Assembly: GCA_964605835.1 (NCBI GenBank)
Contig: CAZSEH010000002.1
Coordinates: 19,773-83,772, forward strand
Length of the DNA: 64,000 nt
Source of the DNA: an uncultured Opitutaceae bacterium
GTDB lineage: Bacteria > Verrucomicrobiota > Verrucomicrobiia > Opitutales > Opitutaceae
Direction of reading: 5' to 3'
The stretch's first letter is position 1. Each line of letters starts with the position of its first letter. The translations under genes and the position numbers were made by a program. Positions 1 through 64,000 of this stretch are shown piece by piece. Below the pieces are notes generated by a model. It worked only from the letters and a program-made list of their open reading frames with translations. It did no database searches and was not told the origin of the DNA.

Positions 1-2
1 TG

Positions 3-2984
3 ATCTACAGCATGATCGTGGCAGCCGACGGCAGCGTCTGGGCGGGTTCCGACGGATTTATGGTACATCTGCTGGACGGCAATTCCACCGTCTACTGCGC
101 CAAGGGTCAGAGCGAGGCCATGGAAAAGGCCCTGCCGGAAGCAACCGTTGTCGGCCTGCCCAAAAGATTCGCAATGAGCGACCTGGTCGAAGTGTACGAA
201 ACCCGGGATGGTATGGTCTGGTATGCGCTGTTGACGGGAGAGCTGGTCCGCTTCGACCCGCATCACCAAGGCCCTGAAGATTTTGCCGCCTGGCACATCT
301 TTACCAAGGCCGACGGCTACGTCCCGGGAACCGGGCAGCGGATCCTCTATCAAGGCAGCGATGGCCTGGTGTGGATCGGGAGCGGATCGCCCGAATCCAG
401 CATCAGCCGATTCGATCCCGCCAGGGGCTCATGGACGTATTTCAGCCTGACCGACATTCTCGGAGTGGATAATCTCGTTCGTTCAATCGCGGGGACCCGG
501 GACGGGACCATCTGGTTCGGCGGCCTGGCCCGGATCTCCCGCTACCAGGACGGGCGGTGGCAGTCCCAAACCGCGCCGGAACTGCCCCTGCCATCGTCCA
601 AGATCCTGCTCCATGAATCAAATGCGGGCGATCTCTGGCTGGTCGGGAGCGGCGACGAGGTGCAGAAGATAGACTACCGCCGGACCCGCTGGCTGAAATA
701 CGACGGGCTCAATTTCCAGTGCGAGACGCCCGACGGACGACAGTGGTTTGTGAGCGTCGACGATGGCGTGGTCTCCTTTGACGGGAAACATTGGCTTCGG
801 TATGGGGTGGAGGATGGTTTGATGGGCTCAGTCTATGCGCTGCTCTGCGCGCGCGGGGGGCGGCTTTGGGCCGCGGGCACCCACGAAGGGAAAGCCGCCA
901 CGGCGTGGCTGGCCGGGACAACCTGGAATCGCAAGACCCACGAGCGCGTCCGGCCGGAGTTCGGCTTCATGATCGACTATCGGGCCGCCTTTGAATCGGC
1001 GGACGGAAGTCTCTGGTTCGGCACCTACGTCAACGGCCGCAGCTATGCAGGAGACGATGGCGGAATCCTGCAATACGATCCCCGGTTGGGTCCGCCGCAG
1101 GACGATCGCGCGTGGCGGAATCGCGGCGGCCCGCTGCTGCTCGGCCGGTGCTCGAACGGCATCGCCCAAATGGCCGACGGCACGCTGTACTCGGGCTCGT
1201 TCCGGGGCCTGTCGTATTTCGACGGCGCCGCCTGGGTGCGCGCGACCGCCGTCCCGGACCCCTACAACGACGCCCTCTGCGCGTCGCGGGACGGAAAACT
1301 GTGGATTGGCACGCGCGGCTCGGGACTGGTGCTGCTCGACGGGAAGCAGGTGACACGGTTCACCACCAGTGACGGGCTGATATCCAACGCCGTCACCTCG
1401 CTGTTTTGCGACCGCGACAATCACCTGTGGGTGGGGACGAGCAAGGGCATCAGCTACTTCGACGGGAAGGAATGGACCACGGACGCATTCATCGACGCCA
1501 AGGTGGCGATCAACTTCGAGGGCGGCGGGTTCAAACAGGCCGCCGATGGCGCAATCTGGATCAACCAGTGTTCCCGCAGCTGGCTGCGCCGGGCGATACC
1601 CGGGAACAAAGTGAGTCCGGCGGCCGCCGAGGAATTCTCGACAATCCGCTATCTCCGGGAAACGGTTGCGCCCCGCGCGGAGATCACCACCTCGGTGGCG
1701 CGGGTGGCGCAGCCGGGCAACACCGTGATCGCCTGGCGGGGCATCTCCCCCTGGTGGCGCACCCGGGAGGATGATCTGCAGTATTCACACCGATTGGACG
1801 CCGGACCGTGGTCCAAGTTCGACGCGGATACCAGCCACGTGTTTCTGCAGCTGCCGCCGGGATCCCATCGAGTCGAGGTGCGGGTGCGGGATCGTGATTT
1901 GAACGTGGCGGGGACCCAGGTCGAGTTCGCCGTGCTGCCGCCGATTTGGCAACAGCCCTGGTTTGTCGGGTTGATGATCGTCCTGGGCGGTGCCGTGGCG
2001 ACCCAGACCACCCGGCTGTTCCTGCAACGGCGCCACCTGCGGAGGTCCAACCTGGCGTTGAACGAGGAGATCGGGCAGCGCGTGCGAATGGAGAGGGAGA
2101 TCGAGGCCACCCACCGGCGACTGCTGGTGGTTTCCCGCCAGGCGGGCATGGCGGAGATTGCCACGGGCGTCCTCCACAACGTTGGAAACGTGCTCAACAG
2201 CGTGAATGTCTCGGCCGACCTCGTCGCCAGCCGGATGCGCGAGAGCCAGGCCATCAAGATCGAGAAGCTTGCCGCCTTGTTCAATCAGCACACGACGGAC
2301 ATGGCCGAGTTTCTGACCAACGATTCCCGCGGCCGCATGATTCCGGCCTACGTCGACGCGCTGGCGGAAGCGGTCGCCGGGGAGCGGGAGACGGTGATAG
2401 CGGAACTGGCCGATCTCCGAAAGAACATCGCGCATATCGTGGACATCGTGGCCATGCAGCAGGCCTACGCCACCACCGCCGGCGTCACCGAAACGGTTGC
2501 GTTGACGGACCTGGTCGAGGATGCCCTCCGCGTCAACGCCGCGGCGCTGAGGCGGCACAACGTCGAAACGATCCGCGATTATCGGGTCAATCCGGTCGTC
2601 AGCACCGACAAGCACAAGGTTGTGCAGGTCCTCGTCAACCTCATCACCAACGCCAAGCACGCGTGCGGCGAAAACACCCGCACGGACAGGCAGGTCACCC
2701 TGCGCACCACGGGCGACGAGCGCTGCGTCAGGATTGCGGTCATCGACAACGGCATCGGCATTCCGCCCGAAAATCTCACCCGGATCTTCGGCCATGGCTT
2801 CACGACGAAAAAAGACGGCCATGGGTTCGGGCTGCACAACAGCGCCCTCGCGGCGAAGGAAATCGGCGGGGCGCTCAGCGTGCAAAGCGCCGGCTACGGC
2901 CACGGCGCCACGTTTGTTCTGGAACTGCCGCTGACGGGGAAGAAATCCCCCATGAAGCGTGAATCCGGCGGCGCCGTCGGCTGA
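3..2984 (+). CDS. Sensor histidine kinase with beta-propeller (two-component-regulator-propeller / Y_Y_Y-type) sensor domain; 5'-truncated by the window edge
   Basis: ORF 12..2984. The frame stays open back to nt 3, so the N-terminus lies upstream. Repeated 'DG.(L/V)W(I/F)G(T/S)..G' propeller blades. One TM (PWFVGLMIVLGGAVA). H-box 'GVLHNVGNVLNS', N box 'NLITNAKHA', G boxes 'DNGIGI' and 'GHGFGLH'. No receiver or HTH domain, and no adjacent response regulator. Confidence 0.85.
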   Translation: MYSMIVAADGSVWAGSDGFMVHLLDGNSTVYCAKGQSEAMEKALPEATVVGLPKRFAMSDLVEVYETRDGMVWYALLTGELVRFDPHHQGPEDFAAWHIFTKADGYVPGTGQRILYQGSDGLVWIGSGSPESSISRFDPARGSWTYFSLTDILGVDNLVRSIAGTRDGTIWFGGLARISRYQDGRWQSQTAPELPLPSSKILLHESNAGDLWLVGSGDEVQKIDYRRTRWLKYDGLNFQCETPDGRQWFVSVDDGVVSFDGKHWLRYGVEDGLMGSVYALLCARGGRLWAAGTHEGKAATAWLAGTTWNRKTHERVRPEFGFMIDYRAAFESADGSLWFGTYVNGRSYAGDDGGILQYDPRLGPPQDDRAWRNRGGPLLLGRCSNGIAQMADGTLYSGSFRGLSYFDGAAWVRATAVPDPYNDALCASRDGKLWIGTRGSGLVLLDGKQVTRFTTSDGLISNAVTSLFCDRDNHLWVGTSKGISYFDGKEWTTDAFIDAKVAINFEGGGFKQAADGAIWINQCSRSWLRRAIPGNKVSPAAAEEFSTIRYLRETVAPRAEITTSVARVAQPGNTVIAWRGISPWWRTREDDLQYSHRLDAGPWSKFDADTSHVFLQLPPGSHRVEVRVRDRDLNVAGTQVEFAVLPPIWQQPWFVGLMIVLGGAVATQTTRLFLQRRHLRRSNLALNEEIGQRVRMEREIEATHRRLLVVSRQAGMAEIATGVLHNVGNVLNSVNVSADLVASRMRESQAIKIEKLAALFNQHTTDMAEFLTNDSRGRMIPAYVDALAEAVAGERETVIAELADLRKNIAHIVDIVAMQQAYATTAGVTETVALTDLVEDALRVNAAALRRHNVETIRDYRVNPVVSTDKHKVVQVLVNLITNAKHACGENTRTDRQVTLRTTGDERCVRIAVIDNGIGIPPENLTRIFGHGFTTKKDGHGFGLHNSALAAKEIGGALSVQSAGYGHGATFVLELPLTGKKSPMKRESGGAVG

Positions 2985-3002
2985 CGGCCCTGGAAAGCAA
3001 AA

Positions 3003-3031
3003 ACGGCGGCCGCAAACCCTGCGGCCGCCGT
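3003..3031 (-). terminator. Rho-independent terminator between convergent genes (HK and TonB-dependent receptor)
   Basis: Perfect 12-bp GC-rich stem acggcggccgca / tgcggccgccgt with loop aaccc. On the minus strand it is followed directly by tttttgctttcc (plus-strand 2992-3002), so it best serves the minus-strand receptor gene. Confidence 0.6.
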
Positions 3032-3082
3032 CCACACTAAACCCCCCGATCCGAGGGCCGGACCGGGGATGAACCAAGGGGG

Positions 3083-6000
3083 CTAGAAGCTAAAGCGCGT
3101 TGTCAGGGACCACTGCCTCGGTGGGATGATGCGCCAGGTGTAGGGCGTTCCGTCCATGTTGAGCGCGATCGGCAGGATGTAGCCGTTCGAAGTCAGGTCC
3201 ACGCAGTTGAGCTGCACAGAGGCTCTTATCTTGCCGTTGTCCCACGGGAGCTTGAACGAGTAGGACAGCCACATATCGACGTGGAGCTGCGCCGGGGTGT
3301 AGATGGGCTTGGAGAGGTCGTTCGCGGCAACCTGGTACGTGGAATTCAGCAGGTTCGCCTGCGTGGCGCCATAGTAGCCCATGAGGGTCGGGCTCATCCA
3401 CCGGAGACCGCCCCCGACGCCAAGATTCTTGAGCGGCCCGCTCGTGACGTTATAGTTGGTAAGGAAGTTCCACGTGTATGGGGTCTCTTCCGGCACATTG
3501 CTGCCCTGCGCGGCCTCTTCGACCGCGATCGGGACTGTGACGACGCTATTGTAATATTGACCCACGCCCCCCGCACCGCCGTTGGGTCCCGATGTGGCAC
3601 TCCCGGAGTTGCCGCCGTAGCCGTAGGAGTTCCAGAAGTTGCCGAAGTAGGCGATCGCCGTCGTTCCGGCGCCCTTGAAGTTTGTGTATACGCCCTGATA
3701 CGCGGCGGGCGCGTTGGCCGTCGTCCAAACCGGCCTTCGGACGACCTCGTAGGCTTTTGCCTGCAGGTCGACCGCTGAGAGCTGGGCGCCCTGGTGGGAG
3801 CCTGTGAACTTCATCGTCCAGTTCGGCAGCGGGTTGTAGGTCAGCTCCAGATCGTATCCGCCGGAGGTATAGGTATTCGTGGCTTCCGGGTTGGAGTAGC
3901 CGCCGGTGACGGTGTTTCCCGAGCCAAGCTGGAGGTAGTTGGCATTCATCCCGGTCAGACCGGCCATTGTCTGAAACTGGGCCGTGCTCAGGGGGTAGAG
4001 CGTCTGATTGCCGAAATTCGTCGACGTTGGGTCTTCGCCGGATTGCAGCTCCACAATCGCCGCCGCCCAGTTCTTCATCTCATTTTGGTCGATGTACAGC
4101 TCCCGGTCGGTGATCGTCTGCGACACACCCGAGATGTTGTTCTGGTTGCTGCTCTTGAACCAGGTCATGCGCAGGAACAGCTTCTTGTCGGGCGTCGCTA
4201 TCTCCAGCCCGTAGTCCTTTTCCGTGCCCGCCGGCTTCCCGAGCGGCTGGCCGAGGAGGTCGGTGTAGGTGCCGGTCGGCGGATTGAAGTTGTCCGCCTT
4301 GTTGAACGTCATCGCGAGCGTGCGGAGAAAACCGGCCAGGATGTTTCCGTTGTTGGCCGCCGCGTCGATCCTGGACCAGTTTTCGAACGGCCTGATGACG
4401 AAGCCCTCGCTGTACGTGTTGCCGCCGACCTCGCCGAGGCTCTGCATCGCCAGTTGGTTGGTGCCCGGCTGGTACACGTTTGCGTACGAGGTGGGATTCC
4501 ACGGTCCCAGCATGTACTTGGTGGCGGGGTTGGGCACACCATTGATGAAGCTGACCAGGCCCGCATTATTGGTCGTGGCCGTCGGGACGCCGTTGATGAT
4601 GGCGTTATAGATGGTCGCGCCGGAACGATTCTTGACGATGTCGTCGTTGAGTCCGAGCGACCCGATGATGCGGTCGTTCCAGAAGAAGCTCTGCCAGTAG
4701 TAAGTCTTCTGGTCCTGGACGTTCTCGGTGATCTGATAGCCGTTGAATGCGGGGGAGGCCACGGTGAGTCCGCTGTTCACCCACTGGTTCGTGTAGTAGT
4801 TGTACGTCGTGATGTTGAAACTCGACGGCGAGCCGTATCCCGGAATGCCGGAGAGGGCCGGGCCCTGCGTGACGGCGTTGCTCCCGGGGGCGCTCATGTA
4901 TTCCCAGCGAACCGGGTTTCCGCCCGTCGTCACGTTCCAGTTCCCGGGGATCGCGGGTATGTTGTTCAGCTGGTACAGCTGCGATGTGTACGAGCCGTCG
5001 CCGCCGTTGATGACCGTGCGCAGGCGGATCGTCTGCTGGATGTCATCATGGGTGGAGGCTTCAGTCATGAACCGATGGTGCCCGAGCCATTGCAGCCATT
5101 TCGGAAGCTTGTCCCGGAGGTCCAATCCGTACGTCAGCATGCCGCGCCAGTTCTGATTGAGTTCCGGGTGAAAAAAGCCGTCGCCCTGGTAGTCGTAGAT
5201 AAAATTCGAGCCGGCGTACGGATTCGGCGCCCCGTTCATCAGGACGGAATTCGTGTCCACATAGAATGCGCCCTGGGCGGGCGTGCCGTTGCTGTGCTGA
5301 TTGTCCGGATCCATCTGCAGATCGTGGTATTCCTGCCGGAAGAAGCTGACGTCCAGATCCAGCTGACCCCACTTGGTGCTGGACAGGATGCTCTGCTGCA
5401 GGTCGGCGTGGTAGGTCCGCGCCTTCGATTTGGTGTAGTCCGTCGCGTCATAGTTCGGCCCGTTCTGGGAATTGTAGATGGCCTGGTTGACGACCTCGGG
5501 CTGGAAGTAGGTGGCGTACCCGCCGTTTGGCACCCCATTGACATAGGTTACCGGAGTGCCGGGCGTGAATACACCGGGGATGGGAAGCTGGGCGGAAGTG
5601 GTCAGAAACATCGACCGGACCAAGGCCTGGGAAGGCGTGAGCGGCGTCGTCGGCACCTGGGCGGGGATCAAGCCGCCGTAGTTCGACCCGATGGTCTGCT
5701 GCGGCTGATAACCCCAGAGGAATTGGCCGGACTGGCCGAACGCATACGTCGTATGGTTTGTGGCCGCGGATATGCCGGCCTGAAAGATGGGCGAGGTGAT
5801 GCTCGTCATAGCCCCGGTGCCCGTCGGCAGCCCCAGGGTCCATCCCGGGCTCGTCGTCGCACTGACATAGGGCCCCAGCACCTTCCCGGTGGCCAGATCG
5901 GTGATGTAGCCCGTGACCGGGTTGATCATCGGTTTGCCCGCGGCGATCCAAGGGGTGACCAGATCCTCGGGCAGAAGGGTGTTCTGGTCGTTGGCATAAT

Positions 6001-6922
6001 TGTTATAGAACTCGGCATAGGCCGTGATCTTCGTCTTGTGGGACTTGAAGGGGTCGATCGTGACCGTCGCATACTGCCGGCGCGTCAGGTCCGAGGAGGG
6101 CTTGCGCTGCATGCCCACGGAGTTGAACTCCTGGGCCAGATAAAGGGCGACATGGTCCCGAATCAGCGGGATGTTGATGTCGGCCGTCTCGCGGTATCCC
6201 CCGAAACTGCTGCCCTGCAGGCTTACGCTGCCGGCAAGCTTGTTGAGCTGGGCCTCGGCGCTGGTGGCGTTGACAATGCCGGCCGCCGAACCGGATCCGA
6301 ACATCAGGGAGTTCGGGCCGCGGTCGATCTCGATCGATTGCACATTGTAGGTGTCGAACGGAATCCGGTAAATGCCGTAGCCGTTGTCCACTTCGTTGTC
6401 GGGCGCCCCCAGTCCGTTGACCCGCGTGCTCAGCGTGTTGGGCCCGCCGATGCTCGCCTGGTTGTCGTTTGAGCCCGCCAGAGCATCGTCGACACGGGTG
6501 GATTCGGTGAAGCCGGTAAACGGCGTATATGTGTGCGAGCCCTGCGTGCCCGCCTCGTACATCATGATGTCATTGATGTTCTGCGCATTTGTGTTCTCGA
6601 GCTGCTGCTTGTCGATGACCGTGACCGCGGAGGGAATGTCGCCGATATTGTTGTTAAGCCGCGTGCCGCTGGTCGTATTCGGGGTGAAGTATCCCTTGGC
6701 TTGGTCGGCGTTGACCTCGAACGGGGTCAGTTTGACCGTATCGCCCGAGGATGCGGGAGCGGGGGTTGTCTCGACCGGGACCGGCTGCGGATTCACCGCC
6801 GCCGGCGTCTGGTCCGCCGGGGCGGGCGTCGGATTCGCAATCTGCGCGCAAACTGTGGCTGGGATCAGTGCAGCAACCAGGAGCGCGGCGGAGGCCGGCC
6901 AAAAGGCTGCGGAATCTTTCAT
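3083..6922 (-). CDS. Very large TonB-dependent outer-membrane receptor (about 1279 aa)
   Basis: ORF 3083..6979. I prefer the ATG at 6922, which gives signal peptide MKDSAAFWPASAALLVAALIPATVCAQ. Pro/Thr-rich linker, then plug region 'VKLTPFEVNADQAKGYF...TTSGTRLNNNIGDIPSAVTVIDKQQLE'. Long beta-rich body. C-terminal aromatic residue '...TTRFSF' is typical of OM beta-barrels. Confidence 0.85.
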   Translation of the reverse strand: MKDSAAFWPASAALLVAALIPATVCAQIANPTPAPADQTPAAVNPQPVPVETTPAPASSGDTVKLTPFEVNADQAKGYFTPNTTSGTRLNNNIGDIPSAVTVIDKQQLENTNAQNINDIMMYEAGTQGSHTYTPFTGFTESTRVDDALAGSNDNQASIGGPNTLSTRVNGLGAPDNEVDNGYGIYRIPFDTYNVQSIEIDRGPNSLMFGSGSAAGIVNATSAEAQLNKLAGSVSLQGSSFGGYRETADINIPLIRDHVALYLAQEFNSVGMQRKPSSDLTRRQYATVTIDPFKSHKTKITAYAEFYNNYANDQNTLLPEDLVTPWIAAGKPMINPVTGYITDLATGKVLGPYVSATTSPGWTLGLPTGTGAMTSITSPIFQAGISAATNHTTYAFGQSGQFLWGYQPQQTIGSNYGGLIPAQVPTTPLTPSQALVRSMFLTTSAQLPIPGVFTPGTPVTYVNGVPNGGYATYFQPEVVNQAIYNSQNGPNYDATDYTKSKARTYHADLQQSILSSTKWGQLDLDVSFFRQEYHDLQMDPDNQHSNGTPAQGAFYVDTNSVLMNGAPNPYAGSNFIYDYQGDGFFHPELNQNWRGMLTYGLDLRDKLPKWLQWLGHHRFMTEASTHDDIQQTIRLRTVINGGDGSYTSQLYQLNNIPAIPGNWNVTTGGNPVRWEYMSAPGSNAVTQGPALSGIPGYGSPSSFNITTYNYYTNQWVNSGLTVASPAFNGYQITENVQDQKTYYWQSFFWNDRIIGSLGLNDDIVKNRSGATIYNAIINGVPTATTNNAGLVSFINGVPNPATKYMLGPWNPTSYANVYQPGTNQLAMQSLGEVGGNTYSEGFVIRPFENWSRIDAAANNGNILAGFLRTLAMTFNKADNFNPPTGTYTDLLGQPLGKPAGTEKDYGLEIATPDKKLFLRMTWFKSSNQNNISGVSQTITDRELYIDQNEMKNWAAAIVELQSGEDPTSTNFGNQTLYPLSTAQFQTMAGLTGMNANYLQLGSGNTVTGGYSNPEATNTYTSGGYDLELTYNPLPNWTMKFTGSHQGAQLSAVDLQAKAYEVVRRPVWTTANAPAAYQGVYTNFKGAGTTAIAYFGNFWNSYGYGGNSGSATSGPNGGAGGVGQYYNSVVTVPIAVEEAAQGSNVPEETPYTWNFLTNYNVTSGPLKNLGVGGGLRWMSPTLMGYYGATQANLLNSTYQVAANDLSKPIYTPAQLHVDMWLSYSFKLPWDNGKIRASVQLNCVDLTSNGYILPIALNMDGTPYTWRIIPPRQWSLTTRFSF

Positions 6923-7126
6923 GCGTGATACACGGATTCTATGCATGGGGGATCGGTGTGTTGGAGTTAGTCTGGGCAAAAGGCGCGCGGAGCGGCCAAG
7001 ACAAGCAGCTTCGGGGACTGAGAATGTGGGGTAAGCAACTTGGCGGCATTAGCCGCCCTACAGCAGGGGGATTGCATTCCTAATGGACCTGCGCGCCGGA
7101 AACGCAAAGAAACTTGTTGCCGTACA

Positions 7127-7182
7127 GTTAGATTTTGATTTCGGCGCCAAGCACTTCAAAATATTTGTAATCAATATCTAAC
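7127..7182. promoter_or_regulatory. AT-rich 14-bp inverted repeat (13/14 match, 28-nt spacer) upstream of the receptor gene; candidate operator
   Basis: Plus strand GTTAGATTTTGATT (7127-7140) and AATCAATATCTAAC (7169-7182). The reverse complement of the right arm differs from the left arm at one position. It lies in an AT-rich patch in otherwise GC-rich DNA. Confidence 0.3.
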
Positions 7183-7217
7183 GTCATTCGCCCACGAGGT
7201 GGGTCAAGGGTAAGTCT

Positions 7218-7255
7218 AAAAAACTGCGGTCGAAGAGGACGCGTGCCAGCGACCG
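7218..7255 (-). terminator. Weak candidate terminator after the S1/P1-like nuclease gene
   Basis: Minus strand: cggtcg-(17 nt)-cgaccg, then cag, then tttttt. The stem is only 6 bp and the loop is large, so this is marginal. Confidence 0.3.
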
Positions 7256-7295
7256 GATCAGCAATTCAACTCTGACAATCCGCACCGGAACTCCT

Positions 7296-8327
7296 TCAAC
7301 CCGAACCTGCCCGCCTCTGAACCAGCGTCGACTGCAGGTAGGTATCCGGAGCCGCCTGCTGCCAGGCCGTGAGCCAGAGGGATCCCAGCATCTCGCCTGC
7401 GGCAATGAGGCGGCTGTCGATGAAGTCGCGGCCCTCGCGGCTGCCGGGGCCGCCATCCACGAGCCTATGGTCCTTCAAAAGCTGATACATCGGTTCCACC
7501 GTCTTCCGCGTGGCCAGAAGGAAGTCGACGATGCCGACGAACGCCGGATCGCGGCCGTCGGGCCGCGGCGCCATGTCCAGCGGCCGGGCCGGAACAATTT
7601 TGGGCGCCAGCTCGTCAACCGTGATGCCCGCCTTTGCGATGAAGGCGCCGTCTATCACCGCGTGAATGTCGTTTGTCGCGTAGTTGTTTGGATTCGGCCC
7701 CGTCCAGCCGCGATTGTGGACCGTCGTGTGCAGCGGCTGGGAACCGTCGCCGACGAAATGGCCCATGACGCCCATCACGTAGACCACGTTGGCCCGGGCG
7801 TCCGCGATTTCAGCCGCGGTCCCGTAGCGCTCATAGGCCTTCAGATAGGAGAACTGAACCTGGAGCTTGGCGTAGTATTCGGCTATCGCCCAGGGAAGGA
7901 AGCCCGGCAGCCCGAGCAAATGTTCCGGGTCCCCGGCCGGGCCGGAGGCGGGAAAGCGATCTGCGTGGGCTGCGCGGCCTTTCAGGAACTCCGCGGCGAA
8001 CTCGTATCGGAAGGGGGTGAGCGCGGAGACGTCGATCCCCGCCCATGCGATCTGATCGAGGTCGACAACATGATCCGGCGCGTTGTCGTGCTGGAGCAGC
8101 AGCTCGCGGGTCCGGCGCCAGCGGTCCGGTTCCTGGGAGAGAAAGACGATCCGCTCCGCGACCGCGGGCTCGCGCACCCATGGGGGAAAGTCGGCCGGCA
8201 GCGAGTCGATGGCGAGCCGGTTGATGATGCGGTGGCCCGGCTCGTACCAGGCTCGCGATGCCACGGGCGCCATCCCGAGGAGGAGGCAGACAACGCTGAC
8301 CAGACGCGCGCGACGGGGCATGTGCAT
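7296..8327 (-). CDS. Secreted S1/P1-type nuclease-like zinc hydrolase (S1-P1 nuclease / phospholipase C fold)
   Basis: ORF 7296..8498. Start moved to the ATG at 8327, giving signal peptide MHMPRRARLVSVVCLLLGMAPVASRA followed directly by 'WYEPGHRIINRLAI' (mature N-terminal Trp + His, as in S1/P1). Also 'HFVGDGSQPLHT' (H..GD..QPLH metal motif). Confidence 0.6.
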   Translation of the reverse strand: MHMPRRARLVSVVCLLLGMAPVASRAWYEPGHRIINRLAIDSLPADFPPWVREPAVAERIVFLSQEPDRWRRTRELLLQHDNAPDHVVDLDQIAWAGIDVSALTPFRYEFAAEFLKGRAAHADRFPASGPAGDPEHLLGLPGFLPWAIAEYYAKLQVQFSYLKAYERYGTAAEIADARANVVYVMGVMGHFVGDGSQPLHTTVHNRGWTGPNPNNYATNDIHAVIDGAFIAKAGITVDELAPKIVPARPLDMAPRPDGRDPAFVGIVDFLLATRKTVEPMYQLLKDHRLVDGGPGSREGRDFIDSRLIAAGEMLGSLWLTAWQQAAPDTYLQSTLVQRRAGSG

Positions 8328-8392
8328 GGACCCTGTTTTCGCGATTTTGGAATGGCCGTCAAATCGGCGTGCCGGCCGGCGGACTCCCCGCC

Positions 8393-10174
8393 CTACGGAT
8401 AGCGGTAGAGTGTCACCCGCAGGATCGTGCCGGGATGAAGCACCAAAATCTCGCCCTGCGCATCGTCGTCGCCTGCGAGTTGACGGGTGACTTCCCACTT
8501 TCCCTCGACAAACCTGCCTTCCTGGACGTCGCCGAGCCCGACATTGGACGGCCCGGGCGTGGTCGGCGCGAAGTCGACCCGCATGCCGCCTCCGCCGAAG
8601 TAATACTCGTCCGGACCGGTGGATATGAGGACTGCGCCGGCCTCGAGAGGCGGCAGCGGTTCCCCCGATGGCGTCGCCGGACCGTAGGATGGCGCCACCA
8701 CGCCCCCCCTTTCCTGCGGGGGAAGGCCCCGGATCCGGCCCGTATAGCGGAACGTCAGGGTGTAATTGCCCAGGCTGACCTGCTTTGGCGGTTCCCCCTG
8801 GACCATCCGCACCGCCGTCATGGTGCCTGTCCCCTGGTGCGCGAGAATCATCGGCGACATCTGGGAAAGCATCTGGTAGGCGGCTCCGAGGTCCGCCGGC
8901 ATCGGCCTTCCCCCGTCCACCCCGAACGGGGAGAAGCCGATGGCGTTGTACTTGCCGACCGCCATGATGACATTGGACGCATTGGTTCCCGTCTCCGGAA
9001 TGAAGAGGGGATTGCCGTTCCGGCTGAACCTTTCGCAGACCTCGTCGAAATACGGCAGGTAGAGGTCCGGCGCCAGGATGTCCACGTCCGGGGCCCCGGC
9101 GCGCCAGATGTCATGCACCTGGGGAAGGGGGCCGCCGCAGGGATACGTTCCCGGCCAGGCGTGATTTGGCTGCTGCAGCCAGGCGTTCACGTACATCGGA
9201 ATATCGTAGGCGGCCTTGCCCGCCTGGGCCACCTTCTCCACAAAGCGCGCGTAGTTCCACGCCATGAATATCTCGTCCGAGGCCCAGTGCAGCCGCCTCC
9301 AGCTGATCTCATGTTCATCGGCGCTCATCGGCGGGCTTTGCGTCTGGATCGGAATCTCAATATTCGCCGGTTTGCCGGGGCCGAAGACCTCTTCCCAGGT
9401 TCCGGATGCCTTGAACCCGTTCGCCGCCCAGACCTCGCGGAACTCGGGGATGAGGGCGTCCTTGTGACTCTGAAGGTAGCTCATCAGTTCGGCGGGCACC
9501 TGCCCGGCGAATGCGCGGTTCGCCGCCGGGGATCGGTCGCGCGAATCCCGCAGCACACCCACTTCATTCTCCACCTGCATCATGAGGACGGTGTGCTGGA
9601 CGCCGTCGACCTCTTTGACGTGCCGCATGAACGCTCCGAATGCGGCTGCGTCCGCATCCCGCGTGGCATCGCCCAGCGTGCTCAGCAGTTCGATGGGACC
9701 CGATATCGAGACAGTCCTGCCCTCTCCTATCTGGATGCGCGGAAAGCGGACATAATCCTTCTTCACCCAGTATGGCGCGTAACTGGACGTGCCGTTTTTC
9801 CAGGAGCCGAACCAGAGAAAAATGAGGTGAAGGTTGTTCTCCCTCGCCTTCGCGATCACCCCGTCCAGCTGGACGTAGTTGAATTTGCCCTCCTCGGGCT
9901 CGAACTGCGCCCAGGACATCGCGACGAGAACGGTGTTCAGGTTGCCGGAGACAATCTTCGGCCAGATGGGCTCCATCATGGGGAGGCTCGTCGCCGCGTC
10001 GCCGGTGAGTTCTCCGGCAAACGCCAGGTACGGCTTTCCATCCACCACGAGCTGGGTCGCGGCGCCCTGTTTCTGCAGGTGGGGCGCGCCGCCGGAGGTC
10101 TGCGCCCCCGCCGAAATCGACAGGGCGGTGATGCATGCGAGTGAACTTAACGCAGTGATTCCATTCATCTTCAT
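8393..10174 (-). CDS. Secreted glycoside hydrolase, GH35/GH42-like beta-galactosidase fold with DUF5597-type C-terminal region
   Basis: Signal peptide MKMNGITALSSLACITALSISAGAQ. N-terminal TIM-barrel signature 'LVVDGKPYLAFAGELTGDAATSL..MEPIWPKIVSGNLNTVLVAMSWAQFEPEEGKFNY...LHLIFLWFGSWKNGTSSYAPYWVKKD' matches this family as I remember it. The equally long plus-strand ORF 8369..10144 is an Arg/Gly/Pro-rich shadow. Confidence 0.7.
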   Translation of the reverse strand: MKMNGITALSSLACITALSISAGAQTSGGAPHLQKQGAATQLVVDGKPYLAFAGELTGDAATSLPMMEPIWPKIVSGNLNTVLVAMSWAQFEPEEGKFNYVQLDGVIAKARENNLHLIFLWFGSWKNGTSSYAPYWVKKDYVRFPRIQIGEGRTVSISGPIELLSTLGDATRDADAAAFGAFMRHVKEVDGVQHTVLMMQVENEVGVLRDSRDRSPAANRAFAGQVPAELMSYLQSHKDALIPEFREVWAANGFKASGTWEEVFGPGKPANIEIPIQTQSPPMSADEHEISWRRLHWASDEIFMAWNYARFVEKVAQAGKAAYDIPMYVNAWLQQPNHAWPGTYPCGGPLPQVHDIWRAGAPDVDILAPDLYLPYFDEVCERFSRNGNPLFIPETGTNASNVIMAVGKYNAIGFSPFGVDGGRPMPADLGAAYQMLSQMSPMILAHQGTGTMTAVRMVQGEPPKQVSLGNYTLTFRYTGRIRGLPPQERGGVVAPSYGPATPSGEPLPPLEAGAVLISTGPDEYYFGGGGMRVDFAPTTPGPSNVGLGDVQEGRFVEGKWEVTRQLAGDDDAQGEILVLHPGTILRVTLYRYP

Positions 10175-10259
10175 ATAGGATCCCGGGGTAATGCCTTGGG
10201 GAGGGGAGCCATCATGGGGTGGCAGCTGGATGGGCTCTCATGTCATATAACGCGAGGCC

Positions 10260-11258
10260 TCAGGACGGAGGTGTGAAAAGGAATGGAAGACTGGCGGTCG
10301 CCCCGACCGGATGTCCGCCCTTCACCCGGGGCAGAAACCGCCACTGCCGGATCGCGGCCAATGCCGCATCCCCGAAGGCCGGGTTCGAGGCGTTTGCCAC
10401 CTTCGGATCTCTTACGATGCCGCGCTCGTCGACCCGGAACGAGACCTCGGCCCGACCCGTGAGTCTTGTTGTCCCCAGAGACACCGGGTAATCGGGCGGG
10501 GGTCCGAGCAGCGGTTTAAGGTCGGCATCCTGGACGGATGCAATTCGATTGCCCACCATTCGGTCCAGCGCAGCCTCGCGCTCGGAGGCGGGAATGCGCG
10601 AGTTCAGGACCTCCGTGCCACTGGCAAAGATATGAATGGTCAGCCGGGTCGCCCCGAGGGGGAATGGCATTCGGGAGGTGATCTCGATGTGCCTGTCCCT
10701 GTGCGCATCAAGGCGGCCGATGTCATGAAGATAGAGCATGTTGCCCTCCCGCTGCGTCTTCATGGCCAGAACGATGAAAACATTGTCGAGCGAATAGGGA
10801 GATTCAAAGTCAGCGCTGAATGTGAACTCATTGTTCATCCTCCCGCCGCTCCCCACGGTTCCGGTGACCGTCGGTTCCGGGCGCGCCGCCGCGCTGTTGG
10901 CGGCGGGCAGGTTCAGGCCGCTGCGGATGGTTCCGGGCGCGTGGTTCGGAAGTCCGCCCGAATGGCGCTTAAAAGTCAGGTTTCCCACAGCGACCATCAC
11001 CGGCAGGTATTCCGCGGTCGGCTGCAGCGCGTAGTTCTCGCCGAACGCCGCAGTCAACTTGCCGCCGTCCAAAACGTAGGGGGTCGTGCCATCGACCCGT
11101 CGCACAGGGGCAAGTTTGCCGTCGTGCTCGATGTAGAGGAGATTCTGAGCGGCCAGCCGCGAAACGGACATCGCCAAAACAAGGGCAATCCCAAGTGCGT
11201 GGGCCAGACGCGCACTCCCGCGGCTCCTGAATGACAAGGCCTTGGCTGGGGCGGCCAT
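10260..11258 (-). CDS. TonB C-terminal-domain protein with an uncharacterised ~250-aa N-terminal domain
   Basis: ORF 10260..11339. I prefer the ATG at 11258 (MAAPAKALSFRSRGSARLAHALGIALVLAMSVSRLAAQ, signal/anchor). C-terminus 'PPPDYPVSLGTTRLTGRAEVSFRVDERGIVRDPKVANASNPAFGDAALAAIRQWRFLP' is a TonB_C-type domain. Confidence 0.65.
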   Translation of the reverse strand: MAAPAKALSFRSRGSARLAHALGIALVLAMSVSRLAAQNLLYIEHDGKLAPVRRVDGTTPYVLDGGKLTAAFGENYALQPTAEYLPVMVAVGNLTFKRHSGGLPNHAPGTIRSGLNLPAANSAAARPEPTVTGTVGSGGRMNNEFTFSADFESPYSLDNVFIVLAMKTQREGNMLYLHDIGRLDAHRDRHIEITSRMPFPLGATRLTIHIFASGTEVLNSRIPASEREAALDRMVGNRIASVQDADLKPLLGPPPDYPVSLGTTRLTGRAEVSFRVDERGIVRDPKVANASNPAFGDAALAAIRQWRFLPRVKGGHPVGATASLPFLFTPPS

Positions 11259-11434
11259 AGATGATCCCAGCAAGGCAAAACGCCAACCTGAGGCGAGCGA
11301 AATGCGGCGGGATTCGATTGATGCGCGGGGTGTCGGCAAGGATGCTTATTCAGGTTTGGGGTCGCGACAATGGGCTTGCGGAGGGTTTCCCCGGCCGCAA
11401 CCCTCACGGGAATTTTGTGCCAGCCCGATCGTAA

Positions 11435-14400
11435 ATGCCCAAGCGTACCGACCTCCAATCCGTCCTCATCATAGGCGCAGGCCCCATTGTGATCGGCCAG
11501 GCCTGCGAATTCGATTACTCGGGCACGCAAGCCTGCAAGGCGCTCAAGGAGGAGGGGTATCGGGTGATCTTGGTGAACTCCAATCCGGCGACCATCATGA
11601 CGGATCCGGAGTTCGCTGATGTCACTTACATCGAACCGCTTACGGCTGAAATCCTGGAGAAGGTGATCGCGGCCGAACGACCTTCGGCCCTCCTGCCGAC
11701 CCTGGGCGGGCAGACGGCCCTGAACCTCTCGATGGAGCTGAACCGGCTGGGGGTCCTGGCCAAGTATGGGGTCGAGATGATCGGGGCCAAGCCAACGGCC
11801 ATTGCGAAGGGCGAGGACCGCGAGCTGTTCAAGCAGGCCATGATTCGCATCGGGCTCGATGTGCCGAAGTCGCGGATGGTGCACAAGCTGGACGAGGCCC
11901 GCGCGGCCTCGGACGAGATAGGCGTCTTTCCCCTGATCATCCGTCCTTCATTCACGCTCGGGGGCGCCGGCGGCGGAATCGCCTACAACCGGGAGGAGTA
12001 CGAGCGCATCGTTTCCAACGGGCTGGACATTTCACCGGTCCACGAGGTCCTGGTCGAGGAGTGCCTTCTCGGCTGGAAGGAGTTCGAAATGGAGGTGATG
12101 CGCGACCACAAGGACCAGTGCGTCGTCATCTGTTCGATCGAGAACTTCGACCCGATGGGAGTCCATACCGGTGACTCGATCACGGTGGCCCCGGCGATGA
12201 CCCTCACCGACAAGGAATTCCAGGCGATGCGCGACGCCTCATTCGCGGTCATCCGGGAGGTCGGCGTCGAGACCGGCGGATCGAACATCCAGTTCGCCGT
12301 CGAACCGGAAACCGGCCGCATGGTCGTGATCGAGATGAATCCGCGCGTTTCCCGCTCCTCGGCCCTGGCCTCGAAGGCGACGGGATTCCCGATCGCCAAG
12401 ATCGCGGCGAAGCTTGCCGTGGGCTACACGCTGGACGAGTTGCGAAACGACATCACGCGGCTCACCCCCGCGAGCTTTGAGCCGACGATCGACTATGTTG
12501 TCACGAAGGTTCCGCGATTCACCTTCGAGAAGTTTCCCGACGCCGACGCGACGCTCACTTCCTCCATGAAATCGGTCGGGGAGGCGATGGCGATCGGCCG
12601 GACGTTCAAGGAATCGATCCAGAAGGCCCTGCGCTCCCTCGAGATCGGCGCCCGCGGATTCGGCGGCGGCGGCCGCCTCGGCAGCGACGAGCGCCCCGAC
12701 GATGCCACCATCAAGACAAAACTTGGGACGGCCTGCGGCGATCGCATCTTCTACATACGCCACGCTTTTCGGGCGGGCTATTCGGTCGAACAGGTTTACG
12801 ATCTGACGCGGATCGATCGCTGGTTCCTTCACCAGCTGCGGGAGATCTACGATATGGAGGAGAGCCTCCGGGGCGGGACGCTCGACTCCATCGACGCCGA
12901 CCATCTCCGGAGGGCCAAGGAGTTCGGATTCTCCGACGTCCAGCTGGCGCATATTCTCGGCAGCGAGCCGCGGGCCGTGCGGGCCGCCCGGATCGCGAAG
13001 GGCATCCGGACCGTGTACCGGCTCGTCGACACCTGCGCCGCGGAATTCGAGGCCTTCACGCCGTATTACTACTCGAGCTACGGGGACGAGAACGAGATCC
13101 TGCCCCCGGGCGGCAGGAAGAAGATCATGATTCTCGGCGGGGGGCCGAACCGGATAGGGCAGGGGATCGAGTTCGACTACTGCTGCGTGCACGCGAGCTT
13201 TGCCCTGAGGGAGGCCGGATTCGAGACCGTGATGGTGAACTCAAACCCGGAGACCGTTTCGACCGACTACGACACGAGCGACCGGCTCTATTTCGAGCCC
13301 CTGACGCTCGAGGACGTCCTCGAGATCTACAACCAGGAGGGATGCTTCGGGGCCATCGTCCAGTTCGGGGGCCAGACCCCCCTCAATCTCGCCTCCGCCC
13401 TGAAGGCGAACGGCGTGAACATCATCGGCACCTCCCCGGAAAGCATCGATATCGCCGAGGACCGGAAGCTGTTTTCCGCAGTCTTGAGCAAGCTCGGCCT
13501 CCGGCAGCCGGCCAACCGGACGGCGCTCAGCGAGGGCGAGGCGGCCGCGTTTGCGCTGGAAGTCGGCTATCCGGTGCTTCTCCGGCCGTCCTTTGTCCTG
13601 GGCGGACGCGGCATGTTCATCGTCTACAGCGCCGAGGAGTTGAAGGGCGTCGTCCGCCAGGTGTTCGACGTCATGCCGGGCAAGCCCGTCCTCATCGACC
13701 AGTTCCTCGAGGATGCGATCGAGCTGGATGTCGACTGCCTGAGCGACGGCGAAACGAGCGTCATCGGCGGGATGCTCCAGCACATCGAATTCGCGGGGGT
13801 CCACTCGGGCGACGCCTCGATGGTGATGCCCCCCCACACGCTCGACAGCGCCATGCTCGACAAGGTGCGGACGGCAACGCGCGCCCTCGCCCGCGAACTC
13901 AACGTCATCGGGCTCATGAACGTGCAGTTCGCCATAAAGGGGGAGGATCTGTACATCCTGGAGGTGAACCCTCGCGCGTCCCGCACGGTGCCCTTTGTGG
14001 CGAAGGCGATAGGCGTTCCCCTGGCGAAACTCGCGGCGAAGGTGATGGCGGGCTTCAAGCTTGCGGATTTGGGCTTTGTCCGGGAGGTGACGCCGAAGCA
14101 CTGGTGCGTGAAGGAGGCGGTGTTCCCCTTCGCGCGTTTCCCGGGCGCCACGATCGCGCTCGGGCCCGAGATGCGCTCGACGGGCGAGGTGATGGGGCTC
14201 GACGACGATCTCGGCCTGGCCTTTGCCAAGGCGCAGGCCGCCGCAAGGCCGGGCCTGCCGACCCGGGGCAATGTCTTCCTGAGCGTCAAGGACGCGGACA
14301 AGGCCGCCGCCGTCGAAATAGCCCGCGACCTGGAAAGCTTCGGGTTCGCGCTCTACTCGACGAGCGGCACGGCGAAGTATCTCACCGACAACGGAGTCCA

Positions 14401-14686
14401 GGCAAAGCGGCTGGCCAAACTGAGCGAGGGGCGGCCCAACGCCGTTGACATGATCAAGAACGGGCAGATCGCCATGGTCATCAACACCCCGAGCGGGATG
14501 ATCCCCCGCCGCGATGAGAATGCCATCCGTTCTGCCGCCTACGCCCACAATATCTGCATAATGACGACGATCACCGGGGCCGAGGCGGCCGTGGAGGGGA
14601 TCCGCGCCCTGCGGGAAAAGCCGCTCGGCGTGCGCCCGATTCAGCAGTACCGCGGCAATGTCGTCCCCGTTTCATCGGATGCCTGA
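11435..14686 (+). CDS. carB: Carbamoyl-phosphate synthase large subunit
   Basis: 1083 aa. N-terminus '[33 protein letters not shown]'. Duplicated ATP-grasp halves (second '[25 protein letters not shown]'). MGS-like C-terminal domain. No carA adjacent. Confidence 0.97.
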
Positions 14687-15554
14687 GCCCGCCACGCTGA
14701 TTGCGCTTCTGTCCGGACCCGACCAGCCCGGATTGGTCGCCCGCGTGGCCGGCTGGATCTTCGAGAGGGGCGGGAACATCCTGCATGCCGACCAGCACCG
14801 GGACATGGAGGCTGGCGTGTTCTTCCAGCGCGTCGAGTGGGAGCCGGATCCCTCGGTCCCCCCCTCCGCGGCGCTAGCATCCGAGGCCGCCGCCTTCCGC
14901 CAGTTCGCCGCCTCCCTCGGCATGACGGCGCGGGTGACCTCCTCAGCCTGCCGCCCCAGGGTCGCGATGTTCGTGTCGCATGCGGACCATTGCTTCCACG
15001 ACCTTGCGCTTCGCTGGAGGGCCGGCGAATTCGGGGCCGATCTTGTCGCCATCGTTTCGAACCATGCCGACATCGCGCCTGCGGCGGCCGTCTACGGGCT
15101 GGCGTACCATCATATTGCGGTGGAGCCGGGGGACGCAGGAAAGCCTGCCGCCGAGGCGCGGCAGCTCGAGTTGTTGCGCTCGCTCGACGTCGAGCTCGTC
15201 ATTCTCGCCCGCTACATGCAGGTGCTCTCGGCCGGGTTCCTCTCCTCCTTCGGCCGGCCGGTCATCAACATCCACCATTCGTTCCTGCCGGCCTTCGCCG
15301 GCGGCCGCCCCTACAACCAGGCGCACGAGCGGGGTGTGAAGCTCATAGGGGCGACCGCCCATTACGCGACGGCCGAGCTCGACGACGGTCCGATAATCCA
15401 GCAGGACGTCGTCCGGGTGACGCACCGCCACAGCGTCGCCGACCTGGTCCGAAAGGGCCGCGACCTCGAGAAATCGGTCCTCGCCCAGGCGGTTCGCTGG
15501 CACCTGCAAAGCCGTGTCCTCGTCTACGGGCGCAAGACGGTCGTTTTCGACTGA
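14679..15554 (+). CDS. purU: Formyltetrahydrofolate deformylase
   Basis: ORF 14658..15554. The ATG at 14679 overlaps the carB stop by 8 nt. ACT domain '[34 protein letters not shown]'. Formyltransferase core '[17 protein letters not shown]'. Confidence 0.9.
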
Positions 15555-15636
15555 GGCTTCCGGCTCAGATTCGCTGTTTACACGATCGCGGGGACTTGCT
15601 TTGCTGGCTCTTTTCCCAACGCGAAAACCTCGTTTC

Positions 15637-16377
15637 ATGCCAACCCCTCCCTCTCCAACGAATCCGAAGCTCCCCGCCGCGCCCTCGCAGCAACCAGGAG
15701 CCGAGAATGCCGCGCATTCGCCGATTGACGAGCAGCTCCACGGCTTTTGGAAGAAAAACGGCCAGGCCCTCATCGTTCTTTGCGGACTCGTGCTGCTGTT
15801 CTACATCGGCAGGGCCGGGTGGGACTACTTCGCGACGCAGAAGGAGGAGGGGACCAGGAAGGAATTCGCGGAGGCGACGACGCCCGAAAAGCTCCAGGCC
15901 TTTGCCGTTGCCCACCCGGACCACGTCCTCGGCGGCGTCGCGCAGCTGATGGTCGCCGACGCCGATTCCAAGGCCGGCCGCATGACCGCCGCCATCAGCG
16001 ACTACAACCGGGCAAGCGACCTGCTCAAGACCGGGCCGCTGGCGGCCCGAGCCCGGATGGGCCTTGCCATGGCGAAGATCCAGTCGGGCGACAGGACCGG
16101 GGGGGAGGCCTCCCTTCACCAATTGGCCGACGACGCGCGCCAATACCAGGCAATCCGGGCCGAGGCGCTCTACCAGCTGGCGAGCCTCGCCGCCTCGGCG
16201 AATCGCGGGGACGAAGTGCAGCGCCTGGCCGCGCAATTGCTTCAGATCGATCCGAACAGCCCGTGGGCGCAGCAAGCCTTTGCGCTGGAGGCCGAGGTGC
16301 CTCCCCCGGCGGTGCGCACGGCCCCTCCCGCCCTGCTCGCAAGGCCCCCGGTTACGGTCAAGCCCGCCGGCCCCTGA
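15637..16377 (+). CDS. Membrane-anchored TPR-like protein (YfgM-like architecture)
   Basis: ORF 15514..16377. ATG at 15637. Pro-rich N-terminus, one TM (ALIVLCGLVLLFYIGRAGW), then a helical-repeat region rich in A/L/Q. No specific motif recognised. Confidence 0.55.
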   Translation: MPTPPSPTNPKLPAAPSQQPGAENAAHSPIDEQLHGFWKKNGQALIVLCGLVLLFYIGRAGWDYFATQKEEGTRKEFAEATTPEKLQAFAVAHPDHVLGGVAQLMVADADSKAGRMTAAISDYNRASDLLKTGPLAARARMGLAMAKIQSGDRTGGEASLHQLADDARQYQAIRAEALYQLASLAASANRGDEVQRLAAQLLQIDPNSPWAQQAFALEAEVPPPAVRTAPPALLARPPVTVKPAGP

Positions 16378-16448
16378 CGGCGAGCCTGGATGCAGGCTAG
16401 TTTCGTCCCGTTGACACGGCCCTCGGGAATTGAGTAGCGTCGACGCGA

Positions 16449-17429
16449 ATGAAAGCCCCGGCCTACGCGTTGGAGTTCGAGGAACCGTTGCGCGAGCTGG
16501 CCAGGCAGTTGGATCAGCTGCGCCAGCGTTCGCTCGAGACAAACGAGGATCTTTCCCGGGAAATCGAGCCGATTGAGAAGGGGATCGAGACGCTCCGGGC
16601 GGAGATCTATTCCAACCTGACGGCGTGGCAGCGCGTGCAGATAGCCCGGCACCCCGCGCGGCCGTACGCCCTCGATTTCATCGGGATGATCCTAGAGGGT
16701 TTTCAGGAACTGCACGGGGACCGCCAGTTCAGCGACGACCGGGCGATGATAGGGGGGACCGCCCTTCTCGACGGACGCCCAGTCATGGTGATCGGCCAGC
16801 AGAAGGGCCGCGACACCAAGGACAAGATCAGCCGCAATTTCGGGATGCCGCATCCGGAAGGCTACCGAAAGGCCCTCCGGCTGATGAAAATGGCCGAGAA
16901 ATTCAGGCTTCCGGTGATCACGCTCATCGACACGCCGGGAGCTTTTCCGGGAATCGGCTCCGAGGAACGCCATGTGGCGGAGGCGATCGCCGTCAACCTG
17001 AGGGAGATGGCTCTTCTGGGGGTGCCCACCATTTCGGTCGTCCTGGGCGAGGGCGGATCCGGAGGGGCGCTCGGGATCGGCGTCACCGACCGGGTGCTGA
17101 TGTTCGAGAACAGCTATTACTCGGTCATATCCCCGGAGGGATGCGCCGCGATACTCTGGAAGGACGGCTCGGCGGCGCCGAAGGCGGCGGAGGCCCTGAA
17201 GCTTGGCGCCGCCAAGCTGCTGGAACTCGGCGTTGTCGACGAGGTGATTGCCGAGCCGCTCGGGGGCGCGCACCACGATCCGGCCGCATCGGCCGCCGCC
17301 CTCAGGAAATGCCTGCACCGGCACATGGCCGAATTGGCGAAGAAATCCGTCCCGGATTTGCTGGAGGGCCGCTACAATCGATACCGCCACCTCGGCGTCT
17401 ACGAGGAAGCCGGCGAAACGAAAAGCTGA
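16449..17429 (+). CDS. accA: Acetyl-CoA carboxylase carboxyltransferase subunit alpha
   Basis: 326 aa. 'WQRVQIARHPARPY', 'GMPHPEGYRKALRLMKMAEKFRLPVITLIDTPGAFPGIGSEERHVAEAIA'. Confidence 0.95.
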   Translation: MKAPAYALEFEEPLRELARQLDQLRQRSLETNEDLSREIEPIEKGIETLRAEIYSNLTAWQRVQIARHPARPYALDFIGMILEGFQELHGDRQFSDDRAMIGGTALLDGRPVMVIGQQKGRDTKDKISRNFGMPHPEGYRKALRLMKMAEKFRLPVITLIDTPGAFPGIGSEERHVAEAIAVNLREMALLGVPTISVVLGEGGSGGALGIGVTDRVLMFENSYYSVISPEGCAAILWKDGSAAPKAAEALKLGAAKLLELGVVDEVIAEPLGGAHHDPAASAAALRKCLHRHMAELAKKSVPDLLEGRYNRYRHLGVYEEAGETKS

Positions 17430-17447
17430 CTTTTCCCTGTGGGAGGG

Positions 17448-19855
<2,408 letters not shown>

Positions 19856-19902
19856 TTAAAATGCGGTTGTCCGACGCGCAAGCCTTTGTAGAGGATCCCT
19901 CC

Positions 19903-20091
19903 CTATTTGAGGAGCGCCCATATGGCCCACGCGAGTCCGCCCACGACGACCACGACAAGGATGAGCCACAGTGTCCATTCCAGAAGCTTGGCCACGATCC
20001 AGACGAGCAGGGCCGCCACGAGGGTCGCCACGGCGATGACAAGCCAGCGGGGATAGGACGACACCGAATCGATCAGCGTCTGCGATGTCAT
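19903..20091 (-). CDS. Small two-TM membrane protein (62 aa), hypothetical
   Basis: C-terminal part of ORF 19903..20457 from the ATG at 20091: MTSQTLIDSVSSYPRWLVIAVATLVAALLVWIVAKLLEWTLWLILVVVVVGGLAWAIWALLK. Codon third positions are mostly G/C, as in neighbouring real genes. Lies 56 nt upstream of pyrG. Confidence 0.45.
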   Translation of the reverse strand: MTSQTLIDSVSSYPRWLVIAVATLVAALLVWIVAKLLEWTLWLILVVVVVGGLAWAIWALLK

Positions 20092-20176
20092 GCCGGTACA
20101 CGAAACGATATGGCCGCCGGTTGCAAGAACCGGGAAATGAGTTGCCCCGGCGCCTGACGCCGGGCAACTCCAGAGT

Positions 20177-20560
20177 GTGCAATCCAAGCCGCAACTCCTC
20201 GCCTGGCTGACGTGCGACGGAGCCCACATAGACCCCAGCTCGGGAAAATACACGATCCTGGGGGTCTTTTCGAACATCAAGGCGCACCACTTCCCGATAA
20301 CCCATCCGCTGATGGTGTGGTTTCTCACGCTGACTGATGTCGCCCCGGGCCAGCACAAGATGAAGATCTCGATGGGAATGAGCCACTCCGAGATGCAGCC
20401 CCTGATCGAGCGGCCCTTCGAGTCGCAGAGCCCCCTGCACCGGATCAACCTGATCAACGAGATCCGAAACCTGGGTTTTCCCGGGCCGGGGGACTATTCG
20501 CTCCTGATCGAGGTCGACGACGAGCCGCTGCTGGCGACAAGCCTCACCGTAAGCCAATAA
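20177..20560 (+). CDS. Conserved hypothetical small beta-rich protein (resembles DUF6941-type proteins as I remember them)
   Basis: 127 aa, GTG start. Balanced, non-repetitive composition (MQSKPQLLAWLTCDGAHIDPSSGKYTILGVFSNIKAHHFP...). 4-nt gap to the next gene. Confidence 0.55.
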   Translation: MQSKPQLLAWLTCDGAHIDPSSGKYTILGVFSNIKAHHFPITHPLMVWFLTLTDVAPGQHKMKISMGMSHSEMQPLIERPFESQSPLHRINLINEIRNLGFPGPGDYSLLIEVDDEPLLATSLTVSQ

Positions 20561-20564
20561 TCCC

Positions 20565-21494
20565 ATGCCATCCCCCCATCCCCGGGCCGCCAGGCCGGCC
20601 CTGATCATTGGTTCGGTCGCGATAGACCGGATTGCGACATCCGTCGCGCAAAGCGGCGACATCCTCGGCGGGGCGGCGACCTATGCCTCGATCGCGGCGA
20701 GCTATTTCGCGCCGGCGCGGCTGGTGGGCGTCGTCGGGGCGGATTTCCCGAAGCGCTTCATGCAAAGGCTGCGCCGGCACGGGGTCGACCTGGGCGGCCT
20801 CCAGGTGGATCCGGCCGGGAAGACCTTCTTCTGGTCGGGCCGCTACGGGGAGAATTTCGACCGCTGCGACAACCTGGTGACCGACCTCAATGTCTTCGAG
20901 AAGTTCTCGCCCGTCATCCCGAAAGAGTATGCGGACAGCCGATACGTGATGCTGGGCGCGATCACCCCGGCCCTCCAGCACCAGGTCATGGACCAGGTGG
21001 CGCGTGGGGCGTTCGTCCTGGCCGACACGCGCGGCCTTTGGATAGCGGTCGCCCGCCCCGACCTGGAGCGGCTGCTTCCGCGGGTCGATCTTTTCGTCCT
21101 CAACGAGGACGAGGCGGGCGAACTGAGCGGGGAGAAGAACCTGATCGTCGCGGGCCGGTACATCCGCAGGATGGGCCCGAGGATCGTGATCGTGAAGAAG
21201 GGGTCCCACGGCTCGCTCCTTTTCCACCCGGACGGCTTCTTTGCGCTGCCGGCCTATCCGGTCTCCCGCCTGGTCGACCCAACGGGGGCGGGCGACAGTT
21301 ACGCGGGCGCCCTGATCGGGTACCTGGCCTCGGTGAACCGGACGGACTTTGCGGCCCTGCGCAAGGCGATCGCCTACGCGACCGCCTGCGCGAGCCTCAC
21401 GGTCGAGAGCTTCGGCGTCAACCGGCTGTCGATGGCGGGCCGGGGCACGATCGACCTCCGCTACCGGGAGCTGGTGAAGATGACTCGGATTTAG
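20565..21494 (+). CDS. PfkB-family carbohydrate/nucleoside kinase
   Basis: 309 aa. 'GGAATYASIAAS' (GG motif region) and 'DPTGAGDSYAGALIGYL' (DTxGAGD-type anion hole). Confidence 0.85.
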   Translation: MPSPHPRAARPALIIGSVAIDRIATSVAQSGDILGGAATYASIAASYFAPARLVGVVGADFPKRFMQRLRRHGVDLGGLQVDPAGKTFFWSGRYGENFDRCDNLVTDLNVFEKFSPVIPKEYADSRYVMLGAITPALQHQVMDQVARGAFVLADTRGLWIAVARPDLERLLPRVDLFVLNEDEAGELSGEKNLIVAGRYIRRMGPRIVIVKKGSHGSLLFHPDGFFALPAYPVSRLVDPTGAGDSYAGALIGYLASVNRTDFAALRKAIAYATACASLTVESFGVNRLSMAGRGTIDLRYRELVKMTRI

Positions 21495-21554
21495 GTCGGC
21501 AAACTGACCCACCACGAGCCCGGGATCGCACTCGAAAATAATCGCGAAAAAGTG

Positions 21555-21587
21555 TTGACAGAGTACTCTGTATGGTAGAGTACTCTG
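21555..21587 (+). promoter_or_regulatory. Candidate promoter (TTGACA at 21555-21560) overlapped by two identical palindromic operators AGAGTACTCT
   Basis: gtgTTGACAGAGTACTCTGtatggtAGAGTACTCTGcgtATG. Palindromes at 21560-21569 (12-nt CAGAGTACTCTG at 21559-21570) and 21577-21586. The second ends 4 nt before the ATG at 21591. No Shine-Dalgarno is visible. Confidence 0.5.
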
Positions 21588-21590
21588 CGT

Positions 21591-22160
21591 ATGGACACAA
21601 TTTCAGCCGAGGAGGCCGGCAGAGCCCTCCAGCAAATCGAATCGTCGCGGCGGGCGATGCGCGACGCCATCCGGGCCAATCGAGGTCACCTGCACCTGTG
21701 GATGTGGGGCCTCATCTGGATCGCAATGGCGGTCATCATGCAAAACGGCGGAAAGTTCGGCGAACCTCTGCTGAACTGGCTGGGCATCGGTGGCGTGATA
21801 GCCTCTATTGGGATTGGTTTTCTGCAGGGTCAGCGTGTCAGGGGCCGGATGGACGGGCGATTCCTGGGGGCTGTGGTCTCGCTGCTGGTGTTCGGGTACG
21901 CGATCTGGCCGATGCTTCTCGGGGTGCATGGCAACCACCCCAAGGCGCTGCTGGCCTATTCCGCGCTCGTCATCATGCAGATCTACATCCTGGCGGGGCT
22001 GTGGTTTGACATCTGCCTGCTTTGGACCGGCATCCTTGTCACCGTCTTTCTCCTCGCCGGCCTGTGGTTCTTTGCCCCGATATTTTATTTGTGGTTCGCG
22101 ATCTTCGGCGGAGGAACGCTCATCGGGACGGGGTTCTACCTTCGGTACGTCCTTCGCTGA
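21591..22160 (+). CDS. Integral membrane protein (about 5 TM), hypothetical; first gene of the regulator/ABC operon
   Basis: 189 aa. Cytoplasmic N-terminal helix, then hydrophobic segments (HLHLWMWGLIWIAMAVIM..., GILVTVFLLAGLWFFAPIFYLWFAIFGGG). Confidence 0.65.
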   Translation: MDTISAEEAGRALQQIESSRRAMRDAIRANRGHLHLWMWGLIWIAMAVIMQNGGKFGEPLLNWLGIGGVIASIGIGFLQGQRVRGRMDGRFLGAVVSLLVFGYAIWPMLLGVHGNHPKALLAYSALVIMQIYILAGLWFDICLLWTGILVTVFLLAGLWFFAPIFYLWFAIFGGGTLIGTGFYLRYVLR

Positions 22161-22169
22161 AAGGCCCCC

Positions 22170-22466
22170 ATGGACAGCCTCGACGCAATCATTCACCAGC
22201 CGGCCCGGCTGCAGATCATGGCCGCCCTCTGCCAGTTGAGGGCGACCGACAAGGTGGATTTCGCCTTTCTCAAGAGCCGCCTCGGATTGACCGACGGAAA
22301 CCTTGGCGCACATCTGGCGACCCTGGAGGAGAAGGGCTACATCGCCCTGGACAAGACCTTTGTCGCCAGGCGGCCCAGGACGTTTGTCTCGGCCACGGCG
22401 GCCGGCCGCCGCGCCTTCGCATCCCATGTGGCCGCGCTGCAGGCGATCATCGAGCGACCGGCCTGA
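22170..22466 (+). CDS. Winged-helix (ArsR/MarR-like) transcriptional regulator
   Basis: 98 aa. 'IHQPARLQIMAALCQL...FAFLKSRLGLTDGNLGAHLATLEEKGYIALDKTFVARRPRT' is an HTH plus wing layout. Confidence 0.75.
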   Translation: MDSLDAIIHQPARLQIMAALCQLRATDKVDFAFLKSRLGLTDGNLGAHLATLEEKGYIALDKTFVARRPRTFVSATAAGRRAFASHVAALQAIIERPA

Positions 22467-22548
22467 GCAACCGCGGGAGCATTGCCTTGAATATCTGCAA
22501 CCTTCCATTCCGGCGCCGGGTTTTTGCCGCGGCGCCCCAACCCATCCC

Positions 22549-23469
22549 ATGCTGACCATCCAGTCCGTAACCAAGCGGTTTGGCACCCTGACCGCGCTCG
22601 ACGACATTTCATTGGAGATCGCCGAGGGCGAATTCTTCGGCCTGCTCGGGCCGAACGGCGCGGGCAAGTCGACGCTCATGTCGCTTGTCGCGGGTTTGCG
22701 CTCCCCCGACAGCGGCGCGCTGATCCTCGAGGGGGAGCCGCTTGCCGCGGCAGGGGGCGGGGCGCGGCGCAGGCTCGGCCTTGTTCCTCAGGCGATCGCC
22801 CTCTTCCAGGATCTCACGGTCGAGGAAAACCTCCGGATCTTTGGGCAACTCCAGGGATTGCGCGGCGCCGATCTTCAGGCGCGGATCGACGAGGCGCTGG
22901 CGGCGGCCCAGCTCGGGGACCGCCGGCGCTCGATTGTAAGAACCTTCTCGGGCGGCATGCAGCGGCGGCTCAATCTGGTCGCCGCCCTGCTCCACAGGCC
23001 GAAGCTCCTTCTTTGCGACGAGGCCACGGTCGGCGTAGATCCGCAGTCGCGGAACGCGATCTTCGACTACCTCGAGCGCCTCAACCGCGAGGGCGTCACG
23101 ATCGTCTACTCGACCCACTACATGGAGGAGGCGGAGCGGCTCTGCTCGAGGATCGGCATCATAGATCACGGCAGGATCCTGGGGCTGGGCACCCTGGATG
23201 AACTGCTCACCCGGCTGCCATTCGAGGATGAGGTCACCTTTCCCGTGATTCCGGCGACTTCACCCCTCGTCGGGCGCCTTTCGCCCCACGGCGAGACGGT
23301 GACCGTGGATGGCACCTGCCGGTTTCGTCCGGGAGCCGGCTATCCGCTTTCAGCCTTCTTCGCCCTGACCGAGTCGCTCGGCCTTTCACCGCGCCTTTTC
23401 AAAAGCGAGCGCCCGACCCTCGAGGCCGTCTTCCTCCATCTGACCGGGCGAAAGCTGCGCGACGCCTGA
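22549..23469 (+). CDS. ABC transporter ATP-binding protein
   Basis: ORF 22303..23469. ATG at 22549 gives 'MLTIQSVTKRFG'. Walker A 'GPNGAGKST', signature 'FSGGMQRR', Walker B 'LLLCDEATVGVD'. Confidence 0.9.
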   Translation: MLTIQSVTKRFGTLTALDDISLEIAEGEFFGLLGPNGAGKSTLMSLVAGLRSPDSGALILEGEPLAAAGGGARRRLGLVPQAIALFQDLTVEENLRIFGQLQGLRGADLQARIDEALAAAQLGDRRRSIVRTFSGGMQRRLNLVAALLHRPKLLLCDEATVGVDPQSRNAIFDYLERLNREGVTIVYSTHYMEEAERLCSRIGIIDHGRILGLGTLDELLTRLPFEDEVTFPVIPATSPLVGRLSPHGETVTVDGTCRFRPGAGYPLSAFFALTESLGLSPRLFKSERPTLEAVFLHLTGRKLRDA

Positions 23470-23494
23470 TCCAATCAACCCGTCCGCCACCACC

Positions 23495-24868
23495 ATGTCA
23501 CAGACTCTCATCCTCCTGCGCAAAAGCATCCTCGTATTTTCACGATCCAGGGTCGCGATCAGCCTCACATTCCTCGTTCCGATCGCCATCATCTACGTCT
23601 TCGGCCACGTGTTCGGCCTGTACAAGAGATCAGACACCGGGCCGGCTGGGATCCCGCTCGCCGTCGTCAACGCGAGCACCAATCCGGCCGCCGAAAGACT
23701 TGTGGCGGCCCTGAAGGCGGAAAAGACATTCCGCGTCGTCGATTCGGTCAGGAACAGGGACGGCAGCACGCGCCCGCTGGCCGAATCCGACGCGCGGCGC
23801 GGCCTGAACGACGACGACTATCGCTTCGCCCTCATTCTGCCCCCCGATCTCGTGCCGGCCGGCAGTTTCGGCATCCGGCTGAAGTTCCTCACCAATCCCC
23901 GCAATGAGATCGAGTCCCAGACGGTCAACGGCATGGTCCAGAAGACGATCTTCTCCCACGTTCCGGAGCTTCTCGGCGAGTCAATGCGCGGGGCGATGAG
24001 CCGATATATCGGGGCGCCCGCGCTCGACGGCTTCAACGGCGAGTTGGCGAACGTATATGCCAAGTATTTCAACTTCGATCGCGACAGGATGCTCAAGCGA
24101 CTGAACGGCGCCGACTACGGGCTGGGCGCCCTTTCCGCGCCCGGCGGGCAGACCGGGGAGGATCGGGATCCGGCGAGGGCAGGGAAAGCCGCGGGGTCGA
24201 CGGATGTGTTCTCGCGGATTGTGAAGATCGACACCGAGCAGGTGGCGGGAAAGGAGCTATCCAACCCGATGGCCGCGCGGACCGTCGGCGGCTACGCCGT
24301 CATGTTCCTCCTGTTTGCCGTGAGCAATTCGGCCGCCACGCTTTTCGAGGAAAAGAACACGGGCATATTCGTGCGGCTTCTGTCGGCTCCCGTCCGCCCG
24401 GCCCATATCATCTGGGCCCGGTTCCTGTTTGGCATGATCCTCGGGATCGTGCAGATCGCGGCCCTTTTCCTGGCCGGTCATTTCATGTTCAACCTGGATA
24501 TCTTCAGCCATTCTGCGGCCCTCCTCGCCGTGGGCGTGGCCGCGGCCGCGGCATGTTCCGCCTTTGGCCTGCTGATTGCGGCCGTTTCGCCGAATTCCGC
24601 GGCGGCAAGCGGCGTCGCGACCTTCGTCGTCATCACGATGAGCGCCGTCGGCGGCGCATGGTTTCCGGTGAGCCTGATGCCCGATTACATGCAGCACATC
24701 AGCAAGCTCACGATCGTCTATTGGTCGGTCGAGGGCTTCTCGGATGTCCTCTGGGCGGGGCACACGCTTGTCCAGGTGCTTCCGAAGATCGGCATCCTCG
24801 CCGGAATCTCCGCCGCCGTCATGGCGGTGTCCGTGGCATGCTTTCGCCGCGGGAAGCTCTTCGACTAG
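23495..24868 (+). CDS. ABC-2 type transporter permease with large extracytoplasmic loop
   Basis: 457 aa. N-terminal TM, ~230-aa loop, then 5 C-terminal TMs, which is the typical ABC-2 exporter permease layout. Follows the ATPase after a 25-nt gap. Confidence 0.8.
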   Translation: MSQTLILLRKSILVFSRSRVAISLTFLVPIAIIYVFGHVFGLYKRSDTGPAGIPLAVVNASTNPAAERLVAALKAEKTFRVVDSVRNRDGSTRPLAESDARRGLNDDDYRFALILPPDLVPAGSFGIRLKFLTNPRNEIESQTVNGMVQKTIFSHVPELLGESMRGAMSRYIGAPALDGFNGELANVYAKYFNFDRDRMLKRLNGADYGLGALSAPGGQTGEDRDPARAGKAAGSTDVFSRIVKIDTEQVAGKELSNPMAARTVGGYAVMFLLFAVSNSAATLFEEKNTGIFVRLLSAPVRPAHIIWARFLFGMILGIVQIAALFLAGHFMFNLDIFSHSAALLAVGVAAAAACSAFGLLIAAVSPNSAAASGVATFVVITMSAVGGAWFPVSLMPDYMQHISKLTIVYWSVEGFSDVLWAGHTLVQVLPKIGILAGISAAVMAVSVACFRRGKLFD

Positions 24869-24882
24869 CGGGGAGATGAGCC

Positions 24883-25089
24883 TCAGGAATGCCGGCCTCC
24901 GAGAAGGCGTGCCGGCAGGAACAGGATGGCCCGCACCAAGGCCAGCAGGGCCTCCATGACGACGCCCACGATCCGGAATGGGATCGAAAGAAGCCAGAGC
25001 AGGGGCCAGACGACGAGAAACAGGAGGGCGAGAGGCCAGCAGACGGCCAGGAGAACGGCCCAGAGGAGCAGAACGATGAGGATCTTCAT
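24883..25089 (-). CDS. Small Trp/Leu-rich membrane protein (68 aa), hypothetical
   Basis: From the ATG at 25089: MKILIVLLLWAVLLAVCWPLALLFLVVWPLLWLLSIPFRIVGVVMEALLALVRAILFLPARLLGGRHS. Strong G/C at third codon positions. The competing plus-strand ORF 24889..25116 is a low-complexity acidic mirror image. Confidence 0.5.
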   Translation of the reverse strand: MKILIVLLLWAVLLAVCWPLALLFLVVWPLLWLLSIPFRIVGVVMEALLALVRAILFLPARLLGGRHS

Positions 25090-25178
25090 GGGGTGTCGGA
25101 AGTCAGTTGCCTGTAGAACACGGCGAACGCCAAAAAGTCGCAGGGCAAAACGCGCTCCGAGCGGCGCCCGGCAAAGGC

Positions 25179-25934
25179 TCAAGCCTTCGGTTTCAGGTAT
25201 CGATTTGGAATGTTGGCAAGAGGCGGGAATATCCGGCCGGATGCCTTGAGCAGGAGGGTTATGTTCTCGTAAATGTCCCCCTCGACCCGATGCATTTGGG
25301 GAAGCAGGCCGTATTGGGCGTAGGAGATCGGCGATACGTCAAAGAAGGTCGTCTCCCATTCAAATCCCTTGCCCCAGGTGATGCCTTCAAGCCGCAAGTC
25401 GCTCGCCGCCCCTGCGTCCAGGAGCAGGCGCAGGATCGGAGCGGAGCGGTTGCCGTTCGAATTGACGGTGTGGAAAAGGGGTGTGTGCCCGTTGAACCCG
25501 AATTCGTCGACGCCCGCCCGCGCATCGACATCGGCCCCCATTTCGATGAGGGCTTGGGCGACCCTGAAATTGCCAAATTCGGCGGCCACGTGAAGCAGGG
25601 ATGCGCCAATCAAGGGGGTGAACGCCGAAACGATTGAGGTGCGGTGTTTGACAAGAGACGGGTTGGCCCGAACCGCAGCCCGGAGCGCCTCGGCATCGTC
25701 AAGGAGGACAGAGGCGATCGCGGGATCGCCCAGCACCGCTCCCCCCTCGAGGAGAACGCTCAGGCACTCGGGGAACCTGTCGGACCGGGTGTACATCTCC
25801 ATCAGCCAATTGAGCGGAGGCTTTCCCCGAATGGATGCGTGAAGATCGAACCCTGCGTCCACGATCGCGCGAATTTGCCCCGGCGAGTGCAGTTCGAAGG
25901 CAGTGAGGAGCTTATCGTCGCTGGCTGCGCTCAT
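25179..25934 (-). CDS. Ankyrin-repeat protein, no signal peptide
   Basis: ORF 25179..26225. ATG at 25934 (MSAASDDKLLTAF...). Repeats such as 'ASLLHVAAEFGNFRVAQALIEMGADVDA' and 'GHTPLFHTVNSNGNRSAPILRLLLDAGA'. Confidence 0.75.
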   Translation of the reverse strand: MSAASDDKLLTAFELHSPGQIRAIVDAGFDLHASIRGKPPLNWLMEMYTRSDRFPECLSVLLEGGAVLGDPAIASVLLDDAEALRAAVRANPSLVKHRTSIVSAFTPLIGASLLHVAAEFGNFRVAQALIEMGADVDARAGVDEFGFNGHTPLFHTVNSNGNRSAPILRLLLDAGAASDLRLEGITWGKGFEWETTFFDVSPISYAQYGLLPQMHRVEGDIYENITLLLKASGRIFPPLANIPNRYLKPKA

Positions 25935-26100
25935 TGTCGAAGGTTGTTCATCAAAGTCCGCCGTTGCCGGACATTGTCTATGTCCCAGCGGGAGGTTTCG
26001 ATCAAGCCCGGTTGGTATTGGTGCGCTGCGGTCTTCCCGGACCGGCGGGCCCGACAAAGATTTGCCCTTTGGACGGGTTTTGCGATGGTTAAAGGACGTC

Positions 26101-27378
26101 ATGCCCGCCGAATTGGAACAGATGGTCAGATCAATCGCCGAACGCGCACGCGCCGCCTCGCTCGTGCTCGCGACAACGCCGGCTGCCGCCAAGAATGCGG
26201 CGCTGAACCGACTTGCGGATCTCATTGACGGATCGCATCAAGCGCTTCTGGACGCCAACCGGCGGGACCTCGAGTCGGCCGGGGCCAATGGGCTGGGGAA
26301 GGCCCAGATTGATCGGATGACGCTCACCCCGACCCGCCTGGCGCATCTGGCGGACTCGGTGCGGCAGGTGGCGCAACTGCCGGATCCGACAGGCAGGGTG
26401 CTTGAGGAATGGACCCGGCCCAACGGACTCAAGATCCGGAAGCTGAGCGTTCCAATCGGAGTCATTGGAGTCATTTTCGAGGCGCGTCCCGATGTCACGG
26501 TCGATTGCGCAATCCTCTGCCTGAAATCCGGCAATGCCGCCATCCTCCGGGGCGGCAGGGAAATCTTCCAGACGAACGCAGCCCTCGCCGAACTGATCCG
26601 GAAGGCGCTGGCTGAGACGCCCGGCCTTCCGGTTGACGCCGTCCAGCTGATCCCGACAACGGACCGCGCCGCCCTCAACGCACTCCTCAGGCTCGATGCG
26701 CTCGTCCACTGCATAATTCCCCGCGGCGGAGAGGCGCTGATCCGATTTGTCGCGGAGAACAGCACGATCCCGGTCATCAAGCACTATCAGGGCGTTTGCT
26801 TCCTCTATGTCGACAGGGACGCCGACGCGGACATGGCCGAGCGGCTGGTCGTCAACGCAAAGACGCAGCGCCCGGGCGTGTGCAACGCCGCCGAACAGCT
26901 CCTCATCCATGCGGATGCCGCCAGGACCCTGCTGCCGCGGCTTGCCGGGGCGCTTGCGGCCAAGGGTGTGGAATTGCGCTGCGACGCGGCGAGCGCGGCG
27001 ATCCTTTCTGACGCACGCATTGGGCACAAGGCGGCAAAGCCCGTGGATTTCACAACGGAATTCCTGGACCTGGTCATGGCTGTGCGCGTTGTCGATTCGG
27101 TAGACGCCGCGATCGCGACCGTGAACCGCGACGGCTCGGCGCATACCGATGCGATTGTCACGGCGGACGAGGGCGCGGCGCGCCGGTTTCAGGCCGGCGT
27201 GGACAGCGCGGTCGTCCTCTGGAACGCAAGCACCCGTTTCAACGACGGGTTCGAATTCGGCTACGGCGCCGAGATCGGGATCAGCACGGACCGGCTCCAT
27301 GCCCGGGGACCCGTGGGATTGAGGGAGCTTTGCTCGTACAAGTTCGTGATCGACGGTGCGGGCCAGGTGAAACCGTAG
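26101..27378 (+). CDS. proA: Gamma-glutamyl phosphate reductase
   Basis: ORF 25903..27378. ATG at 26101 preceded by aaaggac. 'CNAAEQLLIH', 'HTDAIVT', 'WNASTRFNDGFEFGYGAEIGIST'. Confidence 0.93.
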   Translation: MPAELEQMVRSIAERARAASLVLATTPAAAKNAALNRLADLIDGSHQALLDANRRDLESAGANGLGKAQIDRMTLTPTRLAHLADSVRQVAQLPDPTGRVLEEWTRPNGLKIRKLSVPIGVIGVIFEARPDVTVDCAILCLKSGNAAILRGGREIFQTNAALAELIRKALAETPGLPVDAVQLIPTTDRAALNALLRLDALVHCIIPRGGEALIRFVAENSTIPVIKHYQGVCFLYVDRDADADMAERLVVNAKTQRPGVCNAAEQLLIHADAARTLLPRLAGALAAKGVELRCDAASAAILSDARIGHKAAKPVDFTTEFLDLVMAVRVVDSVDAAIATVNRDGSAHTDAIVTADEGAARRFQAGVDSAVVLWNASTRFNDGFEFGYGAEIGISTDRLHARGPVGLRELCSYKFVIDGAGQVKP

Positions 27379-27428
27379 GCCAGACTGGGTGGAACTGTTC
27401 AACGGGAAAAATTACTAACAATCCTGAC

Positions 27429-28076
27429 ATGAATTCCCTGCGTCATCCCCTGCGCCTCCTGGCAACAGCGATCCTCCTTGGTTCAGCGGTCGCCCGGGCG
27501 CAGTCCGCAGACCCTGCGGTCCAGTCGCCGCCCCCAATTGATGATATGCAACCTCCTCTGGTGGTGGGAATTCCGAATTCAACACCCGAGGGAGCGAAGC
27601 CGCAGGGGTCCGCCGAGCAGCAGCCGACCACGTCGGCCATGATTGTGGCAGGATTGCCCAGGTACGACCCTCCCAAACCGGTTCCCGCCAAGCCCGAGGA
27701 CCAGGATGTGGATCTGCGCAATGTGGACAAGCCGCAGAACGGAATTGTCCGGTTGCCCACCTACTACGTGCGGACCGCCCGGCAGGCTGTGCTGAAGGAG
27801 CCGGATCTCGTCACCCAAGAGGGAATGGCCAAGATCGGAATGAAACGCTACCCCGGCCTGGCGCTGACACCCTTTGCCTGGCTGAACGCCATGAATTACG
27901 GCGTCGCCAAGGAGATGTACCTTGAGGACGAGCGCCTGAGGAAGATTTCGGACCTGACGGAAACGGCGAATTCCATCGGGCGCGGAGGGGATACCGTCGA
28001 GAGCGAGTACATCAAGCGCGAGACCCAGGATGCCTACCTGCGTCCCATAGACTGGGGTGGGCTCCCTCCGAAATGA
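27429..28076 (+). CDS. Secreted hypothetical protein
   Basis: ORF 27330..28076. ATG at 27429 gives signal peptide MNSLRHPLRLLATAILLGSAVARAQ. Pro-rich linker, then a ~110-aa C-terminal domain with no recognised motif. Confidence 0.55.
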   Translation: MNSLRHPLRLLATAILLGSAVARAQSADPAVQSPPPIDDMQPPLVVGIPNSTPEGAKPQGSAEQQPTTSAMIVAGLPRYDPPKPVPAKPEDQDVDLRNVDKPQNGIVRLPTYYVRTARQAVLKEPDLVTQEGMAKIGMKRYPGLALTPFAWLNAMNYGVAKEMYLEDERLRKISDLTETANSIGRGGDTVESEYIKRETQDAYLRPIDWGGLPPK

Positions 28077-28152
28077 CAGGGTGCGCGGCTGCCGGTAAAA
28101 TCGCTGGCAGCGGGGGTCCGTATCGTTTTTCATCAGCCTGTCCAGGCCGGCC

Positions 28153-29136
28153 ATGCCAACGCCCGAAAACATGATCTTGCGCGAAATGCTCGCCAGGGAA
28201 ACCGGGTGGGTATCCGGGGTGGCCCTCGCCTCCAAGCTGGGCATGAGCCGCGTGGCCATCTGGCACCACATGGAGAAGCTGCGGGCGCAGGGGTTCGGGT
28301 TCGAGGCCAAGCGGGCCCTGGGATACCGGCTGGTCTCCCGGCCGGAGGGTCTTCACGCGGCCCTGATCGACATGCAGATCAGGGTCAGGCCGCGGGGCTT
28401 CACCCTGGCCGTGCTCGACGAGGTGGACAGCACGAACGACGAGGCGGCCCGGCAGCTGGCGGCCGGAAAGGCCGCGCCGTTCGCGGTCTTCGCCCGGCGG
28501 CAGACGCGGGGACGCGGGCGGTTCGGCAGGGCCTGGCACAGCGAATCCCCGGGAAACCTTTACGCGAGCTTCGCCTTCCGGCCGCGCGTGCCGCCGGAGC
28601 GCATGCAGACCTTCACCCTGTGGATGGGGGTCAATATCTGCGAGCTGATCGCCAATTTCGCGCGGCTGGCGCCCGGGTTGAAATGGCCGAACGACATCGT
28701 CTTTGACGGTCGAAAGGCGGGCGGCATGCTGACCGAGGCCCGCATTGACGCGGATCGGATACGCGACCTGATCTTCGGGCTGGGACTGAACGTCAACGGT
28801 CCATCCGGCGGCTGGCCCGCGGACCTGGCCCGGCGGGCCGTGTGCCTGAATGAACTTGCCGGCGCGGAGCTGGATATCAACCGGCTGGCGGCCGCCCTCG
28901 CGGGCCGGGTGATGCTCGCCTACCAGGCTTTCACCGAGGGCGAGCATGAGAAGTCTTTTGCCGACCTGTGGAACCGCTTCGACGTCCTGAGGGGCCGGCG
29001 CGCGACGGTGCTCGAGGTGGGGCGGCGGCACCCGGGCACGGTCGTCGGCATCGACGACGAGGGGGCGCTCCTTCTGCGCGAGGAGGGCGGCCGCACGCAA
29101 AGATTCCGGGCGGGCGAGGTCACACTTGAGAAGTGA
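28153..29136 (+). CDS. birA: Bifunctional biotin-[acetyl-CoA-carboxylase] ligase / biotin operon repressor
   Basis: 327 aa. N-terminal wHTH ('VSGVALASKLGMSRVAIWHHMEKLRAQG'). Biotin-binding loop 'QTRGRGRFGRAWHS'. 'KWPNDI'. Confidence 0.9.
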   Translation: MPTPENMILREMLARETGWVSGVALASKLGMSRVAIWHHMEKLRAQGFGFEAKRALGYRLVSRPEGLHAALIDMQIRVRPRGFTLAVLDEVDSTNDEAARQLAAGKAAPFAVFARRQTRGRGRFGRAWHSESPGNLYASFAFRPRVPPERMQTFTLWMGVNICELIANFARLAPGLKWPNDIVFDGRKAGGMLTEARIDADRIRDLIFGLGLNVNGPSGGWPADLARRAVCLNELAGAELDINRLAAALAGRVMLAYQAFTEGEHEKSFADLWNRFDVLRGRRATVLEVGRRHPGTVVGIDDEGALLLREEGGRTQRFRAGEVTLEK

Positions 29137-29182
29137 CACGCAAACGGGGGATAAATTACAATAAGGCAGTCCCTCAGCGCCC

Positions 29183-30172
29183 GTGGTATCCATTCCTGAC
29201 CAGCTCCCGACAGCAATCGCCGTCTCCCACCTTGTGAAGACGTTTGCCGGCGTCACGGCGGTGAACGACGTCAGTTTCACGGTCGCCCGCGGCGAAATCA
29301 TGGGTTTCCTCGGGCCGAACGGCGCGGGCAAGTCGACCACGATGCGCATTCTCACGGGCTACGTGCCGGCGACCTCCGGAGGCGTTACGATCTGCGGCTA
29401 TCCGGTCACCACCCAGTCCGAGGCCATCAAGCGGAGGGTCGGGTACATGCCCGAGAACAATCCGCTCCCTGAGGACATGCGGGTCAGCGAGTACCTTTAT
29501 TACCGGGGGCGGCTCAAGGAGGTGCCGCGGCGCAAGCTCGGGCCGAGGATCGACGAGGTGCTCGAGGTCTGCGACCTGAAGCGGGTCCGCCACAAGATCA
29601 TCGGCCAGCTTTCGAAGGGATACCGCCAGCGAGTCGGGATCGCCGAGGCGATCCTCGCCGAGCCGCCGGTGATCATCATGGATGAGCCGACGATCGGGCT
29701 CGACCCCCACCAGATCCTCATCGTCCGCGACCTGATCGCGAGCCTGCGCGGCCGGATGACCGTCATCATATCGAGCCACATCCTGCCGGAAATCGAGATG
29801 ACTTGCGACCGGGTGCTCATCATCAACCAGGGCCGGATCGTCGCCCAGGGGACGCCGGCCGACCTGAGGCGGGAGATTCTCGGGCGCAGCCGCTACGAGC
29901 TCGTTGTCGCCGGCGAGCCGTCCCGCCTCGAGGAGGCGCTGGGCATGGTGGATCCCGCCCTGCGCGTTGCGGCCCAGACCGAGCCCGATGGGGAGGGGTT
30001 CCGGACGGTGACCCTCGCGATCGAGCGGGACGACGAACTCGGCGAACCGATACTGCAGGCGCTGCTTTCGAAGCAGATGAGGGTCCGCGCCTTCAGCCGC
30101 GCCAACCCGACTCTCGAGGATGTCTTCCTGGCGGCCACGCGCAGAAGCTGGGATGTGATCGACAAACGATGA
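29183..30172 (+). CDS. ABC transporter ATP-binding protein (GldA-like)
   Basis: 329 aa. Walker A 'GPNGAGKST', signature 'LSKGYRQRVGI', Walker B 'VIIMDEPTIGLD'. Stop overlaps the next start (ATGA). Confidence 0.9.
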   Translation: MVSIPDQLPTAIAVSHLVKTFAGVTAVNDVSFTVARGEIMGFLGPNGAGKSTTMRILTGYVPATSGGVTICGYPVTTQSEAIKRRVGYMPENNPLPEDMRVSEYLYYRGRLKEVPRRKLGPRIDEVLEVCDLKRVRHKIIGQLSKGYRQRVGIAEAILAEPPVIIMDEPTIGLDPHQILIVRDLIASLRGRMTVIISSHILPEIEMTCDRVLIINQGRIVAQGTPADLRREILGRSRYELVVAGEPSRLEEALGMVDPALRVAAQTEPDGEGFRTVTLAIERDDELGEPILQALLSKQMRVRAFSRANPTLEDVFLAATRRSWDVIDKR

Positions 30173-30930
30173 AACACTTTCTGACGATTCTCAGCCACGA
30201 GATCCGCATGCTGCTCGTCACCCCGAGCACGTACATCGCGTCGGTGATATTCCTCTCCCTCATGGGGTTTGTCTTCACGGACATCCTCGAGACGTACAGC
30301 CAGGCGCCGCAGGCCGCGTCGCCGGCCGATGTGTTCTTCAAGCAGTTCTACCTGCCCGTGCTCTTCATGGTGCCGCTGCTCACGATGAAGTGCCTCGCCG
30401 AGGAGAGGCGGCAGGGGACGATCGAGACGCTGCTGACGACGCCGGTCACGACGACGGAGGTCGTCCTCGGAAAGTACGGGGCCGCCTATGCCCTGTACGC
30501 GATGCTTTGGGGGTCGACCGCCGGATTCTTCTGGATCCTGCGCCGGTTCGCCGGAGACGCCCGGCTCCTGGACTACGGTCCTATGATCGGGGGGTATGTT
30601 TTCATCGCCGTTTCGGGCCTCCTGTTCATCGCGATCGGCGTCCTTGCGAGCGCCGTTTCCCGCAACCAGGCGGTTGCGAGCATCCTTTGCTTTGCGATGC
30701 TCTTCGGCCTGATTTTCGGCGGCTCGTACCTGGGGGACGCCGCCTGGCTCAAGAGCGACCTTCTCCATCCGGTCAAGGCCGCCGTCAGTTACGCCCAGGT
30801 CTTCCGCCACTATGAGGACTTTTCGCGGGGGGTCGTCGATTTGCGCCAGCTCCTGTTTTACCTGAGCGGCACGGTGCTCGCCCTTTTGTTCAGCATTCTC
30901 GGCGTGGAGGCCAAGCTGCTCCACGGCTGA
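30169..30930 (+). CDS. ABC-2 family permease (GldF-like)
   Basis: ATG at 30169 within ORF 29803..30930. 'MKHFLTILSHEIRMLLVTPSTYIASVIFLSLMGFVF', conserved 'EERRQGTIETLLTTPV', six hydrophobic segments. Confidence 0.85.
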   Translation: MKHFLTILSHEIRMLLVTPSTYIASVIFLSLMGFVFTDILETYSQAPQAASPADVFFKQFYLPVLFMVPLLTMKCLAEERRQGTIETLLTTPVTTTEVVLGKYGAAYALYAMLWGSTAGFFWILRRFAGDARLLDYGPMIGGYVFIAVSGLLFIAIGVLASAVSRNQAVASILCFAMLFGLIFGGSYLGDAAWLKSDLLHPVKAAVSYAQVFRHYEDFSRGVVDLRQLLFYLSGTVLALLFSILGVEAKLLHG

Positions 30931-30947
30931 TTGACCGGCAAAACGCG

Positions 30948-32453
30948 ATGTCCCTGAGCGATAACTTCCGAGCCGCGAGATGGATACGCACGGCAAACCT
31001 CATTCTTCAGGCCATCCTCATCCTGACGCTGTTCGCGGGGCTCAATTATCTGGCGAACAACAGCGCGGGCGGCGGTGATCCCTGGAGGTTTGACCTCACG
31101 CGGTACCGCCGCTTCACGCTGTCGCCCGAGACGATCGCCTACGTGAGGGAGCTTTCGAGTCCCGTGCGCATCGTCGTGACCGAGGGCGAGGACAACGCTC
31201 CCGCCGATCTGCGGGGGCTCCTGCGGGAATACCAGAGTGTCTCCGAGTCGAACCCCGCCGGAGGCCGGATATCGGTCGACTACATCGACGTGGACCTTGC
31301 GCGGCGGATGGCCCAGCAGCTGGGTGTCGAGGAGCCCAACGCAGTCTTCGTCCTGCGCGGGACGTACCGCCAGATGCTAAGGATCGACGAGCTGTACCGC
31401 TTCGAGGACCAGGAGCGCAGCGCCTTCAAGGGCGAGCAGGCGATCACGGCCGCCATCCTGGATGTGGCCAGCGCAACGCGAAAGAAGATCTACTTCCTGT
31501 ATGGCCACTCGGAGCTTCGTCCGGACGATCCCGATTCGGTCCGCGGGCTGTCGACGCTGCGCGACCTTCTTCGCCAGCGCAATTTTGACGTCGATTCCCC
31601 GCTGCTCGACCTGTCCGCCACCCCCCAGGTCCCCGCGGACGCCTCGCTGCTGGTTTCGGTGCAGCCGCAGACGCGTTTCTCCCCGGCGGAGCAGGAACTG
31701 CTCCGCCAGTACCTCGGCGCGGGCGACGGCAGGCTGATGCTTTTCCTATCGCCGGGCTACGAGCACGGCCTCGACCGCCTGCTGCACGACTGGGGCGTCA
31801 CGGTCGACAACGATCTGCTGCGGGACAGCGGCGCGGAAAACGTGACGGAGGACGGGGATTTCATCATCAGCAGATTTGCGCCGGCGCACCCCGTGACGCA
31901 GGCGCTTCTGCACTCCAGCTACAAGGCGCGGCTGCGCCTGGGCCCCGCGCGGACCGTGCGGCCGGACATGACCCGTGCCGCGGGCAACGGGCTCGACGCG
32001 GTGACGCTCGCGGCCTCCTCGCCGACGGCCTGGGGAGAGGTCAACTTTTCGGCGCGCGGCGCCGCCACCATGAATCCGAGGGTCGACGTCCGGCCCCTGC
32101 CGTCCATGGACCCGCCCGACCGCCTCGGGATTGGCGTCGCCGCAGAGCACGTCGCCGCGCGCGACAACCTTCCCTTCAGCGTCCGCACCGGCCGCCTGAT
32201 CGTGTTCGGCTCCGGCGACCTGGTCGACAACCACCGCATCGCCGACGAGGGCGTCTTCAGCCTCGTCATCGGGGCCGTCAACTGGATGGCCGATCGCGAC
32301 ACGCAGCTCAACATCCCGCCCCGGCCGATTGAGCGTTTTCAGCTATTGCTCAGTCCGCGGGAGCTCCAGAATCTCCGCTATAGCCTCATGTTCATTCTGC
32401 CCGGCGCCGCGGCGCTTCTGGGCCTGATTGTTTACTGGACCCGCCGCAGCTAG
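30948..32453 (+). CDS. GldG-like ABC-transporter auxiliary protein
   Basis: 501 aa. N- and C-terminal TM anchors around a large periplasmic domain. 'FDLTRYRRFTLSPETIAYVRELSSPVRIVV' and 'IYFLYGHSE' match the GldG/ABC_transp_aux layout. Confidence 0.75.
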   Translation: MSLSDNFRAARWIRTANLILQAILILTLFAGLNYLANNSAGGGDPWRFDLTRYRRFTLSPETIAYVRELSSPVRIVVTEGEDNAPADLRGLLREYQSVSESNPAGGRISVDYIDVDLARRMAQQLGVEEPNAVFVLRGTYRQMLRIDELYRFEDQERSAFKGEQAITAAILDVASATRKKIYFLYGHSELRPDDPDSVRGLSTLRDLLRQRNFDVDSPLLDLSATPQVPADASLLVSVQPQTRFSPAEQELLRQYLGAGDGRLMLFLSPGYEHGLDRLLHDWGVTVDNDLLRDSGAENVTEDGDFIISRFAPAHPVTQALLHSSYKARLRLGPARTVRPDMTRAAGNGLDAVTLAASSPTAWGEVNFSARGAATMNPRVDVRPLPSMDPPDRLGIGVAAEHVAARDNLPFSVRTGRLIVFGSGDLVDNHRIADEGVFSLVIGAVNWMADRDTQLNIPPRPIERFQLLLSPRELQNLRYSLMFILPGAAALLGLIVYWTRRS

Positions 32454-32471
32454 ACCGACCCGCCCTCCGCC

Positions 32472-34430
32472 ATGCGCACCAAAGTCACGCTCGTTCTGCT
32501 TTTCCTGAATGTCGCCCTGTTTTTCGTGATCTTCCAGTTCGAGCGCAGCTGGCGCACCGAGAGCGTGGCGCGCGAGGTCAGGAAGCGCGTTCTCGGGGCC
32601 GAGGCGGCCGACATCCGATCCCTCGACGTGGAGAGCGCCCTGCCGGGAGGCTCCTTCAGCCTCGAGCGGCGGGGCGAAGAGTGGTTTCTCACCAAGCCGA
32701 TCGCCTGGCGGGCCAATCCGAACGCGGTCAACCGCATCGTGAGCGACCTTGAGTTTCTCGAGCACGACACGAGCTTCAGCGTGCCGGCGGTCGTCAAGAA
32801 CGGGCAGTCCCTGGCGGACTACGGGCTGGCGCAGCCGAAGCTGACGGTGACGTTCACCTCGGGCGGACCCGACACGACCGGGGCGGCCCCGGTCACGACG
32901 CGGCTCGCGATCGGGGAGGCGACCAAGGTCGGCCAGCGGCTCTATCTGCTCTCGCCGGACGGCGCGCGGATACATGTCGTCGGCCGCGAGCTGGCGGACA
33001 GCCTCTCCGTGCCGATTGAGCAGCTGCGCGCCGAGACCGTGCTGACGATCCCCGTCTACGAGGCGCGGGCCCTGAACGTGCAGACGGCGCCTCCATCCGG
33101 CGTGCGGGTGATAGTCCAGCGGGACGGCGCGCGCTGGTCATTCTATACGCCCATAGCGGCGCGCGCGAGCAAGGACGCGATCGAGCTCGCGATCAACAAC
33201 CTGGACTCCCTCAGCGTGAAGGGCTTCCTCGCGCCGAACGCCCCGGTGCCGCCGGCCGCGCAGTTGCAGGTGACAATCGAGGGCAACACGCGATACGAGA
33301 CCCTTTTCATCGGGGTGCAGGCCCCGGGCAAGTCGGCTCCCGGCACGCACCCGTACTACGCCCAGCTCGAGGACTCGAGCAAGCCGATGGACCGGTCTCC
33401 ATGGTTCACCGTCGAGATACCCGACGAGGCGCCCGATTCGCTGCTGGGTTCGCTGCGCGACGCCCTGGAAAGGCTGCGCGACAGGCGCGTGCTCGACGTC
33501 GATCCCAGCCTGGCCACGATGATCACGCTCAAGGCCCCCAACCAGCCCGACCTGACGCTGCAGCGACTCGATCCGGACACGGCGCGGGCGGCGCCCGCAA
33601 GCGAGGCGCGCTGGCAGATCCTTCTGCCGGGCGATGGCGGGCAGGGTCCGGCGACGCTGCCCGCCGACCGCGCCGCCGTCCAGCGGCTGCTCGACAGGAT
33701 CGCCCTTCTTTCCGCGGAGCGCTTCATGAGCGACGCCCCGCAGGAGAGCGACCTCGAGAACTGGGGATTCAACCGCCCCGAGCGCACCGTCACGATCACC
33801 CAGCAGCCAGCCGCGCAGCCTGCATCCCGGGCCGCGCCGGCGGCCGCCCCCCTGACCCTAGAGATTGGCCGGCCGGCGCAGCGCGACGACCGGTATGTCT
33901 ATGCGATGATGGCAAACGCGCGCTCGGTCTATGCGGTCGATCCGCAGATCCTCAGGGACACGCCTGTGGCCCCGCGCGAATGGCGCGACAGGCTCGTTTT
34001 CAGCCTGCCCGGACCGGCGCGGATCACCGGGCTCGAAATCGACGACCTGAGGGACGGCAAGCCGGTCGCCCGGTGGGATGCGTCGTCCGGAGCGGCGCCG
34101 AGGGAGGTGCAGGCGGTTCTCGACGGGTTGCGCCAGGTTAGGGCGGCCCGCTTTGTCGGCGACGGTTATGCGGACAGGGTGACGGTGGCCGGCGAGGAAG
34201 GGCCGTGGCGGTACCGCCTCCAGGCGACGGTCGCGCTGCCCGGCGCCGGCGCGAGCGAGCAGACCGGCACGCGGGCGATCATGCTCGCGGAGAGGTCGGG
34301 CGGCGCCGAGCAGATCGCAGGATCCGCCGAATTCGGGGCCGTTTTTGTGCTCGAGCAGCCGATGATAGACGCCCTTTGGACGCTGATCTACGGGTCCCGC
34401 GACCCGGGTTTGCCTCCTGCGAGAAACTGA
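32472..34430 (+). CDS. DUF4340-like periplasmic protein, N-terminally anchored
   Basis: 652 aa. TM 'VTLVLLFLNVALFFVIFQF'. Repeated ~100-aa beta-rich modules. It occupies the position after the gldG-like gene where DUF4340 proteins usually sit. Confidence 0.6.
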   Translation: MRTKVTLVLLFLNVALFFVIFQFERSWRTESVAREVRKRVLGAEAADIRSLDVESALPGGSFSLERRGEEWFLTKPIAWRANPNAVNRIVSDLEFLEHDTSFSVPAVVKNGQSLADYGLAQPKLTVTFTSGGPDTTGAAPVTTRLAIGEATKVGQRLYLLSPDGARIHVVGRELADSLSVPIEQLRAETVLTIPVYEARALNVQTAPPSGVRVIVQRDGARWSFYTPIAARASKDAIELAINNLDSLSVKGFLAPNAPVPPAAQLQVTIEGNTRYETLFIGVQAPGKSAPGTHPYYAQLEDSSKPMDRSPWFTVEIPDEAPDSLLGSLRDALERLRDRRVLDVDPSLATMITLKAPNQPDLTLQRLDPDTARAAPASEARWQILLPGDGGQGPATLPADRAAVQRLLDRIALLSAERFMSDAPQESDLENWGFNRPERTVTITQQPAAQPASRAAPAAAPLTLEIGRPAQRDDRYVYAMMANARSVYAVDPQILRDTPVAPREWRDRLVFSLPGPARITGLEIDDLRDGKPVARWDASSGAAPREVQAVLDGLRQVRAARFVGDGYADRVTVAGEEGPWRYRLQATVALPGAGASEQTGTRAIMLAERSGGAEQIAGSAEFGAVFVLEQPMIDALWTLIYGSRDPGLPPARN

Positions 34431-37222
34431 TGGCCCGCGTCTTTTCCCAATTGTGCGCCGGGGGGGCGCGGCTTGCCCTGAAGGGCGCGATGACCTTCGG
34501 GTTGTGGACCGTTTGGCTGGGCCTGGCGCTATTGCTCGTCGCGCAGGCTTACATCGCCTCGAAGAACGAGCTGCAGGTTCCGGCGTTCGTCCAGCGGGCG
34601 CTCCTGGAGCGCCTCGCGGCGTCCGGAGTCCACATCAGCTTCGGGCACACCCTTTTCGACCCGTCCGGGCGCGTCATCATCGAGAACGCCGCGGTGACCC
34701 TGGACGGATTCGAGGAGCCGATCGCCACGGCGCGCGCGATCTACGCGCGCATAGATCCCTGGGCGCTTGCCGCGGGACGCTTTGAACCGCTCGAGATGCG
34801 GGTGACCGGCATGAGCGTGAGGGTTCCCGCGATGCTCTCCGCTTCCGGGCGGCCGGACGACGTAATACAGGACCTCGACGCGGCCATTGTCCCAAGAGGG
34901 GACGCGTTTTCGATCGAGTACCTGCACTGCCGCGTCGGCAGCCTTGCGGTTTCCGCCGGGGGGAGCGTGCGCCTGGGCGCCCTGCCGGGCCCCCGCGGCG
35001 CCCCGCTGCCCGTCGCGGAATTCTTCGCACGCAATTATGTCGGCCTGATTCGCCGGTGCGCGGCCGCAGTCGGGGCGATTTCGGCGTTCGACCAGGCGGG
35101 CCTTCGCATATGGCTCGAGCCGGCCGCCGGGCGGGGAATGGTCGCCCGCACGATCCTGATCGCCGACGGGGTGAAGCTCTCGGCGCCGGTTGCTCTCCGG
35201 GCGGGACGGTTGCGCGCCGCCGGCCGGTGGTCTCTTTTGGGCGATTCGCCCGACTCGGGCGAGGTGCTCCTGTCGCTCGCGGACATCGACTTGCCGGGCA
35301 TCAAGGCGTCCGCGCGGGGGATCGGGGCGCGAATGGACATCGGTTCGCAGCCGGAGCAGGGGAATGCAGCCGGCGTGCGCATTTTGATCAAATCGGCCGA
35401 CCTTTCGGGGGCCGGCGGCGTCGTCGACGGCCTGGCCTTTCAGGATGCCATCGTGACCCTGGGTTCGGCGGGTTCGGACCTTCTTCGGGCCGGCCAGGTG
35501 CGGGTGTCGGGAAAGGCGCTTTTATGGGGGGAACCGGTTTGGGTGGACGGCGTTGTCGATCCGGCCCGCGGGGCCGCCCGGGCGCAGTTCAAGGCGGCGG
35601 TGGCGCCGGAGGCGCTTGATTTTGTCGGCGCCCGGATCCGGCGGGATCTGGGCTCCTTTGTAAGGCTCTCGCAGCCGGTGGGCCTGGAAGGCGGCCTTCG
35701 ATTCGATCCGGGCTGGAAGTTCGCCGAGGTCGCCGGGCGGCTGGACGCGGCGGGGGTCTTCGCGCGCGGAGTGGTGATCGACGAGGTCCGGGGCGAATTC
35801 CGTTTTGACGGCAGCCACCTGTACGCGCCCGAGGCCTACGCCCGGATAGGGGAGAACTTTGCGCGCGGAAGCTTCGAGGAGGAGATGGCGACCCGCCGGT
35901 ATCGCTTTCTTTTGGACGGCCGCCTGCGCCCCCTGGACATCACTCCCTGGATTGCGGGGGCCTGGTGGCAGACATTCTTCGGCAACTTTGCGTTTCCGGC
36001 GGTTCCGCCCTCCGCGAGCATCGACCTGGGCAGCTGCTGGACGGACGGAAGGCAGGCGCGGATATTCCTGTCGGTCGACGGCCCCGGAATCATCGTCCGG
36101 GGCGCCCCTTTTGACCGGCTTCGCCTGACGCTGTTCTCCCGGCCGCAGTTCAACGATGGAATCAGGCTCGAGGTGACCCGGGGAAAGGGCGCCGCCAGGG
36201 GAACCTTTGAGCGGCGTCTCGATCTCGACGCCGGGCCCCCGTCGCAGAACATCGATTTCAGCGTTGTATCGACCCTGGACCTGGCAGCCGTCGCGCCGAT
36301 GTTCGGGCCCGCGGGGGCGACCCTGCTTTCTCCCTACGCATTCTCGCAGCCCCCCGAACTCGACATCAGCGGCCATTGGAACGGGCCGGCCGCGCCCGGC
36401 GGGTCCCATCAGGTCTTCCATATCGGGGTGCGCAGCGCGGGAGCGTTCCGCTTTCACGATTTTCCGGTCGATGACGCGTCCTTCACGGTGGACCTGAGGG
36501 ACGACGATGTGGCGATTTCCCAGATCCGGGCGGGATTCGCCGGGGGCGCGGCCACCGGAAAGGCGAAAGTCTGGGGACGCGGCGCCGACCGAAGACTCTC
36601 GTTCGACGCGGCGCTGACCGACGCGCAGCTCGATCGCGCCATCCTTGCCGTCGGAAACTACACGGCGACCCGCTCGCTGAAGGCCGCCCCGGCGGTTGGC
36701 GGCATTCTGAAGGAAAAATCCGCCGTGAAGCTGGATGCGACGGTGACGGCCGAGGGGCGGATGGGCGATCCGTCCACCTTCCAGGGAAGCGGCAATGCGC
36801 AGCTGCAGGGAGCCGGGCTCGGCGAAGTGCGCGTGCTCGGGCTTCTGTCCGACCTGCTCCGGTTCACGGCGCTTCGCTTCACGACGGCGCGCGCGGCTTT
36901 CAGGCTGAACGGCTCGCGGCTGGACTTTCCTGAAATAAACGTGACCGGGGCCAATTCGGCCATAACCGCGCATGGAAGCTACTCGATCGACAGCCACGAT
37001 CTCGACTTCAAGGCCCGGATCAACCCGTTCAAGGAAAGCAGGACATTGCCGCTGCAATTCATGGACGCCATGCTCGCCCCGGTTGCGCAGGCTTTTGAGG
37101 TCCGGCTCACCGGCAAGATCGAGAAGCCGGCCTGGATGTTCGTCAACGGCCCGGCAAACTTCCTGCGAAACCTGAACCAGCCCCCTGCGACGCCGACACC
37201 CTCTCCCCTGAAGGATCCATGA
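34430..37222 (+). CDS. Large (930 aa) N-terminally anchored AsmA/TamB-like protein
   Basis: ORF 34205..37222. The ATG at 34430 overlaps the upstream stop (TGATG). TM 'FGLWTVWLGLALLLVAQAYIA'. Long beta-rich body. C-terminus '...ITAHGSYSIDSHDLDFKARINPF...EVRLTGKIEKPAWMF' resembles AsmA-like C-terminal modules. Functional class is inferred. Confidence 0.5.
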   Translation: MARVFSQLCAGGARLALKGAMTFGLWTVWLGLALLLVAQAYIASKNELQVPAFVQRALLERLAASGVHISFGHTLFDPSGRVIIENAAVTLDGFEEPIATARAIYARIDPWALAAGRFEPLEMRVTGMSVRVPAMLSASGRPDDVIQDLDAAIVPRGDAFSIEYLHCRVGSLAVSAGGSVRLGALPGPRGAPLPVAEFFARNYVGLIRRCAAAVGAISAFDQAGLRIWLEPAAGRGMVARTILIADGVKLSAPVALRAGRLRAAGRWSLLGDSPDSGEVLLSLADIDLPGIKASARGIGARMDIGSQPEQGNAAGVRILIKSADLSGAGGVVDGLAFQDAIVTLGSAGSDLLRAGQVRVSGKALLWGEPVWVDGVVDPARGAARAQFKAAVAPEALDFVGARIRRDLGSFVRLSQPVGLEGGLRFDPGWKFAEVAGRLDAAGVFARGVVIDEVRGEFRFDGSHLYAPEAYARIGENFARGSFEEEMATRRYRFLLDGRLRPLDITPWIAGAWWQTFFGNFAFPAVPPSASIDLGSCWTDGRQARIFLSVDGPGIIVRGAPFDRLRLTLFSRPQFNDGIRLEVTRGKGAARGTFERRLDLDAGPPSQNIDFSVVSTLDLAAVAPMFGPAGATLLSPYAFSQPPELDISGHWNGPAAPGGSHQVFHIGVRSAGAFRFHDFPVDDASFTVDLRDDDVAISQIRAGFAGGAATGKAKVWGRGADRRLSFDAALTDAQLDRAILAVGNYTATRSLKAAPAVGGILKEKSAVKLDATVTAEGRMGDPSTFQGSGNAQLQGAGLGEVRVLGLLSDLLRFTALRFTTARAAFRLNGSRLDFPEINVTGANSAITAHGSYSIDSHDLDFKARINPFKESRTLPLQFMDAMLAPVAQAFEVRLTGKIEKPAWMFVNGPANFLRNLNQPPATPTPSPLKDP

Positions 37223-37285
37223 TATTCCGCATTGCGGGGACGGGAAACCTCGGTTTCTACTGGAGCTGACATCCCGACGCCGATC

Positions 37286-37307
37286 TAACCCGCATGCATG
37301 CGGGTTA
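37286..37307. other. Perfect 22-nt palindrome TAACCCGCATGCATGCGGGTTA (hairpin, terminator or binding site)
   Basis: Self-complementary over all 22 nt. Lies 64 nt after the AsmA-like stop and 48 nt before the preferred kinase start. No T-run on either side. Confidence 0.4.
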
Positions 37308-37354
37308 AGTCTGGAAGTCCAGGTCTTCGGTTTCAAAACAGCGTTCCGCAAGTA

Positions 37355-40300
37355 ATGCCAACCCTGCCAACAATGCCGCGCCCCTCGTGGCTCGAGCGCG
37401 TCCTGTTCGTGGTGGCCGGAATTCTCGTGGTGATCGGCCTTTCCGAGCTGGCGGGCTGGTGGCTGAATTTCAGGCAGCCGTGGCCCGCGTACGCTCCGAT
37501 GCGCCAGATCGAGGCCGCGGCGTTCGCCCTCCTCGGTCTTGCGGTCCTGGCCCGCCTGATCGGCTGGCGCGCCGCGGAATGGCTCGCCTTTCTGCCGACG
37601 GTATGGGCGCTGCCCGCCCTCGCATTCGGCGTCCTCGACCGCGGCGGGGCGCCGACCGCCGGGGCCCTGTCCGACCCGCTCTGGGACGCGTTCGGGGCGC
37701 CGGGCCGGACCGCGACGCTTACTGCGGCGTGCGTTCTCCTCGGAAGCATCCCGCTCGTGCTCCATGCGCTGAAGCCGAAATCGCGCTTTGGCGTGTTTTG
37801 CGAGGCGGCTGTCGGGTCGCTGCTCGTCGGCTTCGCGATCTCGACGCTCCTGGGCTATGAGGCCGGCCAGGCGACCGTCTTTGACTGGGGCGACGGAGCA
37901 CCGATCTCCCCGGCCACGGCGGCGGGCCTCCTCTTCCTCGGCCTCTGCCTGCTGATGCTGGCGTGGCGGGACGACCGGGGAACCGGGTCCGGGGCGTGGG
38001 CGTCCATGACGGCCATCGTCGTGCCCCTCATGGTGACCTTGACGCTTTGGATCGGGCTCAGGGAGCGCGAGATTGCCTATGTCGACACGCGGACCCAGGC
38101 GGCGATGGACAAGTTTCTGCAGGCCGCCGATACGTCGATCGAGCACCAGTTGAACGCCTTTGAGCGGTTCGGCCGCAAATGGGCGGAAACGCAGTCCGAG
38201 TCGCTGGAGGCCCGCCAGCTGGACGCCGCCGCGCAAATGAACGAATCCAACCCGCTCGGGTGCGTGTCGATAGAATCCCTGGACCTGGAGGGCCGGGTAC
38301 GCTGGGTCTTCCCTGCAAACGCGGCGGCGGGAACCTACAACCTGGCGGCGACCGGAGCGAGGCTTGCCGCCATGGAGCAGGCAAAGAAGGACGGGCGGAC
38401 GGCGATTTCGGCGACAACTGAGGTCATCCAGATCCTGGGCTTCAACGGACGGCGGGGCCCCGGATTCGTCCTGGTGACCCCGGTCGCGCGGCCCGGGGAG
38501 GGAACGGATTTCGTGATGGCGGAGTTTCTCTACGATGCCTTCTTTTCCGCGATTGCGGCCGAGCAGCTGAAGCTCGGCGACGACTATCATTTTTCCGTCT
38601 CAATCGCGGGGGAACCCGTCTTTGAGGGGGGCGCCGCCAGGGCGCCCGGCGAACGGTACACGGTGAACCGCGTGTATCCGCTTTTCGACAGGCGCCTCTA
38701 TCTGACGGCGGTGCCGTCCCAGGCCGAACTGGCGCAGGACCTGCACCCGATGGCCTCCCTGGCCCTGGTCTCGGGCCTGAGTCTTACCGCGCTGCTTGCG
38801 CTGAGCGTGAGCCTGGGCCGCGGGGCCTCGCTGGGGCGGCGCGCCGCGGAGCGTTCAAACCAGCGGTTGCAGGCGGAGAACGAGGAGCGGCGCCGCGTCG
38901 AGGAGAGGCTCAAGGTTTCCGACGAGCGGCTGAGGCTCGCCCTGGATTCCACCGAGATCGGCATCTTCGAGTGGAACGTCTCCGCGGGGCGGGTTTTTTA
39001 CAGCGCCGGCCTTTGGGTCATGCTGGGCTACGATCCGGCGAAGATGCCGGCGACCCTCGAGACGTGGCAGTCGCTTCTGCATCCGGACGACCTGGCCGGC
39101 TTCTCGTCCCGGTTGAAGACGCTGCGCCAGGGCATCGAGACGACCGTGGTCACCGAAAGCCGCGTCAAGTCCGGTTCCGGAGAATGGCGCTGGATCTACA
39201 CCCGGGCGAAATGCGTCACGTTCGACGCGGAGCGGCGCCCGATCCGCCTGATCGGCACGGTGCAGGACGTCACGGCCCGCGTTGAGTCCGAGCATCAGCT
39301 GCGGCGCGCAAAGTCGGAGGCCGATGCGGCTTCGCGCGCGAAGAGCGAGTTCCTGGCCTCGATGTCCCACGAGATTCGGACGCCGCTCAACGGCATCATC
39401 GGCATGGCGAGCCTGATGATGGACACGGAGCTGGTGCCCAAGCAGCGCGACTACATCGACACGATCCGCGCGTCCAGCGACGCCCTGCTCGAGATCGTGA
39501 ACGAGATTCTCGATTTCTCCAAAGTGGAATCCGGAAAGCTTGAAATCGAGAACGCGCCCTTCGGCCTTGCGCCATGCCTTGAGGAGGCCCTCGACCTTGT
39601 CGCCAAGGCCGCGAATGAAAAGAACCTGGAGATCGGCTACAGCATCGCGCCGGACGTGCCGGCGTGGATAAGGGGCGACGCCACGAGGCTGTGGCAGGTG
39701 GTCTCGAATCTCTTGAACAACGGCGTCAAATTCACGCCGAGCGGCTCCGTCTCGGTCGAGGTGCGGCGGGGCGCGGCGGCGGCGCCCGGGCGCATCTGCC
39801 TGGAGTTCATCGTTCGAGACACCGGGATCGGAATCGCGCCGGATCGGATGAACAGGCTGTTTAAGCCCTTCAGCCAGGTCGACTCATCCACGACGCGTCG
39901 GTACGGAGGCACGGGCCTCGGCCTGGCGATTTGCGACCGGCTGTGCCAGCTGATGGGCGGGAGCATAAAGCTGGAAAGCACGGTCGATGTCGGCTCGGTC
40001 TTCACTTTCACCATCTTGACCGAACAGGCGGCGCCGCCCGCCGACGCGCCCGCCATTCCGCCGCCGCCCGCCCCCCTGAAGGGAGCGACCGTCCTTTGCG
40101 TTTCGGGCAATGTCACGACCCAGACCCGCCTGCGCTCCCTGCTTTCAAGCTGGGGCGTTCAAGGGCTGTTCGTACCGAGCGCGGCGGCCGTGGGCGGAGC
40201 GGCGGCGGGCCTCGCCCCGCGGCCGGCGATGCTGATCGTGGACCAGACAACCGTCGCGACCGTCTCTCCACTCGACGAGTTGACGAGGTACCGCTGCCCG

Positions 40301-40882
40301 ACGCTGATGCTCGTCCCCTACGGAAGGGTTCCGCTGCTTTCGAGGGATCCCCGGCCAGTCGGCACCGTTTCCAAGCCGATCAAGAACGCCGCCTTCTTCC
40401 AGGAGGTGGTCCGCCTGTTTGCCGAGGGCCGCAGAAAGGAACCCGTCGAACCGCCGGAGGAGCCGAAGATAGCCCCGGAAATGTCGCTCAAGGTGCTCCT
40501 GGCCGAGGACAACATCGTCAACCAGAAGGTGGCGCTGGGTTTCCTGGCGCGCCTGGGCTATCACGCGGACGTGGCTGCGAATGGTGCGCAGGCGGTCGAA
40601 ATGATAGAGAAGCATGAGTACGACCTGGTCCTGATGGACCTTCAGATGCCGGTGATGGACGGCCTGGAGGCGTGCCGCGAGATCCACGCGCGCCTGCCCG
40701 CCGGACGCATTCCGAAGATCATTGCTGTCACCGCAAACGCCCTGCTGACCGACCGCGACCGGTGCCTCGCCGCCGGGATGGACGACTACATTGCCAAGCC
40801 GGTGAAGCTGGACGAGCTCTCCGCGGCGATCAAGCGACAGTGCGGGCACCTGGCAAAGCCGGCTGAATCGGCGGGGGGCTGA
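37355..40882 (+). CDS. Hybrid sensor histidine kinase / response regulator (multi-TM N-terminus, periplasmic CHASE-like segment, PAS, HisKA, HATPase, pseudo-receiver, receiver)
   Basis: ORF 37298..40882. The listed start lies inside the palindrome, so I prefer the ATG at 37355 (37373 also possible). H-box '[14 protein letters not shown]', '[10 protein letters not shown]', 'DTGIGI', 'GGTGLGLAI'. Receiver '[12 protein letters not shown]...[14 protein letters not shown]...AKPV'. Confidence 0.88.
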
Positions 40883-40913
40883 CCGCGGCCGCCGCTTGAC
40901 ACGGACGCTCTCG

Positions 40914-42146
40914 TCAGAGGAGCCGGGAAAGCGCCCGCATCTCCCCGGCGTGCGAGGGGTCCGAAGCGAGGTTGTTCATCTCGAGCGGGTCCGATTCGAG
41001 ATCGAAGAAAAGCCAGGGGGAACCGTCCTCGTTGAGGATGAGTTTTCGGCCCGGCGTGCGAAGTCCGCGCCAGGGGCGGTCGCATTGGAGGGGAAAGGGG
41101 ACGGCGGATGGCATCGAAATCAACTGGACCTCGGCCCGGGGAAAGCTCGGGGCGCACGACCCCGATTCGGAGCCCTCAAGCCCGGCCCAGGCCGATGTCC
41201 ATTTGTGGAGATCGACCAGGGACACCGCCTGCCGGGTCCTTACCCCGTTCCTGGACGGCCCGCCTGACGGAAGCCTGACCAGGAGCGGCACCCGCACGCT
41301 TTCCTCGTGGGGCCAGCCCTTGCGGAAAAGCCCGTGGGCGCCGTGCATGTCGCCGTGGACCGATGTGAAGACGATGACGGCGGAAGCCGGCGCGGCGTCG
41401 ATCAGGCTTCCGACGGCCCTGTCCGTCGCCTCGATATGCGCGTAATAGCCCGCCAGTTCGCGCCGGGCGCGCACCTCCGCGTCGCCCCCGCAGGGCACGT
41501 TCCCGGGCAGGACGATTTCGCGGGGGTCGCGGAAGGCTGCGCCGGGAGCCGGGGCATCGTAGGGCGGGTGGGGCGCCTCCAGGCTGACGATGCAGAACCA
41601 GGGGTGGGTGCGCTGGGAGCGAATCCAGTCCGCCGAGCGCCCGCAAAGGACGGATGCCTGGTAACCCCCGAAGCGGGTCGGTTGCCCGAGCCGGGTGCCG
41701 TGCAGCCACGGATCGTTCAGAAGGAAGCCGCTTTCGAAGCCTTCCCAAAATTCAAAGCCTCCGCGATCCTCGGGAGCCACGATCGTTCGCGCGTGGGCTT
41801 CGCCGACCATCGCGGCCGACGGATCGCGCCTGGAAAGATGCCATTTGCCGAAGAAGGCCGTCGCGTATCCGCTCCCGCCGAGCGTGTGCGCGAGGGTTCG
41901 CGCGCCCTTCGGCAGCGGATCAAAATAGTCGCGGACGCCGTTTTTGGGCGAAAGAACCCCCGTCAGGAGGGCCGCCCGCGCGAAGGGTCCGAAGGGATGG
42001 GGTGTGACCGCCTGGGTGAAATCGATGCTGCCTGCAGCGAGCCTGTCCAGCCGGGGCGTTCGCGCGTTCGGGTCGCCGGCGTAGCCGCACGCCTGCGCCC
42101 GCCATTGCGTGGTCACGATCCAGAGAATGTCGGGCGGTGCGGCCAT
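40914..42146 (-). CDS. Sulfatase-fold (alkaline-phosphatase superfamily) protein lacking the canonical catalytic residues; no signal peptide
   Basis: 410 aa. Family backbone is conserved ('TPRLDRLAAGSIDFTQA', 'ARAALLTG', 'HGDMHGAHGLFRKGWPHEESVRVPLLV'). The DD metal motif reads 'VTTQW', the C/S-x-P-x-R box reads 'G-P-F-A-R', and 'SDHG' reads 'SVHG'. Confidence 0.75.
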   Translation of the reverse strand: MAAPPDILWIVTTQWRAQACGYAGDPNARTPRLDRLAAGSIDFTQAVTPHPFGPFARAALLTGVLSPKNGVRDYFDPLPKGARTLAHTLGGSGYATAFFGKWHLSRRDPSAAMVGEAHARTIVAPEDRGGFEFWEGFESGFLLNDPWLHGTRLGQPTRFGGYQASVLCGRSADWIRSQRTHPWFCIVSLEAPHPPYDAPAPGAAFRDPREIVLPGNVPCGGDAEVRARRELAGYYAHIEATDRAVGSLIDAAPASAVIVFTSVHGDMHGAHGLFRKGWPHEESVRVPLLVRLPSGGPSRNGVRTRQAVSLVDLHKWTSAWAGLEGSESGSCAPSFPRAEVQLISMPSAVPFPLQCDRPWRGLRTPGRKLILNEDGSPWLFFDLESDPLEMNNLASDPSHAGEMRALSRLL

Positions 42147-42199
42147 CGAACCAATGAAAGGCGATCACGGGAGCCGGCTGCAAACCCGAACCCGGCGGC

Positions 42200-43588
42200 C
42201 TACTGCAGTCCGGGCGGCATGGCGCGGACGCGCGCGCCGAGCGAATCAAGGACGGCGCTCGTTTTTTCGGCGGCGACGTCGTCCCCGGTGCGAAGGGTCT
42301 GCGCGGTCGCGAAGTCGCGGACGAGGGCGCAGTAGGTGTTGTTGACCATCAGGCCCAGGAATTCGCCGGTGTGGCTGAAGACGAGATCGCCCCGCGAAGG
42401 CGCAAAATCGCCGAAGAGGCGCTTGAAGAACCGGTTGTCCAGGCGCACATACCCCGGCTGCGACGCATCGAGCTTGAATCCGACCTCCCCATAGCCGCGG
42501 CTTCCGCTGATCAGGACGGCGTCGGGAAACTTGAACGGATCGGCGGCGAGCGGATAGACCTTGACCCCGAGGGAGGCGACCTGGGATGCGTCGACCGGAA
42601 CGGCGACGACGCGGGGGTCGACCGAGAGAATGTCGAGCGAGCCCGCGCTGGTCCGGTAGCCGGACGGCCTGTGGAATCGGACGCCGATCCGGTCCCAATC
42701 ATAGTTCGGGGTCCAGTAGGAGAAGGCCGTGTCCTCGATATGAAGAAGGGCGTAAACGGCCTTCCCGTCCGTCACAAAGACGGTGGGCGTTTGCCTGGAT
42801 CGGTTGACCTCGTTGAAGAGGCCTTTGCGGCTCGCGGTGAAATCGGTGTCGACGCGATTGGCGAGGAAGTCATTGAAGAGAATGTTGGCATTGACGGGCC
42901 GGTTGGACCGAATCTCGTCGGTCAGTTCGCCGGAACGCTCGGCCAGCCTGCCAACCCCTTGCGCGAGCTGCGCGGTCGATGCCTGCACCTTGATGCGTTC
43001 GGCGCGTTCGCTCCGCACCTGGTCCTGCAGCTGGTCGGACTGTTCCTTGAGATGCTGCCTTTCCGACTCCCCGACAACCACGGCCATCGTCAGCCCCTCG
43101 ATCTGCTTTAGGGCGTCCGCCTGCTGCTTTTGAAGATCGGTGAGAGCCCGCTTCTGGCGCTCGGCCTCGGCCGCCTTTTCCGCGAGTTCGCGCTGGAGCT
43201 GCGCGAGCTGATCCCTGGTCAGGGTCGATTCCTGGCGGGCGGCAGCCATCTGCCGGCTCAGCTCGGCGGCGTTTCGCCGGGTTTCCCCAAGCGAGGCGGA
43301 CAGGCTCGCCTTGTCGCTCTCGATCGCCGTGAGGCTTTGCTCGCGCACAGCGAGAGTCTGGCCGGTCTCGGCGAGCTTTTGCTCAAGTCCCTGCCTCGCC
43401 AGCTGCTCGTCGGCGAGCGCATCGCGCATGGATTCGACCAGGTCCTGGTCCCGGCTCGCGGTGTTGGCGGCCACCGCCGGAACTGGCGGCGCGTGGGGAC
43501 GGACGGGCTCGGCCCTCTCCCAGCGCGTGAGCGCTATCAGGTTCAGGAAGAGGAAGTCTACTATGAACAGAAGCAGGGTCTTGTTCAT
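42200..43588 (-). CDS. Membrane-anchored coiled-coil protein with ExbD/TolR/MotB-like Asp-containing TM and a beta-rich C-terminal domain
   Basis: 462 aa. N-terminus 'MNKTLLLFIVDFLFLNLIAL' has a single Asp in an apolar TM. About aa 47-235 is heptad-like and Q/E/A/L/R-rich. The C-terminal ~225 aa is beta-rich. The ATG overlaps the upstream stop (ATGA). Confidence 0.6.
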   Translation of the reverse strand: MNKTLLLFIVDFLFLNLIALTRWERAEPVRPHAPPVPAVAANTASRDQDLVESMRDALADEQLARQGLEQKLAETGQTLAVREQSLTAIESDKASLSASLGETRRNAAELSRQMAAARQESTLTRDQLAQLQRELAEKAAEAERQKRALTDLQKQQADALKQIEGLTMAVVVGESERQHLKEQSDQLQDQVRSERAERIKVQASTAQLAQGVGRLAERSGELTDEIRSNRPVNANILFNDFLANRVDTDFTASRKGLFNEVNRSRQTPTVFVTDGKAVYALLHIEDTAFSYWTPNYDWDRIGVRFHRPSGYRTSAGSLDILSVDPRVVAVPVDASQVASLGVKVYPLAADPFKFPDAVLISGSRGYGEVGFKLDASQPGYVRLDNRFFKRLFGDFAPSRGDLVFSHTGEFLGLMVNNTYCALVRDFATAQTLRTGDDVAAEKTSAVLDSLGARVRAMPPGLQ

Positions 43589-45252
43589 ACCGTGTTCGCC
43601 AGGCCCTCGTTCTCCAGGATGAGCCGCCGCTTGAAGGCGCGCACATGCCTGATCTTGACGAGGGCGACGCAGACGATGCCGAAGAGGTTGGAGGAGTAGG
43701 CGGCGAGCAGGTTCGGCTCGATGACGCCGAGCACCTGAAGCACAAGGGCTGCGGCGGTGCCCATCATGCCGACGTAAAGGCCGCTGTCGAAGAGGTTCTC
43801 CTCATTTTCCATCAGGCGGAGCTTGAGAAGCGGGGGCATGTCCTCCCCGCTGATCGTGTTGATCTTCCTGACGCAGACAAAGTACATCGCCACCTGGATG
43901 AGGGCGAAGACGGCTATCGAGACGAGTGTCGAAGTGTTCATGTTGGAAATATCGGATTTTGAAGGGGTGTTGGCCGCGGGCAGCGCGCCGGAAGCGGCGA
44001 GCATCGGCATCCGCAGGTGGAACTGGTAGTCGGGCGATGGCGCCGAGGCGCGAAGGAGAAACGGCTCCGTGGCCACGATGAAAAGGGTTGCCAGCCCCAG
44101 GGCGACTATGCCCGCCCGGACGGGCATCGCGGCGCGGGCGCCCGGACCGGTCGCGGGTGTCACGACCAGGCGGTCGAGGCCCCTGAGGATCAGGAGAAGG
44201 CCCGCAAAATAGCCGAGGTATTTCACGGCAAGCATCAGCTGGGGATGCGCAAGGACGAGGGCGGCCGTGTGGCTGATCGCCGGGCCCGCATTGCGGTTGA
44301 CCGGCACCTGGCGGAGCAAAAGCTGCTGCACGGCGCCCTGTCCGTAGGACAGGGCTGTCCGGAGGTCCTCCGAGCCCGCCTGGCCGTACTGCAGGAGATA
44401 GGCGGCCACCTTGTCGGCCGAGTCCGTGAAGAGGGCCGCCGCGTAGATCTGGCTGAAGCGGCCGGGCGCGGCCCGCGAGAGCTGCGCGAATTCGCCCATC
44501 GTGCGGATGCTGCCGGTCCGCCGCAGGAGTTCGCCCAATTGCGTCCAGTCGAGGCGGCGCCCGAGGGAGAGCAGATCGAGGAAGAAGGGCCCGAGGTCCC
44601 CGAGGTCCCGCTGCGCCGCGGCCGTCTCCGCGAGGCTCCGCAGTTCGCGCTGAAGGGAAGGGGAAAGATGCTCGCCCTGGTACAGGAGGCCGGTGAGCAG
44701 GATCAGGGCGTCCAGCGGCTGGCCGCCGGGCCGGTTCGCCGGGACGAAACGGCCCGTCGCGGTGAGTTCGCGCAGGGCGAGCAGCTCCTGCACGCCCATC
44801 GAGCCGGAAGTGGCGAGATAGGAGCGCATCGCATCGCGGGAGGCCTGCGGAATGAGAAAGGTGAGGATGGGCGTGTCGGCGCCGTGCCCGGTCGGCTTTC
44901 GCAGGTTGAAAAGGGGATCGAGGAACGGGTCCCAGCCGCCCCACGCCGCGAACGACGGCTGGCGGGACACCTGGCGGTCCAGCGCCTGGGCGAGCCCGGC
45001 CGCCCGGGGGTCGTTGCAGGCGCGCGCGGCCGACAGCACGAGCTCGGCCGGGCCGACCTTTTCAACATCGACCAGGCTCCTGCCGAACTCGGAAAGGGAG
45101 GGGGTCCCTGCTCCCGCCTCCTGCAGCAGGACCGGGCTGACCGACTTGAGGTTGGCCGGCAGCAGCCATGCGGCGGCGGCCACAAACAGGCCGCCGGCCA
45201 ACAACACCGGGCTCCCGACGGGGGTCCTGGCACGCGGAAACGTTTCGCTCAT
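43585..45252 (-). CDS. Polytopic membrane protein with MotA/TolQ/ExbB-like C-terminal channel module and large helical N-terminal domain
   Basis: ORF 43585..45312. I prefer the ATG at 45252 (MSETFPRARTPVGSPVLLAGGLFVAAAAWLL). The last three TMs, 'LVSIAVFALIQVAMYFVCV' - loop - 'LFDSGLYVGMMGTAAALVLQVLGVIEPNLLAAYSSNLFGIVCVALV' + basic tail, resemble the ExbB/MotA 'LGLLGTV.G...P..la.gis.AL..T..Gl' layout. Family assignment is by eye only. Confidence 0.55.
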   Translation of the reverse strand: MSETFPRARTPVGSPVLLAGGLFVAAAAWLLPANLKSVSPVLLQEAGAGTPSLSEFGRSLVDVEKVGPAELVLSAARACNDPRAAGLAQALDRQVSRQPSFAAWGGWDPFLDPLFNLRKPTGHGADTPILTFLIPQASRDAMRSYLATSGSMGVQELLALRELTATGRFVPANRPGGQPLDALILLTGLLYQGEHLSPSLQRELRSLAETAAAQRDLGDLGPFFLDLLSLGRRLDWTQLGELLRRTGSIRTMGEFAQLSRAAPGRFSQIYAAALFTDSADKVAAYLLQYGQAGSEDLRTALSYGQGAVQQLLLRQVPVNRNAGPAISHTAALVLAHPQLMLAVKYLGYFAGLLLILRGLDRLVVTPATGPGARAAMPVRAGIVALGLATLFIVATEPFLLRASAPSPDYQFHLRMPMLAASGALPAANTPSKSDISNMNTSTLVSIAVFALIQVAMYFVCVRKINTISGEDMPPLLKLRLMENEENLFDSGLYVGMMGTAAALVLQVLGVIEPNLLAAYSSNLFGIVCVALVKIRHVRAFKRRLILENEGLANTV

Positions 45253-45319
45253 TGCTTTGTGACTATTGATTTGCGAGATCGGTTGGCGAAATCCACGCTG
45301 TTGCTGCGTCACTTGACCG

Positions 45320-45895
45320 ATGTCCCTGTCAATTGTTCACTATAACGACCCGGTTTTGCGCCGCAAGGGCGAGAAAGTCACCTCGTTCGACCCTGCGCTG
45401 GAGGTCCTTGCCGGTCAGATGATGGCCGCGATGCACGCAGCGGAGGGCATCGGGCTGGGGGCGCCGCAAGTCGGCCGCTCGCTGCAACTGTGCGTCGTTG
45501 ATCTGCTGGCGAGCGAGTCCGAGTACATCTGGGAACTCGACGGGGCCAAACCGCCGCGCGAACTGTTCATGCCCCTTGCCCTTGTCAACCCGAAGGTCAC
45601 CGTCGCTCCGCGGACGCCCCAGGTTGTGGTGGAGGAGGGATGCCTCTCGTTCCCGAAGATCCGCGGGGACGTCTCGAGGCCGGATGAGATCGCCGTCGAG
45701 TTCAGCGACGAGCGCGGAAACAGGCACACGCTTCGCTGCAATGGCCTGCTGTCGCGGTGCATCCAGCACGAGGTCGATCACCTGAACGGAGTCCTCTTCA
45801 TCGACCGCATGGACAAGAAGGCCCGCGCGCTGGTTGACGCCGACGTGAAGGCCCTTGCGAAGAAGACGCGCCAGGCGCGCAAGCCGGTCGCATGA
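45320..45895 (+). CDS. def: Peptide deformylase
   Basis: 191 aa. 'GIGLGAPQVG', 'EGCLSFP', 'QHEVDHLNG'. No fmt follows. Confidence 0.95.
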   Translation: MSLSIVHYNDPVLRRKGEKVTSFDPALEVLAGQMMAAMHAAEGIGLGAPQVGRSLQLCVVDLLASESEYIWELDGAKPPRELFMPLALVNPKVTVAPRTPQVVVEEGCLSFPKIRGDVSRPDEIAVEFSDERGNRHTLRCNGLLSRCIQHEVDHLNGVLFIDRMDKKARALVDADVKALAKKTRQARKPVA

Positions 45896-46968
45896 GCCAG
45901 GCATCGGACGGGATGAACTATGCCCCCCGGGGCAAGCCGAACCCGGTCGTCCGCCCCGGCGAGTTTTCGGTGGCCGTGGCGTACCTGGAGCACGGCCACA
46001 TCTACGGGCAGTGCAACGGCCTCACGGAGGCCGGCGCCGGCCTGAAATGGGTCTATGATCCCGATCCCCGGAAGGTCGAGGGTTTCCGGGCCAGGTTCCC
46101 GTCGGTCAGGGTGGCGCGCTCATTCGACGAGATCCTGTCGGACGCCGACGTGAAGCTGGTCGCCGCGGCCGCCGTCCCCTGCGACCGCGGACCGATCGGC
46201 TGCAGGGTCATGGAGGCGGGCAAGGACTATTTCACGGACAAGACTCCGTTCACCGCCTTTGACCAGCTCGAACGCGCGAAAGCCGTCGTGGCCGCGACCG
46301 GACGCAAGTACATGGTGTATTTCAGCGAGCGCCTCCACGTGGAGTCGGCCATGTTCGCCACCGACCTGGTCCACGGCGGCGCGATCGGCCGCGTGATCCA
46401 GGTGCTCGGCCTCGGCCCGCACAGGCTCGGGAAACCCTCCCGCCCCGACTGGTTCTTTGAGCGCGCGAAATACGGCGGCATCCTCTGCGATATCGGAAGC
46501 CACCAGTTCGAGCAGTTTCTCACGTTTTCGGGCGCGACCGATGCGACCGTGACCCACGCGGCCGTCGGGAATTACGGGAACCCCGACAAGCCGGAGTTCG
46601 AGGATTTCGGCGAGGCATCGCTGCTCGGGAACAACGGATCGACCAACTACATCCGGGTGGACTGGTTCACGCCGGCGGGCTTGGGAACCTGGGGGGACGG
46701 GCGGATGTTCATCCTGGGGACAAAGGGCTATATCGAGCTGCGCAAGTATATCGATGTCGGCCGCGATAAGACGGGCGACCACGTGTATCTCGTCGACGAA
46801 TCCGGCGAGCACCACCTTCCCTCGGCCGGCCGGGTCGGATTCCGCTTCTTCGGCCAGCTGATCCTTGACTGCCTGAACCGCACCGAGAATGCGATGACGC
46901 AGTCCCATGCCTTCAAGGCCGCGGAGCTTTGCCTGCGCGCGCAGGCGCAGGCAAGGAGGATCACGTGA
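45892..46968 (+). CDS. Gfo/Idh/MocA-family oxidoreductase
   Basis: 358 aa. Family-typical length and layout (N-terminal Rossmann-like half, C-terminal alpha/beta half 'GGILCDIGSHQFEQF'). Start overlaps the def stop (ATGA). Confidence 0.7.
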   Translation: MSQASDGMNYAPRGKPNPVVRPGEFSVAVAYLEHGHIYGQCNGLTEAGAGLKWVYDPDPRKVEGFRARFPSVRVARSFDEILSDADVKLVAAAAVPCDRGPIGCRVMEAGKDYFTDKTPFTAFDQLERAKAVVAATGRKYMVYFSERLHVESAMFATDLVHGGAIGRVIQVLGLGPHRLGKPSRPDWFFERAKYGGILCDIGSHQFEQFLTFSGATDATVTHAAVGNYGNPDKPEFEDFGEASLLGNNGSTNYIRVDWFTPAGLGTWGDGRMFILGTKGYIELRKYIDVGRDKTGDHVYLVDESGEHHLPSAGRVGFRFFGQLILDCLNRTENAMTQSHAFKAAELCLRAQAQARRIT

Positions 46969-48097
46969 TCAGCATCGCGTCGCCGTAGCTGAAGAAACGG
47001 TAGCGGTTTGCGACGGCCTCGGCGTAGATCTCCCTGAGCCAGGCCACCCCGTCGGTCGAGCCGGGCGCCAGGAATGCCGCGACGAGGCAGAGGAGGCTGG
47101 AGCGGGGCTGGTGGAAATTGGTGATGAGGGCGTCGACGCCCCGGAAGGGGGACGGAGGCCGCAGATACAGGGAGGTCGCGGAGATGTGCGCGCCCACCAG
47201 GGGCGCGTCGTGCGAAGACAGGAAATCCTCGATCGCCCGCGCGCTCGTCGTTCCGACCGCAATCCGCCTGCCCGGAGCGGGGCCCCCGGGTCCCGCATTC
47301 GACGATCCTGGAAACAGGGCGCATTGCGCGGCGACGGGAAGCTCGTAAGTCTCCCGGTGCATGCGGTGTTCCTCGATCGTGGGGGCGGAAATGGGCCGGA
47401 ACGTTCCCAGGCCGACGTGCAGGGTCAGGTCGAACTTGCGCACGCCCTTCTCCTCCAGGGCCGCGAACAGCTCGGGAGTAAAATGAAGGCCTGCGGTCGG
47501 GGCTGCGGCCGCGACGGGACGCGCCGGATCCGCGTAGACCGTCTGGTAGCGCCTGCGGTCCTCCTCCCGATGGGACGCGTCCTTTCGCTCGATATAGGGA
47601 GGCAGCGGCATTTCGCCCAAGCGGCCGGCGACGGCGACCATGGGCTCGCCGCCGGGCGTCTGAAAACGGACCCGCACCACGCCGTCGTCCCCGGTCGCCG
47701 CTATCTCCCCGCTGAAGGCGTTTCCCTCGCCGAGGAAGATGGAGCCGGCGGGCAGCCTGCGGCCCGGTTTTACCAGGCAAAGCCAGGTCTCGGATCCGGA
47801 CGGGGCGCCTGGGCTGTCCCCGCCGCCGCCAATCTGTTCGAGCAGAAGGCACTCGACCTGGCCGCCGGTCGGGCGGCGCGCCCGCAGTCGGGCCGGGATG
47901 ACGGTCGCGTTGTTGCGAAACAGGGTGTCGCCCTCGCGCAAAAGCGCCGGCAATTCGGCAAACACGCGATGCTGCACGGAGCGGGCGGAGCGATCCACAA
48001 CGAGCAGGCGGGACTGGTCGCGGCGGGCGGCCGGTTCCTGGGCGATCAGTTCGGGCGGGAGAGTGTAGTCGAAGAGTTCCGCGGCGAGGGGAGTCAC
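46961..48097 (-). CDS. queA: S-adenosylmethionine:tRNA ribosyltransferase-isomerase
   Basis: 378 aa, GTG start. 'FDYTLPPELIAQEPAARRDQSRLLV', 'PLPPYI', 'AAPTAGLHFT', 'VGTTSARA', 'RFFSYGDAMLI'. ORFs 46728..48131(-) and 46907..48310(+) are shadows. Confidence 0.93.
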   Translation of the reverse strand: MTPLAAELFDYTLPPELIAQEPAARRDQSRLLVVDRSARSVQHRVFAELPALLREGDTLFRNNATVIPARLRARRPTGGQVECLLLEQIGGGGDSPGAPSGSETWLCLVKPGRRLPAGSIFLGEGNAFSGEIAATGDDGVVRVRFQTPGGEPMVAVAGRLGEMPLPPYIERKDASHREEDRRRYQTVYADPARPVAAAAPTAGLHFTPELFAALEEKGVRKFDLTLHVGLGTFRPISAPTIEEHRMHRETYELPVAAQCALFPGSSNAGPGGPAPGRRIAVGTTSARAIEDFLSSHDAPLVGAHISATSLYLRPPSPFRGVDALITNFHQPRSSLLCLVAAFLAPGSTDGVAWLREIYAEAVANRYRFFSYGDAMLIT

Positions 48098-48112
48098 GAA
48101 GTCGGGTTTCCC

Positions 48113-48207
48113 TTTTTATACACAACGCCATTTATCCTTGAACAGGAAATAAGCCGCGCCCGCCCGGGCGACGGCTTGATTTTCCGTTCGAAGCCAAAGA
48201 CGTCGTG
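48113..48207 (-). repeat. Copy A of a ~95-nt intergenic repeat containing an intrinsic-terminator hairpin (48151-48177)
   Basis: Read on the minus strand: cacgacgtctttggcttcgaacggaaaatcAAGCCGTCGCCCGggcGGGCGCGGCTTatttcctgttcaaggataaatggcgttgtgtataaaaa. A 43-nt core is identical to copy B. Sits between the rpoD stop and the queA start. Confidence 0.7.
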
Positions 48208-48292
48208 TTTCATGACGGGTGGGCTGCACCCGACATACCACGTTCGCCCGGCCCGCCCGGCAAGCGTGCAAACGCAGGACAACCGATCCCGG

Positions 48293-49438
48293 TCAGCCTT
48301 GCAGTTTTGATCGGCGGCTCTTGGCCTCTATGAACTCGCGGATGACATCCATCCGCTTGCGCGAGCGCTCCTCCTGCTCGATCTCGTCGGTCGAGCGGAT
48401 CGACTCATTCCGGTTCATCGCCTTGCGCATCTTTGTCAGCGCGATGTGCTCGAGCTGCCGGATGCGCTCGCGCGTGACGTTGAAGTGCCTGCCGACCTCC
48501 TCGAGCGTCAGTTCGTCGCGGCCATCCAGCCCGAAACGGAACCGGATTATCTCCGCCTCGCGCTTGTCGAGCGAATTTACCATCGCGTGCAGGTCCGCGC
48601 TCATGTTCTTTTCGCTCAGGCCTTCGAACGGGCTCACCGCATTGTCATCGCCGACAATCTCCCCGAAAGTGGTCGAATCGGTTTCGTCGCTGACGGGCGC
48701 ATCCAGCGAGGCTGGCCGGACGCTGACCGACTTCAGGTGGGCGACCTTCGACGTCGGAATCTGCAGCTCGGCGGCGAGCTCCTCGTTCGAGGGCTCCCGG
48801 CCCAGGCGCTCCGAAAGGAGCAGCGCCGTCTTGCGCATGCGCGAAATCTTGTCGACCAGGTGGACCGGCAGCCGGATCGTCTTCGATTGGTTGGCCAGGG
48901 CCCGCTTGATCGATTGCTTGATCCACCAGGCCGCGTAGGTGGAAAGCTTTCCGCCCTTGCGCGGGTCAAAGCGCTCCACGGCCTTGATGAGCCCGATGTT
49001 CCCCTCGCTGATCAGGTCGAGCAGGGGAAGCCCGAAATCCTTGTAATCCATCGCGATCTTCACGACCAGGCGAAGGTTGGCGCGGATCATGTGATCCCGC
49101 GCCGCCTTGTCGCCCCGCCGAATGCGCCGCGCGAGCGTCACCTCCTCCTCTATGGTGAGAAGGGCGGTCTTTCCGATTTCCTGCAAATAGAGCTGGAGGT
49201 TGCTGCGCTCCAACGGGGCGGCTTCAGGCGCCGCAGGCTCGGGTTTCTCCAGGAACGAAGGCGGCCCGTCCAGGTTCGAGTTCACCCCAACCCCCTCGCC
49301 ATCGATTGCGCTGTTATGCGACCCGCGATTATTCATTATGGCGTTGTACTGGTGATAACTGGAGGCCTGCCGGCGGCGGCGGTCCGGGCGGGATGCAAGT
49401 GGCTGCCCGGTCTGCGATCGCGCCGACAATGCCTTCAT
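48293..49438 (-). CDS. rpoD: RNA polymerase sigma-70 family factor, RpoD-like (compact, with C-terminal extension)
   Basis: Region 1.2 'LQLYLQEIGKTALLTIEEEVTLARRI', region 2 'DLISEGNIGLIKAVERFDPRKGGKLSTYAAWWIKQSIKRA', 'TIRLPVH', region 4.2 'TLEEVGRHFNVTRERIRQLEHIALTKMR'. Start is uncertain (ATG at 49438 or 49336). Confidence 0.88.
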   Translation of the reverse strand: MKALSARSQTGQPLASRPDRRRRQASSYHQYNAIMNNRGSHNSAIDGEGVGVNSNLDGPPSFLEKPEPAAPEAAPLERSNLQLYLQEIGKTALLTIEEEVTLARRIRRGDKAARDHMIRANLRLVVKIAMDYKDFGLPLLDLISEGNIGLIKAVERFDPRKGGKLSTYAAWWIKQSIKRALANQSKTIRLPVHLVDKISRMRKTALLLSERLGREPSNEELAAELQIPTSKVAHLKSVSVRPASLDAPVSDETDSTTFGEIVGDDNAVSPFEGLSEKNMSADLHAMVNSLDKREAEIIRFRFGLDGRDELTLEEVGRHFNVTRERIRQLEHIALTKMRKAMNRNESIRSTDEIEQEERSRKRMDVIREFIEAKSRRSKLQG

Positions 49439-49655
49439 ACCCGATGGGAACGCACAAAACCCGCCCGGAGTTGCGTCTTTTGATAAACATTAGCGGTAGT
49501 TATGCTAGAAGCCCTAGCAGTCACGTTTGGCCTTATGGCGAACTCCGGCGATTCTGCGCGCATGCCGCGCACGCTGCCATGGGGTCTTCGCCCCAGGAAA
49601 ACCGCCGCCGGCGTTTCAATATAGGCGCGCCGGGGCTGGCCGCCGCTTGCCCGGG

Positions 49656-51149
49656 CTAAAACCGCGAGGCCATGTCGACGGCCTTGAACAAGGCGGACGC
49701 CTTGCTGATTGTCTCCTGGTACTCGGCGGCAGCATCGGAGTCGGCGACGACCCCTCCGCCGGCCTGTATGTGAATCTGGCCGTCCTTGAGGAGCGCCGTG
49801 CGCAAGGTGATGCAGGAATCAAGGTTGCCATCGTAGCTGAAGTAACCGAGCGCTCCCGCGTAGAATCCGCGCTGCACGGTCTCCTTTTCGGCAATGATCT
49901 GCATTGCCCGGATCTTTGGAGCGCCGCTGACCGTGCCCGCGGGAAAAGTCGCGCGCATGAGGTCGAACGCGGTCCTTCCGGGCGCGATCCGGCCCTCCAC
50001 CTGGGAGACGATGTGCATCACATGGGAATAGCGCTCGACCACCATCAGTTCGGGAACGTGCACGGTTCCAAATGCGCAGACGCGGCCTATGTCATTTCTG
50101 GCGAGATCGACGAGCATCAGGTGCTCCGCGCGCTCCTTGGCGTCGGCCATGAGCTCCTTTTCGAGCGCCAGGTCGTCCGCCACCGTAACTCCGCGCCTGC
50201 GGGTGCCGGCGATCGGGCGGATCTCGACCAACCCGTCGGTCAGCCGCACGTGCACTTCGGGCGAGGCCCCCACGAGTGAGAAATCGCCCGCATCGAGTAT
50301 GAACATGTAGGGGGACGGATTCACCGACCGAAGCGTCCGGTACAGATCGAGGGGGCTGTGCCCGAAGGGCCGCGTGAAGCGCTGCGACGGGACGACCTGG
50401 ATGATGTCGCCCGCCCGGATGTATTCCTTGACGTCGGAGACGAGGCGCTCGTAGGCCTCGCGCGTGAAGTTCCCCGGAGGAACCTCGACAACTGGCGTCT
50501 CGAAAAGAGGGGCGGGGGCCAGTTCGCGCGCCTGCCTCAGGACCTCGTAAAGGCTTTGCAGTTCGGCCACCGCGCCCGCGTAGGCCTCGTCCACCCCGGG
50601 CCCGGCGGCGGCTGGGAGGTGGGCGTTGACGCACAGTCGCAGCGTCTGCCGCACCCGGTCGAACACGACGAGCGTGTCCGAAAGCATGAAGTAGGTGAGG
50701 GGGATCCCGAGCGCGTCGACCGGGGCGGCGGGAACGGTCGGCTCGATGCGGGTTATGTATTCATAACCTATATAGCCCACGGCGCCGCCTGTGAACCGGG
50801 GCATCCCGGGCAGCTTGACGGGCCTGTGCCCGTCGAGCTCCCGCTGAAGCAGCTCGAGGGGATCCTGCGGGGTTGGAATTGTCTCCGTCGGCTTTCCCGG
50901 CCTGCGGATCTCGGTCGTCTGCGGGCCGCTCGCTATCACCATGCGGGGCCGGCATCCTATAAAGCTGTATCTATAAAGATTCTCGCCGCCCTCGACCGAC
51001 TCCAGAAGATAGGCCGGCCCCCGGTCCTTCAGCTTCGCATAGACGGAAACCGGCGTCTCGAAATCCGCCATGAGATCGGTGTAGACAGGGATGACGTTTC
51101 CCTGAAGCGCGAGCTTCCCAAACTCGTCTCTGGACGGGTGGACGTTCAT
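49656..51149 (-). CDS. trpE: Anthranilate synthase component I
   Basis: ORF 49656..51197 begins at a TTG. I prefer the ATG at 51149, preceded by aagaggg. 'LLESVEGGE', 'GGAVGYIGYE', 'FPAGTVSGAPKIRAMQII', 'GALGYFSYDGNLDSCITLRT'. No trpG/D adjacent. Confidence 0.93.
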   Translation of the reverse strand: MNVHPSRDEFGKLALQGNVIPVYTDLMADFETPVSVYAKLKDRGPAYLLESVEGGENLYRYSFIGCRPRMVIASGPQTTEIRRPGKPTETIPTPQDPLELLQRELDGHRPVKLPGMPRFTGGAVGYIGYEYITRIEPTVPAAPVDALGIPLTYFMLSDTLVVFDRVRQTLRLCVNAHLPAAAGPGVDEAYAGAVAELQSLYEVLRQARELAPAPLFETPVVEVPPGNFTREAYERLVSDVKEYIRAGDIIQVVPSQRFTRPFGHSPLDLYRTLRSVNPSPYMFILDAGDFSLVGASPEVHVRLTDGLVEIRPIAGTRRRGVTVADDLALEKELMADAKERAEHLMLVDLARNDIGRVCAFGTVHVPELMVVERYSHVMHIVSQVEGRIAPGRTAFDLMRATFPAGTVSGAPKIRAMQIIAEKETVQRGFYAGALGYFSYDGNLDSCITLRTALLKDGQIHIQAGGGVVADSDAAAEYQETISKASALFKAVDMASRF

Positions 51150-51234
51150 TGTGAAAAGGGCCCTCTTATGCGGGCCGGCGGACGCGCGGGCAAACAATTT
51201 GTCAACCGGCGCACCGCTCCCCGTCCGCCACGGT

Positions 51235-52059
51235 TCACCGTGCGAAAAACGGGTTGTGCTCCTTTTCCTGGGAGACGGTGGTCAGCGGGCCGTGGCCGCA
51301 GGCGAGGACCGTGTCGCGGGGCAGCGTGAGGATCTTTTCGCGGTCATTCTTGTATTGTTCGGCAAAATGCGACGGGCTTCCGCCCATCGATGAGGCGAAA
51401 AGGGAGTCGCCCACGATCGCAAGGGGCCAGCTCAGGCCGGTGATGTAGTAGGTCGTCTGCCCCGGCGAGTGGCCCCACGTGAGGAGCGTCTTGATGGCGA
51501 GGGGCCCGATGTGAAAATGAGCGTTTTCAGCAAAAGCCCTCGCTCCGGGCAGGCCTGCCGGCTCCCGATCGCTCGACCACACATCGGCGCCGGTCGCCGC
51601 GGCCAGGCGCGGCAGGTCGGCGACGTGGTCCTCGTGGGTGTGGGTGAGGAAAACGTAGGCGATCTTCAGCTTTTCGGCGCCGGCGAGGTCGAGCATGGCC
51701 TCGCAGCTCGCTCCCGTGTCGAATGCCGCCGCCACGCGCGACTTCGAATCCCACACAAGGTAGCTGTTGACCGTCATGTCCCCGTACGGCGTGTTGAACA
51801 TGGCGAAGCCGCTCCGGAAATTCGGCGCCTCCGGATACCAGCGCTGGTGCGCGAGGGCTTCCAGCGCGTCCGGATTCAGGCGCAGATGGCGCGCCAGCCG
51901 CCGGATCACGGCGTCAATCACCTGGCCCGACTTCACGGCCAGAAGGTCGGCAAGGCTCACCTCCGCCCGGCCCGACAGGTCCGGGTCGCTTATGCGCAGC
52001 CCGCGCTGCGCCTTGCCGATCACGTCCGTGAAATTGTCCTCGAGGGGGATGCGCGCCAT
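51235..52059 (-). CDS. MBL-fold metallo-hydrolase
   Basis: 274 aa. '[14 protein letters not shown]' (HxHxDH), later 'GHSPG' and 'CGHG'. Confidence 0.8.
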
Positions 52060-52121
52060 GGTGGCGGCACTTTACTGTTTCGTATCGCAAAGGCGCAAGC
52101 TTGCCCACACGTTTGCCACCT

Positions 52122-52904
52122 ATGAGCGATTTTCTCGATTCCCTTTTCTCCCTTGGCGGCAGGGTGGCCGTCGTCGTAGGCGGGACCGGTGAACTTTGCG
52201 GGGCCATGGCCGAGGGCCTGGCCGCCGCCGGGGCGGAGGTCGTGCTGGTGGGCCGCAACGAGGCAAAGGCGGCGCCGCGGATCGAAAGGATCAAGGCTGC
52301 GGGCGGGAAGGGCTATTTCCAGTCGGCCGAGGCGAGCGACAAGGGCCAGCTCCAGGGCCTGCTGGGCTCCGTCATCGCAAGGTCGGGCCGGGTCGACATC
52401 GTCATCAACGGCGCGGGCGTGAATTCGGCGACGCCCTTCCTGGACATCGCCGAGGACGAATTCGACCGGATCGTGCGGGTGAACCTCAAGGGGGTTTTCC
52501 TGGGCTGCCAGGTGTTCGGAAAGTACCTGGTCGACCGGGGGCAGGGCGGGTCCATCATCAATCTGGGCTCGATGTCCGGCATCGTTCCGCTGTCGCGGGT
52601 TTTCACATACTCGGCGACGAAGGCCGCCGTCCACAATCTCTCCAAGAACCTCGCCCGCGAATGGGCGCCCAGCCGCGTGCGGGTCAACACCATAGTGCCC
52701 GGATTCTTCCCGGCTGAGCAAAACCGGAAGATCCTGTCGCCCGACCGCGTGGCCTCGATACTCGGACACACGCCGATGAAGCGCTTTGGGGACGCGCGCG
52801 AACTCGTGGGCGCGACGCTCCTCCTGGCGAGCGACGCGGCGGGAGGCTTTATAACGGGGGCGGAGATCGTCGTCGACGGCGGGTATCACGCGATGACGAT
52901 TTAA
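52122..52904 (+). CDS. SDR-family oxidoreductase
   Basis: ORF 52101..52904 starts at a TTG. I prefer the ATG at 52122. '[14 protein letters not shown]' (TGxxxGxG-like), 'NGAG', 'YSATKAAV' (YxxxK). Confidence 0.85.
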
Positions 52905-52905
52905 G

Positions 52906-53000
52906 CACGGCGTCTTTGGCTGCGAACGGAAAATCAAGCCGTCGCCCGGGCGGGCGCGGCTTATTTTCTGTCTAAGGATTATAGGCATTGTGTATTATAA
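52906..53000 (+). repeat. Copy B of the ~95-nt terminator-containing repeat (hairpin 52936-52962)
   Basis: cacggcgtctttggctgcgaacggaaaatcAAGCCGTCGCCCGggcGGGCGCGGCTTattttctgtctaaggattataggcattgtgtattataa. Starts 2 nt after the SDR stop. 11-bp stem with one bulged T, 4-nt loop, then a U-rich tract. Confidence 0.7.
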
Positions 53001-53098
53001 TAACTTGTAGACGGCACCATTATAGTCAGGTCTCACGAAAGATAATGCCTGCACGCTCTTGCCACGGCGTGCAATTTGTGGCAGAATTTGCGACATAT

Positions 53099-53476
53099 AT
53101 GGTAACTGCAAAGATAAGGGAATTGAAGGCCACGAAAGCCAAGCTCGCGAAGCTCGAGCAGTACGTGGCCGCAGGGCTTCGAAAGGAGCTGGCCGCGCTG
53201 CCCGCTTCGTACGGGTTTGACAATGTCGAGGCCTTCACCGCCGCCGTTTCGGCCGCCGCCGGCCGCCGGGCCAGGGGCGCAGGGACGGGCGGGGCCGTGG
53301 GCGGCGGGAAGAGGCGCCGCCGCCGGGCCGTCATCACGGACGGGACGCGCGCGGAAGTGAAGAAGCTCGCGGGCGCCGGAAAGACGGGCGCAGAGATCGC
53401 CGCTGCCGTCGGAATCTCGCTTCCCAGCGTCCAGAACATCAAGAAGGCCCTCGGGCTGGTCAAGGCGCGGAAGTAG
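53099..53476 (+). CDS. Small coiled-coil + basic linker + C-terminal HTH protein (possible nucleoid-associated or regulatory protein)
   Basis: ATG at 53099 within ORF 52988..53476 (125 aa). 'KIRELKATKAKLAKLEQYVAAGLRKEL', 'GGGKRRRRRAV', HTH 'AGKTGAEIAAAVGISLPSVQNIKKALGL'. Preceded by an AT-rich ~130-nt island. Confidence 0.6.
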   Translation: MVTAKIRELKATKAKLAKLEQYVAAGLRKELAALPASYGFDNVEAFTAAVSAAAGRRARGAGTGGAVGGGKRRRRRAVITDGTRAEVKKLAGAGKTGAEIAAAVGISLPSVQNIKKALGLVKARK

Positions 53477-53543
53477 GCATCCATCGGCGGACGAGTTTTT
53501 TTTGTTGGCTCGGCCGCCCGGGCGGGGCGAGTGTCGGCAGGCC

Positions 53544-54461
53544 ATGCCGACAGTTTTCATACAGGCCAACACGAACGGCCGGCTCCACCCCGCGAGCGAA
53601 CCCTCCCTGCCGCCGCTGAACCGCGGTTATCTTTACGGCGACGCCATCTACGAAGTGTGGCGCACGTACGGCGGGGTGCTCTTTGCCTGGGAGGAGCACT
53701 GGAGGCGCCTGCGGGTGTCGGCCGCCGCGCTGCATCTGGACCTGCCCTTCGAGCCCGGGCGGATTCTTGGTGAGATTGCGCGCACCGCGGCCGCGCACCG
53801 GCAGGCTGGCGGATACGCGGGGGAGCTTTATGTGCGCCTGCAGATTTCGCGGGGCGGCGGCCCGATCGGCCTCGACATCGCGCTCGCGGACACGCCGGAC
53901 TTCGTCCTTCTCGTGCAGCCGTGCCCGGAACTCTCCGCGGAGAAGGCCAGGGACGGCCTGAGGCTCTCCCTGGCAAGGGACCTGCGGCGCAATTCGGCGG
54001 ACACGCTCAATCCGGCCTGGAAGACGGGAAACTACCTGAACAACCTGCTGTGCCTTCGCGAGGCGCGCGCCCGCGGCGCCGACGAGGTCGTCATCCTCAA
54101 CCTGGCCGGGGAGGTGACGGAGGCCGCGGTCTCGAACATCGCGTTCATGCGGGACAAGACGCTGGTGACGCCGCCGCTCCGGGCCGGCATCCTGTCCGGA
54201 ATCACGCGGGGCCTTGTCCTCTCCACGGTTGCGGCGGAGGCTGGCCTTGCTGTGGAGGAGGCAGCGCTGACGGAGCGGGACTTCGCGGCGATGCGCGAAT
54301 GCTTCCTCATGTCCACGACCAAGGACATCGTCCCCGTGGCCTCGATCGACGGGTGCCGCTTCGAAGTCGGGCCGGACACGGCCACGATGCGGCTCAAGGC
54401 GGCCTTTGGCCGGTACGCAAGCCGCTATGCCGGGGCGCACCGGGAGTTGGGATTATTCTGA
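53544..54461 (+). CDS. Class IV (fold type IV) PLP-dependent aminotransferase / aminodeoxychorismate-lyase family
   Basis: ATG at 53544 within ORF 53502..54461. 'NRGYLYGDAIYEVWRTYGGVLFAWEEHWRRLRVSAAAL', 'KTGNYLNNLL', 'EAAVSNIAF', 'GITRGLV'. The substrate cannot be assigned from the sequence. Confidence 0.8.
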   Translation: MPTVFIQANTNGRLHPASEPSLPPLNRGYLYGDAIYEVWRTYGGVLFAWEEHWRRLRVSAAALHLDLPFEPGRILGEIARTAAAHRQAGGYAGELYVRLQISRGGGPIGLDIALADTPDFVLLVQPCPELSAEKARDGLRLSLARDLRRNSADTLNPAWKTGNYLNNLLCLREARARGADEVVILNLAGEVTEAAVSNIAFMRDKTLVTPPLRAGILSGITRGLVLSTVAAEAGLAVEEAALTERDFAAMRECFLMSTTKDIVPVASIDGCRFEVGPDTATMRLKAAFGRYASRYAGAHRELGLF

Positions 54462-54877
54462 TGCGGTGCCTCGGCATCGACTATGGCGCCCGCCGCTGGG
54501 GTCTCGCATTCGGAGACGACCTGGGTGTGGCGACCCCCCTGCCGGCGCTCCTGGAGAAGGATCCCGGGCAGCGGTGGGCGGCGCTTGCCGCGATCGTTCG
54601 CGGACGCAGGATCACCGACCTCGTGGTCGGATATCCGCTCAACATGGACGGAACCGCCGGGTTCAAGGCCGCCGAGACCAATCAATTCGCCGGGCGGCTT
54701 CGCTCGGAGTTTTCGCTCCCCGTGCATTTCGTTGATGAGCGGCTGACAAGCTACGAGGCGGAGGAATTGAGCCCGAAGAAGAAGCGCCGGGCGCAGCGGT
54801 CCTCGGGTGTCGTGGATTCGCGGGCGGCGACCCTCATCCTGCAGGATCATCTGGGCCGCGTCCGGCCCCTGCCATGA
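54461..54877 (+). CDS. ruvX: YqgF/RuvX-family putative Holliday junction resolvase / pre-16S rRNA nuclease
   Basis: ATG at 54461 overlaps the upstream stop. 'MRCLGIDYGARRWGLAF', 'LVVGYPLNMDGT', 'VHFVDERLTSYEAE'. Confidence 0.88.
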   Translation: MRCLGIDYGARRWGLAFGDDLGVATPLPALLEKDPGQRWAALAAIVRGRRITDLVVGYPLNMDGTAGFKAAETNQFAGRLRSEFSLPVHFVDERLTSYEAEELSPKKKRRAQRSSGVVDSRAATLILQDHLGRVRPLP

Positions 54878-55638
54878 GCTCCGCCGCGGCACCGAAGTCC
54901 CGGCGCTGGAGATGCGTTTGCGCGTACAATGGGGCCGATTTTGCCGGCTGGCAGAGCCAGGAGCTTCGGAACCGGCCGGCCATCCAGGACGTCATCGAGA
55001 AGCGCCTCGCCGCGATCCTCGGCGCGCCCGTGCGCATTCACGGCAGCGGACGCACCGATGCCGGGGTTCACGCCCGGGGGCAGGTCTTCCATTTTGACGC
55101 GGCGTGGAGGCACGGCCCCGGCAAGTTTCTCGCCGCCCTGCGGGTGGGGCTTCCGGCGTCGATCCAGGTGCGATCGATCCGGGAGGCGACGGGCGGCTTT
55201 CACGCGCGGTTTTCAGCCAGGGGCAAGATCTACAGCTACAATCTTTGCCTCGGGGACGCCGATCCGTTCATTCGCCCGGAGGTCTGGTCGATCTTCCGGC
55301 CGCTTGATCTGTCCGCAATGGAGGAAGCGGCCGCCTTCCTGCGGGGACGCCACGATTTCCGGGCGTTTTCGGCCACCCGGGGTGCAGGGGATGAAGACAC
55401 GGTGCGCGACCTGCGCCGGCTGGAACTCAGGCGGCGGGGCCGGCGGGTGAGGATCGTCGCCGAAGCGGACGGATTTCTCTACAAGATGGTTCGAAGCCTG
55501 GTCGGAGCCCTGGTGTCGGTAGGCGAGGGCAAGCTCGCGCCGGAGCAGGTGCGCGTCATCCTGGCATCGCGCCATCGTACGGCAGCCGTGCAGACCGCCC
55601 CGCCCCAGGGCCTCTTCCTCGAAAAGGTGCTTTATTGA
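54874..55638 (+). CDS. truA: tRNA pseudouridine(38-40) synthase
   Basis: 254 aa. 'YNGADFAGWQSQ', 'GSGRTDAGVHARGQVFHFD', 'FHARFSA', 'DGFLYKMVRSLVGAL'. Confidence 0.92.
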   Translation: MSSAAAPKSRRWRCVCAYNGADFAGWQSQELRNRPAIQDVIEKRLAAILGAPVRIHGSGRTDAGVHARGQVFHFDAAWRHGPGKFLAALRVGLPASIQVRSIREATGGFHARFSARGKIYSYNLCLGDADPFIRPEVWSIFRPLDLSAMEEAAAFLRGRHDFRAFSATRGAGDEDTVRDLRRLELRRRGRRVRIVAEADGFLYKMVRSLVGALVSVGEGKLAPEQVRVILASRHRTAAVQTAPPQGLFLEKVLY

Positions 55639-55642
55639 GGGG

Positions 55643-56380
55643 ATGAAAATCTCCATCCCGCGCGCGTTCCTGCGCGGACTGGCCGACGTCGTTTTTCCGC
55701 CCGTTTGCGTCAATTGCCGCGGGCTCGTCGAGGACGGCCCCTACAGGCACGTGTGCGCGAGATGCGCGAGGTATATGGAGTTTGCAAGACCCCCTTTCTG
55801 CGAGGTATGCGGGCATCCGTTCCTGGGCGGCCCCGAAGGCGCGGGCCCCTGCGAACACTGCGCCGGGCTGAATCCCGCATTTCGAACCGGCCGTTCGGCC
55901 GTGCTTCTCCGGGGTCCGGCCCGCGCGCTGCTGGTCGAGCTGAAGTACCACGGCGGCAGGCATGTCCTGGAGGATATGGAGGAGGTCTTTCGCCGTTCTC
56001 CTCCGGTGATTGAGCACGTGCGCGGCGCGGCGCTTGTCCCGGTGCCGCTTCACCCGCGAAGGCGCCGGGAGCGAGGTTTCAATCAGAGTGCCCTCCTGGC
56101 CGGGGCCCTTGCAAGGGCGGCTGGCGGCGACACGGCGCCCGTGGATCTCCTTGTGAGGCGGACCTATACGCAGACCCAGACCGCCTTCGACCGGCGCTCG
56201 CGCATGGACAACCTGAAAAATGCCTTTGCACTCGTGCCGGGGTCGCGCTTGGATGCGCATCAACGTTACGTCCTTGTTGATGATGTTTTCACGACCGGCT
56301 CCACGCTCAACGGCTGCGCCCGCCTGCTTCGGCGGCACGGCTGCGTGAACCTGGACGCCGTCGTCTTCGCCCACGGTTAA
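55643..56380 (+). CDS. ComF-family phosphoribosyltransferase-domain protein
   Basis: 245 aa. N-terminal Cys pairs (CVNC...CARC...CEVC...CEHC). PRT loop 'YVLVDDVFTTGSTL'. Confidence 0.82.
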   Translation: MKISIPRAFLRGLADVVFPPVCVNCRGLVEDGPYRHVCARCARYMEFARPPFCEVCGHPFLGGPEGAGPCEHCAGLNPAFRTGRSAVLLRGPARALLVELKYHGGRHVLEDMEEVFRRSPPVIEHVRGAALVPVPLHPRRRRERGFNQSALLAGALARAAGGDTAPVDLLVRRTYTQTQTAFDRRSRMDNLKNAFALVPGSRLDAHQRYVLVDDVFTTGSTLNGCARLLRRHGCVNLDAVVFAHG

Positions 56381-56439
56381 CCATCACCTGAGCCTGCCGA
56401 GAAAGTCGCAACGAACCCCCAGGCTGAGCCCGAACATCC

Positions 56440-57294
56440 ATGCATTTTGACAAGCCGACCTATACGGTCAAAAAGACGAAAAAGAAGGGCATCCCGGAGG
56501 GACTTTACACGAAGGACCCGGTGACCGGGGAGATCCTCTTCAACAAGGAAATCGAGGACAACCAGATGGTGGTCCCGAAAAGCGGCCACCATTTCTCGAT
56601 CGGCGCCCGCGAGCGCCTGGCACAGCTTTTCGATCCGGGGACCCTGGTTGAGGGCGATGCCGGCGTCCGCTCCAGCGACCCCCTGAATTTCGTCGATTCG
56701 CAGCCTTACAAGGACCGGCTCAAGCGTTACGAACGGGACAGCGGTCTCCCGGAGGCGGTCATCAACGCCACGGGCGAGATCCATGGGATAAAGGTTTCCG
56801 TGGCGGCCATGGATTTTCGGTTCTGCGGCGGGGCGATGGGGACGGCCGCTGGCGAGAAGATCACCCGGGCGATCGAGGCCGCAATCGACCAGAAGGTCCC
56901 CTGCATAATATTCAGCTCCTCGGGCGGCGCGCGGATGCAGGAGGGAATCTTCTCGCTCATGCAGCTGGCCAAGACGAGCGCAGCCCTGGCCCGGCTTGCG
57001 GAGGCGCGCCTGCCGTTCATTTCCGTCCTGACCCATCCGACCATGGGCGGGGCGACGGCGAGCTTTGCCACGCTGGGCGACATCATTATTGCGGAACCGG
57101 GTGCCCTGATCGGATTCGCAGGCCCGCGCGTGATCCGGGACACGACAAAACAGACCCTTCCCCCGGGTTTTCAGACCGCTGAATTCCTTCTCAAGCATGG
57201 GCTTATCGATCAGATCGTGAGCCGCGTCGAGATGCGGGACCGGCTGCGCGACCTCCTGTCGGCGCTGAATGTCAAAAGAAAGAAGACGGCCTGA
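56440..57294 (+). CDS. accD: Acetyl-CoA carboxylase carboxyltransferase subunit beta (Zn-ribbon cysteines absent)
   Basis: 284 aa. 'IPEGLYTKDPVTGEILF...VVPKSGHHFSIGARERL', 'MDFRFCGGAMGTAAGEKI', 'SSGGARMQEG'. Confidence 0.92.
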   Translation: MHFDKPTYTVKKTKKKGIPEGLYTKDPVTGEILFNKEIEDNQMVVPKSGHHFSIGARERLAQLFDPGTLVEGDAGVRSSDPLNFVDSQPYKDRLKRYERDSGLPEAVINATGEIHGIKVSVAAMDFRFCGGAMGTAAGEKITRAIEAAIDQKVPCIIFSSSGGARMQEGIFSLMQLAKTSAALARLAEARLPFISVLTHPTMGGATASFATLGDIIIAEPGALIGFAGPRVIRDTTKQTLPPGFQTAEFLLKHGLIDQIVSRVEMRDRLRDLLSALNVKRKKTA

Positions 57295-57366
57295 CCCTTC
57301 CGGGAAGATGCGGCTTGCTCCTTTCGCGCTGAGCGCGAGTCGCGGTTCGTCCAGCGCCCCAATCGC

Positions 57367-58677
57367 TTGAAACCAGCTGCGAATTCGGGCGGATACCAGG
57401 CCGTCCAGGAGTACCTCTACGGCCTCAAGGTATGCGGGGTGAAGTTTGGCATCGACCGAATGCGCCTCTTGGCAGGGGAACTCGGGCATCCGGAGCTCTC
57501 CAGGCCCTGCGTGCACGTGGCGGGCACGAATGGAAAGGGCTCTGTTGCCGCGATGATCGAATCCGTCCTTCGCACGGCCGGCTGGCGGACGGGACTGTAC
57601 ACGTCGCCCCACCTCGTGCGCCTGGGAGAACGTGTGCAGGTGAACCGGGTCCCGCTGGGAGAGGAGGAGATCATCGCCTACACCGGCGAACTCAGGCCGG
57701 TTGCGGAGCGGCTGGCGGCGGCTGGCGGACCGGGGGACGGTCCCAGCTTTTTCGAGTTCATGACGGCGATGGCTTTTCTCCAGTTCGATCGGAGGCGCTG
57801 CGACATGAATGTCATCGAGACGGGGCTCGGCGGGCGGCTGGATGCGACCAACGTGGTCCTGCCCGAGGTGAGCGTGATAACGTCGATCGGTCTCGATCAT
57901 TGCGAACTGCTCGGCCGCACAATCGAGTCCATCGCCGGCGAAAAGGCCGGCATCGTGAAGCCGGGCCGGCCGGTCGTGATCGGGCGGATGCCGCCCGAAG
58001 CCGTACTGACAATTCGCGCGATTGCAGCCGAGCACGGGTCGCCCGTCATTTCCGTGGAGGAGGAGTTCGGCTCCGAAATCGGCCGTTATCCCGAAACAAA
58101 CCTGGAAGGCGACTACCAGAGGTGGAACGCCGCAACCGCGGTCCTCGCGCTGCGCCGGCTCGGGAGCGGCTGGAACCTCACCGACGAGGTCGTCTCGCGC
58201 GGCCTGCTCCGGATCGACTGGCCGGGGCGGTGGCAGCGAACGCGGCTGGGCGGGCGCCTCCTGGTGCTCGACGCCTCCCACAACCCGGAAGGGGCGCAAG
58301 TCCTCGATTCCAATCTTGCCCGGCTGCGGGCGGAAACGGGGAGACGTCCGGTAATCATCACGGGCGCCCTGGGAGCCGACCGGGCTGCGGCATTGCTTCC
58401 GACCGTGGCACGCCATGCTGGCGAGATACACCTGGTTGTCCCCAAGCAGTCGCGCGCCTGCAGCCACGGAGAACTGGAGAGCCACCTGCCGGGAGATTTT
58501 CAAGGACGGGTCGTCCGTTCGACCGTGGAGTCGCTGTTTCCGGGACCGGGGGCCTGCACGGCCGGAGGGCCGGAGGATTCGATCGTCGTCACCGGCTCGA
58601 TATACGTCCTTGGCGAAGTGCTGGCCCGCATCGAGCCCGGCCGCGGCGCGGAGGAGAGCCGCCTGCAGGATTTTTGA
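57367..58677 (+). CDS. folC: Bifunctional folylpolyglutamate synthase / dihydrofolate synthase
   Basis: 436 aa, TTG start in the track. Mur-ligase P-loop 'HVAGTNGKGS', 'ETGLGGRLDATN', 'IAGEKAGI', 'LDASHNPEG'. accD-folC adjacency as in E. coli. Confidence 0.9.
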   Translation: MKPAANSGGYQAVQEYLYGLKVCGVKFGIDRMRLLAGELGHPELSRPCVHVAGTNGKGSVAAMIESVLRTAGWRTGLYTSPHLVRLGERVQVNRVPLGEEEIIAYTGELRPVAERLAAAGGPGDGPSFFEFMTAMAFLQFDRRRCDMNVIETGLGGRLDATNVVLPEVSVITSIGLDHCELLGRTIESIAGEKAGIVKPGRPVVIGRMPPEAVLTIRAIAAEHGSPVISVEEEFGSEIGRYPETNLEGDYQRWNAATAVLALRRLGSGWNLTDEVVSRGLLRIDWPGRWQRTRLGGRLLVLDASHNPEGAQVLDSNLARLRAETGRRPVIITGALGADRAAALLPTVARHAGEIHLVVPKQSRACSHGELESHLPGDFQGRVVRSTVESLFPGPGACTAGGPEDSIVVTGSIYVLGEVLARIEPGRGAEESRLQDF

Positions 58678-58751
58678 TTTGATCTCGGGCGGTCGGCCGA
58701 CTCTTTAGTCTTCCGCAACAGGGGCACTCGGCTTCGGTTGCCACGCCAACC

Positions 58752-60290
58752 ATGTCGCTCCTGCCCTTTTCAAGCCGGCTCATCGCCGACGTCGGGATTT
58801 CCTTCGGCGACGAAGGCAAAGGCCGTCTCATTCCCGAGATTGCCGAGGAACTCCGGGGCACGCAGGCCCGGGTCTCGGTCGTCCTCAAGGTGAACGGGGG
58901 CGCAAACTCCGGGCATACCGCTGCGGGGATCAAGCTGAACCTCCTTCCCGCCGGAGTCGTCGAGCGGGACATACCGCACCTGGCGATCGGAAGCGGCGTC
59001 GTCGCCGATCCCCGGAAGATCGGATGGGAGACCCGGCCGCTCGAGCGGAAGGGCTATTCCGTCCTTTCCCGGCTCCTCATCGACGAACGGACTTTGGTCT
59101 CGGATGTGACGCACCGCCTGCTCGACCTCGCGTGGGAGGACTACCGGGTGCAGCATTTGCAGGAAGAGCCCCGCGGTTCCACCGGGCGCGGGATCACGCC
59201 GGCCTACCTCGACGAGGTCGGGCAATGGCAGATTACCTTTGCGGACTTTCTGGCGGGCCCGAACTATTTCGCCCGGAAGCTCGGGCAGCGGATCGACCGT
59301 GCCGTGCGGACGATCGAGCATGTCTGCCGCGTCCGGCCCGAAACGTGGGACGGGTTCTTCGAAAAGCTCAGCGCGGCCGAACGCCGCGCGAATGCCGAGG
59401 CGATCGAACTGGGCGTGCTCGCCCCGGGCGACGTCGATTTCATGCAGTTCCGGGGGGATCGCCCGTTTTCCCTCAACGTCGATCGGCTGGTCGAGGTGTA
59501 CTGGAAGGCCGGAACGGACCTGGCGAAGAACATCGGAGACGTGCGCGAACTCATCCGCTCCGAGGTGCGCCTCGGCCGGACGGTCATCGGCGAGTTCGGC
59601 CAATCCTACTGGCTGGACAAAAGGCGCGGCTACTCGCCCAACGTCACCGCCTCGCACACTTTCACGCCCGAGGTGTTCGAGAGCGCCGGAATCCCCGTCC
59701 AGCCCGTCCACACATTTGGCGTGGCCAAGGCCTACGACACCAAGGTCGGCACCCACACTTTCATCACCGCCATGGAGGAGGGCCACCCGCTTACCGGCCG
59801 GCTCAAGCAGATCGAGTACGGCACGAGCACCGGACGCCAGCGCATGGTGGGCTGGTATGACGCCGTGGAAAAAGGCGACGCCCTGCGCTACGGCGGATTC
59901 CAGGACGTGATGATCAACAAGCTGGATGCCCTGACCTGGGGCGGCGATTGGAACGGCGACCTGCGCATCTGCACGGCCTACGAAGACGCCCAGGGCCGCC
60001 GCCACGCGCATGTCCCGCGAAACGAGGCGGTCCGCAAGTCCCTGCGGCCGGTCTACGCTTCCCATCCTGGGTGGCGGGAAAGCCTTTCCGGCATCCGGCA
60101 TTTTGGAGATCTCCCCGTTGCGGCCCGCCGCTATGTCGCCGCAATGATGCGGAGCATCATCGAAGTCGCCTATGAGGGCGAGTCCCGGCCCGCCGTTCTG
60201 CCCAATCTCCGGTACCTCGGCGTAGGGCCCGATCCGGCCCAGATCATCCGCGACATCCCGGCCACCGAGGAGCTGATCAAGACAGCCTGA
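58752..60290 (+). CDS. purA: Adenylosuccinate synthase family protein, long and divergent (512 aa)
   Basis: 'GDEGKGR', 'NGGANSGHT', '[11 protein letters not shown]', 'KAYDTKVG', '[14 protein letters not shown]', 'NKLDAL' align with PurA hallmark motifs. Extra sequence lies roughly at aa 160-250. The symbol is tentative. Confidence 0.75.
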
Positions 60291-60301
60291 ATGCCGGGAA
60301 A

Positions 60302-60324
60302 CCGGCCCTTTTTTGGCGGGCCGG
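60302..60324. terminator. Candidate bidirectional terminator hairpin between convergent purA-like and guaB genes
   Basis: ccggccc-ttttttggc-gggccgg: a 7-bp GC stem with a T-rich loop or flank, in the 39-nt convergent gap. Confidence 0.4.
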
Positions 60325-60329
60325 GAGGA

Positions 60330-61880
60330 TTACTGCTTGCGGGTCGAGACCTCGACCACGTCGTGGGTCTCCGCTTCCTTCCGACCCGCGGAGCTGACCC
60401 GGACGAAGCGGGCCTTGGCGCGGAGTTCGGCGAGAGTCGCCGCCCCGAGGTAGCCCATTCCGCTCTGTACGCCGCCGACCAGCGTGGACAGCGCGTCATC
60501 GACGGAGCCGCTGACCTCCTTCAGGGCCTCGATCCCCTCTGCTGCGAACTTGCGATTCCGGTCGGCCTTGTCGTGGCCGTAGCGGGCGGCGCTTCCGGCC
60601 TTCATGGCGGAGAGCGAACCCATGCCGCGGTACTTCTTGTAGGTCTTTCCGCCGATTTCGATGATCTCGCCCGGGGCCTCGCGGCAACCGGCGAGGAGGC
60701 CGCCGCAGATGACTCCGTCGGCGAGGGTCAGCGCCTTGACGATGTCGCCGGATTTAGCGATTCCCCCGTCGGCGAGAATCCGGACATTCCTTTTCCTGGC
60801 CGCCGTGCCCGCCAGATAAAGGGCGGTCAATTGGGGAATTCCCACTCCGGCGACGACGCGGGTCGTGCAGATCGACCCGGGGCCCTGGCCGATCTTTATC
60901 GTGTCCGCCCCGCACTCGGCCAGGAACTCGACCCCCTCGGCGCTCGTCACGTTTCCGGCGATGATCGTCAGCTGGGGAAAAGCGGCTCGGACCAGGCGGA
61001 CAACGTCGCCGACGCCCTTCGAGTGGCCATGGGCGGTCGAAACCGCCACCGCATCGACGTTTTCGGCGACAAGGCTGCCCACATTCGCAAGGACACCGTC
61101 CTTGTCGAGCGTGCCATCGGGCTTGCGCAGGGGCGAGACCGCCGCCCCGACGACGAGCCGGAACGCGCCGTCGCGGGCCGGCTTCCTCCGGGTCTTCGCC
61201 TCGCTCGTGATGCGCTCGACGTCCGAGGCGGTGACGAGCCCCTTGAGGCGGTTGGAGCCGTCGACGACCAGCATCTTGTTGATCCCGAGGTGACGGCTGA
61301 AGAATTCGTCGGCGACCTTGATCGGGTCCGGCCCGACGACGCTTGCCTGCTCGGTGATGAGGTCCTTCCGGGGCGTCATGACCTCCGCCACGTTCTTGGC
61401 CCGGTAGCGCTCCTTGAGCACATTGCCCGACAACAGTCCCTCAAGGTGTCCCTGTTCGTCCACGACGGGAAAGGTCGAGAAGGCAAACCGCCTCGCCTCG
61501 ATCATCAAAAGCACATCTCCCACACTCTGGCCGGGCTTGACCGTGATGGGGTCCTGGATGAGGCCGTGAACGTGGCGTTTGACCCGTGCGACCTCCTTCA
61601 CCTGGTCGCGGGGAGACATGTTGTAATGGATGAGGCCCAGACCGCCGTTGAGGGCCATGGCGATCGCCATGGGCGACTCGGTGACCGTATCCATGTCCGA
61701 AGAGACGATCGGAATCGGAAGCTTCAGCGTCTCCGACAGGGCCGTCGATGGGTCGGTTTCCCTCGGAAGAACTTCCGAATACAGCGTCGCGAGCGAGACG
61801 TCGTCAAACGTCAGGGCCGTCGGAAGATTGGCCCGGAAAAAAGCGTCGGCGGGCAGGTAAAATTCGGTATCGGTGGACAT
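60330..61880 (-). CDS. guaB: IMP dehydrogenase
   Basis: ORF 60330..61976. I prefer the ATG at 61880 ([30 protein letters not shown]). CBS pair. '[23 protein letters not shown]', 'IADGGI', 'YRGMGS'. Plus-strand ORF 60291..61961 is a shadow. Confidence 0.95.
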
Positions 61881-61993
61881 GGCAACCTTGGGATGAGTTG
61901 CCACAATCCGAATAAGCCACGTTTCAGCCAAGGCAAACAATTTGTCGGCGGCTTGCCATAATTGCGCGTGGCTCAACGATAATTCCTAAACCT

Positions 61994-63010
61994 GTGAGTT
62001 TCCGATTTGAATCCAGGCGGTACCGAATCCCTTTCCGCGCGCCGATGCGCACGGCGGGCCGGATTTGGGGGGAGCGGGAGGGGTGGGTTGTACGACTGGA
62101 GGGGGACGGCGCAAAGGTCGGCTGGGGAGAGGTCGCGCCGATCCCGGAATTCGGGACCGAAAGCCCGGAGGAGGATGCGGTGGCGATTCAAGCGCTCGGG
62201 CCGTTGGTTACGCGGGCCGAGATTGCGTCCGTTCCGGAAAAGCTGACCTGCCTGAGGGCGGCCCTTGGGGCGGCGGTTTCGGAAGCGTCGGCAGTTCAAC
62301 CGGGGCAGGGCCTCCCCGAATTCCTTCCAGTTGCCGCGTTGCTGCCTGCCGGGCGCCCGGCCCTCGCAACGGTTGCGCCGCTGGCGGAGTCGGGATTCCG
62401 GGTCTTCAAATGGAAGGTGGGCATGGCGGACATCGGCGACGAACTCGGTCTTCTCGACGACCTGTTTGCGGCACTGCCCGCCGGTTCGAAGCTCCGGCTT
62501 GATGCGAACGGAGCCTGGGACCGGCGCCGCGCCGAGCGCTGGCTCGAACGGTGCGCCGACCGTCCGATCGAGTTTGTCGAACAGCCTGTCGCCGCCGGAG
62601 CGCCGGGTGCGGCGGATTTGCTGATGGGCCTGGCGGGCGACTACCCGACGCCGCTGGCGCTCGACGAATCCCTTGTCCGGGCCGGCGATGCGCAGCGCTG
62701 GCTCGGCGCGGGCTGGCCGGGGATATTCGTCATAAAGCCTTCGCTTTTTGGGGATGCTGGCCGGGTTCTCGACCAATTGGCCAAGGCCAATGCCCGCGTT
62801 GTTTTTTCTTCGGCGCTCGAGACCGCCGTCGGGGCACGCTCGGCCCTCAGTGTGGCCTTTGCATGGCCCGGGACGCAACTCGCCCTGGGGTTCGGAGTCT
62901 GGCCGCTGTTCAAGAATCCGGCGTTTGACGGCCCTGCCGCGGCGCCCTTCATCCGGCGCTCGGATCTTGAGCGAATCGACCCGGAGGCCGTATGGAACGC
63001 ATTGAGCTAG
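61994..63010 (+). CDS. menC: o-Succinylbenzoate synthase (enolase superfamily)
   Basis: 338 aa, GTG start. 'GWGEVAP', 'FKWKVG', 'LRLDANGAW', 'IEFVEQP', 'LALDES'. Followed by and overlapping a menE-like gene. Confidence 0.8.
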   Translation: MSFRFESRRYRIPFRAPMRTAGRIWGEREGWVVRLEGDGAKVGWGEVAPIPEFGTESPEEDAVAIQALGPLVTRAEIASVPEKLTCLRAALGAAVSEASAVQPGQGLPEFLPVAALLPAGRPALATVAPLAESGFRVFKWKVGMADIGDELGLLDDLFAALPAGSKLRLDANGAWDRRRAERWLERCADRPIEFVEQPVAAGAPGAADLLMGLAGDYPTPLALDESLVRAGDAQRWLGAGWPGIFVIKPSLFGDAGRVLDQLAKANARVVFSSALETAVGARSALSVAFAWPGTQLALGFGVWPLFKNPAFDGPAAAPFIRRSDLERIDPEAVWNALS

Positions 63011-64000
63011 CACGGCTTCTTCGAGCCTCCCCAATCATCGCCGAGCCGTTGCGCGGCGTGACAGTCATCGATGAACGCGATCCGGCGGCGTTTATGGGGG
63101 CTTTTTCGAAGGCTGTTGGAGAAAGTGATCGGATCTTCCTGGCCGACCCAGCCTGGGGTCCGCGCGAGCGCTCGGCCCTGGCCGAACTCGCCGGCGCCGA
63201 GCCGATTTCGCCAGGGCCCGGCTGGCTCATGGTTCCGAGCGGCGGGACGAGCGGAGGACTGAAGTTCGCCCGCCATGACGAGGGGACGATTTCCGCTGCG
63301 GTTCGGGGATTCTGCGGACACTTCGGCATTGAGCGTGTGAACAGCATGGGCGTTTTGCCGCTTTGCCATGTGAGCGGCCTCATGTCCTGGATGCGGGCGG
63401 CTTTGACCGGCGGCCAATTCGTGCCGTGGGATTGGAAAAGGCTCGAGGCCGGCGAGTTCCCAGCCGTGCCCGTTTCACCGGAGACCGGCCGGGGCCCGCG
63501 GGAGGGCTGGTACCTTTCGCTGGTTCCGACCCAGCTGCAGCGCCTCCTTTCTCCGGCGGCGCCGGCAGCCGCGGATGCAATCAAATGGCTGCGCGCGTTT
63601 GACGCGGTGTTTCTCGGCGGCGGTCCGGTTTGGCCCGAACTGACCGATGCAGCGGCGGCGGCATCGATTCCGATTTCACTCGTCTATGGAATGACGGAAA
63701 CGGCGGCGATGGTCGCGGCCCAGCGCCCGGCCGAGTTTCTCGCCGGGGACCGGAGTTCGGGATCGCCGATGCCCCACGCCAGGATCGAACTCACCGCTTC
63801 CGGGCTTGTGCGCGTATCCGGAGAATCGGTCTTCCGAGGCTATCATCCCGGCTGGAGCGATTCGCGCGAAATTACGACGGAAGACCTGGGTTCCATCGAC
63901 GAACGGGGACGGCTGCGCATTCTGGGCCGCTGCGACGCCGTCATCATCACGGGCGGAAAGAAGGTTGATCCGTTGGAGGTCGAGGCGGCGCTCCGGGCGA
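62992..64000 (+). CDS. menE: AMP-dependent synthetase/ligase, o-succinylbenzoate-CoA ligase-like; 3'-truncated by the window edge (not in the supplied ORF track)
   Basis: My own translation from the ATG at 62992 is open to nt 64000: MERIELARLL...'MVPSGGTSGGLKF' (AMP-binding P-loop), 'YGMTETAAMV', 'GSIDERGRLRILGRCDAVIITGGKKV'. Overlaps the menC end by 19 nt. Confidence 0.8.
   Translation, partial: MERIELARLLRASPIIAEPLRGVTVIDERDPAAFMGAFSKAVGESDRIFLADPAWGPRERSALAELAGAEPISPGPGWLMVPSGGTSGGLKFARHDEGTISAAVRGFCGHFGIERVNSMGVLPLCHVSGLMSWMRAALTGGQFVPWDWKRLEAGEFPAVPVSPETGRGPREGWYLSLVPTQLQRLLSPAAPAAADAIKWLRAFDAVFLGGGPVWPELTDAAAAASIPISLVYGMTETAAMVAAQRPAEFLAGDRSSGSPMPHARIELTASGLVRVSGESVFRGYHPGWSDSREITTEDLGSIDERGRLRILGRCDAVIITGGKKVDPLEVEAALRA

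What the first reader, a model, noticed from the sequence alone, without database searches (positions are those of the whole stretch)
42200..45252. Orphan stator-like gene pair: MotA/ExbB-like channel protein coupled to an Asp-TM, ~190-aa coiled-coil 'B' subunit with a non-OmpA, non-TonB C-terminal domain
**Seen in sequence.** Two minus-strand genes overlap by ATGA (43585-43588), which implies translational coupling.

**Upstream protein (~555 aa).** It ends in three TMs plus a basic tail. Their layout and motifs ('GLYVGMMGTAAAL', short loop 'EPNLL', 'AAYSSNLFGIVCVALV') resemble the proton-channel module of MotA/TolQ/ExbB. That module is fused to three further TMs and a ~320-aa helical domain I cannot place.

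**Downstream protein.** It begins 'MNKTLLLFIVDFLFLNLIAL', a single TM with one buried Asp. A buried Asp in the TM is the hallmark of ExbD/TolR/MotB (established knowledge). It continues as ~190 aa of heptad-like coiled coil. If fully helical, that is long enough in principle to span a periplasm, as in TolA. It ends in a ~225-aa beta-rich domain with no OmpA/peptidoglycan-binding or TonB_C motif. Segments such as 'TPTVFVTDGKAVYALLHIEDT' and 'SRGDLVFSHTGEFLGLMVNN' faintly recall a chymotrypsin-fold protease without a clear catalytic Ser (speculative).

**Context.** There are no flagellar, Tol-Pal, ExbBD-TonB, gliding (GldLM) or Zorya partner genes nearby. The next gene is a catalytically degenerate sulfatase-fold protein.

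**Inference.** This is an ion-driven 5:2-type motor with a new output module and unknown function.
Basis: partly seen in the sequence, partly recalled or inferred. Interest (0 to 1): 0.7.

Follow-up and report, generated by a model that had tools for sequence, protein, structure and literature searches.

The report
Possible ion-driven membrane motor pair, Opitutae
Two tightly coupled, unannotated membrane-protein genes found across the Opitutae (Verrucomicrobiota) look like a very divergent relative of the proton-driven MotAB/ExbBD/TolQR motors, with the small subunit carrying a long coiled-coil stalk and an HtrA-protease-like head, but homology to those motors is not statistically proven.

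Summary
Gene A (555 aa, 43585-45252, minus strand) and gene B (462 aa, 42200-43588, minus strand) overlap by ATGA. Both are real genes with more than 1,300 homologues each, and neither has a Pfam, NCBIfam or PADLOC family.

The A-B order holds in 84 of 86 related loci, down to 30% identity, and 59 of 84 junctions overlap by 4 nt. B's N-terminal transmembrane (TM) helix is its most conserved part. Asp11 is present in 197 of 197 correctly delimited homologues.

B continues as a true heptad coiled coil of about 190 aa. It ends in a domain that AlphaFold2 and Foldseek place in the HtrA/DegP/DegS fold (E 7e-7). The triad-like His and Ser are often replaced across the family, so this is mostly a binding module rather than an enzyme.

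In A, the last three TM helices are the most conserved part and share the ExbB/TolQ topology. They carry co-linear motifs (GxxGT, SS[T/N]LFG) that match the functional Thr positions of ExbB/TolQ/PomA.

Formal homology was not shown. Pfam, PDB profile search and Foldseek found nothing, and hhalign gave only 11% probability (1 of 200 shuffles reached the score).

Verdict: a plausible new, highly divergent stator-like pair (about 0.45). The sulfatase-like neighbour is not a core part.

The parts
43585..45252 (-). Gene A: a 555-aa membrane protein with 6 TM helices, with no Pfam, NCBIfam or PADLOC family.
   Evidence: ORF. An identical gene call of 555 aa is on ENA contig L001. There are 1,447 word-index homologues and 570 clusters at 50% identity. 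The AF2 model has pLDDT 90.8.
44245..45159 (-). A residues 32-336: an all-helical domain of about 300 aa, inferred to be periplasmic, with no recognisable fold relative.
   Evidence: DSSP on the AF2 model shows helices only. No significant Foldseek or PDB match. The periplasmic location is inferred from charge counts (positive-inside) in the flanking loops.
43588..43935 (-). A residues 440-555: TM4, a short cytoplasmic loop (LKLRLMENEENLFD), TM5 (GLYVGMMGT), a 7-aa loop, TM6 (AAYSSNLFGI) and a basic tail. This is the candidate MotA/ExbB-like channel module.
   Evidence: It is the most conserved part of A, at 0.76-0.82 column identity against 0.45-0.56 elsewhere. G495, G498, S521, G525, K533 and R538 are invariant, and T499 is T in 243 and S in 4 of 247. 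hhalign places YVGMMGTAAALV on ExbB LLGLLGTVAGLV with P 0.0028, and 1 of 200 shuffles reached that score. The extended alignment is co-linear.
43585..43588 (-). ATGA stop/start overlap between A and B, implying translational coupling.
   Evidence: Sequence read. A 4-nt overlap is conserved in 59 of 84 related loci, and the rest have gaps of -1 to +56 nt.
42200..43588 (-). Gene B: a 462-aa single-pass membrane protein with its bulk outside the cytoplasm.
   Evidence: ORF. A 100% identical protein, P0121, is in the database, with 1,397 homologues and no meaningful Pfam annotation.
43520..43588 (-). B residues 1-23: the N-terminal TM helix MNKTLLLFIVDFLFLNLIALTRW, with buried Asp11 (codon 43556-43558).
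   Evidence: Mean entropy is 0.36 bit, against 1.3-1.4 for the rest of B. D11, F12, M1 and N2 are invariant in 197 sequences. The helix is also conserved in distant relatives L084, L087, L089, L091 and L092.
42914..43456 (-). B residues 45-225: heptad coiled-coil stalk, about 28 nm long if fully extended.
   Evidence: Periodicity peak at 3.5 residues, 7-aa indels, and lengths of 191, 198 and 205 aa. SMC-type profile hits cover residues 45-229.
42203..42913 (-). B residues 226-462: HtrA/DegS-fold (PA-clan double beta-barrel) domain. Triad-like H283, D324 and S398 are all present in this copy.
   Evidence: AF2 pLDDT 90.1. The 50 Foldseek hits listed are all HtrA-type protease domains, with E down to 7e-7, probability 1.00 and TM-score 0.40-0.48. 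Across 198 homologues, position 283 is H143/E41/D14, D324 is 198 of 198, and position 398 is S165/K13/A8/T7/R1 plus two alignment gaps and two unlisted.
45320..45895 (+). def (peptide deformylase), transcribed divergently 67 bp upstream of A. It is a conserved neighbour, not a demonstrated functional part.
   Evidence: Pfam Pep_deformylase on L001. It lies upstream of A in nearly all 80 Opitutaceae loci and in the distant loci L084 and L092.
40914..42146 (-). Sulfatase-fold protein lacking the catalytic motifs. It is a loosely linked neighbour, not a core part.
   Evidence: Pfam Sulfatase 4e-30. GPFAR replaces C/S-x-P-x-R and TTQ replaces DD (read). A homologue lies within 7 kb downstream of B in 36 of 84 loci and within 200 nt in only 8.

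Best explanation
**Claim.** A and B form one inner-membrane complex that works like the MotAB/ExbBD/TolQR class of ion-driven machines. It is either a very divergent branch of that class or an analogue of it.

**Shown.**
- The two genes are an obligate, translationally coupled pair across the class Opitutae.
- The most constrained parts of the pair are B's single TM helix with its invariant Asp11, and A's last TM hairpin with its invariant GxxGT and SS[T/N]LFG motifs.
- B carries a heptad coiled coil and an HtrA-fold head.

**Inferred.**
- Several copies of A's TM4-TM6 module surround B's TM helices. Five A to two B is assumed by analogy only.
- T499 and S521/T522 lie roughly 15-18 A (10-12 residues) from the cytoplasmic face, and Asp11 about 12 A (8 residues) in. 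They form the polar ring around Asp11.
- Protonation and deprotonation of Asp11 by the proton motive force drives relative movement of A and B.
- A has almost no cytoplasmic domain, so the work is delivered in the periplasm.
- B's stalk of about 28 nm carries the HtrA-fold head toward the peptidoglycan or outer membrane. There the head binds a peptide or protein partner. It may cleave it in species that keep the His-Asp-Ser positions, as this one does.
- B would then combine TolR-like and TolA-like roles in one protein.
- A's 300-aa periplasmic helical domain forms a collar around the base of the stalk, acting as a gate or an anchor.
- The likely role is housekeeping of the cell envelope.
For: - **Synteny and coupling.** B follows A in 84 of 86 loci, and 59 of 84 junctions overlap by 4 nt. 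The pair is present in relatives at 30-42% identity.
- **B's TM helix.** Its entropy is 0.36 bit against about 1.3 for the rest of B, and D11 is invariant.
- **Where A is conserved.** Conservation peaks in the cytoplasmic loop, TM5 and TM6. G495, G498, S521, G525, K533 and R538 are invariant, and T499 is T or S in 100% of 247 sequences.
- **Topology.** A's TM4-6 has the ExbB/TolQ core topology: TM running out to in, cytoplasmic loop, hairpin with a short periplasmic loop, then a basic cytoplasmic tail.
- **hhalign core match.** The only above-background hit of A's C-terminal profile to a 63-sequence ExbB profile falls on the GLLGT motif. That motif holds the essential TM2 Thr. The score was 24.9 against 13.3 +/- 2.6 for shuffles, and 1 of 200 shuffles reached it.
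- **Extended alignment.** It is co-linear through the pre-TM2 LE..LE..F motif, GxxGT and S-T-T-x-x-G.
- **Same motif in other family members.** The best local match also lands there in PomA (spanning both TM helices), E. coli ExbB and TolQ.
- **Precedent.** Asp-bearing trans-pore helices fused directly to non-OmpA output domains (TPH-vWA), paired with TolQ-like genes and lacking TolR, have been described, including in Verrucomicrobia (PMC12204202).
- **Stalk.** The coiled coil keeps its heptad register through 7-aa indels.
Against: - **No significant similarity.** No significant sequence or fold similarity of A to MotA/ExbB/TolQ was found.
- **Weak hhalign signal.** Probability was 11% over 12 columns. 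Single-sequence comparisons scored no better than reversed-profile controls.
- **A is atypical.** It has three extra TM helices, a 300-aa periplasmic domain and almost no cytoplasmic domain.
- **B is atypical.** It has only 3 cytoplasmic residues before its TM helix.
- **HtrA oligomer state.** From general knowledge, HtrA-type domains usually form trimers, which would not fit a B dimer.
- **B-less lineage.** One lineage, close to Coraliomargarita sp. CAG:312 (L083), keeps A without an adjacent B.
- **Untested.** Stoichiometry and ion dependence were not tested.
Confidence: 0.45

Rival explanations
1. A non-motor membrane complex. B is a membrane-anchored HtrA-fold protease or pseudoprotease held on a coiled-coil stalk. 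A is its polytopic scaffold or regulator. Asp11 serves only as a polar contact for helix-helix packing with A, and no ion flow is involved. Signals would pass by conformational change, much as FtsEX controls the coiled-coil pseudo-hydrolase EnvC, or as membrane-anchored DegS senses envelope stress.
For: - The only statistically solid fold assignment is HtrA-like.
- A shows no significant similarity to any motor family.
- A's layout of TM1, a large periplasmic domain, then further TM helices resembles regulators that grip periplasmic partners (general knowledge of FtsX and MacB).
- Membrane-anchored HtrA proteins such as DegS are common (general knowledge).
Against: - A simple anchor would not be the most conserved part of the protein on nearly all helix faces.
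- A charged Asp invariant in mid-membrane across 30%-identity divergence is typical of ExbD/TolR/MotB. It is rare in packing contacts.
- A's conservation peaks in a TM hairpin carrying the same Thr/Ser motifs as ExbB and PomA.
- No ATPase or other energy source is encoded next to the pair.
- The protease triad is not conserved, so regulated proteolysis cannot be the general function.
Confidence: 0.33
2. A is an independent channel or transporter. B is a separate periplasmic stalked protease-fold protein that is merely co-transcribed with A.
For: One lineage keeps A without an adjacent B (L083). One metagenome-assembled genome (L060) has B almost wholly deleted.
Against: - The 4-nt overlap and strict adjacency hold in 84 of 86 loci over deep divergence.
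- The strongest conservation in both proteins lies in their membrane segments.
- Neither protein was seen paired with any other consistent neighbour.
Confidence: 0.1
3. B is an active, membrane-tethered HtrA-type quality-control protease in this organism, and A is its substrate-delivery or gating partner.
For: - This copy has H283, D324 and S398 in the order and spacing of an HtrA triad. The gaps are 41 and 74 residues here, against 30 and 75 in DegS.
- The motif PSRGDLVFSHTGEFLGL lines up with DegS NSGGALVNSLGELMGI.
Against: - Across 198 orthologues the His is E or D in 28%. The Ser is not retained in 17% (K, A, T or R in 29, plus gaps).
- There is no PDZ domain and no Trypsin or Trypsin_2 Pfam hit.
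- The oxyanion-hole GNSGG motif is replaced by APSRG.
- The sequence alignment to DegS is not significant, at P 0.21.
Confidence: 0.1

Closest known systems
ExbB-ExbD(-TonB) and TolQ-TolR(-TolA) proton-driven 5:2 motors
   Same: - The gene order is A-type then B-type, with translational coupling.
- The B-type subunit is a single-pass membrane protein, N-terminus in the cytoplasm, with an invariant TM Asp.
- The A-type core has one TM helix plus a TM hairpin with a short periplasmic loop and a cytoplasmic C-terminus.
- GxxGT and S/T-T-x-x-G motifs sit at matching positions.
- A long helical periplasmic reach ends in a globular head, as in TolA.
   Different: - No significant sequence or Foldseek similarity was found.
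- A has three extra TM helices, a 300-aa periplasmic helical domain and almost no cytoplasmic domain.
- The stalk and head are part of B itself, not a third protein bound at the side.
- The head has an HtrA fold, not a TonB/TolA C-terminal domain or an ExbD/TolR periplasmic domain.
TPH-vWA proteins paired with TolQ-like genes (Mol Biol Evol 2025, PMC12204202)
   Same: An Asp-bearing trans-pore helix is fused directly to a non-canonical periplasmic output domain. There is no separate TolR/ExbD gene. The systems are found in Verrucomicrobia and their function is unknown.
   Different: In those systems the A partner is a recognisable TolQ homologue and the output is a vWA domain on a disordered linker. 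Here A escapes PF01618 and the output is a coiled coil plus an HtrA-fold domain.
MotAB / PomAB flagellar stator units
   Same: B has an Asp in its TM helix (D-F-L... here, D32-F-M... in MotB). The GT motif in TM5 and the S-[T/N]-L-F-G motif in TM6 resemble PomA G-T158 and T185-T186-L-Y-G.
   Different: There are no flagellar genes, no torque-generating cytoplasmic domain, no plug or OmpA-like peptidoglycan-binding domain, and no Pfam MotA_ExbB hit.
HtrA family (DegP, DegQ, DegS), clan PA serine proteases
   Same: The predicted fold of B residues 226-462 matches (Foldseek E 7e-7, probability 1.0). Like DegS, B is anchored by an N-terminal TM helix. His, Asp and Ser lie in triad order in this copy.
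   Different: There is no PDZ domain and no sequence-level match. The GNSGG oxyanion motif is absent. His and Ser are often replaced in orthologues. A 190-aa coiled coil lies between the anchor and the domain.
FtsEX-EnvC (and PcsB, RipC, CwlO) mechanotransmission systems
   Same: A polytopic membrane protein with a large periplasmic domain is paired with a coiled-coil protein that ends in a degenerate hydrolase-fold domain.
   Different: Those systems use an ABC ATPase (FtsE). EnvC is soluble and has no TM Asp. The folds differ (LytM or CHAP against HtrA). No FtsX Pfam hit was found here.
GldLM / PorLM type IX secretion and gliding motors
   Same: A small channel subunit with little extramembrane mass on one side is paired with a single-pass partner that forms a long periplasmic stalk.
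   Different: In GldLM the protonatable residue is a Glu on GldL, and the stalk is built of beta-rich domains. No sequence similarity was found, and there are no T9SS genes here.

Membership tests
MotA/TolQ/ExbB proton channel family (PF01618) | Significant match to the family profile | tested here: not met
   Pfam gave no hit for A at E<=1. One of 66 family members hit, at E 0.16. hhalign against a 63-sequence ExbB profile gave probability 10.9% and P 0.0028 over 12 columns.
MotA/TolQ/ExbB proton channel family (PF01618) | Similarity to solved ExbB, TolQ, MotA or PomA chains, by sequence or by fold | tested here: not met
   phmmer and the family profile against PDB gave 0 hits at E<=10. A true ExbB finds these chains in the same search. 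Foldseek with full-length A gave best E 0.69 and no motor protein among the 50 hits listed. The C-terminal module was not searched on its own.
MotA/TolQ/ExbB proton channel family (PF01618) | Core topology: TM running out to in, cytoplasmic segment, TM hairpin with a short periplasmic loop, cytoplasmic C-terminus | tested here: met
   AF2 helices at 440-469, 474-507 and 515-554. Charge counts place the TM4-5 loop and the tail in the cytoplasm and the 8-aa TM5-6 loop outside.
MotA/TolQ/ExbB proton channel family (PF01618) | Conserved Thr in the two pore-lining helices (ExbB T148/T181, TolQ T145/T178, PomA T158/T186) | tested here: inconclusive
   T499 is T in 243 and S in 4 of 247. S521 is invariant. 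Position 522 is N in 148 and T in 97. These residues align with the Thr positions in the extended hhalign alignment. The alignment itself is below significance.
MotA/TolQ/ExbB proton channel family (PF01618) | Pentamer enclosing a dimer of B-subunit TM helices | not testable with these tools
   No multimer prediction was available. It needs AF-Multimer/AF3 or cryo-EM.
ExbD/TolR/MotB B-subunits | Single N-terminal TM helix with an invariant, functionally essential Asp, encoded directly after the A gene | tested here: met
   D11 is present in 197 of 197. B follows A in 84 of 86 loci, mostly with a 4-nt overlap. Whether the Asp is essential was not tested.
ExbD/TolR/MotB B-subunits | ExbD/TolR periplasmic domain (PF02472) or MotB OmpA-like peptidoglycan-binding domain | tested here: not met
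   No such Pfam or NCBIfam hit. The C-terminal domain has an HtrA fold.
HtrA / clan PA (S1) serine proteases | Chymotrypsin-like double beta-barrel fold | tested here: met
   AF2 pLDDT 90.1. Foldseek gave 123 PDB hits at E<=0.001. The 50 listed are all HtrA-type, with probability 1.00 and TM-score 0.40-0.48.
HtrA / clan PA (S1) serine proteases | Conserved His-Asp-Ser catalytic triad and GNSGG oxyanion motif | tested here: not met
   Across the family His is 72% and Ser 83%, while Asp is 100%. The motif here is APSRGD. This copy does have H283, D324 and S398. No Trypsin Pfam hit and no PDB profile hit.
HtrA / clan PA (S1) serine proteases | C-terminal PDZ domain or domains | tested here: not met
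   The protein ends about 30 residues after the barrel, with one helix. No PDZ Pfam hit.
TPH-fused force transducers (TPH-vWA; PMC12204202) | Asp-bearing trans-pore helix fused to an output domain, next to a recognisable tolQ-like gene and with no tolR | tested here: inconclusive
   The Asp helix fused to an output domain is present, and no tolR/exbD gene is nearby. The partner A is not a recognisable TolQ, and the output domain is not vWA.
Zorya ZorAB | Match to ZorA/ZorB models, with ZorC/D/E partners nearby | tested here: not met
   PADLOC gave no hit for A and only coiled-coil noise for B. The neighbours are housekeeping genes.
Sulfatase (PF00884), for the neighbouring gene | C/S-x-P-x-R formylglycine motif and N-terminal metal-binding Asp-Asp | tested here: not met
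   The fold matches Pfam at 4e-30. The motif positions read G-P-F-A-R and T-T-Q in the translation.

The most novel reading that the evidence does not exclude
A and B define a previously unrecognised family of ion-driven stator-type motors spread across the class Opitutae. Its A subunit has diverged beyond detection by PF01618 and has gained a large periplasmic collar. Its B subunit fuses the Asp trans-pore helix to a periplasm-spanning coiled coil and an HtrA-fold binding head. This would be a two-gene equivalent of TolQ-TolR-TolA with a new kind of output.
Probability: 0.4. Interest if true: 0.75.

Novelty: new variant of a known kind. Interest (0 to 1): 0.6.

Why it matters
Known 5:2 ion-driven motors power flagella, TonB-dependent uptake, Tol-Pal envelope constriction, gliding and type IX secretion, and Zorya phage defence. 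Each new output module has revealed a new way of sending energy from the inner membrane to the outer envelope.

If this reading is right, three things follow:
- The class includes members that profile searches cannot see, so surveys based on PF01618 undercount it.
- A protease-fold domain on a rigid coiled coil can serve as a motor output.
- A whole bacterial class carries an uncharacterised envelope machine, probably a housekeeping one.

Both proteins currently have no family annotation despite more than 1,000 homologues each. Even the firm results are useful for annotating Verrucomicrobiota genomes. These are the obligate pair, the invariant TM Asp, the heptad stalk and the HtrA-fold pseudoprotease head.

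Tried and rejected
- **Family libraries.** Pfam, NCBIfam and PADLOC scans of A and B found only coiled-coil noise for B.
- **PDB sequence searches.** phmmer and profile searches with A, B, the A family and the B C-terminal family found nothing useful.
- **Foldseek with full-length A.** No significant hit.
- **Pfam on family members.** A scan of 66 A-family members gave PF01618 once, at E 0.16. A scan of 19 B C-terminal domains gave no trypsin family.
- **hhalign, other modes.** The global mode gave nothing. The comparison with E. coli MotA gave nothing either. Single-sequence comparisons with PomA, ExbB and TolQ landed on the expected motif but scored no better than reversed controls.
- **hhalign of B's head against DegS.** Not significant, at P 0.21.
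- The model therefore rests on homologues of 59% identity or more.
- **Sulfatase as third subunit.** Rejected, because linkage is loose.
- **Active protease as the general function.** Rejected, because His and Ser are not conserved.
- **B's N-terminus as a cleaved signal peptide.** Rejected. It has an invariant Asp, no signal-peptidase motif, and is the most conserved region of B.
- **Other families considered.** Zorya, FtsX, TatC and MreCD were considered and dropped for lack of any profile hit.
- **Failed query.** One literature query failed on syntax.

Full report
**1. The observation**

Both ORFs are present on the minus strand at the stated coordinates.
- The junction reads ...AAC ACG GTA TGA with ATG AAC AAG in the +1 register. 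This is a true ATGA overlap at 43585-43588.
- A starts at the ATG at 45252 and is 555 aa long. The same gene call is made on an identical ENA contig (L001), and the closest homologues are 552-555 aa with full coverage.
- The window has 61-70% G+C, so many long spurious ORFs overlap these genes. Only these two have homologues.

**2. Both are real, widespread and unannotated**

- A has 1,447 and B 1,397 word-index homologues. The few top hits that carry an organism name are 'hypothetical protein' from Opitutaceae. None has meaningful Pfam annotation.
- An exhaustive HMMER search of cluster representatives found 570 clusters for A. Of these, 255 score below 1e-30, and they are full-length (about 550 aa) down to 30% identity.
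- At least 590 GTDB species genomes encode A.
- Named members come from Opitutaceae, Puniceicoccaceae and Coraliomargarita, so the family spans the class Opitutae.
- Pfam, NCBIfam and PADLOC give nothing for A. For B they give only coiled-coil noise from SMC-, JetC- and Rad50-type models.

**3. Anatomy of A**

The AF2 model built on a 66-sequence alignment is confident, with pLDDT 90.8 and pTM 0.86. Its layout is:

| Residues | Feature |
|---|---|
| 13-29 | TM1 |
| 32-336 | all-helical domain |
| 337-363 | TM2 |
| 370-395 | TM3 |
| 396-439 | disordered loop |
| 440-469 | TM4 |
| about 470-489 | 20-aa loop, LKLxLLENEENLFD |
| 490-507 | TM5 |
| 508-514 | 7-aa loop |
| 515-554 | TM6, continuing as a helix into a basic tail |

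- Charge counts over 247 sequences were used to assign sides. The tail has 5.9 K+R against 1.7 D+E, and the TM5-6 loop has 0.2 K+R. These place the N-terminus, the TM2-3 loop, the TM4-5 loop and the tail in the cytoplasm. The 300-aa helical domain falls in the periplasm (inference).
- Conservation is concentrated in the cytoplasmic loop, TM5 and TM6, at 0.76-0.82 mean column identity against 0.45-0.56 elsewhere.
- F449, Q453, N483, E484, F488, L492, G495, G498, S521, G525, K533 and R538 are invariant. T499 is T in 243 and S in 4 of 247.

**4. Is A's C-terminus a MotA/ExbB module?**

By standard criteria, homology is not demonstrated.
- Pfam gives no hit. One of 66 members hits PF01618, at E 0.16.
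- The family profile finds nothing in PDB at E<=10.
- As a positive control, a genuine Opitutales ExbB (L083) retrieves TolQ, ExbB, MotA and PomA by plain phmmer.
- Foldseek with the full-length model gives no significant hit, and no motor protein is among the 50 hits listed.

I then built an ExbB profile from three sources:
- the L083 ExbB;
- 60 Opitutales proteins annotated PF01618;
- E. coli ExbB and TolQ, recalled from memory. These two were not checked against PDB directly, but they did detect the L083 ExbB. My recalled PomA and DegS sequences proved identical to PDB chains.

hhalign of A residues 430-555 against this profile gave these results:
- One local hit: YVGMMGTAAALV on LLGLLGTVAGLV, P 0.0028, probability 10.9%.
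- The reversed-profile control gave P 0.15, and A's TM2-3 region gave P 0.75.
- Column-shuffled versions of the query scored 13.3 +/- 2.6 against 24.9 observed. One of 200 shuffles reached the observed value.
- The posterior-extended alignment is co-linear:
  - A's TM4 lies on ExbB TM1.
  - LKLxLLENEENLFD lies on LEitrLERGmF.
  - GLYVGxxGT lies on APLLGLLGT.
  - AAYSS(T/N)LFGI lies on LALSTTIIGL.
- The best local hit also lands on the same motif in PomA (154-192, spanning both helices, with GT...TTLYG on GT...S(T/N)LFG), in E. coli ExbB (142-161) and in TolQ (139-146). Their P values are 0.01-0.05 and are no better than reversed controls.

The resemblance therefore sits at the residues that matter in the known motors (established knowledge):
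- the Thr of GxxGT corresponds to ExbB T148, TolQ T145 and PomA T158;
- the S/T cluster corresponds to ExbB T181, TolQ T178 and PomA T185/186.

It is a lead, not proof of membership.

**5. Anatomy of B**

*TM helix.*
- Residues 1-23 (MNKTLLLFIVDFLFLNLIALTRW) are the most conserved part of B, at 0.36 bit against 1.3-1.4 bit elsewhere.
- M1, N2, D11 and F12 are invariant in 197 sequences. The few variable positions (8, 9, 10, 14, 18) show only conservative hydrophobic swaps.
- Distant homologues at 28-49% identity keep MN[KR][ST]LLxIxxDFLL.

*Coiled coil.*
- Residues 45-235 have a single hydrophobic periodicity peak at 3.5 residues (power 2.53 against 0.4 or less elsewhere).
- Indels are mostly 7 aa (48 of 93 insertions), and the common lengths are 191, 198 and 205 aa. 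This is a coiled coil that keeps its register.
- Fully extended, it would be about 28 nm long (inference).

*C-terminal head.*
- Residues 225-462 fold with pLDDT 90.1 into a beta-rich domain.
- The 50 Foldseek hits listed against PDB are all HtrA/DegP/DegQ/DegS/AlgW/HTRA1-type protease domains. E values go down to 7e-7, probability is 1.00, TM-score is 0.40-0.48, and 123 hits fall at E<=0.001.
- No sequence method detects this.
- H283, D324 and S398 lie in triad order with HtrA-like spacing. PSRGDLVFSHTGEFLGL lines up with DegS NSGGALVNSLGELMGI (low-confidence alignment).
- Over 198 distinct homologues the counts are:

| Position | Residues found |
|---|---|
| 283 | H 143, E 41, D 14 |
| 324 | D 198 |
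| 326 | R 198 |
| 398 | S 165, K 13, A 8, T 7, R 1, plus two alignment gaps and two unlisted |

Canonical catalysis is therefore not a conserved property of the family. The head is best read as a binding module (a pseudoprotease) that may still be active in some species, possibly this one.

**6. Linkage**

- In the 80 species genomes returned, and in the further loci fetched through distant A homologues, B follows A in 84 of 86 loci that have room for it.
- 59 of 84 junctions overlap by 4 nt, and the rest have gaps of -1 to +56 nt.
- Five of six distant relatives (A at 30-42% identity) have the pair.
- There are two exceptions:
  - L083 comes from a gut lineage close to Coraliomargarita sp. 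CAG:312. There an LpxA-like gene follows A.
  - L060 is a metagenome-assembled genome in which B is deleted except for its last 32 or so codons.
- def lies divergently upstream in nearly all loci, including one at 30% identity. I take this as conserved housekeeping context.
- The sulfatase-fold gene lies within 200 nt of B in only 8 of 84 loci, within 7 kb in 36, and is absent from the rest. It is not a core component.
- No ExbB, TolQ or MotA homologue occurs among the window's ORFs.

**7. Mechanism proposed**

*Shown.*
- A and B are an obligate, coupled pair.
- Its strongest constraints lie in B's Asp-bearing TM helix and A's last TM hairpin.
- A has a periplasmic collar domain.
- B has a heptad stalk and an HtrA-fold head.

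*Inferred.* The pair works like ExbBD/TolQR.
- Counting residues from the cytoplasmic boundary, Asp11 is about 8 residues in, T499 about 10, and S521/T522 about 11-12.
- The polar Thr/Ser residues could therefore ring the Asp, as in ExbB-ExbD.
- Protonation cycles would drive relative movement between A and B.
- A has almost no cytoplasmic mass, so the output must be periplasmic.
- B would act as TolR and TolA in one chain, carrying a peptide- or protein-binding head toward the peptidoglycan or outer membrane.
- A published precedent exists for Asp trans-pore helices fused directly to non-canonical output domains and paired with TolQ-like genes, including in Verrucomicrobia (PMC12204202).
- Non-flagellar members with condensed cytoplasmic domains are also known (PMC12505986).

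I give this reading 0.45. The main rival is a non-motor complex of a stalked pseudoprotease and its polytopic partner, at 0.33.

**8. Novelty**

- Neither protein belongs to any curated family I could search.
- The two full-text literature searches and the two papers read turned up no description of this pair.
- If the motor reading holds, it is a new variant of a known kind: a 5:2-type motor with a new A layout and a new output.
- If it does not hold, it is still a new, class-wide two-component envelope complex with an HtrA-fold pseudoprotease.

Noticed in passing
L060:8480-8700 (MAG Opitutia bacterium Tous-C4FEB): B is almost entirely missing. A's 3' end is joined directly to the last 32 or so codons of B, and the sulfatase-like gene follows about 100 nt later. 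This is either a natural deletion of about 1.3 kb or a MAG assembly artefact.
   Followed up: partly
L083:4638-8007 (gut lineage, cluster includes Coraliomargarita sp. CAG:312): The A homologue (28% identity, all C-terminal motifs intact) is followed by LpxA-like and PdxA genes instead of B. No B-like sequence occurs in the 14-kb locus. A canonical exbB-exbD pair lies 3 kb upstream on the other strand.
   Followed up: partly
window 40914-42146 (-): The sulfatase-fold protein (Pfam 4e-30) lacks the formylglycine motif (G-P-F-A-R in place of C/S-x-P-x-R) and the N-terminal metal-binding Asp-Asp (T-T-Q). It is a pseudo-sulfatase that recurs within 7 kb downstream of B in 36 of 84 loci.
   Followed up: partly
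window 18000-18091 (-): ARAGORN calls a 92-nt tRNA-Arg(CCG). Rfam finds no tRNA there at the gathering score, nor at E<=1 on the 300-nt region. It is probably a false positive.
   Followed up: yes
B residues 283 and 398 across homologues (window codons 42740-42742 and 42395-42397): Loss of the triad-like His (to E or D) and loss of the Ser (to K, A, T or R) occur in different lineages. Sequences with E or D at 283 keep Ser, with one exception (P0217) and one gap. Sequences with K, A, T or R at 398 keep His, again with P0217 as the only exception. D324 and R326 never change.
   Followed up: partly
window ~32400-37222 (+) (L001:16367-21389): Upstream of the hybrid histidine kinase lie three genes. 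They are a 930-aa protein with no Pfam family, a DUF4340 protein and an ABC_transp_aux (GldG-like) protein. Together they look like an uncharacterised ABC-2 accessory cluster, apparently unrelated to A-B.
   Followed up: no
B residues 22-44 (window 43457-43525): Just outside the membrane, B has a conserved RWE(K/R)AEP motif followed by a Pro-rich linker (PPVP), before the coiled coil starts. A has an invariant E396-P397 at the periplasmic end of TM3. These could form a periplasmic A-B contact or a plug-like element.
   Followed up: no
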